NCBI RefSeq assembly: GCF_050185995.1
Contig: NZ_JBFWYW010000005.1
Length of the DNA: 64,000 nucleotides
Strand: one strand, 5' to 3'
Origin: Pseudolabrys sp.
GTDB taxonomy: Bacteria > Pseudomonadota > Alphaproteobacteria > Rhizobiales > Xanthobacteraceae
Shown here: piece by piece, positions 1 to 64,000 of the stretch
Position numbering within the stretch: position 1 is the first letter of the stretch
Layout: each line of letters opens with the position of its first letter
The notes under the pieces: model-generated
Told to the model about the DNA's origin: nothing
Seen by the model: the letters and a program-made list of their open reading frames with translations, nothing else
Databases searched by the model: none
Program-made: the position numbers and the translations under genes

Positions 1-1
1 C

Positions 2-1384
2 CCGGTCTACGCGACGCCGTTCACCGCGGCGATGATCGCCGCGAAAAAGGCCGGCGAGCCGGGTGCGCCCGAGATTCCCGTCACCGTCATTCCGCTCGGC
101 GGCCGTTTCAAGGCGGGTCCGTTCGACATCGAACTCGTGTCGATGACGCATTCGATCCCTGAGTCGAACGCGCTCATCATCCGCACGCCGCTCGGCAATG
201 TGCTGCATACCGGCGACTGGAAGATCGACCCGACGCCGATCCTCAACGACCCGACCGACGAAAAGAAACTGCGCGCGCTGGGGCAGGAGGGCTGCCTCGC
301 GCTCATCGCGGATTCGACCAATGCGGTGCGCGACGGCCGCTCGCCGTCCGAGGCCGACGTCGCCAAGACCATCACGCAGCTCATCAAGGATGCGCGCGGG
401 CGCGTGGCGGTGACGACCTTCGCCTCCAATGTCGGACGGCTGAAGACGGTCGCGGAAGCCGCGCGCGCCGCCGACCGTGAGGTGGTGCTGGTCGGCCGCG
501 CGATGGACCGCGTGACGCAGGTCGCGCGCGAGTGCGGCTATCTCGACGGCGTGCCGGCGTTCCGCAGCGCCGACGCTTACGGCTACCTGCCGCCCAACAA
601 GGTGGTGGCGCTGTGCACCGGCAGCCAGGGCGAGCCGCGGGCGGCGCTGGCGCGCATCGCGTCGGACCAGCACCCCGACGTCACGCTCAATCGCGGCGAC
701 ACCGTGATCTTTTCCGCGCGCGACATTCCCGGCAACGAGAAGGCGATCGGCCGCGTCATCAACGGCCTGATCGAGCAGGGCATCGAGGTCATCACCGACC
801 GCACGCACCTCGTGCATGTTTCGGGCCATCCGCGCCGCGCCGAGGTCGAGGAACTGATCGGCTGGGTCAAGCCGCAGATCCTGGTGCCGGTTCATGGCGA
901 GGCGCTGCATCTCGCCGAGCATGGCAAGATCGGCCGCAAGGCGGGCGTGAAGACCATCATCCAGTGCCGCAACGGCGACCTGATCCGGCTCGCGCCGAAC
1001 CCCGAGATCATCGACGAACTGCCGGCCGGCCGGCTCTACAAGGACGGCCGGCTGCTGATCGACGCGCAGGCGCGTACGGTCGCGGATCGACGCCGGCTGT
1101 CTTTTGCCGGCATCATTTCGGTGGCGCTCGCCCTGACCGAGGCCGGTGAGCTGGCCGCCGATCCGGAGATCGACATGGTCGGTATTCCGGAGCGGGGACG
1201 GGACGGCGACGCGATGGCGGAGATCGTCCATGACGCCGCGCTTCAGACGTTCGAATCCCTGCCGCGCGCCCGGCGGCGCGACCCGGATTCGGTGGCGGAA
1301 TCCGTGCGGCGCGGCGTGCGCAGCGCGGTGGCCGAGCAGTGGGGCAAGAAACCGATGTGCCATGTCCACGTCCTGGCGGTATAA
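2..1384 (+). CDS. rnj: Ribonuclease J (5'-truncated by window edge)
   Basis: Frame is open from base 2 (PVYATPFT...). Motifs HSIPE, LHTGDWK, DSTNA, CTGSQGEP and HVSGH of the beta-CASP RNase J family. Confidence 0.93.
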   Translation, partial: PVYATPFTAAMIAAKKAGEPGAPEIPVTVIPLGGRFKAGPFDIELVSMTHSIPESNALIIRTPLGNVLHTGDWKIDPTPILNDPTDEKKLRALGQEGCLALIADSTNAVRDGRSPSEADVAKTITQLIKDARGRVAVTTFASNVGRLKTVAEAARAADREVVLVGRAMDRVTQVARECGYLDGVPAFRSADAYGYLPPNKVVALCTGSQGEPRAALARIASDQHPDVTLNRGDTVIFSARDIPGNEKAIGRVINGLIEQGIEVITDRTHLVHVSGHPRRAEVEELIGWVKPQILVPVHGEALHLAEHGKIGRKAGVKTIIQCRNGDLIRLAPNPEIIDELPAGRLYKDGRLLIDAQARTVADRRRLSFAGIISVALALTEAGELAADPEIDMVGIPERGRDGDAMAEIVHDAALQTFESLPRARRRDPDSVAESVRRGVRSAVAEQWGKKPMCHVHVLAV

Positions 1385-1411
1385 GAGCCGCAGTCTGAAC
1401 GGAGCGCAGAG

Positions 1412-1816
1412 ATGATCGGCCGCCTCAATCACGTTGCCATTGCGGTCAGGGACATCGCCAAGGCGAGCGAGGTCTACAAGGGCACGCTGGGCGCCGAGGT
1501 TTCGGCCAAGGTGCCGCAGCCGGACCACGGCGTCAGCACCGTTTTCATCACGCTGCCGAACACCAAGATCGAATTGCTGGAGCCGCTCGGCGACGGCTCG
1601 CCGATCGCCAAGTTCCTCGAGCGCAATCCGGACGGCGGCATCCATCACATCTGCTATGAGGTGGACGATATTCGCGCTGCGCGCGACCAGCTGAAGGCGA
1701 ACGGCGCGCGCGTGCTCGGCGATGGCGAGCCGAAGATCGGCGCGCATGGCAAGCCGGTGCTGTTCCTGCACCCGAAGGACTTCTGCGGCACACTGGTTGA
1801 ACTCGAGCAGGCTTAG
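1412..1816 (+). CDS. mce: Methylmalonyl-CoA epimerase (VOC fold)
   Basis: LNHVAIAV, KIELLEP, GGIHHICYEV, FLHPKD and LVELEQ motifs; conserved position after rnj. Confidence 0.92.
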   Translation: MIGRLNHVAIAVRDIAKASEVYKGTLGAEVSAKVPQPDHGVSTVFITLPNTKIELLEPLGDGSPIAKFLERNPDGGIHHICYEVDDIRAARDQLKANGARVLGDGEPKIGAHGKPVLFLHPKDFCGTLVELEQA

Positions 1817-1864
1817 CGCATGATCCCGAAAAGTGGGAACCGGTTTTCGGACAAGATCATGCGC
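1816..1864. repeat. Short rhizobial palindromic intergenic element (RIME/Bru-RS/CIR-like unit)
   Basis: GCGCATGATC-CCGAAAA-gtgggaaccg-g-TTTTCGG-acaa-GATCATGCGC: nested inverted repeats that start on the mce stop codon. The reverse strand reads ILSENRFPLFGIMR, the typical spurious peptide of this repeat family. Confidence 0.8.
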
Positions 1865-1881
1865 AAACTAAGAGAAATGTC

Positions 1882-2160
1882 ATGGCGTGGACCACGGCGG
1901 TCGCCATATACTTCCTGATCTGGTGGATCACGCTGTTCGCCGTGCTGCCGTTCGGCGTGCGCAGCCAGCATGAGGGAGAGGCCTTCGAACAGGGGACCGA
2001 TCCCGGCGCTCCCATCGCGGCGCGGATCTGGGCCAAGCTGATATGGACGACGATCGTCACGTCGGTGATTTTCGCGGCGCTGGCGGCGGTCTATCACTAC
2101 CGGCTGGTGACGATGGACGATCTGTTCCGACTGTTCGGCGCCGACCGGCTGATGCGCTAG
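1882..2160 (+). CDS. DUF1467 family small membrane protein
   Basis: AIYFLIWWITLFAVLPFGVRSQ...GTDPGAP motif, two hydrophobic segments, conserved mce-DUF1467-proS synteny. Confidence 0.85.
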   Translation: MAWTTAVAIYFLIWWITLFAVLPFGVRSQHEGEAFEQGTDPGAPIAARIWAKLIWTTIVTSVIFAALAAVYHYRLVTMDDLFRLFGADRLMR

Positions 2161-2213
2161 CGGGGCGCTCGCGGACAATCGCCGCCGATACCGCCGAAAA
2201 CCGGACTTTGAAG

Positions 2214-2241
2214 AAAAAAGAGCAGGGCGTTAGCCCTGCTC
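2214..2241 (-). terminator. Rho-independent terminator on the minus strand
   Basis: 9-bp stem GAGCAGGGC/GCCCTGCTC (2220-2228/2233-2241) with a 4-nt loop, next to an A6 run (2214-2219) that reads U6 on the minus strand. Confidence 0.85.
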
Positions 2242-2397
2242 CTGAAATCAGTCGCCTTGTCCATTAGCCCGCGATACGCAGCCCGTTACCGGGCGTTTCG
2301 GGGCGGCAGCGGTTCGACGCGCCGAGGACTTCCTCCCAAGACTTGGACCGCACGCTGCGGGGCCGGTTCTGGTTGCCGACATTCCGCCGTCACGGGT
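2214..2397 (-). ncRNA. Candidate trans-encoded sRNA, alpha-r9 (SmrC9)-like by position
   Basis: Has its own promoter (2403-2431) and terminator (2214-2241). Internal hairpins CCAAG-UC-UUGG, GAGG-AAGU-CCUC and GCCCG-GUAA-CGGGC. alpha-r9 is known from the interval before proS in rhizobia (recalled, not searched). Confidence 0.65.
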
Positions 2398-2402
2398 GGC
2401 AA

Positions 2403-2431
2403 ACTCTAGCCACTCGATGCCTGCTTGTCAC
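2403..2431 (-). promoter_or_regulatory. sigma70-type promoter of the minus-strand small transcript
   Basis: Minus strand GTGACA (2431-2426), 17 nt, TAGAGT (2408-2403). Confidence 0.6.
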
Positions 2432-2582
2432 CCCTGATTTGCTCCCGCGAGCGGCGCGAATGGCAGAAAGTTCCCTGCCGTGGGATTAAATTCCGCCGCG
2501 GCGGGGCTTGCCGCCTTGTCTTTTGCCGGGGGTTCCGCTTTCACTCGCGGTGACCCGACCTCAGACGATTCCGGACCCCGAC

Positions 2583-3917
2583 ATGCGCCTGTCCCGTTAT
2601 TTCCTGCCGATCCTCCGCGACAATCCCAAGGAAGCGGAAATCGTCTCGCACCGGCTGATGCTGCGGGCCGGCATGATGCGACAGGAGGCGGCCGGCATCT
2701 ACGCCTTTCTGCCGCTCGGCCTGCGGGTGTTGCGGAAGATCGAGCAGATCGTGCGCGAGGAGCAGAACCGTTCCGGCGCAATCGAACTCCTGATGCCGAC
2801 GCTGCAATCGGCGGACCTGTGGCGGGAGAGCGGACGCTACGACGCCTATGGCAAGGAGATGCTGCGCATCAAGGATCGCCACGAGCGCGAGATGCTCTAT
2901 GGACCCACAAACGAGGAGATGATCACCGACATCTTCCGCGCCTATGTGAAATCCTACAAGGACGTGCCGCTCAACCTCTATCACATTCAGTGGAAGTTCC
3001 GTGACGAGGTGCGGCCGCGTTTCGGTTTGATGCGCGGGCGCGAGTTCCTGATGAAGGATGCTTACTCGTTCGATCTCGACCAGGCCGGTGCACGGCACTC
3101 CTACAACAAGATGTTCGTCGCCTATCTGCGCACCTTCGCGCGGCTCGGGCTGCAGTCGATTCCGATGCGCGCCGACACCGGACCGATCGGCGGCGATCTG
3201 TCCCACGAGTTCATCATCCTCGCCTCGACCGGCGAATCCGAGGTGTTCTGCCACAAGGACTACCTCGACATGGCGGTGCCCGCATCCGATGTGAATTTCG
3301 ACGACGTCGCGGGTTTACAGAGTATCGTTGACCAGTGGACCTCGCACTATGCCGCGACCTCCGAGATGCATGACGCGGCCGCCTTCGCCAAGGTGCCGGG
3401 TGATGCGCAGGTCTCCGCGCGCGGCATCGAGGTTGGCCATATTTTCTATTTCGGCACGAAATATTCCGCGCCGATGAAGGCGGTGGTGCAGACCGCCGAC
3501 GGCAAGGAGGTGCCCGTTCACATGGGCTCCTACGGAATCGGTCCGTCGCGGCTGGTCGCGGCCATCATCGAAGCCTCGCACGACGATGCCGGCATCATCT
3601 GGCCGGAGGCGGTGGCGCCGTACCGCGTCGCGCTGCTCAATCTGAAGCAGGGCGCCGCCGACACCGACGCGGCCTGCGAGAAGCTCTATGCGGGCCTCAC
3701 TGCCAAGGGCGTCGAAGTGCTCTATCACGACCTCGACGAGCGGCCCGGGGCGAAATTCGCGACCGCCGACCTGATCGGCATCCCGTTCCAGGTGATGGTG
3801 GGGCCGCGCGGGCTCGCGGAAGGCAAGGTCGAGGTCAAGACGCGCGCGGGCGGCAGTCGCGAACTGATGTCGCCGGAAGCCGCGCTCGACCTCCTGTCGC
3901 GCGCTCCGTCGGCGTGA
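2583..3917 (+). CDS. proS: Proline--tRNA ligase (short alphaproteobacterial type)
   Basis: [12 protein letters not shown] start; class II motifs [25 protein letters not shown] and GSYGIGPSR. Start moved to ATG 2583. Confidence 0.96.
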
Positions 3918-4015
3918 AAACTGCGGCCATGAACCTGTGCGTGGCGGGGTTTATTCATCCCCGGCGATGGCACGAATCCGCCAGAATCGTGTGAAAACTC
4001 CGACTCGGAGACCTT

Positions 4016-5284
4016 ATGACCGAGCCAAGCGGCACCCGGCCGTTTTCCCCTTTTGAATGGATGCTGTCGCTGCGCTACCTGCGGGCGCGGCGCAAGGAAG
4101 GCTTTATCTCGGTGATTGCCGGGTTTTCCTTCCTTGGCATCGTGCTGGGGGTTGCGACCCTCATCATCGTCATGGCGGTCATGAACGGCTTCCGCAAGGA
4201 GCTGCTCGACAAGATTCTCGGCCTCAACGGCCACCTGCTGATCCAGCCGCTCGAGAAGCCGCTGTCGGACTGGGAGGAGGTCGCCGCTCGCATCAACAAG
4301 GTGAAGGGCATCCGGCTTGCCTCGCCGATTGTCGAGGGACAGGCGCTTGCATCCTCGCCATTCAATGCCGGCGGCGTGCTCGTGCGCGGCATCCGGCTGA
4401 TGGATCTGCAAAAGCTTCCCTCGATTTCCAAGAACATCAAGCAGGGCACGCTTGAGGGCTTTGACGAGGGGCAGGGCGTCGCCATCGGGCGGCGGCTCGC
4501 CGATCAACTGTCGCTGCGCGCAGGCGATAACATCTCGCTGGTCGCGCCACGCGGCGCGGTGACGCCGATGGGCACGACGCCGCGCATCAAGGTCTACAAG
4601 GTCGCGGCGGTGTTCGAGATCGGCATGTCGGAATATGACGGCGCCATCGTCTTCATGCCGCTGAAGGAAGCGCAGGCCTACTTCAATCGCGCCGGAGATG
4701 TCACCGCCATCGAGGTCTATACCGACGATCCCGATCATATCGACCACTACCGCAAGCTCGTTACCGAGGCGGCGCAACGCCCGATCTTCATGATCGACTG
4801 GCGGCAGCGCAACGCGACGTTCTTCAACGCGCTGCAGGTCGAGCGCAACGTGATGTTTCTGATCCTGACGCTGATCGTGCTGGTCGCCGCGCTCAACATC
4901 GTCTCGGGTCTCATCATGCTGGTGAAGGACAAGGGGCAGGACATCGCGATTCTGCGGACCATGGGCGCGACGCAAGGGTCGATCATGCGTGTGTTCCTGA
5001 TCACCGGCGCTTCGATCGGCGTGGTCGGCACCATCGTCGGTTTCCTGCTCGGCGTGGTGGTGTGCCTGAACATCGAGTCGATCCGGCAGTTCCTGTCCTG
5101 GCTGACCAACACCGAACTGTTCTCGCCGGAGCTTTATTTCCTGTCCAAGCTGCCAGCCGACATGGATACCGGCGAAACCGCCGCCGTCGTGGTCATGGCG
5201 CTGACGCTGTCGCTGCTCGCGACGCTCTATCCGTCGTACCGCGCGGCCCGGCTCGATCCGGTCGAGGCGCTGCGTTATGAGTGA
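4016..5284 (+). CDS. lolE: Lipoprotein-releasing ABC transporter permease (LolC/E type)
   Basis: [25 protein letters not shown] and [19 protein letters not shown] motifs. Confidence 0.93.
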
Positions 5285-6008
5285 GGTCGCCGACCACACG
5301 GCGACGCAAGCCTCCGCGCCGTCCGAGGATGTGCCGCTGATCTTCCTGCATCAGGTCGAGCGGCATTACCGGCAGGGCGAAGACACGCTGCACATTCTCA
5401 AGGGCGCCGAACTTGCGGTATGGCCGGGTGAATCGGTCGCGCTGGTCGCGCCGTCGGGCGCCGGCAAGTCGACGCTCTTGCACATCGCGGGCCTGCTGGA
5501 GCATCCCGACCGCGGCGACGTCTATATCGACAGCCGCTCGACCGCGCTCTTGTCGGACGCCGAACGCACCGCGATCCGCCGCAGCGATATCGGTTTCGTC
5601 TATCAGTCGCACCGGCTGTTGCCGGAGTTCTCCGCGCTGGAGAATGTCATGCTGCCGCAGATGATCCGCGGCCTGTCTCGGAACGAGGCCAAGGCGAGGG
5701 CGTCCGAACTGCTCGGCTATCTGGGCTTGGCCGAGCGCGTCACCCATCGGCCGGCGGAACTGTCCGGTGGCGAGCAGCAGCGGGTGGCGATTGCCCGGGC
5801 GGTCGCCAACGCGCCGCGCGTGCTGCTTGCCGACGAGCCGACCGGAAACCTCGATCCGGGAACCGCCGACCGGGTGTTCAACGCGCTGACCCAGTTGGTG
5901 CGGGCCTCTGGCCTCGCCACCATCATCGCCACTCACAACATGGACCTGGCGGCCCGGATGGACCGGCGCGTGACCTTGCGCAACGGCATCATCGAGGAAA
6001 TGCCCTAA
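5277..6008 (+). CDS. lolD: Lipoprotein-releasing ABC transporter ATPase
   Basis: Walker [10 protein letters not shown], signature [25 protein letters not shown]; overlaps the lolE stop. Confidence 0.93.
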
Positions 6009-6050
6009 CTCATTGAATTTGAAGGGGATAGCGCCTCCCACAGACTCCGG

Positions 6051-6092
6051 TTGACATGAGAACAAACAACGAACTATGTTCTCTCTCCGTTC
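6051..6092 (+). promoter_or_regulatory. sigma70 promoter overlapped by two LexA (SOS) boxes
   Basis: TTGACA 6051-6056, 18 nt, TATGTT 6075-6080. GAAC-N7-GAAC 6060-6074 and GTTC-N7-GTTC 6078-6092 both match the alphaproteobacterial LexA consensus. Confidence 0.88.
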
Positions 6093-6132
6093 TAGTCGAG
6101 TCCATACAGTCCGTATCGATGGGGAGGTCGTT

Positions 6133-6231
6133 ATGTTCCGTGCACTGGTTCAGGAAGCCGCCGCGCTTGCCTCGCTGACGCTGTTTCTGGGCATGATTGC
6201 GATCTGGTCGCAGGTTCTGACGACCATCTAG
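6133..6231 (+). CDS. Unannotated 32-aa hydrophobic protein MFRALVQEAAALASLTLFLGMIAIWSQVLTTI, candidate SidA-like SOS cell-division inhibitor
   Basis: SD GGGGAGG 6121-6127, ATG 6133, TAG 6229-6231. One TM-length hydrophobic stretch, a LexA-boxed promoter and a position just upstream of dnaE. Confidence 0.8.
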   Translation: MFRALVQEAAALASLTLFLGMIAIWSQVLTTI

Positions 6232-6412
6232 GTTGCGCCCGGCGGGCTTGCCGGATGGCCGGGCCCGCCACGCTGGGGATATCCGGCAAAGTCCGGCTTA
6301 GGCTGGCCGCCGCGGTGGATAGGCGGTGGACAGTGCGGCCCCGAGGCCGCACGGTCTCAGGCAGCGGGAATCGCTCCCCGTCTGATCTTGCCGGACATCC
6401 CTGAGGTTTTTC

Positions 6413-9400
6413 GTGGCCAAATCTGAGGTCAGCAGCCCCGATTTCGTGCATCTGCACGTCCATTCGTCCTATTCGCTGCTCGAGGGCGCGCTGACCATCG
6501 GCCGGCTCGCCGAGCTTGCCAAGGCGGACCGGCAGCCGGCGCTGGCGCTGACCGACACCGACAACATGTTCGGTGTGCTGGAATTCTCCGAAAAGATGGC
6601 GGGCTCCGGCATCCAGCCGATCGTCGGCTGCGCGCTGGCGGTCGACTTCGGCGACTTCGACAAGAACGGCCACAACGGTGGACGCAACGGCGCGCCGACC
6701 CATGCGCCGGACCACGGCCGCATCGTCCTGCTGGCGGCGCGCGAGGCCGGTTACCGCAGCCTGATGCGGCTCAACTCGCGCGCCTTCCTCGAAACGCCGT
6801 CCAACGAGCGGCCGCACATCAAGCTCGTCTGGCTCGACGGCGAAAGCGACGGGCTGATTGCGCTGACCGGAGGCTTAAGCGGCCCGCTCAACGCCGCCAT
6901 CGCCGCCGGCCAGCCGCAGCTTGCCGCGCAACGCCTCGCGGCGTTGCAGGCGCTGTTCGGCGATCGGCTTTATGTCGAGTTGCAGCGCCACAACATGGAG
7001 GCCGAGCGCGCCGCGGAAGCTGCGTTGATCGAACTCGCCTACGCCAACGGCATTCCGCTCGTCGCCACCAACGAGCCGTTCTTCGCCAAGCAGAGCGATT
7101 ACGAGGCGCATGACGCGCTGATCTGCATCGCGCAGGGGCGCATGGTCGCAGAAACCGACCGGCGTCAGCTCACGCCGGAATACCGTTTCAAGACCCGTGC
7201 GGAGATGGTCGCGCTGTTCGCGGATCTGCCGGAAGCGATCGAGTCGACGGTCGAGATCGCGCGGCGCTGCGCGTTCCGTCCGAAGACGCACAAGCCGATC
7301 CTGCCGCGATTTGCGACCGGCGAGGGGGATGCCGCCGACGAGGCGTCCGAGTTGCGCAAGCGCGCCGAGGACGGCCTTGCAAAGCGCATCGCGGCGCACG
7401 GGCTTGCGCCGGGGGAGACCGAGCAGAGTTACCGCGAGCGGCTCGACTTCGAGATCGCCGTCATCGAGCGGATGAAATATCCCGGCTACTTCCTGATCGT
7501 CGCCGACTTCATCCAGTGGGCGAAAGCGCAAGGCATTCCGGTCGGGCCGGGCCGTGGCTCGGGCGCCGGCTCGCTCGTCGCCTATGCGCTCACCATCACC
7601 GATCTCGATCCAATCCGCTTCGGTCTGCTGTTCGAGCGCTTCCTCAATCCCGAGCGCGTCTCGATGCCGGACTTCGACGTCGACTTCTGCCAGGACCGCC
7701 GCGACGAGGTGATCCGCTACGTGCAGGAGCGTTACGGGCGCGATCAGGTCGCGCAGATCATTACCTTCGGCACGCTGCAGGCGCGTGGCGTGCTGCGCGA
7801 CGTCGGCCGCGTGCTGCAGATGCCCTACGGGCAGGTCGACAAGCTCTGCAAGCTGGTGCCGCAGAACCCGGCAGCGCCGATCTCGCTCAAGCAGGCGATC
7901 GAGAGCGAGCCGAAGCTGCAGGCCGAGCGCGACGCCGAGCCGGTGGTGAAGCGCGCCTTCGACATCGCGACCAAGCTCGAGGGCTTGAACCGCCACGCCT
8001 CGACGCATGCCGCCGGCATCGTCATCGCCGACCGGCCACTGGCCGAGCTTGTGCCGCTCTATCGCGATCCGAAGTCGGACATGCCGGTCACCCAGTTCAA
8101 CATGAAGTGGGTCGAGCAGGCGGGACTGGTGAAGTTCGACTTCCTCGGCCTCAAGACACTCACTGTCCTGCAAACGGCGGTGAAACTCGTCAAGCGTCGC
8201 GGCATCGACATCGATCTCGCCGCCATCCCGCTCGATGACGCGAAGACCTACGAGTTGCTGGCCAAGGCCGAAGCGGTCGGCGTGTTCCAGCTGGAAAGCG
8301 CGGGTATGCGCCGCGCGTTGCTCGACATGCGGCCGGACCGTTTCGAGGACATCATCGCGCTCGTCGCGCTCTACCGGCCGGGTCCGATGGCGAACATTCC
8401 GACCTATTGCGCACGCAAGCATAATCTCGAAAAGCCGGATTACATCCACCCGAAACTGGAAACGGTGCTGCGCGAGACCTTCGGCGTCATCGTCTATCAG
8501 GAACAGGTGATGCAGGCCGCGCAAATCCTTGCCGGCTATTCGCTCGGACAGGCGGACCTGCTTCGCCGCGCGATGGGCAAGAAGATCCGCTCCGAGATGC
8601 AGGCGCAGCGCAAGGATTTCGTCGAGGGTTGCGTTGCGCGCAGCATCGACCGCTCGCAGGCCGACGCGATTTTCGATCTGCTCGAGCGCTTCGCCGAATA
8701 CGGCTTCAACAAGAGCCACGCCGCAGCCTACGCGCTGGTCGCCTATCAGACCGCCTATATGAAGGCGAATTATCCGGTCGAGTTCATCGCGGCGTCGATG
8801 ACGCTCGACATGGGCAACACCGACAAACTGTCCGAATTCCGTGCAGAAGCGGAACGGCTCGGCATTACGGTCGCCCCGCCCTCGGTCAACCGCTCCGACG
8901 TGACGTTCGAGGTCGAGGGCAACACGATCATCTATGCGCTCGCGGCGCTCAAGGGCGTCGGCACGCAGGCCGTCGAGGCGGTCGTCGCCGCGCGGCAACA
9001 GGGACCGTTCAAGGATCTCGCCGACTTTGTGTCGCGCATCAATCCGCGCGCGGTGAACAAGCGCGTGCTGGAAAGTCTCGCGGCGGCGGGCGCGTTCGAT
9101 ACGCTCGAGGACAACCGCGCGCGTGTCTTCGGCGCCGTCGACATGCTGCTGTCGCGGGCGCAGCGCGCGCACGAGACGGCGGCGGTCGGACAGAGCGAAT
9201 TGTTCGGCGGCAGCGGAGGGGCCAGCGAAGGCTTGCCGCTCCCCTCGGTCGAGCCGTGGCTGCCGGCGGAGCGTCTGCGCCGTGAATACGAAGCGATCGG
9301 CTTCTTCCTCTCCGGCCACCCGCTCGATGACTATGTCGAAGTGCTTAAGCGCATGCGCGTGCAATCCTGGGCAGAGTTCTCCAAGGCCGTGAAGGCCGGC

Positions 9401-9904
9401 GCGACCGCGGGCCGCGTCGCCGCCACGGTCGTCTCGCGCGTGGAGCGGCGCACGCGGATGGGCACCAAGATGGGCATCATCGGCCTGTCGGACCCGACCG
9501 GCCATTTCGAGGCAGTGGTGTTTTCCGAAGGCCTCGCCGAATACCGCGAGCGGCTGGAGCCGGGTTCGGCGGTGCTGCTGTTCCTGTCGGCGGAAGTGCA
9601 GGGCGACGAGGTGCGCGCCCGCATCCAGTCGGTCGAGCCGCTCGATGCGGCGGCCGCCAACATCCAGAAGAGCCTGCGGGTCTTCCTGAAGGACGAGAAA
9701 CCGCTCGACGCGGTGGCCAAGCGCCTCGAGCCGGCGCGCAACGGCCGCGCGGCGGCCAACGGCGACGGCGAAGTCACCATGATCCTGATGATCGACCAGA
9801 TGACCGAGGTCGAGGTGCGCCTGCCAGGCCGCTTCAAGGTCTCGCCGCAGATCGCCGGCGCGATCAAGGCGGTGCCGGGCGTCGTTCAGGTCGAGGCGGT
9901 TTGA
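6413..9904 (+). CDS. dnaE: DNA polymerase III alpha subunit
   Basis: PHP domain FVHLHVHSSYSLLEG, GPGRGSGAGS, MPDFDVDF, KFDFLGL, YGFNKSH; GTG start; no intein-sized insertion. Confidence 0.97.
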   Translation: MAKSEVSSPDFVHLHVHSSYSLLEGALTIGRLAELAKADRQPALALTDTDNMFGVLEFSEKMAGSGIQPIVGCALAVDFGDFDKNGHNGGRNGAPTHAPDHGRIVLLAAREAGYRSLMRLNSRAFLETPSNERPHIKLVWLDGESDGLIALTGGLSGPLNAAIAAGQPQLAAQRLAALQALFGDRLYVELQRHNMEAERAAEAALIELAYANGIPLVATNEPFFAKQSDYEAHDALICIAQGRMVAETDRRQLTPEYRFKTRAEMVALFADLPEAIESTVEIARRCAFRPKTHKPILPRFATGEGDAADEASELRKRAEDGLAKRIAAHGLAPGETEQSYRERLDFEIAVIERMKYPGYFLIVADFIQWAKAQGIPVGPGRGSGAGSLVAYALTITDLDPIRFGLLFERFLNPERVSMPDFDVDFCQDRRDEVIRYVQERYGRDQVAQIITFGTLQARGVLRDVGRVLQMPYGQVDKLCKLVPQNPAAPISLKQAIESEPKLQAERDAEPVVKRAFDIATKLEGLNRHASTHAAGIVIADRPLAELVPLYRDPKSDMPVTQFNMKWVEQAGLVKFDFLGLKTLTVLQTAVKLVKRRGIDIDLAAIPLDDAKTYELLAKAEAVGVFQLESAGMRRALLDMRPDRFEDIIALVALYRPGPMANIPTYCARKHNLEKPDYIHPKLETVLRETFGVIVYQEQVMQAAQILAGYSLGQADLLRRAMGKKIRSEMQAQRKDFVEGCVARSIDRSQADAIFDLLERFAEYGFNKSHAAAYALVAYQTAYMKANYPVEFIAASMTLDMGNTDKLSEFRAEAERLGITVAPPSVNRSDVTFEVEGNTIIYALAALKGVGTQAVEAVVAARQQGPFKDLADFVSRINPRAVNKRVLESLAAAGAFDTLEDNRARVFGAVDMLLSRAQRAHETAAVGQSELFGGSGGASEGLPLPSVEPWLPAERLRREYEAIGFFLSGHPLDDYVEVLKRMRVQSWAEFSKAVKAGATAGRVAATVVSRVERRTRMGTKMGIIGLSDPTGHFEAVVFSEGLAEYRERLEPGSAVLLFLSAEVQGDEVRARIQSVEPLDAAAANIQKSLRVFLKDEKPLDAVAKRLEPARNGRAAANGDGEVTMILMIDQMTEVEVRLPGRFKVSPQIAGAIKAVPGVVQVEAV

Positions 9905-9992
9905 CATCGCGCCGTCGTAACGGTTCGCTTGTCACCGGAGCCGTTCGCTTTGCGGACGGCCGTCCCATGCAGGCAAAGGAAGACGAAGGCGC

Positions 9993-11843
9993 GTGACCGA
10001 GATCATGGCAAACCACTGGCTTGACCGGCCGGTCGATTCCGAGCGCGATCACACGCTCGGCGTTGCCAATGCGCCGATCACGCTGGTCGAATACGGCAGC
10101 TATGCTTGTCCCTATTGCCGGGCCGCCAACGCGCGCATCGAGCAGGTGCGCGACGATCTCGGCGACCGGCTGCGCTATGTCTTTCGCCACCGCCCGATTA
10201 CCGGCAGCGAGCTGGCGCGCCGCGCCGCCGAGCTCGTCGAGCGCACCGACAATGCCGAGCAGTTCTGGACCGCGCATATCACGCTGATGACACGCTCGGA
10301 GACGCTGACCGAGGACGACCTCATCGTCGCCGCGCGCGAGGCCGGGCTTCCGCTGACGACGGACAGCGACGTTGCGGAACGCGCCGCCGCGCGTGTCGAT
10401 GCCGACATCAAAAGTTCACGGGCAAGCGGTGTGGCCATCACGCCGACTTTCTTCATCAACAGCCGTCGTTATGACGGCCCGTGGGACGAGGCGTCGTTCT
10501 CCGATGCGATCCTCGGCACGCTCGGCCATCGCGTGCGCGCGGCGGCGCTCGATTTCGCGACCTGGGCGCCGTCGGCCGGCGTCCTGCTGATGGTCACTAC
10601 GCTCCTGGCGATTGCGCTGATGAATTCGCCGATGGCGGCAGGGTTCGAGGAGTTCTGGAAACAGTATCTCGGTATCAGCGTCGGCGATGCCGCGTTCCGC
10701 CTGTCGCTGCTTCACTGGATCAATGACGGGTTGCTGACGATTTTCTTTCTTGTCGTCGGCCTCGAGATCAAACGCGAATTCACGGTCGGTCATCTTGCCG
10801 GCCTGCGCCCGGCGGCGTTGCCGATCGCAGCGGCGATCGGCGGCATGGTCGTGCCGGCTGCGCTTTATATCCAACTGATCCCGGCCGGCGTCTGGTCGCA
10901 CGGCTGGGGTATTCCGATGGCGACCGATACGGCCTTCGCTATCGCGCTGATCGCGATGCTGGGCCGCCGCGTACCCGTGGGACTGCGCATCTTTTTAACT
11001 GCCGCGGCGATTGTCGACGATATCGGGGCGATCGGCGTGGTCGCGGTGTTCTATTCGGGCGAATTGCACCTCGGCTATCTCGGCGGTGCGGCCCTCTGCC
11101 TCGTCCTGCTCGCATCGCTCAACCGGGGACGGGTCTACAACGTCACGCCCTATATCCTGGTCGGCGTCATGCTGTGGGCTTGTGTCCACGCCAGCGGTCT
11201 GCACGCAACGCTCGCGGGTGTTCTGCTGGCCTTGTTCATTCCGACGCGGCCGCCCGCCAATCTCGACGCGCTGATGATCCAGGCGAACACCATCGTCGCG
11301 GCGGAGGCCAAACGCGCCGGTGAGGTGCTGCGCAGCGGTCCCTCGACGCCGGCGCTGCGCGCGCTCGATGCGATCCACGATCGTATCGAATCTCCCGCCG
11401 CGCGGCTGCTGCGCCATGCCGGCGCCCGTTCGAGCTACCTGGTGCTGCCGTTGTTCGCCTTCGCCAATGCCGGTGTGTCGATCCGCACCGACGTCATGGC
11501 GGGACACGAGCCGTTGATGCTTGCCATCATCGCCGGTCTCCTGGTCGGCAAGCCGGTCGGCTTCATCTGCTTCTCCGCACTGGCGGTGTGGCTGCGGCTT
11601 GCGACCAAACCGGAGGATTATTCGTGGTGGCAGCTTGCCGGGGCGGGCGCGCTCGCCGGCATCGGCTTTACGATGTCGCTGTTCATCGCAGGGCAGGCGT
11701 TCCCGACGGCGGCGGACTTCGCCTCGGCCAAGATCGCGGTCTTTGCCGCCTCGATCCTGTCGGCGATCCTCGGCTGTGTGATCCTCTGGAAGGCCGGGGC
11801 GCCGGCCGATTCCCCGGCGGAAGCCGCCGCGAGGCCGGCCTGA
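9993..11843 (+). CDS. nhaA: Na+/H+ antiporter NhaA with N-terminal DsbA/thioredoxin-fold domain
   Basis: N-terminal EYGSYACPYC, RYVFRH and ITPTFFIN. NhaA motifs WINDGL, GLEIKRE, ATDTAFA, IVDDIGA, GKPVG and AGIGFTMSLFI. Start is GTG 9993 or ATG 10005. Confidence 0.9.
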   Translation: MTEIMANHWLDRPVDSERDHTLGVANAPITLVEYGSYACPYCRAANARIEQVRDDLGDRLRYVFRHRPITGSELARRAAELVERTDNAEQFWTAHITLMTRSETLTEDDLIVAAREAGLPLTTDSDVAERAAARVDADIKSSRASGVAITPTFFINSRRYDGPWDEASFSDAILGTLGHRVRAAALDFATWAPSAGVLLMVTTLLAIALMNSPMAAGFEEFWKQYLGISVGDAAFRLSLLHWINDGLLTIFFLVVGLEIKREFTVGHLAGLRPAALPIAAAIGGMVVPAALYIQLIPAGVWSHGWGIPMATDTAFAIALIAMLGRRVPVGLRIFLTAAAIVDDIGAIGVVAVFYSGELHLGYLGGAALCLVLLASLNRGRVYNVTPYILVGVMLWACVHASGLHATLAGVLLALFIPTRPPANLDALMIQANTIVAAEAKRAGEVLRSGPSTPALRALDAIHDRIESPAARLLRHAGARSSYLVLPLFAFANAGVSIRTDVMAGHEPLMLAIIAGLLVGKPVGFICFSALAVWLRLATKPEDYSWWQLAGAGALAGIGFTMSLFIAGQAFPTAADFASAKIAVFAASILSAILGCVILWKAGAPADSPAEAAARPA

Positions 11844-11892
11844 CGAGCCTTAAGCTCCTCGGATTCCTTAAAAAATCCTCCCGGCCTGCGCC

Positions 11893-11921
11893 TTGCGCCG
11901 GCCGGGTCCGCCCTCTATAAG
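11893..11921 (+). promoter_or_regulatory. rpsB-tsf sigma70 promoter
   Basis: TTGCGC (11893-11898), 17 nt, TATAAG (11916-11921). Confidence 0.7.
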
Positions 11922-11927
11922 ACCGCC

Positions 11928-12041
11928 CATCACTCACGCGGGTTTTGGCTGCCGCCCCGACAATGGGCGATCCAGCCGTCCGGTGGCCTCTTCATCCCGA
12001 ACAGGCCCACAGACCCGCGGCGGACCAACCGGAGAAGACGA
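11928..12041 (+). ncRNA. Structured rpsB 5' leader (t44/S2 autoregulatory leader-like)
   Basis: Long leader closed by the CGCGGGT (11937-11943)/ACCCGCG (12013-12019) helix, followed by GGCGGACCAACCGG before the SD. rpsB leaders are known S2-regulated RNAs. Confidence 0.6.
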
Positions 12042-13037
12042 ATGGCGCTTCCTGACTACTCGATGCGTCAGCTTTTGGAAGCTGGCGTGCACTTTGGCCA
12101 TCAGGCCCACCGCTGGAACCCGAAGATGGGCGATTACATCTTTGGCGTCCGCAACAACATTCACATCATCGACCTCGCGCAGACCGTGCCGATGCTGCAT
12201 CAGGCGCTGCAGGCCGTGAGCGACACCGTCGCCAAGGGCGGCCGCATCCTGTTCGTCGGCACCAAGCGCCAGGCGCAGGACGTCGTCGCCGATGCCGCCA
12301 AGCGCTGTGCGCAGTATTACGTCAACTCGCGCTGGCTCGGCGGCACGCTGACCAACTGGAAGACGATCTCCGGTTCGATCGCACGGCTGCGTAAGCTCGA
12401 GGAAATGCTCGGCTCGAACGAAGCCGGCGGCTACACCAAGAAAGAGCGCCTGACCATGCAGCGCGAGCGCGACAAGCTCGACCGCGCGCTCGGCGGCATC
12501 AAGGACATGGGCGGCGTTCCCGATCTCCTGTTCGTGATCGACACCAATAAGGAAGACATCGCGATCAAGGAGGCCAAGCGCCTCAACATCCCGGTTGCCG
12601 CGATCGTCGACACCAATTGCGATCCGGCCAACATCAACTTTATCGTTCCGGGCAATGACGACGCGAGCCGTGCGCTCGCGCTCTATTGCGATCTGATCGC
12701 CAAGGCGGCGATCGACGGCATCTCGCGCGCTCAGGGCGAAGCCGGCGTCGATCTCGGCGCGGCCGAAAAGCCGGTCGAGGAAGCCGTTCCTGCCAAGAGC
12801 GAGGACGCCGCCGGCTACGAGCCGCTGCCGGGTCCGCGCGGTGTGGCCGACGATCTCAAGAAGCTGCCGGGCGTTTCGCCGGCGGTCGAGAAGAAGCTCA
12901 ACGACCTCGGCATCTTCCACTTCACGCAGGTCGCCGAGTTCAACGATACCGCGAAGCATTATGTCGGCGAGCAGGTCGGCTTGCCCGGTCGTGTCGATGG
13001 CTGGGTCAACAAGGCGAAAGAGCTGACCGCGGAGTGA
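12042..13037 (+). CDS. rpsB: 30S ribosomal protein S2 with C-terminal extra domain
   Basis: [24 protein letters not shown] and IVDTNCDP motifs; extra ~65-aa domain [25 protein letters not shown]. Confidence 0.97.
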
Positions 13038-13073
13038 TCCGCGGCCGACGCACTCGAGTTTGAGGAAAGACTG

Positions 13074-13997
13074 ATGGCCAATATCACCGCTCAGATGGTC
13101 AAGGATCTGCGTGATTCCACCGGCGCCGGCATGATGGACTGCAAGGCGGCGCTGACCGAGACCAATGGCGACATGGAGGCGGCGCAGGACTGGCTGCGCA
13201 AGAAGGGGCTGTCGAAGGCCGCGAAGAAGGCCGGCCGCGTCGCGGCCGAGGGCCTGATCGGCATTTCGGTGCGCGGACCCAAGGGCACGATGGTGGAGGT
13301 GAACTCCGAAACCGACTTCGTGTCGCGCAACGACATGTTCCAGGGTCTCGTCAAGATGATCGCCGACGTCGCGCAGTCGGCCGGCACCGATGTCGAGACA
13401 ATCAGGCAGGCGAAAGCCGGCAGCGTCACCGTCGAGACGGCGATTGCCGATTCGATCGCCAAGATCGGCGAGAACATGACGTTGCGCCGCGCCGCCGAGC
13501 TATCGGTGAGCAAGGGTGCGATCGGCTCCTATGTTCACAACTCGGTCTCGGACGGCCTCGGCAAGATCGGCGTGATGGTCGGTCTGGAATCGACCGGCGA
13601 TGCCGGCGAGCTGACCGCGCTCGGCCGCATGATCGCGATGCACATCGCCGCGGCGAACCCGCAGGCGCTCGACGCCTCCGGGCTCGATCCGGCGGTGGTC
13701 GCGCGCGAGAAGGACGTGCTGGCCGACAAGTTCCGCCAGCAGGGCAAGCCGGCCAACGTGATCGAGAAGATCGTCGAGTCGGGCCTCAAGACCTTCTACA
13801 AGGAGGTCACGCTGATCGAGCAGGCTTTCGTGCACGATCCGGGCAAGACGGTCGCCCAGGCCGTGAAAGAAGCGGAGGGCAAGGTCGGCGCCCCGGTCAA
13901 AATCACCGGCTTTGTGCGCTATGCTCTCGGCGAGGGAATCGAGAAGCAGCAGAGCGATTTCGCCGCCGAAGTCGCGGCCGCGGCGGGGCAGGGCTAA
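13074..13997 (+). CDS. tsf: Elongation factor Ts
   Basis: [16 protein letters not shown] and EVNSETDFV. Confidence 0.97.
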
Positions 13998-14098
13998 GGC
14001 TTTCCGGGCCGGACACTCACGCTCCGCGCGGCGGGTTTGCCCGCCGCGACGCAGCCGAACGCGAGCGGCAATGCCGTTGGCCGGGAGGGCCGCACGCG

Positions 14099-14824
14099 AT
14101 GACAGGTTCGGGGACCAAGAGCCCGCTATACCGGCGCGCCATCGTCAAGATTTCCGGCGAGGCGCTCAGTGCCAACGGCGTCAGCATCGATCAGCCGACC
14201 GTCGATCGTATCGCCAGGGATCTGGTGGCCGCGACCAAGACCGGCGTCGAGATCGGCGTCGTGGTCGGCGGCGGCAATATTTTTCGGGGCGTCGAGGTTT
14301 CTGCGCGCGGCGTGTCGCGTCCTGTCGGCGACACCATGGGCATGCTCGCCACCGTGATGAACTGCCTCGCGCTGGAAGCTGCGATCGAGAAGGCCGGCTG
14401 CGAAGCGCGCACGCTGTCGGCGCTCGCGATGACGGCGGTATGCGAAACCTACAATCGCAAGCGCGCGATCAAGAATCTGAGCAAGGGCCGCGTCGTTCTG
14501 CTCGCCGCCGGCACGGGCAATCCCTATTTCACCACCGACACCACTGCCGTCCTGCGCGCGGCGGAACTCGACGCCGACGTCGTTCTCAAGGCCACCAATG
14601 TCGATGGCGTCTACACCGCGGACCCCAAAAAAGACGCGAAAGCCACCCGCTACGATCGGATCAGCCATCAGGAGGCTTTGGAGAAGGGCCTGCGGGTCAT
14701 GGATGCCACGGCCTTCGCGCTTGCTCGCGAAAACGGGACGCCTATCATCGTGTTTTCCATCGGTGAGGTGGGTGCGATCGAGGCGGTTTTGCGCGGGAAG
14801 GGGCGAGCGACCACCGTCAGCTAG
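14099..14824 (+). CDS. pyrH: UMP kinase
   Basis: [28 protein letters not shown] and VMDATA. Confidence 0.96.
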
Positions 14825-14919
14825 CGCACGAGACTGGATACCACACGGGCTCCGCGTTGCCCGACGCCGCCAAGCCGCAGGCTTGCAACACGGGTTGCAC
14901 GCGATTTCGGAGAAAAGAC

Positions 14920-15483
14920 ATGGCCAACGCCACCCATAATCTTGAGGACATCAAGCGCCGCATGCAGGGCGCTATTGCATCGCTGAAGACGGAACTGTCG
15001 GGTCTTCGCACCGGGCGCGCCTCGCCGCACATGCTCGATCCGGTGCAGGTCGATGCCTACGGTTCGCCGATGCCGCTCAATCAGGTGTCGACGGTGACGG
15101 TTCCGGAACCTCGCATGATGGCGGTCAATGTGTGGGACAAATCGCTGGTGCATGCGGTCGAGAAGGCGATCGTCGCCGCCAATCTCGGCCTCACCCCGGC
15201 GACCGAGGGGCAGGTGATCCGCTTGCGCATTCCCGAATTGAACGAGGAACGGCGCAAGGAGCTTGTGAAGCTCGCGCATAAATACGCCGAAGCCGCGCGC
15301 GTCGCGGTCCGGCACGTCCGGCGCGACGGCATGGACGTCGTCAAGAAGCTGGAAAAGGATCACGCCATCGGCAAGGACGAGCACGACAAGTTCTCGGCCG
15401 ACATCCAGAAGGCGACGGACCAGATGATCGCGGAAGTCGATACCGTCCTCGCCGGCAAAGAGAAGGAGATCCTCACGGTTTGA
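14920..15483 (+). CDS. frr: Ribosome recycling factor
   Basis: [34 protein letters not shown] and IRHVRRD-like motif; start moved to ATG 14920. Confidence 0.96.
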
Positions 15484-15494
15484 GGATCACGCCG

Positions 15495-16250
15495 ATGCCT
15501 GACGCCGGTGCACCGCAGCTCTCCACGCCGAAAGGTCCGGCGCCGCGTCACGTCGCCATCATCATGGACGGCAACGGCCGTTGGGCGGCCGCGCGCGGAC
15601 TGCCGCGGGCGGAAGGCCATCGCCGCGGCGTCGAGGCGATCCGGCGCGCGGTGCGCGCGGCGGGCGAACTCGGCATTCGATATCTCACCGTTTTTTCCTT
15701 CAGTTCGGAGAACTGGACTCGGCCCGCCGCGGAGATCAGCGAATTGATGGGGCTGCTTCGCCGTTTCGTGCGCAACGATCTCGCCGATCTTCATGCCAAC
15801 AATGTGCGCGTTCGCATCGTCGGCGAGCGCGAAGGCTTGACGGCCGACATCGCGCGCCTGCTGGTCGAGGCCGAGGATCTGACGCGCGGCAACACCGGCC
15901 TGACGCTGGTGGTTGCCTTCAACTACGGCGCCCGCCAGGAAATCGTGCGTGCCGCGCAGCGTGCCGCGCAGGCCGTCGCGCGTGGTGAAATGGCGGCGGA
16001 AGACATCGATCTTGAGTCCTTCGCCGCGCTGCTCGACATGCCCGATCTGCCGGACCCCGATCTCATCATCCGCACCAGTGGCGAACAACGGCTGTCGAAT
16101 TTTCTGTTGTGGCAATCGGCCTACAGCGAGTTGGTGTTCATTCCGACCTACTGGCCGGATTTCGATCGCGCCGCGCTTGAGCAGGCAATCGATGAGTTTC
16201 ACCGTCGCGAGCGCCGCTTCGGCGGCCTCGTCGCGCAGACCGGCTCCTGA
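15495..16250 (+). CDS. uppS: Undecaprenyl diphosphate synthase
   Basis: [32 protein letters not shown] and [22 protein letters not shown]. Confidence 0.96.
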
Positions 16251-16254
16251 GCCC

Positions 16255-17127
16255 GTGGGACCGTCCGATCCCGCATCGAATGCCGGGGCATCGGGTTTGC
16301 CGCGCGCGGGCCGGCGCTCCAATCTTATTCTGCGTATCTTATCCGCTGCCGTGCTGGCGCCGATTGCGCTGGCTGCCGCTTATTTCGGCGGCTGGCCGTT
16401 TGCGGCGTTCTGGTTTGCCGCCGCAGCACTCGTGCTGTGGGAGTGGTTGTCGCTCACCGACGCGCGGTCGAGCAAGTTTTTGTTTCCATCCGTGGCGGCG
16501 GGCCTCGCAGTCGCCGCCGTGATCGCGGAGTGGCACCGGCCGATCACCGCGAGTCTCGTCGTCTTGCTCGGCGTCTTCGCCGTGGCGGTCTTCGCGCCGT
16601 CCGCGCGCCGGCGTTGGATGATGGCGGGCGTTGCCTATGCCGGTGCGCTGCTGGTTGCGCCGATCATGTTACGCAGCGATCCGGCGCTTGGAGTGTTCGC
16701 GATTGCTTTTCTGTTCGGTGTTGTTTGGGCGACCGACATTCTGGGTTATTTTGCCGGCCGTGCTATCGGCGGGCCGAAGCTCGCGCCGGCGATCAGTCCG
16801 GGCAAGACCTGGGCCGGCGCCTTCGGGGGCACCTGCGGCGCGGTCGTGGTTGCCTATGTCGGCAGCCGCTACGCGGGCATCGATACCGATCCCGGCGCGC
16901 TGATGATGGTGGCGATTGTGCTCTCCGTCATCGCGCAGGGCGGCGATCTGCTGGAATCGTGGATCAAGCGGCAGTTCGACGCGAAGGATGCAGGGACCAC
17001 CATTCCCGGTCATGGCGGCGTGATGGATCGCCTCGACGGCTTCTGGGCCGCCGCTCTCGTCGCGATGCTGATCGGAATTCTTCGCGGCGGCATCGACGCG
17101 CCGGCACAGGGGCTCCTGCTGTGGTGA
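16255..17127 (+). CDS. cdsA: Phosphatidate cytidylyltransferase
   Basis: [32 protein letters not shown] and [12 protein letters not shown]; start approximate (GTG 16255). Confidence 0.92.
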
Positions 17128-17146
17128 GATCGGGAGCGCATCGATC

Positions 17147-18373
17147 ATGAATGTCGCGAATCTTGCGCGCGCAAAAAGTGAGCCGGCGAAGGGGACACGG
17201 TCGATCACCATTCTCGGCGCCACCGGATCGATCGGCGCCAGCACCGTCGATCTGTTGCGAGCCAACCGCGAACGCTTCCGGGTCGAAGCCGTCAGCGCAG
17301 GCCGCAACGCGGCGCAGCTCGCCCGGCTGGCGCGCGATCTCGGCGCCCGCTTTGCGGCGATCGCGGAGCCGGCGCTTTACAAGGAGCTGAAGGACGAACT
17401 CGGCGCATCCGGCATCGAGGCCGCCGCCGGCGCCGATGCGCAGGTTGAGGCCGCGCAGCGCCCGGCGGACTGGGTGATGGCGGCGATCAGCGGCGCGATG
17501 GGCTTGCGCCCGACGCTCGCGGCGATCGAGCGCGGCGCGACGGTTGCCCTGGCCAACAAGGAGTCGCTCGTTTGTGCCGGCGGCCTGTTCATGCGGCGCG
17601 CGCAGGCAACGCGCGCGACGGTGCTTCCGGTCGATTCCGAGCACAATGCGATTTTTCAGTCGCTGTCCTCCGGCACGCATGCGGAGGTGAGGCGCATCGT
17701 CCTCACCGCGTCGGGCGGGCCGTTTCGCGGCTGGACCGCGGAGGCCATTCGCGCGGCGACGCCTGAACAGGCGCTCCAGCACCCCAACTGGTCGATGGGC
17801 CCGAAAGTGACGATCGATTCCGCGAGCCTGATGAACAAAGGTCTCGAACTGATCGAGGCGCATCACCTGTTCGGCCTGCCGTCCGCGAAGATCGACGTGC
17901 TGGTGCATCCGCAGTCGGCGGTGCACGGGCTTGTGGAATTTCAGGACGGCTCGGTGGTCGCACAGCTGGGCGCGCCCGATATGCGCATTCCGATCGCCCA
18001 TTGCCTGTCCTGGCCGCAGCGCATGGAGACATCGGCGCCGCGGCTCGATCTTGCGCAGCTCGGCGCGTTAACCTTCGAAGCACCTGATCTCGCGCGCTTT
18101 CCGGCGCTCGCTCTGGCGCGCGGCGCGCTCGAGGCCGGCGGCGGCGCGCCGACGGTGCTGAATGCGGCCGATGAGGTTGCCGTTGCGGCGTTTCTTGACC
18201 GCCGGATTGGTTTTCCCGGTATTTCCGCGCTGGTCGGCGCCGTTCTTGAGGCCGCAGCCCGGAAAGGGGCAATGGCAGAACCCGACAGCGTCGAGGCCGC
18301 TATCGCCGTTGACCATAATGCAAGATTAATGGCCGCCGACCTCTTGCCCGAAATCGCCGCAAAGGCATCCTAG
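17147..18373 (+). CDS. dxr: 1-deoxy-D-xylulose-5-phosphate reductoisomerase
   Basis: [36 protein letters not shown] and [15 protein letters not shown]. Confidence 0.97.
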
Positions 18374-18421
18374 TGGTATTAACGGTTTGGAAACCACGCG
18401 GCGGCGGGCGGGAGTAGTGTC

Positions 18422-19573
18422 ATGAGTATCGATCTGTTGGGCGGCATTTCCGCCCTTGGGGGTGGAATCGTGAGCTACATCGTTCCGTTCCTGTTTGTCC
18501 TGACGATTGTCGTCTTTTTCCATGAGCTGGGTCATTTCCTGGTCGCGCGCTGGTGCGGGATCAAGGTGCTGGCTTTCTCGATCGGCTTCGGACCGGAGCT
18601 GATCGGCTTCAACGACCGTCACGGCACCCGCTGGAAGATCGCCGCCATTCCGCTCGGCGGCTATGTGAAGTTCCTCGGCGATGACAACGCGGCGAGCGCG
18701 CCGGATCAGGAAGCGCTGGCGACGATGTCGGAGCAGGACCGCAAGGTAAGCTTTGCCGCCCAGCCGGTCGCCTCGCGCGCGGCGGTCGTCGCGGCAGGTC
18801 CGATCGCGAATTTCCTGCTGGCGATTGCGATTTTCGGCGGCGTTTTCATGGTGTTCGGCAAGCAGACGACGACCGCGCGGGTCGACACCGTTGTGGCCGG
18901 CAGCGCGGCGGAGACGGCCGGGTTCAAGCCGGGCGACCTCGTCGTCTCGATCAACGGCAGCAAGATCGACAGCTTCAACGACATGCAGCGGATCGTCAGC
19001 GTCAGCGCCGGTGAGTCTCTGAACATCGGCATCGAGCGGGACGGCGCGCTGACCACGTTGAAGGCGACCCCGGCGCTCAAGGAAATGAAAGACAGCTTCG
19101 GCAACGTCCACCGTCTGGGCGTGCTCGGCATCAGCCGGTCGATGGCTCCGGGCGATATCCGCACCGAATCGGTCGGTCCGATCCGTGCGCTGGGCCTCGG
19201 GGTCAGCGAAACCTGGTTCGTGATCGACCGCACCATGACCTACATCGCCGGGATTTTCGCCGGCCGGGAGGCGGCCGATCAGCTCGGCGGCCCGATTCGC
19301 ATTGCTCAGGTCTCAGGGCAGGTTGCGACCGCCGGCTTCGGGGCGCTGATCCATCTGGCTGCGGTTCTGTCGGTCTCGATCGGTCTTCTGAACCTGTTCC
19401 CGATTCCCTTGCTCGATGGTGGGCACCTTTTGTTCTACGGAATCGAGGCTGCGCGCGGCCGCCCGCTGTCCGAACGGGCCCAGGAAATGGGCTTTCGCAT
19501 CGGTCTGGCCGTGGTCGTGATGTTGATGATTTTTGCAACCTTTAATGACATCGTTCATCTGGCGACGTCTTGA
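18422..19573 (+). CDS. rseP: RIP metalloprotease RseP
   Basis: HELGH zinc motif, PDZ domain, NLFPIPLLDGGH. Confidence 0.95.
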   Translation: MSIDLLGGISALGGGIVSYIVPFLFVLTIVVFFHELGHFLVARWCGIKVLAFSIGFGPELIGFNDRHGTRWKIAAIPLGGYVKFLGDDNAASAPDQEALATMSEQDRKVSFAAQPVASRAAVVAAGPIANFLLAIAIFGGVFMVFGKQTTTARVDTVVAGSAAETAGFKPGDLVVSINGSKIDSFNDMQRIVSVSAGESLNIGIERDGALTTLKATPALKEMKDSFGNVHRLGVLGISRSMAPGDIRTESVGPIRALGLGVSETWFVIDRTMTYIAGIFAGREAADQLGGPIRIAQVSGQVATAGFGALIHLAAVLSVSIGLLNLFPIPLLDGGHLLFYGIEAARGRPLSERAQEMGFRIGLAVVVMLMIFATFNDIVHLATS

Positions 19574-19782
19574 GCGCTGGCTTGAACGGCGTTCGGAGCG
19601 TTGCCGAACGGACACTTTGAAGGGGGAAACTCAGTTTTCCCCGACGAAAAGTTGCCGTTATGGCGGGAAGATCGGTTGCACTGCCTTGAAAACGCTGTAA
19701 AAAGTGTCGAAAGCTTGCCCAGAATTCAGCAGAATCCGCGGCAGGGGTCGGCGGCCGTAAGGGTCAATAGGGCGCGTTTCGC

Positions 19783-22263
19783 ATGGGACTTCTAGTGCGG
19801 GTGGTACGAGGGCTGGCCATTTTCTGCGTGGTCCTCGGGGGGCTTCTTGTCGGTCTCGTCAGCATTGGCGTGACCGCATCCGGCGAAGCCGCCGCCCAGA
19901 CTCCGAGCTCGATCGTCGTAGTGGGGAATCGGCGCGTCGAAGCCGAGACCATCCGCTCGTATTTTCATGCCGGCCCGGATGGCCGGCTCAGCGCCGTTGA
20001 GATCGACGAAGGCCTCAAAGGTCTGGTCGCGACCGGCCTGTTCCAGGACGTGCGCATCGATCGTTCGAGCGGCCTGAAGGTGGTTGTCACCGAAAATCCG
20101 GTCATCAACCGCATCGCCTTTGAAGGCAACAAGAAGGCCAAGGACGACCAGCTCAAGACGGAAGTCCAGTCGAAGCCGCGCGGGACGCTGTCGCGTCCGA
20201 TGGTGCAGGCCGACGTGCAACGCATCGTCGAGGTCTATCACCGCAGCGGCCGCTACGACGTCAAGGTCGTGCCGAAGGTCATCGAGCTGCCGAACAACCG
20301 CGTCGATCTCGTGTTCGAGATCAACGAGGGCGACAAGACCACGGTTCAGGAAATCCGCTTCGTCGGCAACAAGTATTACAGCTCCTACCGGCTCAAGGAC
20401 GTCATCAAGACGGCCCAGTCGAACTGGCTGAGCTTCCTGCAGACCACCAATATCTACGATCCCGATCGCCTCGAGGCCGATCGCGACGCGCTGCGCCGCT
20501 TCTACCTGAAGCACGGCTTCGCGGACGTCCGGATCATCTCGGCGGTCGGCGAGTACGATCCCTCCAAGAAGGGCTTCGTCATCACCTTCACGATCGACGA
20601 GGGCGGCCGTTATCACGTGTCCAGCGTCGACGTCGTGTCGAACGTTCGCGCCATCGATCCCAAGTCGTTGCGCTCGCAGCTGCGTCTCGACAAGGGCGAC
20701 ATCTATAACGCCGAGGCGGTCGAGAAGACCGTCGAGAACATGACCATCGAAGCGTCGAAGCGCGGCTATGCCTTCGCGACGGTGCGTCCGAGCGGCGATC
20801 GCAACTTCGACAAGAAGACGATCAACCTCGTCTTCGTGATCGACGAAGGCCCGCGGGTCTACATCGAGCGCATCAATATCCGCGGCAACACCCGCACGCG
20901 CGACTACGTCATCCGCCGCGAATTCGACGTTGGCGAGGGCGATGCCTACAACCGCGCGCTGATCGATCGCGCCGAGCGGCGTCTCAAGAACCTGAACTTC
21001 TTCAAGTCGGTGAAGATCACCAACGAGCCGGGCTCGGCGCCGGACCGTGTGATCATCAACGTGCAGGTCGAGGAGCAGTCGACCGGTCAATTCACGGTCG
21101 GCGGCGGCTATTCGACGACCGACGGCTGGCTCGCCGAAGTCGGCGTGTCGGAGCGCAACCTGCTTGGCCGCGGCCAGCTGGCGCGCGCCAGCGTGCAGTA
21201 CGGCCAGCACACGCGCGGCTTCGAGCTGGGCTTCGTCGAGCCGTACTTCCTCGGCTATCGCCTCGGCGCCGGCGTCGACGTGTTCGTCAAGAACACCACG
21301 GCCTCGTCCTACGTGTCCTATGACACCAAGAGCTACGGCGCCAATTTCAAGCTCGGCTTCGCGCTGACCGAAGAAGTCACGCTGCAGCCGCGCTACTCGA
21401 TCTACCAGCGCGAGCTGGGGCTGCCAGAATACCTGAACAATTGTAAAAATCCGACGACAGCCCCGGCTTCGATGTTTGTTGGCGGTACGCCCGCTGGCTA
21501 CGTTCCGCACCAAATTCCCGTGGTCCGCGGTTTGAATCCTGATGAGTGTTACGCCGACAACGAAGCGAGCCTTGCGGTCCGCAAGGAGCTTTCGCAGGGC
21601 GCGGTCCTGACCTCGCTGCTCGGCTACACCCTCAGCTACAACACGCTCGACAACAACAAGAACCCGACCAGCGGCACCTTCATGTCGTTGAGCCAGGATT
21701 TCGCCGGCGTCGGTGGCGACGTGAACTTCATCCGCACCCAGGCGGACCTCCGCAACTACCGCGAGATCATGCCCGACGTGATCGGTTTCGTCCGGTTGCG
21801 CGGCGGTCATATCGCGAGCTGGGGCGGCAAAGATCTGCGCATGCTCGACCACTTCCAGATGGGCCCGAACCTGGTCCGCGGCTTCGAACCGTCCGGATTT
21901 GGTCCGCGCGACACCTCGCAGCCAAACAGCAGCCAACAGGATTCGCTGGGCGGCAGCATGTACTGGGGCGCGACCGCAGAAGTTCAGGTGCCGGTGTTCT
22001 GGTTCCCGAAGGAGATCGGCATCAAGCTCGCCGGCTTCGTCGATGCCGGTTCGCTGTGGAACTACAAGGGACCGACCTCCTGGGATGTGACCGGCGAAAC
22101 CCTGAGCGTGGCCGACTCCTCGTCGATCCGCGCTTCGGCGGGTGTCGGTCTGCTCTGGGACTCGCCGCTCGGCCCGCTCCGGTTCGATCTCGCCTTCCCC
22201 TTCATGAAGGAGAGCTACGACAAGACGCAGGTCTTCCGGTTCAGCGGCGGCACGACGTTCTGA
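19783..22263 (+). CDS. bamA: Outer membrane protein assembly factor BamA
   Basis: POTRA repeats ([28 protein letters not shown]), VRGFE motif in loop 6, C-terminal F. Confidence 0.96.
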
Positions 22264-22300
22264 TCGCAGCTTCCGGCCGGCTCGCGCGGCCGTACAACGC

Positions 22301-23365
22301 ATGACCGCTTGTGTCTTCTTCAGGCGAGGCCCGGGCCTCTCGGTTGCCGATATCGCCGCGCTGACGGGAGCCGAGCCGCGCGGCGCGGTGGCCTTGGAGG
22401 ACCGCATCGACGGCATCGCGCCGCTCGAAACCGCCGGTCCTCGCGATCTCGCCTTCATCGACCAGCCGAAATTCGAGCGGCATCTGGCGTCGACACAGGC
22501 CGGCGTTTGTCTTGCGACCGAACGCTTCGCCGGCGGGGTGCCGGCCGGCGTCAATGTGCTGGTCGCGAAGAATCCCTATTCCGGTTTCGTCGCCGTCGCG
22601 CATGCGCTGTTTCCGCAGGCCTTGCGCCCGTCCTCGCTGTTCGAGGCGGAGGGCATTGCGAGCGATGCGACGATCCATCCGACCGCGCGGCTCGAAAGCG
22701 GCGTCACCGTCGAGGCCGGTGCCGTCATCGGCCCGCGTGTCGAGATCGGGGCCGGCAGCATTGTCGGTCCGCTCGCCGTCATCGGGCCGGACAGCCGGAT
22801 CGGCCGGGATTGCACGGTCGGCGCCGGGGCGGTGATCACCCATGCGCTGATCGGCGACCGGGTCATCCTTCATTCGGGCTGCCGGATCGGCCAGGACGGT
22901 TACGGCTATCATCCCGGCCCGAAGGGACTCCAGAAAGTTCCACAGGTCGGCCGCGTCATCGTTCAGGACGATGTCGAGATCGGCGCGAATTCCACAGTGG
23001 ACCGCGGCAGCATGCGCGACACCGTGATCGGCGAGGGCACCAAGATCGACAATCTGGTGCAGATCGCCCATAACGTCGTGATCGGTCGCCACTGCATCAT
23101 CGTTTCGCAGACCGGAGTTTCCGGCAGCGTGACGGTCGGCGACCGGGCCATGTTGGGGGGGCAGGTCGGTCTTGCCGACAATCTGACCATTGGCGAAGGC
23201 GCGCAAATCGCCGCCAAGGCCGGCGTCATGACCGACGTGCCCGACGGCGGCCGCTGGGGCGGTGCGCCGGCGCAGCCGCTGCGGGAATTCTTCCGCCTTC
23301 AGGTGGCGCTGCAGAAGCTGATCGAGAAGAAACCCGCCGCGCGCGACAAGGACAAGGCCGAATGA
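22301..23365 (+). CDS. lpxD: UDP-3-O-acyl-glucosamine N-acyltransferase
   Basis: Hexapeptide repeats, [17 protein letters not shown] and [13 protein letters not shown]. Confidence 0.95.
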
Positions 23366-23811
23366 GCGATACGATCGACGCCGTTGGAATTCAGGGCATT
23401 CTCAAGGCGCTGCCGCATCGTTATCCGTTCCTGATGGTCGACAAGGTCATCAACATCAACGGCGAGCAGAGCGCGATTGGGATCAAGAACTGCACCTACA
23501 ACGAGCCGCATTTTCAGGGGCACTTTCCGGACAATCCGATCATGCCGGGCGTGCTGCTGCTGGAAGGCATGGCGCAGACGGCGGGCGTGCTTTGCGTGCT
23601 CGCCTCGCAGCACCAGAACTTCAAATACGTGTTCTTCATGACGATCGATCAGGCGAAGTTCCGCCGGCCGGTCGTCCCCGGCGATGTCGTCGAATTCCAC
23701 ATGGACATGCAGAAGAAGCGCAAGAACATGTGGTGGTATCGCGGCGAAGCCCGGGTTGGCGGCGAAGTCGCGGCCGAGGCGATCCTCGGCGCGATGATGC
23801 GCGAAGGTTGA
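23362..23811 (+). CDS. fabZ: 3-hydroxyacyl-ACP dehydratase
   Basis: [11 protein letters not shown] and [22 protein letters not shown]. Confidence 0.96.
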
Positions 23812-23818
23812 TGCCGTC

Positions 23819-24628
23819 ATGACAACGATCGATCCGACCGCGCGGGTCGCCTCCGGTGCGGTGATCGGCAAGGACGTTTCGATCGGTCCCTATGCGATCG
23901 TCGGACCGAATGTGGTCATCGGAGACGGCTGCGAAATTCACGGCCATGTCAATCTCGCCGGCCACACCGAGCTTGGACCGCGCAACCAGGTGTTTTCCTT
24001 CGCGTCGATCGGCAGCCCGCCGCAGTCGGTGCACCACAAGGGTGAGCCGACCCGGCTGATCGTCGGCTCGGACGGCGTGTTTCGTGAAGGCGTGACGATC
24101 AATACCGGCACCGCCGGCGGCAAGGGCATCACCGTCATCGGCAACAACTGCTTCATGATGACGGGTGCGCACGTCGCGCATGATTGCGTGGTGGGCGATC
24201 ACGTCACGTTTGCCAACAATGCGACGCTCGGCGGCTTTGCCGAAATCGGCGACAATGTGTTTCTCGGCGGGCTCTGCGCCGTGCATCAGTTCACCCGCGT
24301 CGGCGAACTGGCGATGATCGGCGGGCTGGTCGGCGTCACCTCCGACATCATTCCCTATGCGATCGTCATCGGCCACCGCAGCAATCTTGCCGGTATCAAT
24401 CGCGTCGGCTTGCGCCGCCGCGGCCTCTCCGGCGAGGCGATCCGCAATGTCTATCGCGGCTACCGCGCGATCTTCGAGGGCACGGGTCCGCTGAAACAGC
24501 GCACCGACAAGGTCGCGGCCGACTTCGCCGGCGATGCCTATGTCATGCGCATGGTCGAGTTCATCCGCGCCGGCAACGCGCGCCGGATCGCCGGGCCGCG
24601 CAGCGCCGGCGCGTCGGACGAAGACTGA
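23819..24628 (+). CDS. lpxA: Acyl-ACP--UDP-GlcNAc O-acyltransferase
   Basis: Hexapeptide repeats, HVAHDC, GGLCAVHQF and GINRVGLRRRG. Confidence 0.95.
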   Translation: MTTIDPTARVASGAVIGKDVSIGPYAIVGPNVVIGDGCEIHGHVNLAGHTELGPRNQVFSFASIGSPPQSVHHKGEPTRLIVGSDGVFREGVTINTGTAGGKGITVIGNNCFMMTGAHVAHDCVVGDHVTFANNATLGGFAEIGDNVFLGGLCAVHQFTRVGELAMIGGLVGVTSDIIPYAIVIGHRSNLAGINRVGLRRRGLSGEAIRNVYRGYRAIFEGTGPLKQRTDKVAADFAGDAYVMRMVEFIRAGNARRIAGPRSAGASDED

Positions 24629-24635
24629 CGCGGCC

Positions 24636-25541
24636 ATGCCCGCCTCCGCGCCCATCGCCGCTTCGGCCGCCCGGACGCAGGCGCTTGGGACGCCGGAGAT
24701 CGGCCCGCTCGGCATCATCTGCGGCGGCGGCGTTGCCCCGGCGGCGGTCGCCGATGTCGTGGTCAAGAGCGGCCGGCCGGTGATGCTGTTTCCGTTCCGG
24801 GGCTTCGCCAGCGCGGCGGACGTCGAACGGTTTCCTCACGAGTGGATCGCGCTCGGCCAGTTCGGCCGTTTCAAGCGGCTCGCCCGGCGCCACGGTTGCC
24901 GCGATTTCATCTGGATCGGCGGCCTGACGCGGCCACGGATCGGTCAGCTCCGCTTCGATCTCGGCACGATGCTGATGCTGCCGGACATTATTCGGGCGTT
25001 TCGCGGCGGCGACAATCATATGCTGACGACGCTCGGCGCGTTTTTCGAGCGCCACGGCTTTCGTATTCTCGCCGTTGCGGACGTCGCGCCGGAGATGTTG
25101 GCGCCGGAAGGTGTGATGACCGCGCGCGCACCGACGCCCGAAGACCGGGCGGACATCGAGAAAGGGCTCGATCTGATTGCAACCATCAGCCGGTTCGACG
25201 TCGGCCAGGGCGCGATTGTCGCGCGCAATCATGTGCTCGCCATCGAGGGCATTGAAGGCACCGATGGCATGCTTCGCCACGCTGCCGCGCTCCGGGATGC
25301 CGGCCGCATTCGCAGCGGCGAGCGCACCGGCGTGCTGGTGAAGATGCCGAAACGAGGGCAGGACCTGCGTTTCGATCTGCCGGCCGTCGGACCGGACACC
25401 GTCGCGGGCGTCGCCGCCGCCGGATTCGGCGGCATTGCTGTCGCTGCCGGACGAACCATTGTGGTCGATATCGCCCGCGTCGTCGCCGATGCGGATCGCG
25501 CCGGTCTGTTCGTGATCGGGGTCAAGGCGCGGGAGGCTTGA
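24636..25541 (+). CDS. lpxI: UDP-2,3-diacylglucosamine hydrolase LpxI (DUF1009)
   Basis: GGDNHML, FDVGQG, LAIEGIEGTD, VKMPKRGQDLRFDLPAVGP; located between lpxA and lpxB. Confidence 0.9.
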   Translation: MPASAPIAASAARTQALGTPEIGPLGIICGGGVAPAAVADVVVKSGRPVMLFPFRGFASAADVERFPHEWIALGQFGRFKRLARRHGCRDFIWIGGLTRPRIGQLRFDLGTMLMLPDIIRAFRGGDNHMLTTLGAFFERHGFRILAVADVAPEMLAPEGVMTARAPTPEDRADIEKGLDLIATISRFDVGQGAIVARNHVLAIEGIEGTDGMLRHAAALRDAGRIRSGERTGVLVKMPKRGQDLRFDLPAVGPDTVAGVAAAGFGGIAVAAGRTIVVDIARVVADADRAGLFVIGVKAREA

Positions 25542-26698
25542 GCGTGCCGCGTCCGCTGAGGGTCTTTCTCGTCGCGGCCGAGGAATCCGGCGACCGGCTC
25601 GGCGCGCCGCTGATGCGGGCGCTGCGCAGCATGCGGCCGGAGGTCGAATTTACCGGCGTCGGCGGCGCGCAAATGACGGCGCAGGGCATTACGCCGCCGT
25701 TCCCGATCGACGAATTGTCGATCATGGGCTTCACGTCGATCCCCGCAAAACTCCCGAACATTCTGCGCCGCATCCGGCAGACCGCGGCAGCGGTCGCCGC
25801 CGCAAAGCCGGACGTGCTGGTCATCATCGACAGTCCCGATTTCACCCACCGTGTCGCGCGCCGCGTCCGCACGGCGATGCCGGACCTGCCGATTGTCGAT
25901 TACGTCTCGCCGAGCGTGTGGGCCTGGCGGCCCGGTCGCGCCAAAGCGATGCGCGCTTATGTTGACCATGTGCTGGCGCTTCTGCCATTCGAGCCGGAGG
26001 CGCATCGGCGGCTTGGCGGACCGGCCTGCACTTATGTCGGCCATCCGATGATCGAGCGGATCGCTGAACTGCGGCCGAACACGGACGAAGCCCGCCGACG
26101 CGAGGCCTCACCGCCGGTGCTGCTGGTGATGCCCGGCAGCCGTCGCGGCGAGTTGAAATACATGCTGCCGATCTTCGAGCAGACGGTCGCGCAAGTCGCG
26201 GCGACAGTGGGGCCTCTTGAGGTTGTGATCGCGGCGGTGCCGCGTCTTGCCGCCGGCATCGAAAGCGTCGTTGCATCGTGGCGTGTGCGTCCGCGCCTCG
26301 CGGTGACGCAGGAGGATCGGGACGCCGCATTTCGCGCCGCCCGCGCAGCGCTGGTCAAATCCGGGACCGGCACGCTGGAACTGGCGCTCGCCGGGGTGCC
26401 GATGGTGGCGTCCTACAAAGGCTCGGCGATCGAGGCGTTTATCGCGCGGCGCCTGGTCAAGGTTCCGACCGTGATCCTCGCCAATCTGGTGCTGGGCGAG
26501 AAGGTCGTGCCGGAATTCCTGCAGGAGGATGCCGAGCCGGGACGAATGGCGGCGGCGCTTGCGCCTCTGCTTGGCGACACTGCGGAACGCACCCGGCAGG
26601 TCGAAGCTTTCAACCGTCTCGACGCGATCATGGAAATTGGAACGGCGCGGCCCAGTGACCGCGCCGCTGAAATCGTTCTCAAAGCCGCAGAGGGCTGA
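25538..26698 (+). CDS. lpxB: Lipid-A-disaccharide synthase
   Basis: AAEESGD, IIDSPDF, YVSPSVWAWR, LLPFE, MPGSRRGE and KSGTGTLE; TTG start overlaps the lpxI stop. Confidence 0.95.
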   Translation: MSVPRPLRVFLVAAEESGDRLGAPLMRALRSMRPEVEFTGVGGAQMTAQGITPPFPIDELSIMGFTSIPAKLPNILRRIRQTAAAVAAAKPDVLVIIDSPDFTHRVARRVRTAMPDLPIVDYVSPSVWAWRPGRAKAMRAYVDHVLALLPFEPEAHRRLGGPACTYVGHPMIERIAELRPNTDEARRREASPPVLLVMPGSRRGELKYMLPIFEQTVAQVAATVGPLEVVIAAVPRLAAGIESVVASWRVRPRLAVTQEDRDAAFRAARAALVKSGTGTLELALAGVPMVASYKGSAIEAFIARRLVKVPTVILANLVLGEKVVPEFLQEDAEPGRMAAALAPLLGDTAERTRQVEAFNRLDAIMEIGTARPSDRAAEIVLKAAEG

Positions 26699-28009
<1,311 letters not shown>

Positions 28010-28235
28010 GATCGGGCCCTCGAAGGCGGGTGGAACCGGCCCGCCCGGTTGTGCACCGGTGGGCAAGCGGATCGGCGGTTCGTCGCCATCCGCGAAGCGT
28101 GTCGTCTGCCTAACTCATAGGAATGTGCACTGCAAGATAGCGCAATGCAGGGCTTTCCGCCATGCGAGGCGGAGCTTCCCGGCGTTTCTGCGGGGTGAAA
28201 CCGGGGGACAAGAGGGCGCCGGGCCGCCGCCCCGG

Positions 28236-29657
28236 TCAGGAAATCTGGTCCTGCAGCCGCGCGAGCGTCTCCTCGCGGCCGAGCAGGTTCAGCACTTCGA
28301 AAATCGGCGGCGAGGTGGTGCGTCCGGTCAGCGCCGCGCGCAGCGGCTGGGCGACGGCGCCGAGCTTCAGCCCGGCCTGTTCGGCAAAGGCGCGGACCCG
28401 CGCCTCGGTCGCGGCCGCGCTCCAGTCGTCGCCGTCGGCCAGCTGTCGGGTCAGCCCGGACAAGATGGTCCTGGCCTCGGCCGTCAGCAGGCTGCGGGCC
28501 TGCTCGTCCGGCTCGATCGGCCGGCTTGCCCAGAGAAAGCGCGAACCGGCGAACAGCTCGACCAGCGTCTTGGCGCGCTCCTTCAGGCTCGGCATCGCAG
28601 CGATCAGCGAGGCGCGCAGCGCCGGAGTCATCTTGGCGATCAGTTCTTCGCCGCCGGCGATGTGCGGTAACAGGCCTTCCAGCGCCGCGACCAGATCGGC
28701 ATCCGGCGTCGCGCGCATATAGTGGCCGTTGAGGCTCTCGAGCTTTGCGAAGTCGAACCGCGCCGGCGAACGGCCGATACTCTGGAGGTTGAAGGCCGCC
28801 ACCATCTCCCCGGTCGAAAAGATCTCCTGGTCGCCGTGGCTCCAGCCGAGACGGACCAGATAGTTCCGCATCGCTTCTGGGAGGTAGCCCATGGCGCGGT
28901 AGGCATCGACGCCGAGCGCGCCGTGGCGTTTCGACAGCTTCGAGCCGTCGGGGCCGTGGATCAGCGGAATATGCGCCATCACCGGCACCTGCCAGCCGAG
29001 TGCGTCGTAGATGTGCTTTTGCCGCGCGCCGTTGGTCAGATGGTCGTCGCCGCGGATGATGTGGGTGACGCCCATGTCGTGATCGTCGACCACCACCGCG
29101 AGCATATAGGTCGGGCTGCCGTCCGAGCGCAGCAGGACGAGGTCGTCGAGATCGGCGTTCTGCCAGACGACGCGGCCCTGCACCTGGTCCTCGATGACCG
29201 TCTCGCCGGTCTGCGGCGCCTTGAGGCGGATCACCGGCTTGACGCCGGGGGGCGCCTCGGAAGGGTCGCGGTCGCGCCAGCGGCCGTCATAAAGCCGGGC
29301 GCGGCCCTCGCGGCGGGCCGCCTCGCGCATCGCGGTCAGTTCCTCGGGGCTCGCGTAGCAGCGGTAGGCCATGCCGGCGGCGAGCAACTGCTCGACCACT
29401 TCGCGGTGACGGGCGGCGCGGCCGTGCTGGAAGACGATGTCGCCGTCCCAGGACAGGCCGAGCCAGGTTAGCCCCTCGATGATCGCGTTGATGGCGGCGG
29501 TGGTCGAGCGCTCGCGGTCGGTGTCCTCGATCCGCAGCAGCATCGTGCCGCCACGGGCGCGGGCGAACAGCCAGTTGAACAGGGCCGTTCGTCCGCCGCC
29601 GATATGGAGGAAGCCGGTCGGGGACGGCGCAAATCGGGTGACGACAGGGTCGCTCAT
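28236..29657 (-). CDS. gltX: Glutamate--tRNA ligase
   Basis: [14 protein letters not shown] and KLSKRHG; start moved to ATG 29657. Confidence 0.96.
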
Positions 29658-29865
29658 CGCGGGCGCGATGTACCACAATTGGGCCAACCGTCCACGCTAT
29701 TTAAGGCTTGGGTCACTTAACGGTCCGGCGACCCTGAGGGGCGACAAGCCTTTCCCTGCGGCGGCAGATTTGGCAGATAGGCCGGGCAAAAGCGCGTTGA
29801 CGCGCGTCTTCAACGCGCCAGGCGAGCGGTTTGCGCCGCAGGGCGAATTCTGGGATTCAAGCACG

Positions 29866-31563
29866 ATGGCGAAGGACGATTCGGCGGCCGGCACCACGAC
29901 GGCCGGAGAGGCACCAGTCCGCGATTTCATCCGCGATATCGTCGCGGGCGATCTCGCCGCCAAGCGCCATGCCGGGGTCGTCACCCGCTTTCCGCCCGAG
30001 CCGAACGGCTACCTGCATATCGGCCACGCCAAGTCGATCTGCCTGAATTTCGGCCTCGCCGAGGAGTTCGGCGGACGCTGCCACCTGCGCTTCGACGACA
30101 CCAACCCGGCCAAGGAAGAGCAGGAATATATCGACGCGATCATTCGCGACGTCCACTGGCTCGGTTTCGACTGGGGCAAGCACCTCCACTACGCCTCGGA
30201 CTATTTCGAGACGCTCTACGCCTGGGCGGAGGGCCTGATCCGCGCCGGCAAGGCCTATGTCGACGACCAGAGCCACGAGGAGATGCGCGTCAATCGCGGT
30301 ACGCTCACCGAGCCCGGCAAGAACAGCCCGTTCCGAAACCGCAGCGCCGAGGAAAACCTCGACCTGTTCCGCCGCATGCGCGCCGGCGAATATCCGAACG
30401 GCGCGCGCGTGCTGCGCGCCAAGATCGACATGGCGTCGGGCAACATCAACCTGCGCGATCCGGTGCTGTATCGCATCCTGCACGCGAAGCATCCGCGCAC
30501 CGGCGACAAGTGGTGCATCTATCCGAGCTACGATTATGCGCACGGTCAGTCGGACGCGATCGAAGGCATCACGCATTCGATCTGCACGCTGGAATTCGAG
30601 GATCACCGTCCGCTCTATGAGTGGCTGCTCGACAATCTTCCGGTGCCGTCGAACCCGCGGCAGTACGAATTCGCGCGTCTCAATCTCGGCTACACGGTGC
30701 TGTCGAAGCGCGTGCTCACCATGCTGGTGCGCGACGGCCATGTGAAGGGCTGGGACGATCCGCGCATGCCGACGCTCGCCGGCTTGCGCCGCCGTGGCGT
30801 GCCGCCGGAGGCGATCCGCGATTTCATCAAGCGCATCGGCGTCGCGAAAGCGAACAGCGTCGTCGATGTCGGCATGCTCGAGTTCTCGATCCGCGAGGCG
30901 TTGAAGTCGGCGCCGCGCCGCATCGGCGTGCTGCGTCCGTTGAAGCTCGTGATCGAGAATTATCCGGAAGGACAGACCGAGCAGTTGCCGGCCGCCAACC
31001 ACCCGGACGACCCCGCAGCCGGCACGCGCATGGTCACCTTCGGCCGCGAGCTTTGGATCGAGCGCGACGACTTCATGGAAAATCCGCCGAAGAAATTCTT
31101 CCGTCTCGCGCCGGGCGCGGAGGTGCGGCTGCGCTACGCTTACTTCGTCACCTGCCGCGAGGTCGTCAAGAACGCGGCGGGCGAGGTGATCGAACTGCGC
31201 TGCACCTACGACCCCGCGACCAAGGGCGGCGACGCGCCGGATGGCCGCAAGGTGAAGGGCACCATTCACTGGCTGTCGGCGAAGGACGCCGTGCAGGCGG
31301 AGGTGCGGCTCTACAATCCGCTGTTCAAGTCGCCGGACCCGCCGGGCGGCGAGAACTTCGCCGCCGACCTCAATCCGGAGTCGCTCGAGATTGTCGCGGA
31401 CGCTCGCGTCGAACCGGCGCTCGCGACCGCGAACAACACCGCGCCGGTGCAGTTCGAGCGGCTCGGCTATTTCTGCCGCGACGTCGATGCGACCCGCGAG
31501 AAGCCGGTGTTCAACCGCACCATCGGCCTGCGCGACAGTTGGGCCAAAGAGCGCACAACGTAA
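29866..31563 (+). CDS. glnS: Glutamine--tRNA ligase
   Basis: [54 protein letters not shown] and QFERLGYF; start moved to ATG 29866. Confidence 0.94.
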
Positions 31564-31582
31564 CGCGCGGCTTTCCTCCGTC

Positions 31583-31666
31583 GTCATGCTCCGCGAAGGC
31601 GGGGCATCCAGTAATCACCGTAGACGGTTGTATTTACTGGATCGCCCGGTCAAGCCGGGCGATGAC
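31583..31666. repeat. REP/REPIN-like composite palindrome (two inverted GTCAT-type REP units)
   Basis: GTCATGCTCCGCGAAGGCGGGGCATCCAGTA, spacer, TACTGGATCGCCCGGTCAAGCCGGGCGATGAC. Each arm has its own hairpin, and the arms are complementary at GTCAT/ATGAC and ATCCAGTA/TACTGGAT. Confidence 0.8.
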
Positions 31667-31732
31667 AGGTGAGGATGCCCATGTAAACTGTCCCCCGGAC
31701 CGGCCCAAGTTTTGGGTTGCCTGGGGACTGGG

Positions 31733-34033
31733 ATGGCGCCGGGGGACAGGGTGCGCGACGGCGCGCGCGCGAAAGCACGCGCGCTCGCCGCAGGCGTGGA
31801 CGCCGCACGACGGCGTGCCGGCGGCGCTTTGCCTGCCGGGCTTCTGCTTGCGTTGCAGCGATGGCGCGAAGTGCTGGCGCAGTATCTCGCGGCGGAATTC
31901 GCGCCGGGCCGCCTGGTGCCGTGGATGCCGGTCGCCTTCGGCATCGGCATCATCGGCTATTTTACCGCGCCGCGTGAGCCGCTGTGGCCGGCAACCGCGG
32001 CTCTCGCTGTCGTGCTCGCCTTCGCTGCGTTCCTCGTGCGTCGGCGGTTCATCGCGTTTGCGGGCGCGCTGACGGCGGCTGCGATCGCCACCGGGTTTGC
32101 CGTTGCGACAATCAAGACCGCGCTGATCGCGCATCCGGTGCTCGACTATCCTGTCTTCGGCGCTGCGGTCACCGGCTTCGTCGAAATCCGCGAGGAGCGG
32201 GCGCGCAGCGATCGTATCGTCGTGCGCGTCGCGTCGATGAGCGGTGAGCGGCTGCGCGTCAAGCCGGAGCGCGTGCGCGTTGCAGTCCGCAAGGGTCATG
32301 CGCCGGCGGTTGGCGATTACGTGAGCTTCAAGGCGCGTCTCACGCCGCCGTTGCAGCCATTGCGTCCCGGCGGCTACGACTTCGCGCGCGACATGTATTT
32401 CCAGCGCATCGGCGCTTCGGGTTATGTGCTGGGGGCCATCGCGACACAGCCGGCACCGGGCGCGCGCGGTTTCTGGCTGTCCTATCGCAGCGCGATCGAA
32501 ATGATGCGCGAGACGATCGACGATCGCATTCGCGCCGTGCTGCCCGGCGACACCGGCTCGATTGCCTCGGCGCTCATTACCGGCAAACGCGACGCGATCA
32601 CGCAACCCGTCAACGACGCGATGTATGTGTCGAGCCTCGCGCATGTTCTGTCGATCTCCGGCTACCACATGGCGGTGGTCGCCGGCATCGTGTTCTTCGT
32701 GATCCGTGCCGGCTTTGCACTGAGCGCTGCCGCCGCGACCCGCCATCCAATCAAGAAATGGGCGGCGGCCGCCGCGCTGGTTGCCGCGACGTTCTATCTG
32801 CTGCTGTCGGGCGCGGAGGTCGCGACGCAGCGCTCCTACATCATGGTCGCGATCGTGCTGATCGGCGTGATGGCCGACCGGCCGGCGCTGACGTTCCGCA
32901 CGCTCGCGGTCGCCGCCTGTGCGGTGATGCTGCTGACGCCCGAGGCCGTGGTGCATCCGAGCTTCCAGATGTCGTTTGCCGCGACGCTCGCGCTCATCGC
33001 CGCTTACCGCAATGGGCTGCCGTGGCGTGCCGACGCCGACACGTCGGCCGGCGCGCGCCTCGCGCTGTGGGGCGGACGCGAGATTGCCGGGCTGGTGATC
33101 GCCTCGCTGGTGGCGGGCCTCGCCACCACGCCTTACGCGGCGTTCCATTTCCATCGCCTCGCGCCCTATGGCGTGCTGGCGAACCTCGCCGCCATGCCGG
33201 TCGTCTCGGCCTGGGTGATGCCGATGGGTATCCTCGGCACGCTGGCGATGCCGTTCGGCTTCGACGGCCTGTTCTGGCCGCTGATGGGTGCCGGCATCGA
33301 CTGGATGGTGACGGTCGCCCTGTGGGTCGCGGCGTTGCCGGGCGCGGTGGGGCACATCCACGCCTTCGGCATCGGGCCGTTGCTGCTGGCGACCGCCGGG
33401 CTGCTGCTGATCGCCATGCTGCGGACACCGCTGCGCTGGAGCGGGGCGGGACTCGCGCTTCTGGCCTGCCTCTGGGTTTACGTCACGCCGAAACCGGATC
33501 TGCTGGTGTCGGCCGACGGGCAAACGGCGGCACTCCGGCAGGCCGACGGCCGGCTCGCCGTTCTCCACGCCGGCCGTGACAATTTCGCCTTGCGCGACTG
33601 GCTCGCCGCCGACGGCGATAGCCGGACCGTCAAGGACGACACCCTGAAGGCGGGTGTCCGCTGCGATCCTGTCGGCTGCACCGGTCCTTTCGCGAACGGC
33701 AGGGTCGCCGCATTCAGCGAGACAATCGAGGCGCTTGCGGAGGATTGTTCACGTGCCGCAGTGATCGTGACGCCGCGCGAGGCTCCTGCGACATGCAAGG
33801 GCATGCTGATCGACCGTGGTGTCTGGCGAGCCCACGGCGCCAGTGCGTTGCGCTGGACCTCCGCTGGCAAGGGGAGCGCCGCCATCGTCGAATGGGCGCG
33901 CCCGGCGGGCGAGGCGCGGCCCTGGAGCGGCCTGCGGGTGCAGGCGACCGCAACTGCGCCGTCGCCGGCGAAGCGGCGGCCGGCGCAGCGCGATGCCACG
34001 CCGCCGGACGGCGCGCGCGAGGCCGACGATTAG
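31733..34033 (+). CDS. comEC: ComEC/Rec2 family DNA-uptake channel
   Basis: OB-like domain (PLRPGGYDFAR), Competence domain HVLSISGYHM, ATQRSYIM, PSFQMSFAAT and TTPYAAFHF; start uncertain (31712 or 31733). Confidence 0.9.
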   Translation: MAPGDRVRDGARAKARALAAGVDAARRRAGGALPAGLLLALQRWREVLAQYLAAEFAPGRLVPWMPVAFGIGIIGYFTAPREPLWPATAALAVVLAFAAFLVRRRFIAFAGALTAAAIATGFAVATIKTALIAHPVLDYPVFGAAVTGFVEIREERARSDRIVVRVASMSGERLRVKPERVRVAVRKGHAPAVGDYVSFKARLTPPLQPLRPGGYDFARDMYFQRIGASGYVLGAIATQPAPGARGFWLSYRSAIEMMRETIDDRIRAVLPGDTGSIASALITGKRDAITQPVNDAMYVSSLAHVLSISGYHMAVVAGIVFFVIRAGFALSAAAATRHPIKKWAAAAALVAATFYLLLSGAEVATQRSYIMVAIVLIGVMADRPALTFRTLAVAACAVMLLTPEAVVHPSFQMSFAATLALIAAYRNGLPWRADADTSAGARLALWGGREIAGLVIASLVAGLATTPYAAFHFHRLAPYGVLANLAAMPVVSAWVMPMGILGTLAMPFGFDGLFWPLMGAGIDWMVTVALWVAALPGAVGHIHAFGIGPLLLATAGLLLIAMLRTPLRWSGAGLALLACLWVYVTPKPDLLVSADGQTAALRQADGRLAVLHAGRDNFALRDWLAADGDSRTVKDDTLKAGVRCDPVGCTGPFANGRVAAFSETIEALAEDCSRAAVIVTPREAPATCKGMLIDRGVWRAHGASALRWTSAGKGSAAIVEWARPAGEARPWSGLRVQATATAPSPAKRRPAQRDATPPDGAREADD

Positions 34034-34045
34034 GCTGGAACGGTC

Positions 34046-34759
34046 TCAGTAGCGCCGGAACAGGCCGACAAGCCGGCCCTGAATGCGGACCCGGTTCGGC
34101 GGCAGGATACGCACCTCATAGGCGCTGTTGGCCGGCTCGAGTGCGATGGAGGCGCCGCGGCGGCGGAACCGCTTGAGGGTGGCTTCCTCGTCGTCGATCA
34201 GCGCCACCACGATGTCGCCGGTGTCGGCGGCGTCGCTGCGGCGGATCAGGGCGATATCGCCGTCGAGAATGCCGGCCTCGATCATCGAGTCGCCGCGCAC
34301 TTCGAGGGCGAAATGCTCGCCGGTCGAGAGGAGGTCCGGCGGCACGTTGATGGTGTGGCTGCGGGTCTGGATCGCCTCGATCGGCGTGCCGGCGGCGATG
34401 CGGCCCATGACGGGCACGGCAATCGGGTGCCCGGCGCTGCCGCCGTCATCGTCGGCGGCCACCGCACGGACGCGGCCGAGGTCGCCCTCGATGACACTCG
34501 GCGTGAAGCCGCGGCTGCGCCCGGAGCCAAGCCCATGGGCGACCGAATCGGGCAGCTTGATCACTTCGATGGCGCGGGCGCGGTTGGGCAGGCGGCGGAT
34601 GAAGCCGCGCTCCTCCAGCGCCGTAATCAGCCGGTGGATGCCGGATTTCGACCGCAGATCGAGCGCGTCCTTCATCTCGTCGAACGAGGGGGGGACGCCG
34701 GTTTCCGTCAGCCTCTCGTGCAGGAAACGCAGAAGCTCGAACTGTTTGCGGGTCAGCAT
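34046..34759 (-). CDS. lexA: SOS repressor LexA
   Basis: [23 protein letters not shown] cleavage site in RIAAG, catalytic Ser in GDSM and Lys in ATLKR; start moved to ATG 34759. Confidence 0.96.
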
Positions 34760-34813
34760 GGATTTCCTCGGATTTCCCCAGTTCCGGCCCCGCGCATCCC
34801 ACGCATCGGCCAG

Positions 34814-34859
34814 AAACAAATCATGAACGGACACTATCCGTTCCAGTTGTGTTCCGCAA
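34814..34859 (-). promoter_or_regulatory. lexA promoter with autoregulatory LexA boxes
   Basis: Perfect GTTC-N7-GTTC 34840-34854 and near-match AAAC-N7-GAAC 34814-34828. Minus strand TTGCGG (34859-34854), 17 nt, TAGTGT (34836-34831). Confidence 0.85.
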
Positions 34860-34893
34860 CCGATTAATTTGAAGTGAACAATGCGAACGGCCG

Positions 34894-36105
34894 CTAAAGG
34901 CCGAACTTAAGGATGACGCAGGGCGAGCCGGCCTTCGCCGCCGGCGCACGCACCTCGCGAATCAACAGGCAGTCCGCCACGGCCAGTGGCGCCATCAGCG
35001 AGCTGTCCTGGTTCGCCAGCGGCGTCGCGACCGGGACGCCATCCGGGCCTTCGCTCAGCGTCGCGCGCAGGTAGTCGGCGCGTTCGTCGTTCTCCGGCAT
35101 GTCGCGGCCGAGCACCGCCGCTTGCGGGGCATGGATGACGTCGCGGCGGCCGGCGAGGCGGCGCATCAGCGGCACCAGGAACAGGAACGAGCACACGTAG
35201 GACGACACCGGATTGCCCGGCACGCCGAGCACCTGCATGGGGCCGAGCTTGCCGTGCATCATCGGGCGGCCGGGGCGCAGTGCGACGCGCCAGAACGACA
35301 GGTCCATGCCCTCGGCGGTCAGCGCCTTCTGGACGAGGTCGTGCTCGCCGACCGATGCGCCGCCGGAGGTGAGCAGGATATCGGCGCCGGCGTCGCGGGC
35401 GCGACGGATCGCGGCGCCGATGGCGTCGAGGCTGTCCCGCGCGATGCCGAGTTCGATTGCCTCGCAGCCTTCGGAGCGCACCAGCGCGGCGAGCGCAAAG
35501 CCATTCGAATAGACGATCTCGCCGGGCTTCGGCGCCTGGCCGGGCGGCACCAGTTCGTCGCCAGTGCCGAGCACGGCGACCTTCGGCCGGCGCACCACCT
35601 TCACCGCCGGATAGTTCATCGCGGCGGCGAGCATCAGGTCGCGGTCGGTGAGGCGGCGGCCCTTGGCGAGCAGGACGTCACCTTCGCGGAAGTCGATCGC
35701 GGCAGGGCGGACATGGCGGCCGGTCTTGATGGCGAGCTTGATCAGAACCTTGTCGCCGTCGCGGCCGGTGTCTTCCTGAATGACGACGGTATTGCTGCCC
35801 GCCGGCATCACGCCGCCGGTGAAGATGCGCGCGGCTTGGCCCGGACCGACGTGGCCTGCGAACGGGTGGCCGGCGGCGACTTCGCCAATCACGTCAAGCG
35901 TGACCGGCGCCTGCGCGATATCCGCGCCGCGCACGGCATAGCCGTCCATCGCGGAAAGCGCCGCCGGCGGCTGGGTTCGTTTGGCGACGAGATCCTGCGC
36001 CAGTACGCAGCCGAGCGCATCCGACAGCGGAACGTCATGCGCGGGCAGCGGCGCGGCGTCCGCGAGAACCTGTTTCAGCGCCTCTGCGACCGGCATCAGC
36101 GCCAT
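34894..36105 (-). CDS. moeA: Molybdopterin molybdotransferase MoeA
   Basis: [28 protein letters not shown] and GVPGNPVS. Confidence 0.95.
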
Positions 36106-36108
36106 CGT

Positions 36109-36651
36109 TTAGCCCTTCGCGCGGTAATGGCCGGACTTGTAGTGTCCAGACTTGCCGCCGAGCTTTTCGATCAGGCGGATGCCCTCGATCCGCATGCCGC
36201 GCTCGACCGCCTTGACCATGTCGTAGATCGTCAGACACGCGACCGACACCGCGGTCAGTGCCTCCATCTCGACGCCGGTCGGGCCTTTCACCTTCACGGT
36301 CGCACGCACGGTCAGGCCGGTGAATCTGCGGTCCGGCGCGATCTCGACGGTGACCTTGGACAGCGCCAGCGGGTGGCAAAGCGGGATCAGCTCATGCGTC
36401 CGCTTGGCCGCCATGATGCCGGCAAGCCGCGCCGCGCCGAGCACGTCGCCTTTCTTGGCGTTGCCCTTGAGCACCAGCGAGAGCGTCGGCTTCGCCATCG
36501 TGACGCGGCCTTCCGCGACCGCGACGCGCTCGGTCGGCGATTTGGCGGAGACGTCGACCATGTGGGCTTCGCCGGTCGCGCCGATATGGGTCAGGCGCTG
36601 TCGCGCCGGGCGCTTCGAGGTTTTCCTGGTCGCCCGCTTTGCCACCGGCAT
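36109..36651 (-). CDS. moaC: Cyclic pyranopterin monophosphate synthase MoaC
   Basis: [27 protein letters not shown] and IYDMVKA; start ATG 36651 or GTG 36660. Confidence 0.95.
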
Positions 36652-36656
36652 CGGCC

Positions 36657-37457
36657 TCACGGTGCCGCGCGGGTGAGGATGGCGCGGATCGCCGCCGTCA
36701 CGTCCGGCTGGCGCATCAGGCTTTCGCCGATCAGGAAAGTCGACATGCCGACCCTGGCGAGCCGGGCGAGGTCGGCCGGGGTGTTGATGCCGCTTTCGCC
36801 GACGGCGATGCGGTCGCGCGGGATTTTCGGCGCCAGCCGCTCGCTGGTTTCGAGCGCCGTGACGAAAGTCCGCAGATTGCGGTTGTTGACGCCGATCAGC
36901 GGCGATTTCAGGCGCATGGCCCGCTCAAGTTCAACTTCATCATGAACTTCAATAAGCGCGTCCATGCCATATTCGAACGCTGTGCTTTCGATCTCGGCAG
37001 CCGCGGCGTCATCGAGCGAGGCCATGATGATCAGGATGCAATCCGCCCCCAGCGCCCGGGATTCGACCACCTGATAGGGCTCGTAGATGAAATCCTTGCG
37101 CAGCGCCGGCAGCGCTGTGGCGTTGCGCGCCGCGCCGAGGAATTCAGGCTTGCCCTGGAATGACGGCGCGTCCGTCAGCACCGAGAGACAGGTCGCGCCG
37201 CCGGCCTCGTAAGCCTTCGCGAGCGTCGGCGGATCGAAATCGGCCCGGATCAGGCCTTTGGAGGGGCTTGCCTTCTTGATCTCCGCGATCAGCGCATAGT
37301 CGCCGGCCGAAACCTTCTTCTCGATCGCCTTGGCGAAACCGCGCGGCGGTGCGGCGGTTTTGGCGTCACGCTCGAGAGCGCCGAGCGGGCGAACGCGCTT
37401 GGCCGCCGCGATTTCCTCGCGCTTGTAAGCTTCGATCTTGGTGAGAATGTCCGACAT
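36657..37457 (-). CDS. trpC: Indole-3-glycerol phosphate synthase
   Basis: [30 protein letters not shown] and VGESGI. Confidence 0.96.
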
Positions 37458-38500
37458 CAGGCGTCCTGCACCGGCTCTTTGGCGTTCGAAACCGCGATCA
37501 GGCGGTCGAGCCGGCCTTCGGCTTCGCCTGAATCGACCGCCTTTGCGGCAAGCACCATGCCGTCATTCAAATCCTTCGCCTTGCCGGCAATGATCAGCGC
37601 CGCGGCGGCATTGAACAGCGCGATGTCGCGCAGCGCGGTCTTCTTGCCCTTGAGCACGTCGAACAGCGCGCGGGCATTGGTGTCGGCGTCCGCGCCGCGC
37701 AGCTTGTCGGCGGTGACGCGGGGCAGGCCGACGTCCTCCGGCGCAATCTCGAAGCTGCGGATCTTGCCGTTCTCGAGCGCGCAGACGCTGGTCGTTCCGG
37801 TCGTGGTGATCTCGTCGAGCCCGTCGGACCCATGCACGACCCAGACCGCTTCCGAGCCGAGGTTCTTCAGCACCTGCGCCATCGGCTCGATCCACTGTTT
37901 GGAGAATGCGCCGGTCATCTGCCGCTTGACGCTTGCCGGGTTCGACAGCGGTCCGAGCAGGTTGAAGATGGTGCGGGTGGCCAGTTCGACGCGGGTGGGG
38001 CCGACATTCTTCATCGCCGGGTGATGCGCCGGCGCGAACATGAACCCGATGCCGGCATCGCGAATGCAGCGCGCGACCGCTTCGCCGGCGAGATCGACAT
38101 TGACGCCGAGCGCGGCCAGCACGTCGGCCGAGCCCGATTTCGACGACAGCGCACGATTGCCGTGCTTGGCGACCGGTACGCCGGCGCCGGCGACGATGAA
38201 AGCCGCGCAGGTCGAAACATTAAAGGAGCCGGAGGCGTCTCCGCCGGTGCCGACCACGTCGATCGCGTCGGGCGGCGCTGCGACACGCACCATCTTGGCG
38301 CGCATGGTGGTGACCGCGCCGGTGATCTCGTCGACCGTCTCGCCGCGCACACGCAGGCCCATCAGCAGGCCGCCCATCTGCGAGGGCGTCGCTTCGCCCG
38401 ACATCATGCGGTCGAATACGAAGGTCGCTTCGTCGCGGGTCAGCGCCGCGCCGGTCGCCACCTTGCCGATCAGCGCGCGGAATTGATCGCTCTCGTTCAT
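37457..38500 (-). CDS. trpD: Anthranilate phosphoribosyltransferase
   Basis: [37 protein letters not shown] and DGLDE; start moved to ATG 38500. Confidence 0.96.
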
Positions 38501-38511
38501 GGACAGCGCTC

Positions 38512-39147
38512 TCAGGCCGTTGCGCGCGCGGGCGCGGCGTTCGTTGACGAGGTGCGGCGGCCGTGCGCGGTGTTCCACGCCGTGGCGATGTCGAGGAAGT
38601 TCTTCAGGATCAGGTGGCCATGCTCGGAGGCGATGCTTTCGGGATGGAACTGCACGCCGTGCAGCGGCCGGGATTTATGCGCCACGCCCATCGTCACCTT
38701 GTCTTCGGTCTCGGCGTTGACGGCGAGGTCCGCCGGCATGGTGGCGCGGTCGACGATCAGCGAGTGATAGCGGGTCGCCTGAAACGGCGCATTGATGCCG
38801 CGAAACACGCCGGTGCCGTCGGTGCGGATCGCCGAGGTCTTGCCATGCACCTGCTCGGGCGCGCGCACTACCTTGCCGCCGAGTGCCTGACCGATCGCCT
38901 GATGGCCGAGGCAAACGCCGAGGACCGGGATCGTCGCCGACGCTTTGGCGACGAGATCGAGACAGATGCCGGCTTCGTTCGGCGTGCAGGGGCCGGGCGA
39001 CAGCACGATCGCTTCGGGCGCCGAGGCGATCACGTCCTCGCTCGTCACCTTGTCGTTGCGGCGCACGACGACCTCCGCTCCAAGCCCGCCCAGGTAATGG
39101 ACGAGGTTGAAGGTGAAACTGTCGTAGTTGTCGATCAGGACGATCAT
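38512..39147 (-). CDS. trpG: Anthranilate synthase component II (glutamine amidotransferase)
   Basis: [25 protein letters not shown] and GVQFHPESI. Confidence 0.95.
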
Positions 39148-39230
39148 CGCCGCTTCGGTCGCATCTTTGTCTGCCCGCTCAAGGGTTTAGACGGCCCGGC
39201 GGCGCAGGGTCAAGGCGGCAGGAACGGGGC

Positions 39231-40748
39231 TTACTGGCCGCGCCTGGCGGCGCTGGCAAAACGGCGGGCCTCCTCGGCCGCGCGGAACAGGGCCTTGGCC
39301 TTGTTGACACATTCCTGCTGCTCGAAATCGGGATTGCTGTCGGCGACCACGCCGGCGCCGGCCTGCACGTACATCCTGCCGTCCTTCACCAGCGCGGTGC
39401 GCAGCACGATGCAGGTGTCCATTGTGCCGGCGGCGGAGAAATAGCCGACGCAGCCGGCGTAAAGGCCACGCTTCTCCGTCTCCAGCTCGTCGATGATCTC
39501 CATCGCCCGCACCTTGGGCGCGCCGGACACCGTGCCGGCCGGGAAGCCCGCGGCGAGTGCGGTCAGCGCATCCTGTCCGGCGGCGAGCCTGCCGACCACG
39601 TTCGAGACGATGTGCATGACGTGGCTGTAGCGCTCGATGAAGAAGCGGTCGGTGACGTTCACCGTACCGATCTCCGCGACCCGGCCGACATCGTTGCGGC
39701 CGAGATCGAGCAGCATCAGATGTTCGGCGCGTTCCTTCGGGTCGGCCAGCAACTCGTCCTCGAGCGCCTTGTCTTCGTGCGGTGTCGCGCCGCGCGGCCG
39801 CGTGCCGGCGATGGGACGGATCGTCACCGTGCCGTCCGCGACCTTGACCAGAATTTCCGGGCTCGATCCGGCGACCGCATAGGAGCCGTAATCGAGATAA
39901 TAGAGATAGGGCGACGGGTTGGTTCGCCGCAGTGCGCGATAGAGCGAGAAGGCCGGAAGTTTGAACTCGGCCTCGAACCGTTGCGAGAGCACCACCTGGA
40001 AGATATCGCCGGCCGCGATGTAGTCCTTGGCCTTGAAAACCATCGCCTTGAACTCGTCCGGCGTCGTATTCGAGGCGATGGCTGCGTCGATTGCGCCTGC
40101 ATCGGTGTCGGCCAGCGACTTGTCGAGCGGCCGGTCGAGGCTGTCGACCACGCTCGAAAGCCGCTCCACCGCGCGGGCGAGCGCGGCCTTCGCGCCGACG
40201 CCGCCTTCCGGCCGCACCGGCGTGACGACCGTGATCGAGTCCTTCACCGCGTCGAACACCACCACGAGCGTTGGGCGGATCATCACCGCTTCGGGAATGC
40301 CGATGGCGTCCGGATTGGGCGCGGGCAGCTCTTCCATCTGCCGCACCATGTCGTAGCCGAGATAGCCGAACACGCCGGCGGAGGGCGGTGGCAAACCGTC
40401 GGGCAGCGCGATGCGGCTTTCCGCAATGAACGCGCGCAGCGCGTCGAGCGGCGGTTGCGGGCAGGGCGTGAAGGCGTCGGAGTTGTTACGCGCATCGCGG
40501 TTGATCTCGGCCTTGCCGTCCCGCGCGCGCCAGACGACATCCGGATCGAGGCCGATGATCGAATGGCGACCGCGCACCGCGCCGCCTTCGACGGACTCCA
40601 GCAGAAAACTCATCGGCCGGCCGCTGGCGATCTTGAGGAATGCCGAGACCGGCGTTTCAAGGTCGGCGACCAGCGTCGTCCACACGACCTGCGCTTCGCC
40701 GCGCGCGTAACGTTCGGCGAAAACCGTTTCGGACGGCTCGATCTGCAT
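39231..40748 (-). CDS. trpE: Anthranilate synthase component I
   Basis: LVADLETPVS, FLLESVEGG, GDIFQVVLSQR, NPSPY, RPIAGTRPRG, EHLMLLDLGRND and PAGTVSGAPK. Confidence 0.96.
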   Translation of the reverse strand: MQIEPSETVFAERYARGEAQVVWTTLVADLETPVSAFLKIASGRPMSFLLESVEGGAVRGRHSIIGLDPDVVWRARDGKAEINRDARNNSDAFTPCPQPPLDALRAFIAESRIALPDGLPPPSAGVFGYLGYDMVRQMEELPAPNPDAIGIPEAVMIRPTLVVVFDAVKDSITVVTPVRPEGGVGAKAALARAVERLSSVVDSLDRPLDKSLADTDAGAIDAAIASNTTPDEFKAMVFKAKDYIAAGDIFQVVLSQRFEAEFKLPAFSLYRALRRTNPSPYLYYLDYGSYAVAGSSPEILVKVADGTVTIRPIAGTRPRGATPHEDKALEDELLADPKERAEHLMLLDLGRNDVGRVAEIGTVNVTDRFFIERYSHVMHIVSNVVGRLAAGQDALTALAAGFPAGTVSGAPKVRAMEIIDELETEKRGLYAGCVGYFSAAGTMDTCIVLRTALVKDGRMYVQAGAGVVADSNPDFEQQECVNKAKALFRAAEEARRFASAARRGQ

Positions 40749-40768
40749 GGCTATCGCGGGCGGACCAC

Positions 40769-42670
40769 CTAGTTGGTGGCTGCGCCGGTCACCTGATTGA
40801 GCGCCTGCTCGTTGATGCGCACGCCGAGGTCTTTCTCGAGCTGGCTGACATACTGATTGACGAGGTCTTCGCTGTAGGCGCCGGCCAGCGCGGTGTCGAT
40901 CGGCTTGATCTGCGCCACGTCGGCCTCCGGCACCGACACGTCGGTGACGGTGAAGACGATCCGCGTATCGGGCTTGTCGCCTTCGCTCGAGCCGGCGCCG
41001 CCCTTGGCGGTCTTGAAGGCCGCGTCGGCGACCTTGGCCGGCACGCCTTCGGCCTGCTTGCCGCGCTGCAAATCCTTGACAGTCGTCACGGTGACGCCGG
41101 CCTCGCTGGCGAGTTGGGAGAGCGGCGTGCCGCTCTTGAGCTTCGTCACCATCTCTTCGGCCCTGGCCTTGAGCTTTTCGGCGATCTCGTTTTCGCGCCA
41201 GCGTGTCTCGACCTGGCCCTTGACCTCGTCGAGCGTGCGGTCGCGCGAGGGCGTCACACCGGCGACGTCGTACCAGAGATAGCCGCCGTTCGGCAGCTGT
41301 ATCGGATCGTTCTCGACGCCGATATCGCTCGCGAAGATGGCGCGGACCAGCTCCGCGCCGCGCGGTAAATCCTTGATCGGCTCGCCCTTGGCGTCGCGGC
41401 CCGAGCGGTCGATCGCCTCGATCGATGTCGCCTTGAGGTTGAGCTTGCGGGCGGCTTCTTCGAGCGTCGAGCCGGCGGCGCGCTCGTCCTCGATCTTGTC
41501 GCGCAGGTTGCCGATTTCGCCGCGCGCTTTTTCTTCGGCGATCTTGCGCTTGATGCTGTCGGCGACGCTTTCATAAGGCTGTTGCACGGCGGGCTCGATC
41601 TTCACCGCCTGCACCAGCACGGTGCCGAAACGGCCCTGAACCGGAGCGCTGACCTCATCGGCCTTGAGTGTGAAGGCGGCGTCCGCGACCGCGGGATCGA
41701 TCACATCCTTCTTGGCGACCAGTCCAATTTCGGTGTCGGCGTCCTTCAGGCCGCGCTCCTTGACGATGTCGGCGAAGCTCGTACCCGCCTTGATGCGGTC
41801 ATAGGCCGCTTGGGCGTCTTCCTTGTTCGGAAACACGATCTGGCGAAGCTGGCGACGTTCCGGTGTGCCGTATTCGTCCTTGCGGGCGTCGTAATATTTG
41901 CGCGCATCGGCGTCCGGCACCGTTTCCCAGCGGGCGACCTCGGCCGGCGTCAGCGAGAGCAGGGTGACCTTGCGCGTCTCCGGCGCACGGAACAGGATTT
42001 TGCGGTCCTCGAAATATTTCTTCAGCGTTTCGTCGTCGGGCTTTGCGATCTCGCCGGCCTGCGCCGCACCGAGCGTGATCATGTCGGCGCTGCGCTTCTC
42101 GTTCTGGAAACGGAAGATCGCTTTCGCGGCGGTGTCCGGCGGCTTGACGTCACCGCTCACCGACAGCGCGATCTGCCGGCGAATGGTGAGCTTGCGCTGC
42201 TCGTTGACGTAGGTGGTTTCGTTGTAGCCCGCGTTGCGGATCATCTGTTCGAAGCGGTTGCGGTCGAACTTTCCGTCCAGGCCGCGGAAGTTCGGGTCGG
42301 CGGTGATGCGGTTGGCGATCTGTGCATCGGAAATACCGAGGCCGAGTGCGCGGGCGCGCTCGTCGAGCGCGGTCTCGGCGACGTACTGGCCGACGATCTG
42401 GCGGTCGAGACCGAGCGCACGCGCCTGCGCGGGCGTCACCGGCCGGCCAAGCTGACGGCCGAGCTGCGTCATGCGCTCGCTGTAGTAGTTGCGGAATTGC
42501 TCGATCGACACCTCGGTGCTGCCGATGGTCGCCAGCGTCGACTGACCGAAGCCGCGGAAAATGTCGCCGATGCCCCACACCGCGAAGCTGATGACGAGCA
42601 GCCCCATGACGACGGTGAGGACGGCCTTGCCGAGCCAGTTGCTGGAGGCCTTCTGAATACCGCGAAGCAT
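40769..42670 (-). CDS. ppiD: PpiD/SurA-like periplasmic folding chaperone (parvulin domain)
   Basis: N-terminal TM anchor GLLVISFAVWGIGD, SurA-N region and rotamase-like segment; start moved to ATG 42670. Confidence 0.85.
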   Translation of the reverse strand: MLRGIQKASSNWLGKAVLTVVMGLLVISFAVWGIGDIFRGFGQSTLATIGSTEVSIEQFRNYYSERMTQLGRQLGRPVTPAQARALGLDRQIVGQYVAETALDERARALGLGISDAQIANRITADPNFRGLDGKFDRNRFEQMIRNAGYNETTYVNEQRKLTIRRQIALSVSGDVKPPDTAAKAIFRFQNEKRSADMITLGAAQAGEIAKPDDETLKKYFEDRKILFRAPETRKVTLLSLTPAEVARWETVPDADARKYYDARKDEYGTPERRQLRQIVFPNKEDAQAAYDRIKAGTSFADIVKERGLKDADTEIGLVAKKDVIDPAVADAAFTLKADEVSAPVQGRFGTVLVQAVKIEPAVQQPYESVADSIKRKIAEEKARGEIGNLRDKIEDERAAGSTLEEAARKLNLKATSIEAIDRSGRDAKGEPIKDLPRGAELVRAIFASDIGVENDPIQLPNGGYLWYDVAGVTPSRDRTLDEVKGQVETRWRENEIAEKLKARAEEMVTKLKSGTPLSQLASEAGVTVTTVKDLQRGKQAEGVPAKVADAAFKTAKGGAGSSEGDKPDTRIVFTVTDVSVPEADVAQIKPIDTALAGAYSEDLVNQYVSQLEKDLGVRINEQALNQVTGAATN

Positions 42671-42880
42671 GAGCGACCGTCGTTCCGTGTTTGATGGAGG
42701 AAAGTGCAATCCGGTCGTGACCGACCGAGGCGGCCGCATCATAGGGACGCGGGAAGCGCCTTGCAACTCGCGGGGCTTAACTAAGATATTGCAATTGAAG
42801 GCGGATTGCCGCTGCCCGCGGGGCTGGCGCGGCTCCGGGCGGTCTGCTAGTCGCGAGGATCAATCGAGGGGGAACGGCTT

Positions 42881-43636
42881 ATGACGGGATCGGTGCGTCC
42901 GCTGGTAGCGGGCAATTGGAAAATGAACGGCCTGCGTGGGTCGGCCGCGGTGCTTGAGAAGATCGTCGCGGGGGCCGCCGGCGTCGCGGCAAAGACCGAT
43001 CTGATGATCTGCCCGCCCGCGACGCTTGTGGCGGCCTTTGCACAGATCACCGCATCATCGGCGGTCGCAATCGGCGGCCAGGATTGCCATGCCGACGCCT
43101 CGGGCGCCTTCACCGGCGATATTTCCGCCGAGATGTTGAAGGACGCCGGCGCCACCGCCGTCATCGTCGGCCATTCGGAGCGCCGCACCTTGCACAAGGA
43201 GACTGACGCCGAGGTTGCCGCCAAGGCGCGGGCCGCCTGGCGCGCAGGGCTCACCGCGATTGTCTGCGTCGGCGAAACCCGGCAGGAGCGCGAAGCGGGC
43301 CGGGCGCTCGCCGTGGTTGGAGGGCAGTTGAGGGGCTCGCTGCCGGACGGCTGCACGGCGGAAAATCTGGTCGTCGCCTATGAGCCGGTCTGGGCGATCG
43401 GGACCGGGCTGACGCCGACCGCGGCTGACGTCGCCGAGATCCATGCCGCGATCCGGCAGGCGCTTGCCGCGCGCTTTGCCGCGGCGGGCGCAGGGATCCG
43501 CATCCTCTATGGCGGCTCGGTGAAGCCGGCGAATGCGCGCGAACTTCTGTCGGTAGCCGATGTCAACGGCGCGCTGGTCGGCGGGGCGAGCCTCAAGGCC
43601 GATGATTTTCTCGGTATCGCCGCAGCCTACGTCTGA
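42881..43636 (+). CDS. tpiA: Triosephosphate isomerase
   Basis: [32 protein letters not shown] and LVGGASL. Confidence 0.97.
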
Positions 43637-44064
43637 GGTTTAGCCCGTAACCCGCGCAACGTATCGGCATTCGGGCAGTAGCTTTCCCAGATCGTGTTGG
43701 CCGGATCGCGTCGCAAATCGCTGCGGCAATGTCGCCGGGAGTCGCACAGGGCGCATACCCGTTCGAGGTCTTGCATGACGGCTGGATGGCGGTACGCGAT
43801 CTCGGCGGGATCGAGACGCAATATCTCCATGCGTTTGAGTAACTGCGCGGACCCGTCGGCCCCCTTGGCCGAGACAGCGCGCAGATCGTGGACCGAAACT
43901 CCGAGATCCTGGGCGATCACGCTCAGTTCCTGCGGGGGAAGCTGCGCAAATTCCCGCTCGGCCGCGCAGGCGTCGTCGGAACGCCTGACCCAGTCGGCGA
44001 GTGCATCCAGCGCGGTCCGCAGCCGCGGATAGGCTTGTGCGGTGGCATTGGCCGTTTTGGGCAT
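43627..44064 (-). CDS. Cys-motif hypothetical protein (DUF6455-like)
   Basis: C-terminal CxxC-x5-C...YCPN pattern ([10 protein letters not shown]...YCPNA); overlaps the tpiA 3' end by 10 nt; start ATG 44064 or TTG 44076. Confidence 0.7.
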
Positions 44065-44121
44065 GAGACCCTCCAATCCGTTGATTTTTGAGGAAAATAG
44101 AGGGGTTCGGGGGTACGGTCT

Positions 44122-44135
44122 TTGTCCGCGATCAA
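44122..44135 (-). promoter_or_regulatory. Putative FNR/FixK-family box
   Basis: Minus strand TTGAT-CGCG-GACAA, 8/10 to TTGAT-N4-ATCAA. It is centred at -41.5 from a start predicted from the -10 TATTTT (44099-44094). Confidence 0.5.
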
Positions 44136-44264
44136 TGAAACCGCATATGGTGGAAATCGTCGGGCAGATCGTGTAGAGACCGCCGCGAATTCCTATATGT
44201 CGGAGAGCCGCCGCCCGGCCTGAGGGCCGGACCCGGCGATTTGGCCGACACGGAAGAAAAGCGC

Positions 44265-44666
44265 ATGCAGCAGGTTTTGATCGTTGTCCATTTGATGATT
44301 GTCCTGGCGCTGATCGGCGCCGTGCTGCTGCAGCGATCCGAAGGCGGTGGGCTCGGCATCGGCGGCGGCGGCGGATTCATGACGAACCGCGGTACCGCGA
44401 ACATGCTGACGCGCGCGACCGCCGTTCTGGCAGGCGTCTTCTTTGCGACGAGCCTCCTGCTGTCGATCCTCGCCGGCATGGACCGCAAGGCGACGTCGAT
44501 CATCCCGGGGGGGCAGCCGGCCCAGCAGGCGCCGACCGGACCGGTCGCCCCGCTCGGCGGCGGAAGCGGCGGCGGTGTGCTCGATCAGCTCAGGCAGCAG
44601 AGTGCGCCGGCGGCGCCCTCCGGACAGCCGGCGCCGTCCGGCCCGCAAGTGCCGCAATCGCAGTAA
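44265..44666 (+). CDS. secG: Preprotein translocase subunit SecG
   Basis: LIGAVLLQRSEGGGLG and LTRATAVLAGVFF; tpiA-secG-pyrG synteny. Confidence 0.94.
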   Translation: MQQVLIVVHLMIVLALIGAVLLQRSEGGGLGIGGGGGFMTNRGTANMLTRATAVLAGVFFATSLLLSILAGMDRKATSIIPGGQPAQQAPTGPVAPLGGGSGGGVLDQLRQQSAPAAPSGQPAPSGPQVPQSQ

Positions 44667-44678
44667 CAGGTTTCAACG

Positions 44679-44706
44679 AAGGGCCGGGGTTCCGGCCCTT
44701 TGGCAT
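44679..44706 (+). terminator. Terminator-like hairpin after secG
   Basis: AAGGGCCGG-ggtt-CCGGCCCTT, followed by a broken U-rich tail. Confidence 0.65.
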
Positions 44707-44867
44707 TTTGGCGTCACGCATTGCGCGTGAGTGGAGTGAAAAACATCGTGGGAAAAAATCGCGCGTCGGTAAAAAGGATTGAAAGCGATGCATCCATGCG
44801 CGATGCGTGTGGACAGGCGATCTGCCCTGCGTTTTTCACGCTCGTCGAATCGAACCCGGAAGGCTAA

Positions 44868-46508
<1,641 letters not shown>

Positions 46509-46696
46509 CGCGCGGCTACCGGCCGTATCCTCGTTCTCTCCATTTCAATGCAAATGTTGTCGAAAGTTACGCCGCGGTGATTGTCGCGGCCTTTACTGTT
46601 TCGACAATTGATTTGCCTCGCTCTTAACTTGAATCGGCATGGCGTTGGCGGCCCGATAGCTGCGTGCAATCTGCACGCAAACTCATGGGGATACCA

Positions 46697-46918
46697 ATGC
46701 GTCAAGTTCTGCTTGCCGGCGCCGCGTTCGCGGTGGCCGGTTTCGTCGCGGTCGCTCCCGCGCATGCGGCCGGCATGGCCTACGAGATGGGCGGGCCTGT
46801 CAAAAACGGAAAGATGTGCCAGGTGACGACCGGCGGCGACGGATATTACGGCTACTGGCGTGCCTGTCCGGCTCCCGCCAAGGTCGCGCACATGAAGAAG
46901 AAAAAGGCAAAATCCTGA
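46697..46918 (+). CDS. Small secreted protein (73 aa; signal peptide, 2 Cys, Lys-rich tail)
   Basis: SD GGGGA 46687-46691. MRQVLLAGAAFAVAGFVAVAPAHA ends in an AHA cleavage motif; host-like codon usage; followed by a terminator. Confidence 0.78.
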   Translation: MRQVLLAGAAFAVAGFVAVAPAHAAGMAYEMGGPVKNGKMCQVTTGGDGYYGYWRACPAPAKVAHMKKKKAKS

Positions 46919-46964
46919 ACGATCGCGCGCGCCGGAAGTCTTGCCGGCTTTGCAATCATGAATG

Positions 46965-47007
46965 AAGGCCGCAGGTCGGGTGCTTTTGGCGCCTTCTGCG
47001 GCCTTTT
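46965..47007 (+). terminator. Terminator-like hairpin after the small secreted gene
   Basis: AAGGCCGCAG (46965-46974) pairs with CTGCGGCCTT (46996-47005), followed by TT. Confidence 0.55.
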
Positions 47008-47062
47008 CTGCCCGAGGGTCGTAGCGATTGAACATCGCCGTGCTGTGCCCTAACAATCGCGG

Positions 47063-47938
47063 ATGGCACGACATCCGGCACGCGGCCTCGATCATATCGT
47101 CCATGCCGTTCGCGATCTCGACGCGGCGGCCGAGTTGTACCGCCGGATGGGGTTCACCGTCGGCGCGCGCAACAAGCATCCCTGGGGCACGCACAATTAC
47201 ATCGTGCAGATGCCCAACTTCTTTATCGAAGTGCTGACGCTCGGCGAACCGGACAAGCTCGGCGATGACGGGTTCTCGCGACTCTTCGGCGCGTTCCATC
47301 GCGATTTTCTCGCGCGCGGCGAGGGCTTCTCGCTGCTCGTTCTGGAATCGGCGGACGCCAAGGCCGACGAAGCTGCGTTTCGCGAAGCCGGCATTGCGCA
47401 ATCCGAAGCGATGCGGTTCGAGCGCGAGGGCAAGCGGCCGGACGGCTCGGCGGTGAAGGTCGCGTTCTCGCTCGTCTTCGCCGCCGACCGCTACGCGCCG
47501 GACAATCACTTCTGCGTCTGCCAGCAGCACTATCCGGAGAACTTCTGGAATCCGGCATTTCAGACTCATGCCAACGGCGTGACCGGCGTCGCCGGTGTCG
47601 TGTTGAGTGCCGAGCGCCCCGGCGATCATGCGCGTTTCCTGTCGGCCTATGCCGGCGTCGCGGAACTCAAAGGCGAAGGCGCGACCGTCGCCGCCGACAC
47701 GCCGCGCGGCAGCATCGCTGTCATGACCCCGTCAGATTACCGCGACGAATTCGGCGTGGCGGCGCCTCCGGTCAAGCAGGGCGGGCGTCTCGCCGCGCTG
47801 CGGCTTGCAGTCGACGACCTCGCCAGGACACGCGCCACGGTGGCGGCCGGCGGCGTCGGCTTTACGACGACGGCGGACCGCGTCGTCGTCACCCCCGAAT
47901 CCGCGCTGGGCGCGACGATCGTTTTCGAGCAGGCCTGA
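47063..47938 (+). CDS. VOC/glyoxalase-like family protein
   Basis: LDHIVHAVRDLD...GFTV...HPWGTHN...FIEVL and HANGVTGV motifs. Confidence 0.82.
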   Translation: MARHPARGLDHIVHAVRDLDAAAELYRRMGFTVGARNKHPWGTHNYIVQMPNFFIEVLTLGEPDKLGDDGFSRLFGAFHRDFLARGEGFSLLVLESADAKADEAAFREAGIAQSEAMRFEREGKRPDGSAVKVAFSLVFAADRYAPDNHFCVCQQHYPENFWNPAFQTHANGVTGVAGVVLSAERPGDHARFLSAYAGVAELKGEGATVAADTPRGSIAVMTPSDYRDEFGVAAPPVKQGGRLAALRLAVDDLARTRATVAAGGVGFTTTADRVVVTPESALGATIVFEQA

Positions 47939-48024
47939 CAGGAAGCCGCGTAATATCGGCCATCCCGGATCGGACGTTGACCGCGCGCGTGTCCGGCAGC
48001 ATGGTCCAAAGGATGGGCTTTCCC

Positions 48025-48870
48025 GTGAACGCTGCCGCCAAGATGCCAAATCCGGTTGTCGCCGTTGGGCCGGTGAAGTTCGGCAACGGCTTACCGCTCG
48101 CCGTCATCGCCGGACCGTGCCAGCTCGAAAGCCGGGTGCATGCGCTGGAGATGGCGAGTGCGCTCAAGGAGATCGCGGGCCGCCTCAAGGTCGGCCTCGT
48201 CTTCAAGACCTCGTTCGACAAGGCGAACCGCACCAGTGCGTCGAGTGCACGCGGGATCGGGATTGACGCCGCGCTGCCGATCTTCGCCGAGATTCGCGAC
48301 AGCCTCGGGCTTCCGGTGCTGACCGATGTGCACGAGGCTGAACAGTGCGCGCGCGCCGCGCAGGCGGTCGATGTGCTGCAGATCCCGGCCTTCCTGTGCC
48401 GGCAGACCGATCTCCTGGTCGCGGCGGCGAAAACCGGCCGCGTGGTCAACGTCAAGAAGGGTCAGTTCCTCGCGCCGTGGGACATGACAAACGTCGCTGC
48501 CAAGATCGTCGGCGCTGGAAATAACAATGTATTGGTGACGGAGCGCGGCGTCTCGTTCGGCTACAACACGCTGGTGTCGGACATGCGTGCGCTGCCGATC
48601 CTCGCGCGCTCGACCGGAGCGCCGGTGATTTTCGACGCGACACATTCCGTGCAGCAGCCGGGCGGCAAGGGCACCTCGTCGGGCGGCGAGCGCGAGTTCG
48701 TGCCGGTGCTGGCGCGCGCCGCGGTCGCGGTCGGCGTCGCCGGCGTCTTCATCGAGACTCATCAGGACCCCGACAAGGCGCCGTCCGACGGTCCCAATAT
48801 GTTGCCGCTGAAGGACATGGAGCCGCTGCTGCAGCGGCTGATCGCATTCGACCGGCTGGCGAAAGCCTGA
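48025..48870 (+). CDS. kdsA: KDO8P synthase
   Basis: IAGPCQLES, KTSFDKANRTS, QIPAFLCRQTD, NVKKGQF, FDATHSVQQPGG and APSDGP; start approximate. Confidence 0.96.
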   Translation: MNAAAKMPNPVVAVGPVKFGNGLPLAVIAGPCQLESRVHALEMASALKEIAGRLKVGLVFKTSFDKANRTSASSARGIGIDAALPIFAEIRDSLGLPVLTDVHEAEQCARAAQAVDVLQIPAFLCRQTDLLVAAAKTGRVVNVKKGQFLAPWDMTNVAAKIVGAGNNNVLVTERGVSFGYNTLVSDMRALPILARSTGAPVIFDATHSVQQPGGKGTSSGGEREFVPVLARAAVAVGVAGVFIETHQDPDKAPSDGPNMLPLKDMEPLLQRLIAFDRLAKA

Positions 48871-48898
48871 CTTTCGTCGCTGCTAACCGAAACGTCCC

Positions 48899-50059
48899 AT
48901 GAACCGCAATCGCGTTCTGACGATTCTCGCCTTCGTGTCGCTGTGCGGCTCGATGTTCATGCGGTCGTTCGACCCGATCATCCCCGACATCGCCGAAGGC
49001 CTCCATGTGTTGCCCTCCACGGCGGCGCTGTTGTCGACCGCCTTCGCGCTGCCTTTCGCGTTGGTCCAGCCGGTGCTCGGCGCGCTGGCCGACATGTTCA
49101 GCAAGCCGTTGCTGATGCTGATCTGCCTCGGCTTGCTGTCGGTCGCGACCCTGGCCGGCTCGCTGGTCGACAATTTCGAGTTGCTGCTCATCACCCGCAT
49201 GATCGCTGGCATCGGCTCGGGCGGCCTGGTGCCGATCGCGTTCGCCTTTGTCGGCGATCTCGTTCCGGTGCAGGACCGTCAGGTCGCGATGGGCCGGCTG
49301 CTGTTTGCGATCATGACCGGCAATCTGCTCGGCGCGACCGGCGCGGGTGTCGTCGCCGACCTGTTCGGCTGGCGTGAGGTGTTCACCGCGATGTCGGTGC
49401 TCGGCTTCGTTATTCTCGTCGTGGCGTTCTTCGGCTTTCGCGGCCTCGGCAGCAAGGGCGGCGGATTCGATCTGTCGCAAACCTTGCCGAACTACCGCGC
49501 GATCTTCCGCAATCCGCTGGCGAAATTCTGCTTCATCACGGTCGTGGTCGAGGCGATGTTCATGTACGGGCTGTTCCCGCATCTCGCCTCGCTGCTGCAG
49601 AACGTGGGCGAAGCGCGAGCCTCGATCGCCGGCATCATCATCGCCGGTTTTGGACTTGGCGGGGCGATCTACAGCCTGCGCGTCGCCTGGCTGCTCAAGC
49701 GTCTCGGCGAGCGCTGGATGATGCGTCTCGGCGGCATCGTCATGGGAGCCTGCATCGCCTTCGTTGCGGTCCGGCCGCTATGGCCGGTGCAGGTCGTCGA
49801 CTTCATGGCGCTCGGCCTTGCCTTCTACATGCTGCACGCGGTGGTCCAGATCTACGCGAGCGAGCTGGCGCCTGCCGCGCGCGGTTCGGCGATGGCGCTG
49901 CATTCGTTCTTCTTCTTCATGGGGCAGGCGGTCGGGCCGGTGTTTTACAAATACGGCTTCGCTCATGTCGGCATCGCGCCGGTCCTGTGCTTTGCCGGCG
50001 TCATGCTGGCGCTGACCGGCCTGATGTGCGGCCACTATCTTCGGCGTGGCGCCACGTAG
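48899..50059 (+). CDS. MFS transporter (12 TM), substrate unknown
   Basis: Twelve hydrophobic segments, GALADMFSK (motif A-like) and ARGSAMALH. Confidence 0.85.
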   Translation: MNRNRVLTILAFVSLCGSMFMRSFDPIIPDIAEGLHVLPSTAALLSTAFALPFALVQPVLGALADMFSKPLLMLICLGLLSVATLAGSLVDNFELLLITRMIAGIGSGGLVPIAFAFVGDLVPVQDRQVAMGRLLFAIMTGNLLGATGAGVVADLFGWREVFTAMSVLGFVILVVAFFGFRGLGSKGGGFDLSQTLPNYRAIFRNPLAKFCFITVVVEAMFMYGLFPHLASLLQNVGEARASIAGIIIAGFGLGGAIYSLRVAWLLKRLGERWMMRLGGIVMGACIAFVAVRPLWPVQVVDFMALGLAFYMLHAVVQIYASELAPAARGSAMALHSFFFFMGQAVGPVFYKYGFAHVGIAPVLCFAGVMLALTGLMCGHYLRRGAT

Positions 50060-50063
50060 AGCG

Positions 50064-50552
50064 TTAGCCGCGGCCGCGATAGGGCGCGACACCCTGATCG
50101 GGCAGCCAGACGCCGGCCGGGGCCTTGCCGGTTTGCCAGAACACATCGATCGGCATGCCGCCGCGCGGATACCAGTAGCCGCCGATGCGCAGCCATTTCG
50201 GCTTGAGGAGAGCGGCGAGCGTCTTGCCGATCTTGACCGTGCAGTCCTCGTGGAACGCGCCGTGGTTGCGGAAACTCGCGAGATAGAGCTTCAACGACTT
50301 CGACTCGACCAGCCACTGGGTCGGCACATAGTCGATGACGAGATGCGCGAAATCCGGCTGGCCGGTGATCGGGCAGAGCGTGGTGAATTCCGGCGCGGTG
50401 AAGCGGACGAGATAATTCGTGCCGCGATGCGGGTTCGCCACGCGATCGAGCCGCGCTGCGGCGGGCGAGGCGGGCACCGGCGCCGGCCTGCCGAGTTGCA
50501 GCGGCTTGCCGGCGGGCTTTCGGGTGGACTTGCTGGTCGTGCGTTTGGCCAT
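50064..50552 (-). CDS. queF: PreQ0 reductase (short type)
   Basis: [31 protein letters not shown] and WYPRGGMPI. Confidence 0.95.
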
Positions 50553-50618
50553 GATGGCGCAGACCATAGCCGAAGAATCCGGCGTCGTCAGGCTCGCCCC
50601 GGCATCCCCTTTGCCTGA

Positions 50619-51965
<1,347 letters not shown>

Positions 51966-51978
51966 CGCGGTCTATTCA

Positions 51979-51994
51979 TTAAACCGAATTTAAC
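51979..51994 (+). promoter_or_regulatory. CtrA-binding site upstream of ftsB
   Basis: Exact TTAA-N7-TTAAC (TTAA ACCGAAT TTAAC), ending 22 nt before the ftsB ATG. Confidence 0.75.
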
Positions 51995-52016
51995 GGCCCT
52001 GCGGCATGGTGGCCGC

Positions 52017-52328
52017 ATGGTCACACACCGCCGGCGGCGAACCATCCTGACTGCGCTCGCGCTTTACACGCTGGCGGCGCTGCTGATCGGCTATTTCGGT
52101 GTCAACGCCTTCACCGGCAAGCGCGGCTTGCGGGCGCAGCACCTTCTCGAGCAGCAGACCGACACCATGACCGCGGAACTCGGCCGCCTGAAGGCCGAGC
52201 GGCAATACTGGCAGAAGCGGGTGGCGCTCCTGCGCTCCAGCCAGATCGACCCCGACATGCTCGACGAACGGGCCCGCGCGATGCTCGACTTCACCGACCC
52301 GCGTGACGTCGTGATGTGGCGGCGCTGA
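52017..52328 (+). CDS. ftsB: Septum formation initiator FtsB/DivIC
   Basis: Single TM segment, YFGVNAFTGKRGL, coiled coil, DPDMLDERARAML; located after eno. Confidence 0.88.
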   Translation: MVTHRRRRTILTALALYTLAALLIGYFGVNAFTGKRGLRAQHLLEQQTDTMTAELGRLKAERQYWQKRVALLRSSQIDPDMLDERARAMLDFTDPRDVVMWRR

Positions 52329-52537
52329 CCCCGTGCCTGCCGGGCCGGCGCCTGCCGGTCCCACCACCGAAGCGACATTTTCGAACAATAAAAAACGCTG
52401 GCCCGACAAATTGTTGCGCCGGGTCTTGCGTCAATGTGGATGGCATCCATGCGGCCGTTTGAACTATCTTGAGCGACCGAACTGGGTTATGGGATTCTCC
52501 ATCTGGTTACGTCTGTCGTTTCAGTCTAGGGAGCGTC

Positions 52538-53566
52538 ATGGCCACGCCCAAAAACAAAGCCGGTGAAAAGCCGGCCGGGCCGGGAGGAAATTCGGGGACT
52601 GTTCCGGATTTCACCAAGGAACAGGATCTGGCCGCTTATCGCGACATGCTCGTCATCCGGCGCTTCGAGGAGAAGGCCGGGCAGATGTACGGCATGGGGC
52701 TGATCGGCGGCTTCTGCCATCTTTATATCGGCCAGGAAGCCGTCGTCGTCGGCATGCAGCTCGCGCTGAAGGACGGCGATCAGGTGATCACCGGCTATCG
52801 CGACCACGGCCACATGCTCGCCTGCGGCATGGACGCCAAGGGCGTGATGGCGGAACTGACCGGACGCCGCGGCGGCTATTCGCGCGGCAAGGGCGGCTCC
52901 ATGCATATGTTCTCCGTCGAAAAGGGTTTCTTCGGCGGACATGGCATCGTCGGCGCGCAGGTGCCGATCGGCACCGGTCTCGCCTTCGCGAGCAAATATC
53001 GCGACAAGGACAATGTCAGCGTCACCTATTTCGGTGACGGTGCGGCGAACCAGGGCCAGGTCTATGAGAGCTTCAACATGGCCGAGCTGTGGAAACTGCC
53101 GGTCATCTATGTGATCGAAAACAACCGCTACGCGATGGGCACGTCGCTCAATCGCGCCTCGGCGCAGACCGACCTGTCGAAGCGCGGCCTGTCGTTCAAC
53201 ATTCCCGGCGAGCAGGTCGACGGCATGGACGTGCGCGCGGTGAAGGCCGCCGCCGACAAGGCGGTCGCCTGGTGCCGCGCCGGCAAGGGTCCCTATATTC
53301 TCGAGATGCTGACCTACCGCTATCGCGGTCACTCGATGTCGGATCCGGCGAAGTACCGCACGCGCGAGGAGGTCGAGGAGGTGCGCTCGCACCACGATCC
53401 GATCGACATGGTCCGTCAGCGTATCCTCGAAAAGAAATGGATGAGCGAGGAGCAGTTGAAGAAGGTCGACGCCGAGGTGCGCGATCTCGTCAACGCGGCG
53501 TCGGAATTCGCCACCAACGATCCCGAGCCCGACGTGTCCGAACTCTACACCGACGTTTATCGCTAG
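52538..53566 (+). CDS. pdhA: Pyruvate dehydrogenase E1 alpha
   Basis: GFCHLYIGQEA, TPP motif GDGAANQG...ENN, and YRGHSMSDP; start moved to ATG 52538. Confidence 0.96.
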   Translation: MATPKNKAGEKPAGPGGNSGTVPDFTKEQDLAAYRDMLVIRRFEEKAGQMYGMGLIGGFCHLYIGQEAVVVGMQLALKDGDQVITGYRDHGHMLACGMDAKGVMAELTGRRGGYSRGKGGSMHMFSVEKGFFGGHGIVGAQVPIGTGLAFASKYRDKDNVSVTYFGDGAANQGQVYESFNMAELWKLPVIYVIENNRYAMGTSLNRASAQTDLSKRGLSFNIPGEQVDGMDVRAVKAAADKAVAWCRAGKGPYILEMLTYRYRGHSMSDPAKYRTREEVEEVRSHHDPIDMVRQRILEKKWMSEEQLKKVDAEVRDLVNAASEFATNDPEPDVSELYTDVYR

Positions 53567-53578
53567 GCGCGCAGTCCC

Positions 53579-54988
53579 ATGCCAACAGAAGTTCTCATGC
53601 CGGCGCTGTCGCCCACGATGGAAAAGGGCAACCTCGCCAAGTGGCATAAAAAGGAAGGCGACGCGGTGAAATCCGGCGACGTGATCGCCGAGATCGAGAC
53701 CGACAAGGCCACGATGGAGTTCGAGGCGACCGAGGAAGGCACGCTCGGCAAGATCCTCATTCCGGAAGGCACCGCCGACGTCGCCGTCAACACGCCGATT
53801 GCGGTCATTCTCGCCGACGGCGAGAGCAAAGACGCGATTGTCGCAGCGCCCGTAGCCGCGAAAGCCGCCGCCGCTGCAAAGCCCGCTGAAAAACCCCAAG
53901 CTGACAAAGCTGCCGCCGCAAAACCGGCGGCTTCTGCGTCTTCGGCGGCGCCCGCTGCGCCGGCAACACAGGCTCCGAACGATCCCGACGTGCCGGAAGG
54001 CACCGAGATGGTCACCATGACCATGCGCGAGGCGCTCCGTGACGCGATGGCCGAGGAGATGCGCCGCGACAAGGACGTCTTCGTGATGGGCGAAGAGGTC
54101 GCCGAATATCAGGGCGCCTACAAGGTCACGCAGGGTCTGTTGCAGGAATTTGGCGACAAGCGCGTGATCGACACGCCGATCACCGAGCACGGCTTTGCAG
54201 GTTTGGGTGTCGGCGCGGCACTGGCGGGCCTCAAGCCCGTCGTCGAATTCATGACCTTCAACTTCGCCATGCAGGCGATCGACCAGATCATCAATTCGGC
54301 GGCGAAGACACTCTATATGTCGGGCGGTCAGATGGGCTGCTCGATCGTGTTCCGCGGCCCGAACGGCGCGGCCGCGCGCGTCGCCGCCCAGCACAGCCAG
54401 GATTACTCGGCGTGGTACTCCCACGTTCCGGGCCTCAAGGTGGTCGCGCCATCGAACCCGGCCGACGCCAAGGGCCTGCTCAAGGCCGCGATCCGCGATC
54501 CCAATCCGGTCGTGTTCCTCGAAAACGAGATTCTCTACGGCCAGTCCGGCCCGGTGCCGAAGCTTGACGATCACGTTCTGCCGATCGGCAAGGCGCGCAT
54601 CGCGCGCGCCGGTTCGCACGTCACCATCGTCGCATGGTCGATGGGCATGAGCTACGCGCTCAAGGCCGCCGAGCAACTGGCGGGCGAGGGCATCGAGGCC
54701 GAGGTGATCGATCTGCGCACGCTGCGTCCGCTCGACAGCGCGACGGTGATCGAGTCGGTGAAGAAGACGGGCCGCTGCGTCACCGTGGAAGAAGGCTGGA
54801 AGCAGTCGGGCGTCGGCGCCGAGATCGCCGCCCGCGTGATGGAAGAGGCGTTCGATTATCTCGATGCGCCGGTCGCACGCGTCGCCGGCAAGGACGTGCC
54901 GATGCCTTATGCCGCCAATCTCGAGAAGCTGGCGTTGCCGTCGGTGGACGATGTCGTCGAGGCGGCCAAGGCCGTCAGCTACCGGTAA
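53579..54988 (+). CDS. pdhB: Pyruvate dehydrogenase E1 beta with N-terminal lipoyl domain
   Basis: Lipoyl motif IETDKATME, Ala/Pro linker, DTPITEHG and VEFMTFNF. Confidence 0.96.
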
Positions 54989-54994
54989 CGCGCC

Positions 54995-56362
54995 ATGGCC
55001 ACCAAGATCCTCATGCCAGCGCTGTCGCCCACCATGGAAAAGGGCAACGTCGCGCGCTGGCTGAAGAAGGAAGGCGACGCGGTCAAGTCCGGCGACGTGA
55101 TCGCCGAGATCGAGACCGACAAGGCAACGATGGAGTTCGAGGCCGTCGACGAGGGCGTGCTGGCGAAGATCGTCGTGCCGGAGGGCACCCAGGACGTTGC
55201 CGTCAATTCCGTGATCGCGGTTCTCGCCACTGACGGCGAGGACGTGAAGGCCGCCGCGGCGAGCGCGGGGTCCGCTTCCGCTGCGCCGAAGGCGGAAGCG
55301 CCCAAATCCGAAGCTCCGAAATCAGAACCGCCGAAGCCGCAGACTGCCGCGCCGGGGAAACCCGCTGCTACACAAGCAGCGCCCGCACCGATAAAGCCCG
55401 CCGCAGCGCCGGCACATGCAGCCTCAGGTGGCCGCGTGTTTGCCTCGCCGCTCGCGCGGCGGATTGCGAAGGATGCCGGGATCGACGTGTCGCGCGTGCA
55501 GGGCAGTGGCCCGCATGGCCGCGTCATCGCCCGCGACATCGAGGATGCGAAGTCCGGCAAGGGGCTGCGCGCCGCGCCGGCCGGCGCACCGGCGACTGGC
55601 GGAGCGTCGATTGCACCGGCGATGTCCGACAAGCAGGTGCTCGCGCTCTACGATCAGGATGCTTACGAACTGGTGCCGCATGCCGGCATGCGTCGCACCA
55701 TCGCGCAGCGGCTCACGGCTTCGACGCAAACCATCCCGCATTTCTACCTGACCATCGACTGCGACATCGGCAAGCTCCTGACCGCGCGCGAGGAGATCAA
55801 CGCCGTCGCGCCGAAGACACAAGACGGCAAGCCGGCCTACAAGCTCTCGGTCAACGATTTCGTCATCAAGGCGCTGGCGCTCGCGTTGCAGCGCATTCCG
55901 GACGCCAATGTGAGCTGGACCGACAGCGGCATGCTCCGCCACAAGCACTCCGACGTCAGCGTCGCGGTGGCGCTGCCGGGTGGCCTGATCACGCCGATCA
56001 TCCGCAAGGCGGAGACCAAATCGCTGTCCGCCATCTCCAACGAGATGAAGGACCTCGCCGCCCGCGCGCGCGCCGGCAAGCTGAAGCCCGCCGAATATCA
56101 GGGCGGCACCACCTCGGTGTCGAACCTTGGCATGTACGGCATCAAGGATTTCACCGCCGTCATCAACCCGCCGCAGGCGACCATTCTCGCGGCCGGTGTG
56201 GGCGAGGAGCGTCCTGTGGTGCGCAACGGCAAGATCGAGATTGCCCACATCATGAGCGTCACGATGTCCTGCGATCACCGGGCGGTCGACGGCGCCCTGG
56301 GCGCGGAGTTAATCGGCGCATTCAAACGGTTCATCGAGAATCCGGTGATGATGGTGGTATAA
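54995..56362 (+). CDS. pdhC: Pyruvate dehydrogenase E2 acetyltransferase
   Basis: Lipoyl ETDKA, E3-binding FASPLARR and catalytic CDHRAVDG. Confidence 0.96.
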
Positions 56363-56419
56363 GGTCCGCGACATCCGGTCCTGACATTCTGCGCCGCCGG
56401 CGCAAGGCGGAGACTTCAC

Positions 56420-57838
56420 TTGGCTGACACGTCCTTCGACATTCTCATCATCGGCTCCGGTCCCGGCGGCTATGTCACCGCGATCCGCGCCGCGCAGCTC
56501 GGCTTCAAAACCGCGATCGTCGAGCGCGATCATCTCGGCGGCATTTGCCTCAACTGGGGCTGCATCCCGACCAAAGCGCTCTTACGCTCGGCCGAGATCT
56601 ACCACTACATGCAGCACGCCAAGGATTACGGCCTCTCCGCCGAGAAGGTCGGCTTCGACGCCAAGGCGGTGGTGCAGCGCTCGCGCGGCGTCTCAAAGCG
56701 GCTGAACGACGGCGTCGGCTTCCTGATGAAGAAGAACAAGGTGCAGGTGATCTGGGGCGAGGCGGCCATCGACGCGCCCGGCAAGGTCACCGTGAAGGCC
56801 TCCAAGACCGAGGCGCCGAAGGGCACGCTCGGCCCGGGCCAGTATCAGGCCAAACACATCATCGTCGCCACCGGCGCACGGCCGCGCGTGCTGCCGGGCC
56901 TCGAGCCGGATAAGAAGCTGGTCTGGACCTATTTCGAGGCGATGGTGCCGCCGAGCATTCCGAAATCGCTGCTCGTGGTCGGCTCCGGCGCGATCGGCGT
57001 TGAGTTCGCCTCGTTCTTCCGTACCATGGGTGCGGAGGTGACCATCGTCGAGGTGTTGCCGCAGATTCTCCCGGTCGAGGACCACGACATCCAGACCTTC
57101 GCCCGCAAGAGCTTCGAGAAGCAGGGTATCAAGATTCATACCGGCGCCAAGGTGACCAAGCTCGACAAGAAAACGGACAGCGTCACCGCGACCATCGAGA
57201 TCGGCGGCAAGTCGGAACAGATCACCGTCGAGCGCGTTATCAGCGCCGTGGGCGTCGTCGGCAATATCGAGAACCTCGGTCTCGAGAAACTCGGTGTGAA
57301 GACGGAGCGTGGCTGCATCGTGATCGACGGCCTCGGCAAGACCAACGTGCCGGGCATCTACGCGATCGGCGACGTCGCTGGCCCGCCGATGCTCGCGCAC
57401 AAGGCCGAGCATGAGGGTGTGATCTGTGTCGAGGCCATCAAGGGCCTGCATCCGCACCCGATGAACAAGCAGATGATCCCCGGCTGCACCTATTGCCATC
57501 CGCAGATCGCCTCGGTCGGCCTCACCGAGCAGGCGGCCAAGGACAAGAAGCTCGACATCCGCGTCGGCCGCTTTCCCTTCGTCGGCAACGGCAAGGCGAT
57601 CGCGCTCGGCGAGGATCAGGGCCTTGTCAAAGTGATCTTCGACAAGAAGACCGGGCAGCTCCTCGGCGCGCACATGGTCGGTGCGGAAGTGACCGAGCTG
57701 ATCCAGGGCTATGTCGTGGCGATGAATCTCGAGACCACCGAGGAAGAGCTGATGCACACCGTATTCCCGCATCCGACTCTGTCGGAAATGATGAAGGAAG
57801 CGGTGCTGGACGCTTACGGCCGCGCGGTCAATATGTAA
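56420..57838 (+). CDS. lpdA: Dihydrolipoamide dehydrogenase
   Basis: GSGPGGY, GGICLNWGCIPTK, GSGAIGVE and HPTLSE; TTG start. Confidence 0.96.
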   Translation: MADTSFDILIIGSGPGGYVTAIRAAQLGFKTAIVERDHLGGICLNWGCIPTKALLRSAEIYHYMQHAKDYGLSAEKVGFDAKAVVQRSRGVSKRLNDGVGFLMKKNKVQVIWGEAAIDAPGKVTVKASKTEAPKGTLGPGQYQAKHIIVATGARPRVLPGLEPDKKLVWTYFEAMVPPSIPKSLLVVGSGAIGVEFASFFRTMGAEVTIVEVLPQILPVEDHDIQTFARKSFEKQGIKIHTGAKVTKLDKKTDSVTATIEIGGKSEQITVERVISAVGVVGNIENLGLEKLGVKTERGCIVIDGLGKTNVPGIYAIGDVAGPPMLAHKAEHEGVICVEAIKGLHPHPMNKQMIPGCTYCHPQIASVGLTEQAAKDKKLDIRVGRFPFVGNGKAIALGEDQGLVKVIFDKKTGQLLGAHMVGAEVTELIQGYVVAMNLETTEEELMHTVFPHPTLSEMMKEAVLDAYGRAVNM

Positions 57839-57948
57839 TGCGGCATTCGCCGCGCGGGGACGGGCAATGCTCCGCGGCGGGCCTGATATGACGGGCCTTC
57901 ACGGCTGCCGCCTTGCGGGCGGGTCAAGGGAACCGTAAGTAGAGCTTC

Positions 57949-58899
57949 ATGGCCGTCGTTCTCGACCTCATCAACAACCCGCGCCCGCGCCACCCGGAAA
58001 AGGCGCATCGGCCGGATTCCGCCGTGCTGAAGAAGCCGGACTGGATCCGCGTCAAGGCGCCGGTGTCGCCGGGCTACAACGCGACGCGAGACATTGTGCG
58101 CGCCAACAAGCTCGTCACCGTCTGCGAAGAGGCCGGCTGCCCGAACATCGGCGAGTGCTGGGACAAGAAGCACGCCACCTTCATGATCATGGGCGACACC
58201 TGTACGCGCGCCTGTGCCTTCTGCAACGTCAAGACCGGCTTGCCGGCCGCGCTCGACGCCGACGAGCCGCGCCACGTCGCGGAAGCGACCGCGAAGCTCG
58301 GCCTGAAACACATCGTCGTCACCTCGGTCGATCGCGACGATCTCGCGGACGGCGGCGCGCAGCATTTCGCCGAGACGATCCGCGCCATTCGCGCGGCCTG
58401 TCCGACCACCACCATCGAAGTTCTGACGCCGGACTTCCTGCGCAAGGACGGCGCGCTCGAGATCGTCGTCGCGGCGCGGCCGGACGTGTTCAACCACAAT
58501 CTGGAAACCGTGCCGTCGCGCTATCTCACGGTGCGGCCCGGCGCGCGCTATTTCCATTCGCTGCGGCTGCTGCAGCGGGTCAAGGAGATCGACCCGCGCA
58601 TGTTCACCAAGTCCGGCATCATGGTGGGGCTCGGCGAGGAGCGCAACGAAGTGCTCCAGCTGATGGACGATCTGCGCTCGGCCAATGTCGACTTTCTCAC
58701 CATCGGCCAGTATCTGCAGCCGACCCGCAAGCATCACGAGGTGAAGAGCTTCGTCACGCCCGAGGAATTCAAGTCCTACGAGACGGTCGCCTACGCCAAG
58801 GGCTTCCTGATGGTATCCGCGTCGCCGCTGACGCGCTCCTCGCATCACGCCGGCGACGACTTCGCCAAGCTCAAGGCCGCGCGCGAAGCGCGGCGTTAA
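57949..58899 (+). CDS. lipA: Lipoyl synthase
   Basis: [28 protein letters not shown] and RSSHHA. Confidence 0.97.
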
Positions 58900-58909
58900 T
58901 CCTCCACTT

Positions 58910-59365
58910 ATGCCGTCCTTCTCGACACGCCGCCGCGTCAAGCACGCCGCGACCGATATGTTCGATCTGGTCGCCGACGTCGAGACATACCCGGAGTTCG
59001 TGCCGCTCTGCTCGGCGCTGAAGGTGCGCAGCCGCACGCCCAAGGAGGACGGCGTCGAGGTTCTCGTCGCCGACATGACGGTCGCCTACAAGATGGTGCG
59101 CGAGACCTTCACCAGCCGCGTCACGCTCGATCGGCCGAACCTCACGATCCTTGTCGAATATCTCAACGGTCCGTTCAGCCGGCTGCAGAATCGCTGGACG
59201 TTCAGGCCGGCCGGCGAGGCCGCCTGCGACATCGAATTCTTTATCGACTACGAATTCAAGAGCCGCGTGCTCGCGATGCTGATGGGCGCGATGTTCGACA
59301 CCGCGTTCCGTAAGTTCGCCACCGCCTTCGAGCAGCGCGCCGATAAAATCCACGGAATCAGCTAG
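58910..59365 (+). CDS. ratA: RatA/PasT/Coq10-family START-domain protein
   Basis: FDLVADVETYPEFVPLC, GPFSRLQNRWTF and AFEQRA. Confidence 0.88.
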   Translation: MPSFSTRRRVKHAATDMFDLVADVETYPEFVPLCSALKVRSRTPKEDGVEVLVADMTVAYKMVRETFTSRVTLDRPNLTILVEYLNGPFSRLQNRWTFRPAGEAACDIEFFIDYEFKSRVLAMLMGAMFDTAFRKFATAFEQRADKIHGIS

Positions 59366-59886
59366 ACGGACTCGCGCGGCGGGTTGGCGGGCTCGGCTTC
59401 GGCCATGTCGTGAAGCATGCGGAAGGCCTGCAGCACCGACTGTTTTCGCACATCTGTACGGCCGATATCGCCATAGCGTTTTTCGGCATGGACGAGCCGG
59501 CCGGATCGCGACGCGGCGGCGAAATGCACCAGACCGACGGGCTTTTCCGCGCTGCCGCCGTCGGGACCCGCGATGCCCGTCACCGAAACCGCGAGATGAA
59601 CCCGCGAATGGCCGAGTACGCCCCGCGCCATGGCCTCCGCGGTTTCCCGACTTACCGCGCCATGCGCGCGCAGGATGTCGCGCGAGACACCGAGCATCTC
59701 GTGTTTGGCCTCGTTCGAATAGGTGACATAGCCCCGGTCGAGAATGCTGGAGACGCCCGGGATTTCCGTCAGCGTGCCGGCGACCAGGCCGGCCGTGCAG
59801 GATTCCGCCGTCGCGATCAGCAAGTTCTTCCGGCGGCAAATATCGAGCAGGTTTCTCGCCGCTGCGGTGATGTCGTGATCGATCAT
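59362..59886 (-). CDS. CinA C-terminal domain protein (PncC-like NMN deamidase)
   Basis: ATAESCTAG, YSNEAK, HGAVS and VTGIAGPDGG; start moved to ATG 59886. Confidence 0.9.
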   Translation of the reverse strand: MIDHDITAAARNLLDICRRKNLLIATAESCTAGLVAGTLTEIPGVSSILDRGYVTYSNEAKHEMLGVSRDILRAHGAVSRETAEAMARGVLGHSRVHLAVSVTGIAGPDGGSAEKPVGLVHFAAASRSGRLVHAEKRYGDIGRTDVRKQSVLQAFRMLHDMAEAEPANPPRESV

Positions 59887-61070
59887 GGCGCGCTCCCTGC
59901 GGCGCTCCACGGCAGCCTGATCGTCACCGTCGCATAGGCGATCATGCCCTCGCTGCGGCCAATGAAGCCCATCTTCTCGCTGGTGGTGGCCTTGATGCCG
60001 ACGCGCGAGACATCGATGCCGGCAAGTTTCGCGATCGTCGTCCGCATGGCGTCGCGATGCGGCCCGATGCGCGGCGCTTCGCAAACCACATTGACGTCGA
60101 TATGGGCAAGGATGCCGCCGCGCGCCTTCAGCCGCTCCATCGCGAAGGCGACAAAACGATCCGACGATGCGCCGCGCCATTGCGGATCGCTCGGCGGGAA
60201 GTGCACGCCGATGTCCCCGTCCGCCAGCGCGCCGAGAATGGCGTCGACGATGGCGTGCAGGATCACGTCGGCGTCGGAGTGGCCGGAGAGTGCGTGGCTG
60301 TGCGGGATGCGCACGCCGCCGAGCGTGACATGATCGCCTGGCGCAAAAGCGTGAACGTCGACGCCGGTGCCGATCCGCACGTCGCCGAGCGCGGACATCC
60401 GCATCGCCTCGGCGCGAACGAAATCGTCGTCATTGGTGATTTTCATGTTGGCGATGTCGCCTTCGAAAGTCGTGATGGCGTGGCCGGCCCATTCCATCAG
60501 GGCCGCGTCGTCGGAAAAATCGTCGCGCCCGGCGTCCGCCGCGCGGCGATGTGCAGCGAGCAGCGTGTCGAAGGCGAATGCCTGTGGCGTCTGCACCGTG
60601 CGCAGCGCGTCGCGGTCGCGCGTGCCGATGACCCGTCCGCCGGCGTCGACCTCCTTGACGGTGTCGTTGATCCTGAGCGAGGGGATCGCCGCGCCGGACC
60701 GGGCGCCGGCCTCGACCGCGCTTGCGATCAGCGCCGCCGAGGCGAACGGCCGCGCCGCATCGTGAATGAGAACGAGCGCAGGTTTGTCGTTCGCCAGGGC
60801 CGCGAGTCCGGCCCGGACCGAGGCCTGCCGCGTTGCGCCGCCATGCACCGGCGGCAGCAGCGGCAGATCCGCAGCGAGGGCGTCGAACAAGGCGCCATCG
60901 TCGCGGTGGATGACCGGCAAAACTGCGCCAATCTCAGGGTGACGTAGAAAGGCCTCAAGGCAGGTCCGCAAGGCCGGCTGCCCGGCGATCGGGCGGTATT
61001 GCTTGGGGACGCCGCCTCCGGCCCGGGTGCCCCGGCCGGCGGCGACGATGATGGCGGCAGTCTGCGGCAC
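59883..61070 (-). CDS. ispDF: Bifunctional IspD/IspF
   Basis: AAGRGTRAG, PKQY, LIHDAARPF and QTPQAF, followed by GVDVHAF, GHSDADV and KATTSEKMG; start moved to GTG 61070. Confidence 0.95.
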   Translation of the reverse strand: MPQTAAIIVAAGRGTRAGGGVPKQYRPIAGQPALRTCLEAFLRHPEIGAVLPVIHRDDGALFDALAADLPLLPPVHGGATRQASVRAGLAALANDKPALVLIHDAARPFASAALIASAVEAGARSGAAIPSLRINDTVKEVDAGGRVIGTRDRDALRTVQTPQAFAFDTLLAAHRRAADAGRDDFSDDAALMEWAGHAITTFEGDIANMKITNDDDFVRAEAMRMSALGDVRIGTGVDVHAFAPGDHVTLGGVRIPHSHALSGHSDADVILHAIVDAILGALADGDIGVHFPPSDPQWRGASSDRFVAFAMERLKARGGILAHIDVNVVCEAPRIGPHRDAMRTTIAKLAGIDVSRVGIKATTSEKMGFIGRSEGMIAYATVTIRLPWSAAGSAP

Positions 61071-61172
61071 GGCCTTGCTCCTCGTCGGCCCGATGTAGCG
61101 TGTTTTCGGGGCTTGCCGGTACGCTTTCTCCGCCGCATGGCTACTCTTCGAGTACTTTTTGCACCGCAGCAC

Positions 61173-61235
61173 TTGCGCTGAGATCGTTTTTGGCTAGGAT
61201 ATAGGCAATTGTAAAGCTCGCTTATTAATTGGGCA
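61173..61235 (+). promoter_or_regulatory. dusB-ntrBC promoter with two NtrC-like sites
   Basis: TTGCGC (61173-61178), 16 nt, TAGGAT (61195-61200). 17-bp sites TGGCTAGGATATAGGCA (61191-61207) and CGCTTATTAATTGGGCA (61219-61235) resemble TGC-N11-GCA. Confidence 0.6.
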
Positions 61236-61248
61236 ACATCGGGCAGCG

Positions 61249-62292
61249 ATGGAAGTCATTGGGCGATCACGAGAAATCGGGCGGAAACCGCTGTCGATTG
61301 GGGCAATCGAGATTCCCAATCGCGCGATCCTTGCCCCGATGACCGGCATTTCCGATGCGCCGTTCCGCCGCCAGGTGGCGCGGCTCGGAGCCGGCATGGT
61401 CGTGTCGGAAATGACCGCCAGCGCCTGCCTCGTTGAAGGCCGCACCCAGGCGCGCCGGCGCGCGGAAGGCCGCGGCGTCGCCATCAATGTCGTTCAGCTC
61501 GCCGGCTGCGAGCCGCATTGGATGGCGGAGGGCGCCCGCGTCGCGGAAGCCGAAGGCGCGAACATCGTCGATATCAACATGGGCTGCCCGGCGCGGCTGG
61601 TGACCAAAAAGGCGGCGGGCTCCGCTCTGATGCGCGATCTCGACCACGCCATGACGCTGGTCGAAGCGACGGTCGGCGCGGTCAGCGTGCCCGTCACGCT
61701 CAAGATGCGGCTCGGCTGGGACGTCGAGCAGATCAACGCGCCGGAGCTTGCGCGCCGCGCGGAGGCAGCCGGCGTCAAACTCGTCACCGTGCACGGTCGC
61801 ACCCGCTGCCAGTTCTATGACGGGCAGGCGGACTGGGCGGCGGTTCGCGCCGTCAAGGATGCCGTTTCGATCCCCGTCATCGTCAATGGCGACATTGCCT
61901 CGCTCGATGACGCGCGCGCGGCGCTGGCCGCCTCGGGTGCGGACGCGGTGATGATCGGCCGCGGCGCGCAGGGCAGGCCGTGGCTGCCCGGCCAGATCGG
62001 GCGCGCGCTCGATGGCCATGCGCATGAAGCCGAGCCGCCGGTCGCAGCGCAGCACGAATGGGTTGCCGAGCTCTACGACGAGATGTTGATGCATTACGGC
62101 GTATCCATTGGCCGCCGTCATGCGCGCAAGCATCTCGGCTGGTCGCTCGACACCGCGAGCGCGGCTGCGGGCCTTGATGACGACGCGCGCAAGTTGCTGC
62201 GCAACCACGTCCTGACGGCGGAGGAGCCGAGGGAGGTGGTGTCGCGGCTCGCCGAAGCCTTCGATACCTGCGCGGAGAAACTCGCGGCATGA
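61249..62292 (+). CDS. dusB: tRNA-dihydrouridine synthase B (NifR3)
   Basis: [35 protein letters not shown] and MIGRG. Confidence 0.95.
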
Positions 62293-63428
62293 CGACGGCA
62301 TCGGCCATCGCAAGCATCGACACCGCTTCGGACGCGATGATGAACGCGCTGCCGCATCCGGTCATCATGGTGGCGGGCGACGGCAAGATCTCCGATGCCA
62401 ATGTCGCCGCCGAGCAGTTCTTCGAAGCGTCGATCCCGATGCTGCGCCGCCATCAGTTGCGCGAGCTGGTCCCGTTCGGCTCGCCGCTGTTGGCGCTCGT
62501 CGAGCAGGTGCGGCGCACCGGCACCACCGTCAATGAATACAAGGTCGATCTTGCGACGCCGCGCAATCCCGGCGAACGGCTGGTGGACCTGTATGTCGCG
62601 CCGCTGGCCGAGTTTCCCGGCCAGGTGATCGTCATGCTGCAGGAGCGCACCATCGCCGAGAAGATGGACCGCCAGCTCACGCATCGCAGCGCCGCGCGTT
62701 CGATCATCGCGCTTGCAGCCATGCTCGCGCACGAAATCAAGAATCCGCTGTCCGGCATCCGCGGCGCGGCGCAGCTGCTCGAGCAGTCCGCCGCCGACGA
62801 GGATCGCTCGCTGACGCGCCTCATCTGCGACGAGACCGACCGCATCGTGCGGCTGGTTGATCGCATGGAGGTGTTTGCCGACGAGCGCCCGGTCGAGCGC
62901 GAGCCGGTGAATATTCACGTCGTGCTCGACCGCGTGAAGAAGCTCGCGGAATCCGGCTTCGCGCGCCACATCACCTTCGTCGAGGAATACGACCCCTCGC
63001 TGCCGCCGGTCTACGGCAACCACGATCATCTCATTCAGGTATTCCTCAATCTCGTGAAGAACGCCGCCGAGGCGATCGGCGAAGGCGCAACCGACGGCGA
63101 AATCTGCCTGTCGACCGCATTTCGCTCCGGCGTTCGCCTCCAGGTGCCGGGCAGCAAGACCCGTGTGTCGCTGCCGCTCGAGGTCTGCGTCCGCGACAAC
63201 GGCCCCGGCGTTCCAGAAGATTTGATGCCGCATCTGTTCGATCCGTTCGTGACGACCAAGCCGTCTGGAAGCGGCCTCGGTCTGTCGTTGACCTCGAAGA
63301 TCATCAACGACCACGGCGGCATCATCGAATGTGAATCGCAGCCGAGGCGAACCACGTTCCGCGTTCTCATGCCGGTTTACAGCGACGATGGCGATCGCCC
63401 GGGCGATCCGCCGCCGTCCAGCAGTTGA
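62289..63428 (+). CDS. ntrB: Nitrogen regulation histidine kinase NtrB
   Basis: PAS domain, [36 protein letters not shown] and GSGLGL. Confidence 0.95.
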
Positions 63429-63436
63429 GGCTGCCG

Positions 63437-64000
63437 ATGCCGACAGGAAGCATTCTCGTTGCCGACGACGACTCCGCGATCCGGACCGTGCTGAACCAGG
63501 CGTTGTCGCGCGCGGGTTACGAGGTCCGCTCAACCGGAAACGCCGCGACGCTGTGGCGCTGGGTCAGCCAGGGCGAAGGCGACCTTGTGATTACCGACGT
63601 CGTGATGCCGGACGAAAACGCCTTTGACCTCGTGCCGCGCATCAAGAAGGCACGGCCCGATCTTCCGGTCATCATCATGAGCGCGCAGAACACCTTCATG
63701 ACCGCGATCCGCGCCTCCGAGCGCGGCGCCTATGAATACCTGCCCAAGCCCTTCGACCTGAAGGAATTGATCGCGATTGTCGGCCGTGCGTTGTCCGAAC
63801 CGCGGCAGCCGAAGGCTGCGAGCGCGCGCGCCGAGGAATTCGACAACATTCCGCTGGTGGGCCGTTCGCCGGCGATGCAGGAAATCTACCGTGTGCTGGC
63901 GCGACTGATGCAGACGGACCTGACGGTGATGATCACCGGCGAGTCCGGCACCGGCAAGGAACTGGTGGCGCGGGCGCTGCACGATTACGGCAAGCGCCGC
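63437..64000 (+). CDS. ntrC: Nitrogen regulation response regulator NtrC (3'-truncated by window edge)
   Basis: Receiver VADDD, TDVVMPD and YLPKPFD; start of the AAA+ domain [15 protein letters not shown]. Confidence 0.95.

Follow-up and report, generated by a model that had tools for sequence, protein, structure and literature searches.

To understand what a 32-codon open reading frame (ORF) does when it lies under 2 LexA boxes and directly in front of dnaE, we analyzed a window of 64,000 nucleotides from Pseudolabrys sp. (the whole stretch of DNA under study, on contig NZ_JBFWYW010000005.1) together with the corresponding loci of related bacteria. A first-pass annotation of this DNA had proposed that the ORF is an SOS-controlled gene, probably missed by annotation, for a membrane protein orthologous or analogous to the Caulobacter division inhibitor SidA. 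The unit begins with a -35 hexamer, TTGACA, read directly from the bases (6051–6056, plus strand), which is separated by 18 nt from a -10 hexamer, TATGTT (6075–6080, plus strand). LexA box 1 (6060–6074) reads GAACAAACAACGAAC on the plus strand, that is, GTTC-N7-GTTC on the minus strand, and is located between the -35 and the -10. LexA box 2, GTTCTCTCTCCGTTC (6078–6092, plus strand), shares 3 nt with the -10 hexamer and lies over this hexamer and the expected transcription start. The 5'-UTR (6093–6132, plus strand) has an unconserved reading frame and contains the Shine-Dalgarno sequence GGGGAGG (6121–6127). It is followed by the 32-codon coding sequence (CDS; 6133–6231, plus strand), with an ATG at 6133 and a TAG at 6229–6231, whose product, MFRALVQEAAALASLTLFLGMIAIWSQVLTTI, is SidA-like and predicted to be a single-pass membrane protein. 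A GC-rich spacer with hairpins and no U-tract terminator (6232–6412, plus strand) separates this CDS from dnaE, which encodes the DNA polymerase III alpha subunit (6413–9904, plus strand, GTG start at 6413; NF004226, 1519 bits). The flanking genes were identified with NCBIfam as lolCE, lolD, and dnaE; the 5' neighbor, lolD (5277–6008, plus strand), is mentioned for context and falls outside the unit. The promoter, the 2 perfect boxes in opposite orientation, and the Shine-Dalgarno sequence with its 32-amino acid ORF between lolD and dnaE were all found where the first-pass annotation had placed them. In a promoter scan of both strands of 5800–6700, TTGACA-N18-TATGTT was the sole σ70-like site, against 0.1 expected. 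No intrinsic terminator was found after the ORF, either in the scan or in the comparison of spacers, and the U-tail is absent, as had been claimed.

With each species represented by one genome, the ORF was detected in at least 376 species genomes, and the window was aligned with the 80 best relatives of these 376, giving 81 sequences. The 80 best genomes belong to Pseudolabrys, Pseudorhodoplanes, Undibacter, Bradyrhizobium, and other Xanthobacteraceae or Hyphomicrobiales MAGs, in agreement with the Hyphomicrobiales lineage first proposed, and one of them, a Pseudolabrys MAG (L001), encodes an identical protein. The ORF is exactly 99 nt long, starts with ATG, and carries no indels in all 81 loci. 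Conservation of the frame in relatives had been set beforehand as a refuting test, and the same frame is used in 81 of 81. Variation shows a 3-nt periodicity, with entropies of 0.53, 0.14, and 1.02 at codon positions 1, 2, and 3, respectively (81 sequences), and the dN/dS check that had been suggested gave a value of approximately 0.14 (Nei-Gojobori, 81 sequences). A Shine-Dalgarno-like motif precedes the ORF in 76 of the 81 loci. Altogether, the 32-codon ORF is a real gene under purifying selection.

At the protein level, when the 51-amino acid frame around the ORF was used as the query, at least 100 clusters of homologous proteins, 32 to 42 amino acids long, were obtained; these have in common the near-invariant core QEAAALASL..F.GMIAIW.QV. 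A search with a joint profile of SidA and the window family produced 2050 matches; at 90% identity, the family's proteins in public data form over 2000 clusters. We looked for intermediate lineages among the best 120 of these 2050 matches and among the best 150 of 512 HMM matches obtained from 1.84 billion representatives, and in both sets only close family members were present. Pfam, NCBIfam, PHROGs, PADLOC, PDB sequences, and Rfam contained no meaningful match for the 32-amino acid protein or the region. The clusters carry the name 'hypothetical protein' only; JGI, ENA, and NCBI gene calls do exist and often use this name, so that the gene was not missed by annotation everywhere.

The start codon is a recurrent difficulty in these calls. 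In the window (6076–6132) and in many homologue calls (for example, P0019 and P0251), translation is started at an ATG within the promoter (TATGTTC), giving proteins that begin with 'MFSLRS...'. We rejected the resulting 51-amino acid ORF from ATG 6076, since it begins with LexA box and leader sequence translated in a frame that is not conserved. The 3 reading frames are used interchangeably 5' of the ATG at 6133 and its counterparts, and 'TMFSLRS', 'ELCSLSVL', and 'MNYVLSPF' are translations of one DNA motif; therefore, this stretch is conserved as DNA and not as protein. The same artifact appears as 'MEQNKK...' in Caulobacter loci (L081–L092), where it corresponds to the old 40-amino acid CC1927-type call. 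Translation of the LexA box by gene callers is a systematic annotation artifact in both families.

The alphaproteobacterial LexA site that the first-pass annotation had named, GTTC-N7-GTTC, is matched by both promoter boxes and occurs 4 times in the 64-kb window, against 2 expected. Two of these matches are the boxes of the ORF promoter, 3 nt apart. The window also encodes lexA on the minus strand (34049–34834; Pfam LexA_DNA_bind and Peptidase_S24), with a promoter box at 34840–34854 (unit 34049–34854). The presence of this GTTC-N7-GTTC box just upstream of lexA fits classical autoregulation, and the lexA product is presumed to be the repressor that acts on the ORF unit. A moeA-like gene (34897–36105) adjoins lexA. 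The fourth match (26066–26080) is located inside lpxB (25538–26695, plus strand) and is probably a chance occurrence. As far as can be read from the DNA, the window holds both components that characterize an alphaproteobacterial LexA regulon, the GTTC-N7-GTTC operator and an encoded LexA.

Both boxes are strongly conserved. All 16 specified bases are intact in 78 of the 81 loci, and the remaining 3 miss one base each; the box 1 tetramers are invariant in 79 loci and box 2 is kept in 80. Because 78 loci keep these 16 bases while the N7 spacers of both boxes vary across the 81, the double-box arrangement is not due to chance. The box-aligned consensus is ctTGaCt-N-GAAC-N7-GAAC-TAT-GTTC-N7-GTTC: in the majority of the 81 loci, TTGAC is kept 4 to 5 nt 5' of box 1, and the TAT of the -10 is kept in at least 75. 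With one box over the -35/-10 spacer and the other over the -10 and the start, the predicted promoter is arranged in the classical way for repression by occlusion, and LexA would be expected to bind it in vivo. Between box 2 and the ATG there are 40 nt in the window versus 12 to 18 nt in most relatives, which makes the window leader approximately 27 nt longer, and its length in L001, the closest genome, is intermediate.

The system with which this locus invites comparison is that of Caulobacter. In line with the first-pass annotation, SidA is an inner-membrane protein of 29 amino acids, SOS-induced and controlled by LexA, that inhibits division by acting on FtsW/FtsI/FtsN, and its gene (ccna_02004, CC1927) adjoins dnaE (CC1926, ccna_02003). 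PsidA is the only promoter with 2 LexA boxes in the SOS table of PMC12700426; the boxes, GTTCACAAGATGTTC and TTTCTTGTTTTGTTC, are 49 and 15 bp, respectively, away from the CDS, and the transcription unit of 3557 bp comprises sidA and dnaE (PMC12700426). Caulobacter dnaE is induced, with a log2FC of 1.18 after MMC and of 1.45 in a lexA sidA double deletion (PMC12700426). We recovered sidA loci by scanning metagenome contigs for both published PsidA boxes, which yielded no loci in the first box orientation and 12 in the second. On the coding strand, the recovered loci read GAACATCTTGTGAAC-N19-GAACAAAACAAGAAA-N15-ATG, followed by a 29-codon ORF and, after roughly 20 to 50 nt, by dnaE, and the distances of 15 and 49 bp between the boxes and the CDS equal the published values. 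The recovered 29-mers bear the NCBI name 'cell division inhibitor SidA' (Caulobacter, Phenylobacterium), and the recovered Caulobacter SidA scores 72.1 bits against NF033228 (div_inhib_SidA).

The genomic neighborhoods were also compared. Among the relatives of the window, all 80 loci have dnaE 3' of the ORF and co-oriented with it. The upstream neighbor is lolD in most loci, and lolD was not found within 3 kb upstream in L056, L071, and L076. We therefore rejected lolD linkage as a defining feature, since lolD is absent from that stretch in some loci, for example in Bradyrhizobium; of the lolD-dnaE interval originally proposed, the link to dnaE stands and that to lolD does not. In L087 (4580–5613) and other Caulobacter loci, the gene 5' of sidA is divergent and nucleoside hydrolase-like, not lolD. 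Hence, a lolD-dnaE neighborhood is specific to part of the Hyphomicrobiales.

The window gene resembles sidA in several respects. Both genes lie directly 5' of dnaE and are co-oriented with it, both have 2 LexA boxes in the promoter and a GGAGG Shine-Dalgarno sequence within a short leader, and both encode a tiny protein (32 versus 29 amino acids) with a single hydrophobic helix and a similar GRAVY (1.40 for the window protein versus 1.43 for SidA). The 2 proteins share M1, R/K3, E, A-L, S, F, M, and Q in one register, and MAFFT applied to the pooled set superposes M1, E8, A11, L12, S14, F18, and M21. Aligned with hhalign, the family and SidA match over 24 ungapped columns with P = 0.0029 for narrow and 6e-4 for broader alignments, at a probability of 11% to 28%. 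In HMM cross-comparisons, scores were 2 to 11 bits for SidA members against the family HMM and 4 to 12 bits for family members against the SidA HMM; shuffles that preserve composition attain such scores with p = 0.001 to 0.02, and values near 0.01 are no proof of homology for short hydrophobic peptides. There are also differences from SidA. Identity is approximately 29% over the 24 columns, the W occupies another helix position, and the C-terminal half GMIAIW.QV is specific to the window family. The Caulobacter boxes have the same orientation and a 19-nt gap, whereas those of the window family are in opposite orientation and 3 nt apart, and the distance to dnaE is roughly 20 to 50 nt in Caulobacter versus 54 to 600 nt here. 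Furthermore, neither the window protein nor a member of the family from Bradyrhizobium matched the SidA equivalog model NF033228, which has a curated cut-off of 35 bits, even at E ≤ 10. Finally, inhibition of division was demonstrated in Caulobacter alone, whereas the present family is known from sequence.

The nearest sequence relative that we found outside the family is sORF25 of Sinorhizobium meliloti (MADFVRDLAAFASMSLFIVSISVIALGL), a 28-amino acid product encoded in the 5'-UTR of dnaE1/SMc01375 and detected by ribosome profiling (Hadjeras et al. 2023, PMC10117765). It was suggested there as a possible uORF, with no function assigned and no connection to SidA made (PMC10117765). Like the window gene, sORF25 is a translated small hydrophobic ORF directly 5' of dnaE, and the similarity extends over V[QR][ED]xAA[LF]AS[LM][ST]LF[LI]; unlike the window protein, it is without the GMIAIW-Q C-terminal half. 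It scores 13.5 bits with the window-family HMM, a value equaled by 4 of 50,000 shuffles (p = 1e-4), and 4.4 bits with the SidA HMM (p = 0.03). The pairwise registers agree, position n+1 of the family corresponding to position n of SidA and to position n of sORF25. From these comparisons, the window family, SidA, and sORF25 quite probably share a common ancestry, and the 32-amino acid protein is probably homologous, though diverged, to SidA as well as to sORF25. Orthology to SidA is suggested by synteny, promoter logic, and a weak, register-consistent similarity. The proposal of a SidA orthologue or analogue is thus sustained by layout, promoter, and this similarity, and not by the curated SidA HMM. 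By analogy with SidA, the protein may function as a division inhibitor.

The failure of the curated model and the low hhalign probability would also be expected from a convergent analogue, or from a protein with another SOS-linked membrane role (for example, at the replisome or the envelope), that is unrelated to SidA and resembles it through transmembrane composition and shared position; the orientation and spacing of the boxes, unlike those of Caulobacter, point in the same direction. This is nevertheless unlikely, because 3 pairwise comparisons give a single register, each with a composition-controlled shuffle p ≤ 0.03, and because the window family, SidA, and sORF25 are all located immediately 5' of dnaE.

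The hydropathy of the 32-amino acid protein peaks at 1.85 in a 19-residue Kyte-Doolittle window, which is transmembrane-grade and bears out the one TM-length stretch described earlier, and we infer that the protein inserts into the membrane. The variable positions 13, 16, 19, 26, and 29 to 31 share one helical face, with a peak of conservation periodicity near 110 degrees, and the polar residues E8, S14, and Q27, within or close to the helix, are conserved. E. coli TisB is a 29-amino acid membrane peptide under LexA. A size of approximately 30 amino acids, hydrophobicity, LexA control, and conserved E8, S14, and Q27 are compatible with an SOS-induced membrane toxin of the TisB/DinQ type, which would depolarize the inner membrane (dormancy/persistence) and would not be a specific divisome inhibitor. 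We consider this quite unlikely. The leader is about 18 to 46 nt and not a long structured 5'-UTR, the opposite strand of 5800–6700 is without a promoter-like antisense site, and no Rfam match was obtained. Moreover, the arrangement with an essential gene is operon-like, and both sequence and context resemble those of SidA, which acts through FtsW/I/N.

The relationship of the ORF to dnaE was analyzed at the level of the spacer and of transcription. Among relatives, the spacer is 54 to 600 nt long, and unconserved in sequence; GC hairpins and repeat elements abound in it, and T-runs are almost never present. The window spacer folds somewhat more stably than its shuffles (z = -2.8) and contains no terminator; there is no Rfam match in the region. 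Evidence at the RNA level comes from assembled contigs of a relative, in runs whose RNA type was guessed. One such contig of 1366 nt starts 11 nt 5' of the ATG, crosses the ORF and the spacer, and enters dnaE, and contigs of the RNA-classed runs have zero depth over the promoter, with the Bradyrhizobium glycinis locus as reference; these contigs lend weak support to co-transcription. The window itself occurs in landfill and freshwater metagenomes, and no RNA runs containing it were found. The ORF and dnaE are probably co-transcribed; since no terminator intervenes, the transcript may to some extent run on into dnaE. In a comparative-genomics paper, dnaE is listed among the LexA-regulated genes of the alpha-Proteobacteria, which fits the presence of boxes 5' of comparable small ORFs elsewhere. 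A reason why it recurrently appears as 'LexA-regulated' in such comparisons may be that the boxes serve the small gene in the first place.

The constant position 5' of dnaE could equally be that of a cis-acting uORF or leader peptide, whose translation, and not its product, would tune dnaE, as was proposed as a possibility for the S. meliloti counterpart in the dnaE1 5'-UTR (PMC10117765). Such a role is very unlikely here: purifying selection on the amino acids is strong and conservation is face-specific in the manner of a transmembrane helix, the distance to dnaE ranges from 54 to 600 nt over an unconserved spacer with no attenuator-like terminator, and the Caulobacter relative was demonstrated to act in trans. 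An untranslated chance frame in a LexA-regulated dnaE leader, which has the small size of the ORF and nothing else in its favor, is extremely improbable given the invariant length, start, and frame in 81 loci, the dN/dS of 0.14, the Shine-Dalgarno sequence in 76 of 81, and the ribosome occupancy of the S. meliloti relative (PMC10117765).

Therefore, we return to the SidA-like reading, in which the sequence features are best explained by an SOS-controlled two-gene module consisting of a sidA-like gene and dnaE. In undamaged cells, LexA would occupy both head-to-head boxes, 3 bp apart, and the promoter would be tightly shut because the boxes fill the -35/-10 spacer and cover the -10 and the start site. 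Upon DNA damage, RecA-stimulated self-cleavage of LexA would open the promoter, and the short leader with its strong Shine-Dalgarno sequence would allow translation of the 32-residue single-pass inner-membrane protein. By homology or analogy with SidA, this protein would then bind the late divisome (FtsW/FtsI/FtsN) through its conserved helix surface, this target being suggested by the Caulobacter example, and septal wall synthesis would be held off until repair is complete. Read-through into dnaE may at the same time modestly raise the supply of the replicative polymerase during the SOS response. Such an inhibitor would be comparable to YneA, SosA, ChiZ, DivS, and DidA, which are small membrane proteins induced by DNA damage that block late division and not FtsZ. 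These proteins differ from the window protein in that their sequences are unrelated, they are larger, and most of them have extracytoplasmic domains; in addition, DidA is SOS-independent. E. coli SulA is likewise an SOS-induced division inhibitor under LexA; however, it is a cytoplasmic 169-amino acid FtsZ binder, unlike in sequence, size, and target.

SidA is treated as a protein of Caulobacter and Phenylobacterium in the literature and in the NCBI curated model, and we found no description of the window family in the literature on SidA homologues in rhizobia or in Bradyrhizobium TSS and sORF papers. While the kind of system is known, our analysis adds a large divergent branch and an indication that a sidA-dnaE module is widespread in the Alphaproteobacteria. 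That the SOS module of a small membrane-protein gene and dnaE is ancestral to a large part of this class (Caulobacterales, Rhizobiaceae, and Xanthobacteraceae/Bradyrhizobium), and not peculiar to Caulobacter, is a proposition to which we give an even chance. If it is true, a SidA-type checkpoint directed at FtsW/FtsI would be the general alphaproteobacterial counterpart of SulA, hard-wired to the gene of the replicative polymerase, and division arrest and Pol III supply would be induced from one LexA-gated promoter. Homology to SidA, if true, would extend the Caulobacter checkpoint to Bradyrhizobium-type soil bacteria. Because the ORF is present in at least 376 species genomes and is linked to sORF25, the question of a checkpoint can be addressed in the tractable Bradyrhizobium and Sinorhizobium. 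The divergent sequences also constitute a natural set for mapping the FtsW/FtsI contact surface. For annotation, these results favor a SidA-family model of wider scope, together with the correction of ORFs that are extended into the LexA box.

Further features were observed around the unit in individual relatives. In the Bradyrhizobium glycinis locus (L056, 2862–2890), a strong U-tailed terminator of an unrelated upstream gene is located directly before the TTGACT promoter. This leaves dnaE without an obvious source of read-through at that locus, and its basal expression would thus depend either on leakage through the LexA-gated promoter or on an unrecognised promoter within the spacer. A GC-rich palindrome, …GTCATGCCCGGCC…GCCGGGCATCCACGTC…, is present in the spacers of 8 loci (L009, L015, L016, L025, L039, L046, L053, and L054), where it sits about 30 to 70 nt past the ORF stop, and a second type of spacer element, GTCATTCCGGG…CCCGGAATCC, occurs in other loci. 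These recurring elements resemble REP-like repeats that were inserted into the interval from the ORF to dnaE.
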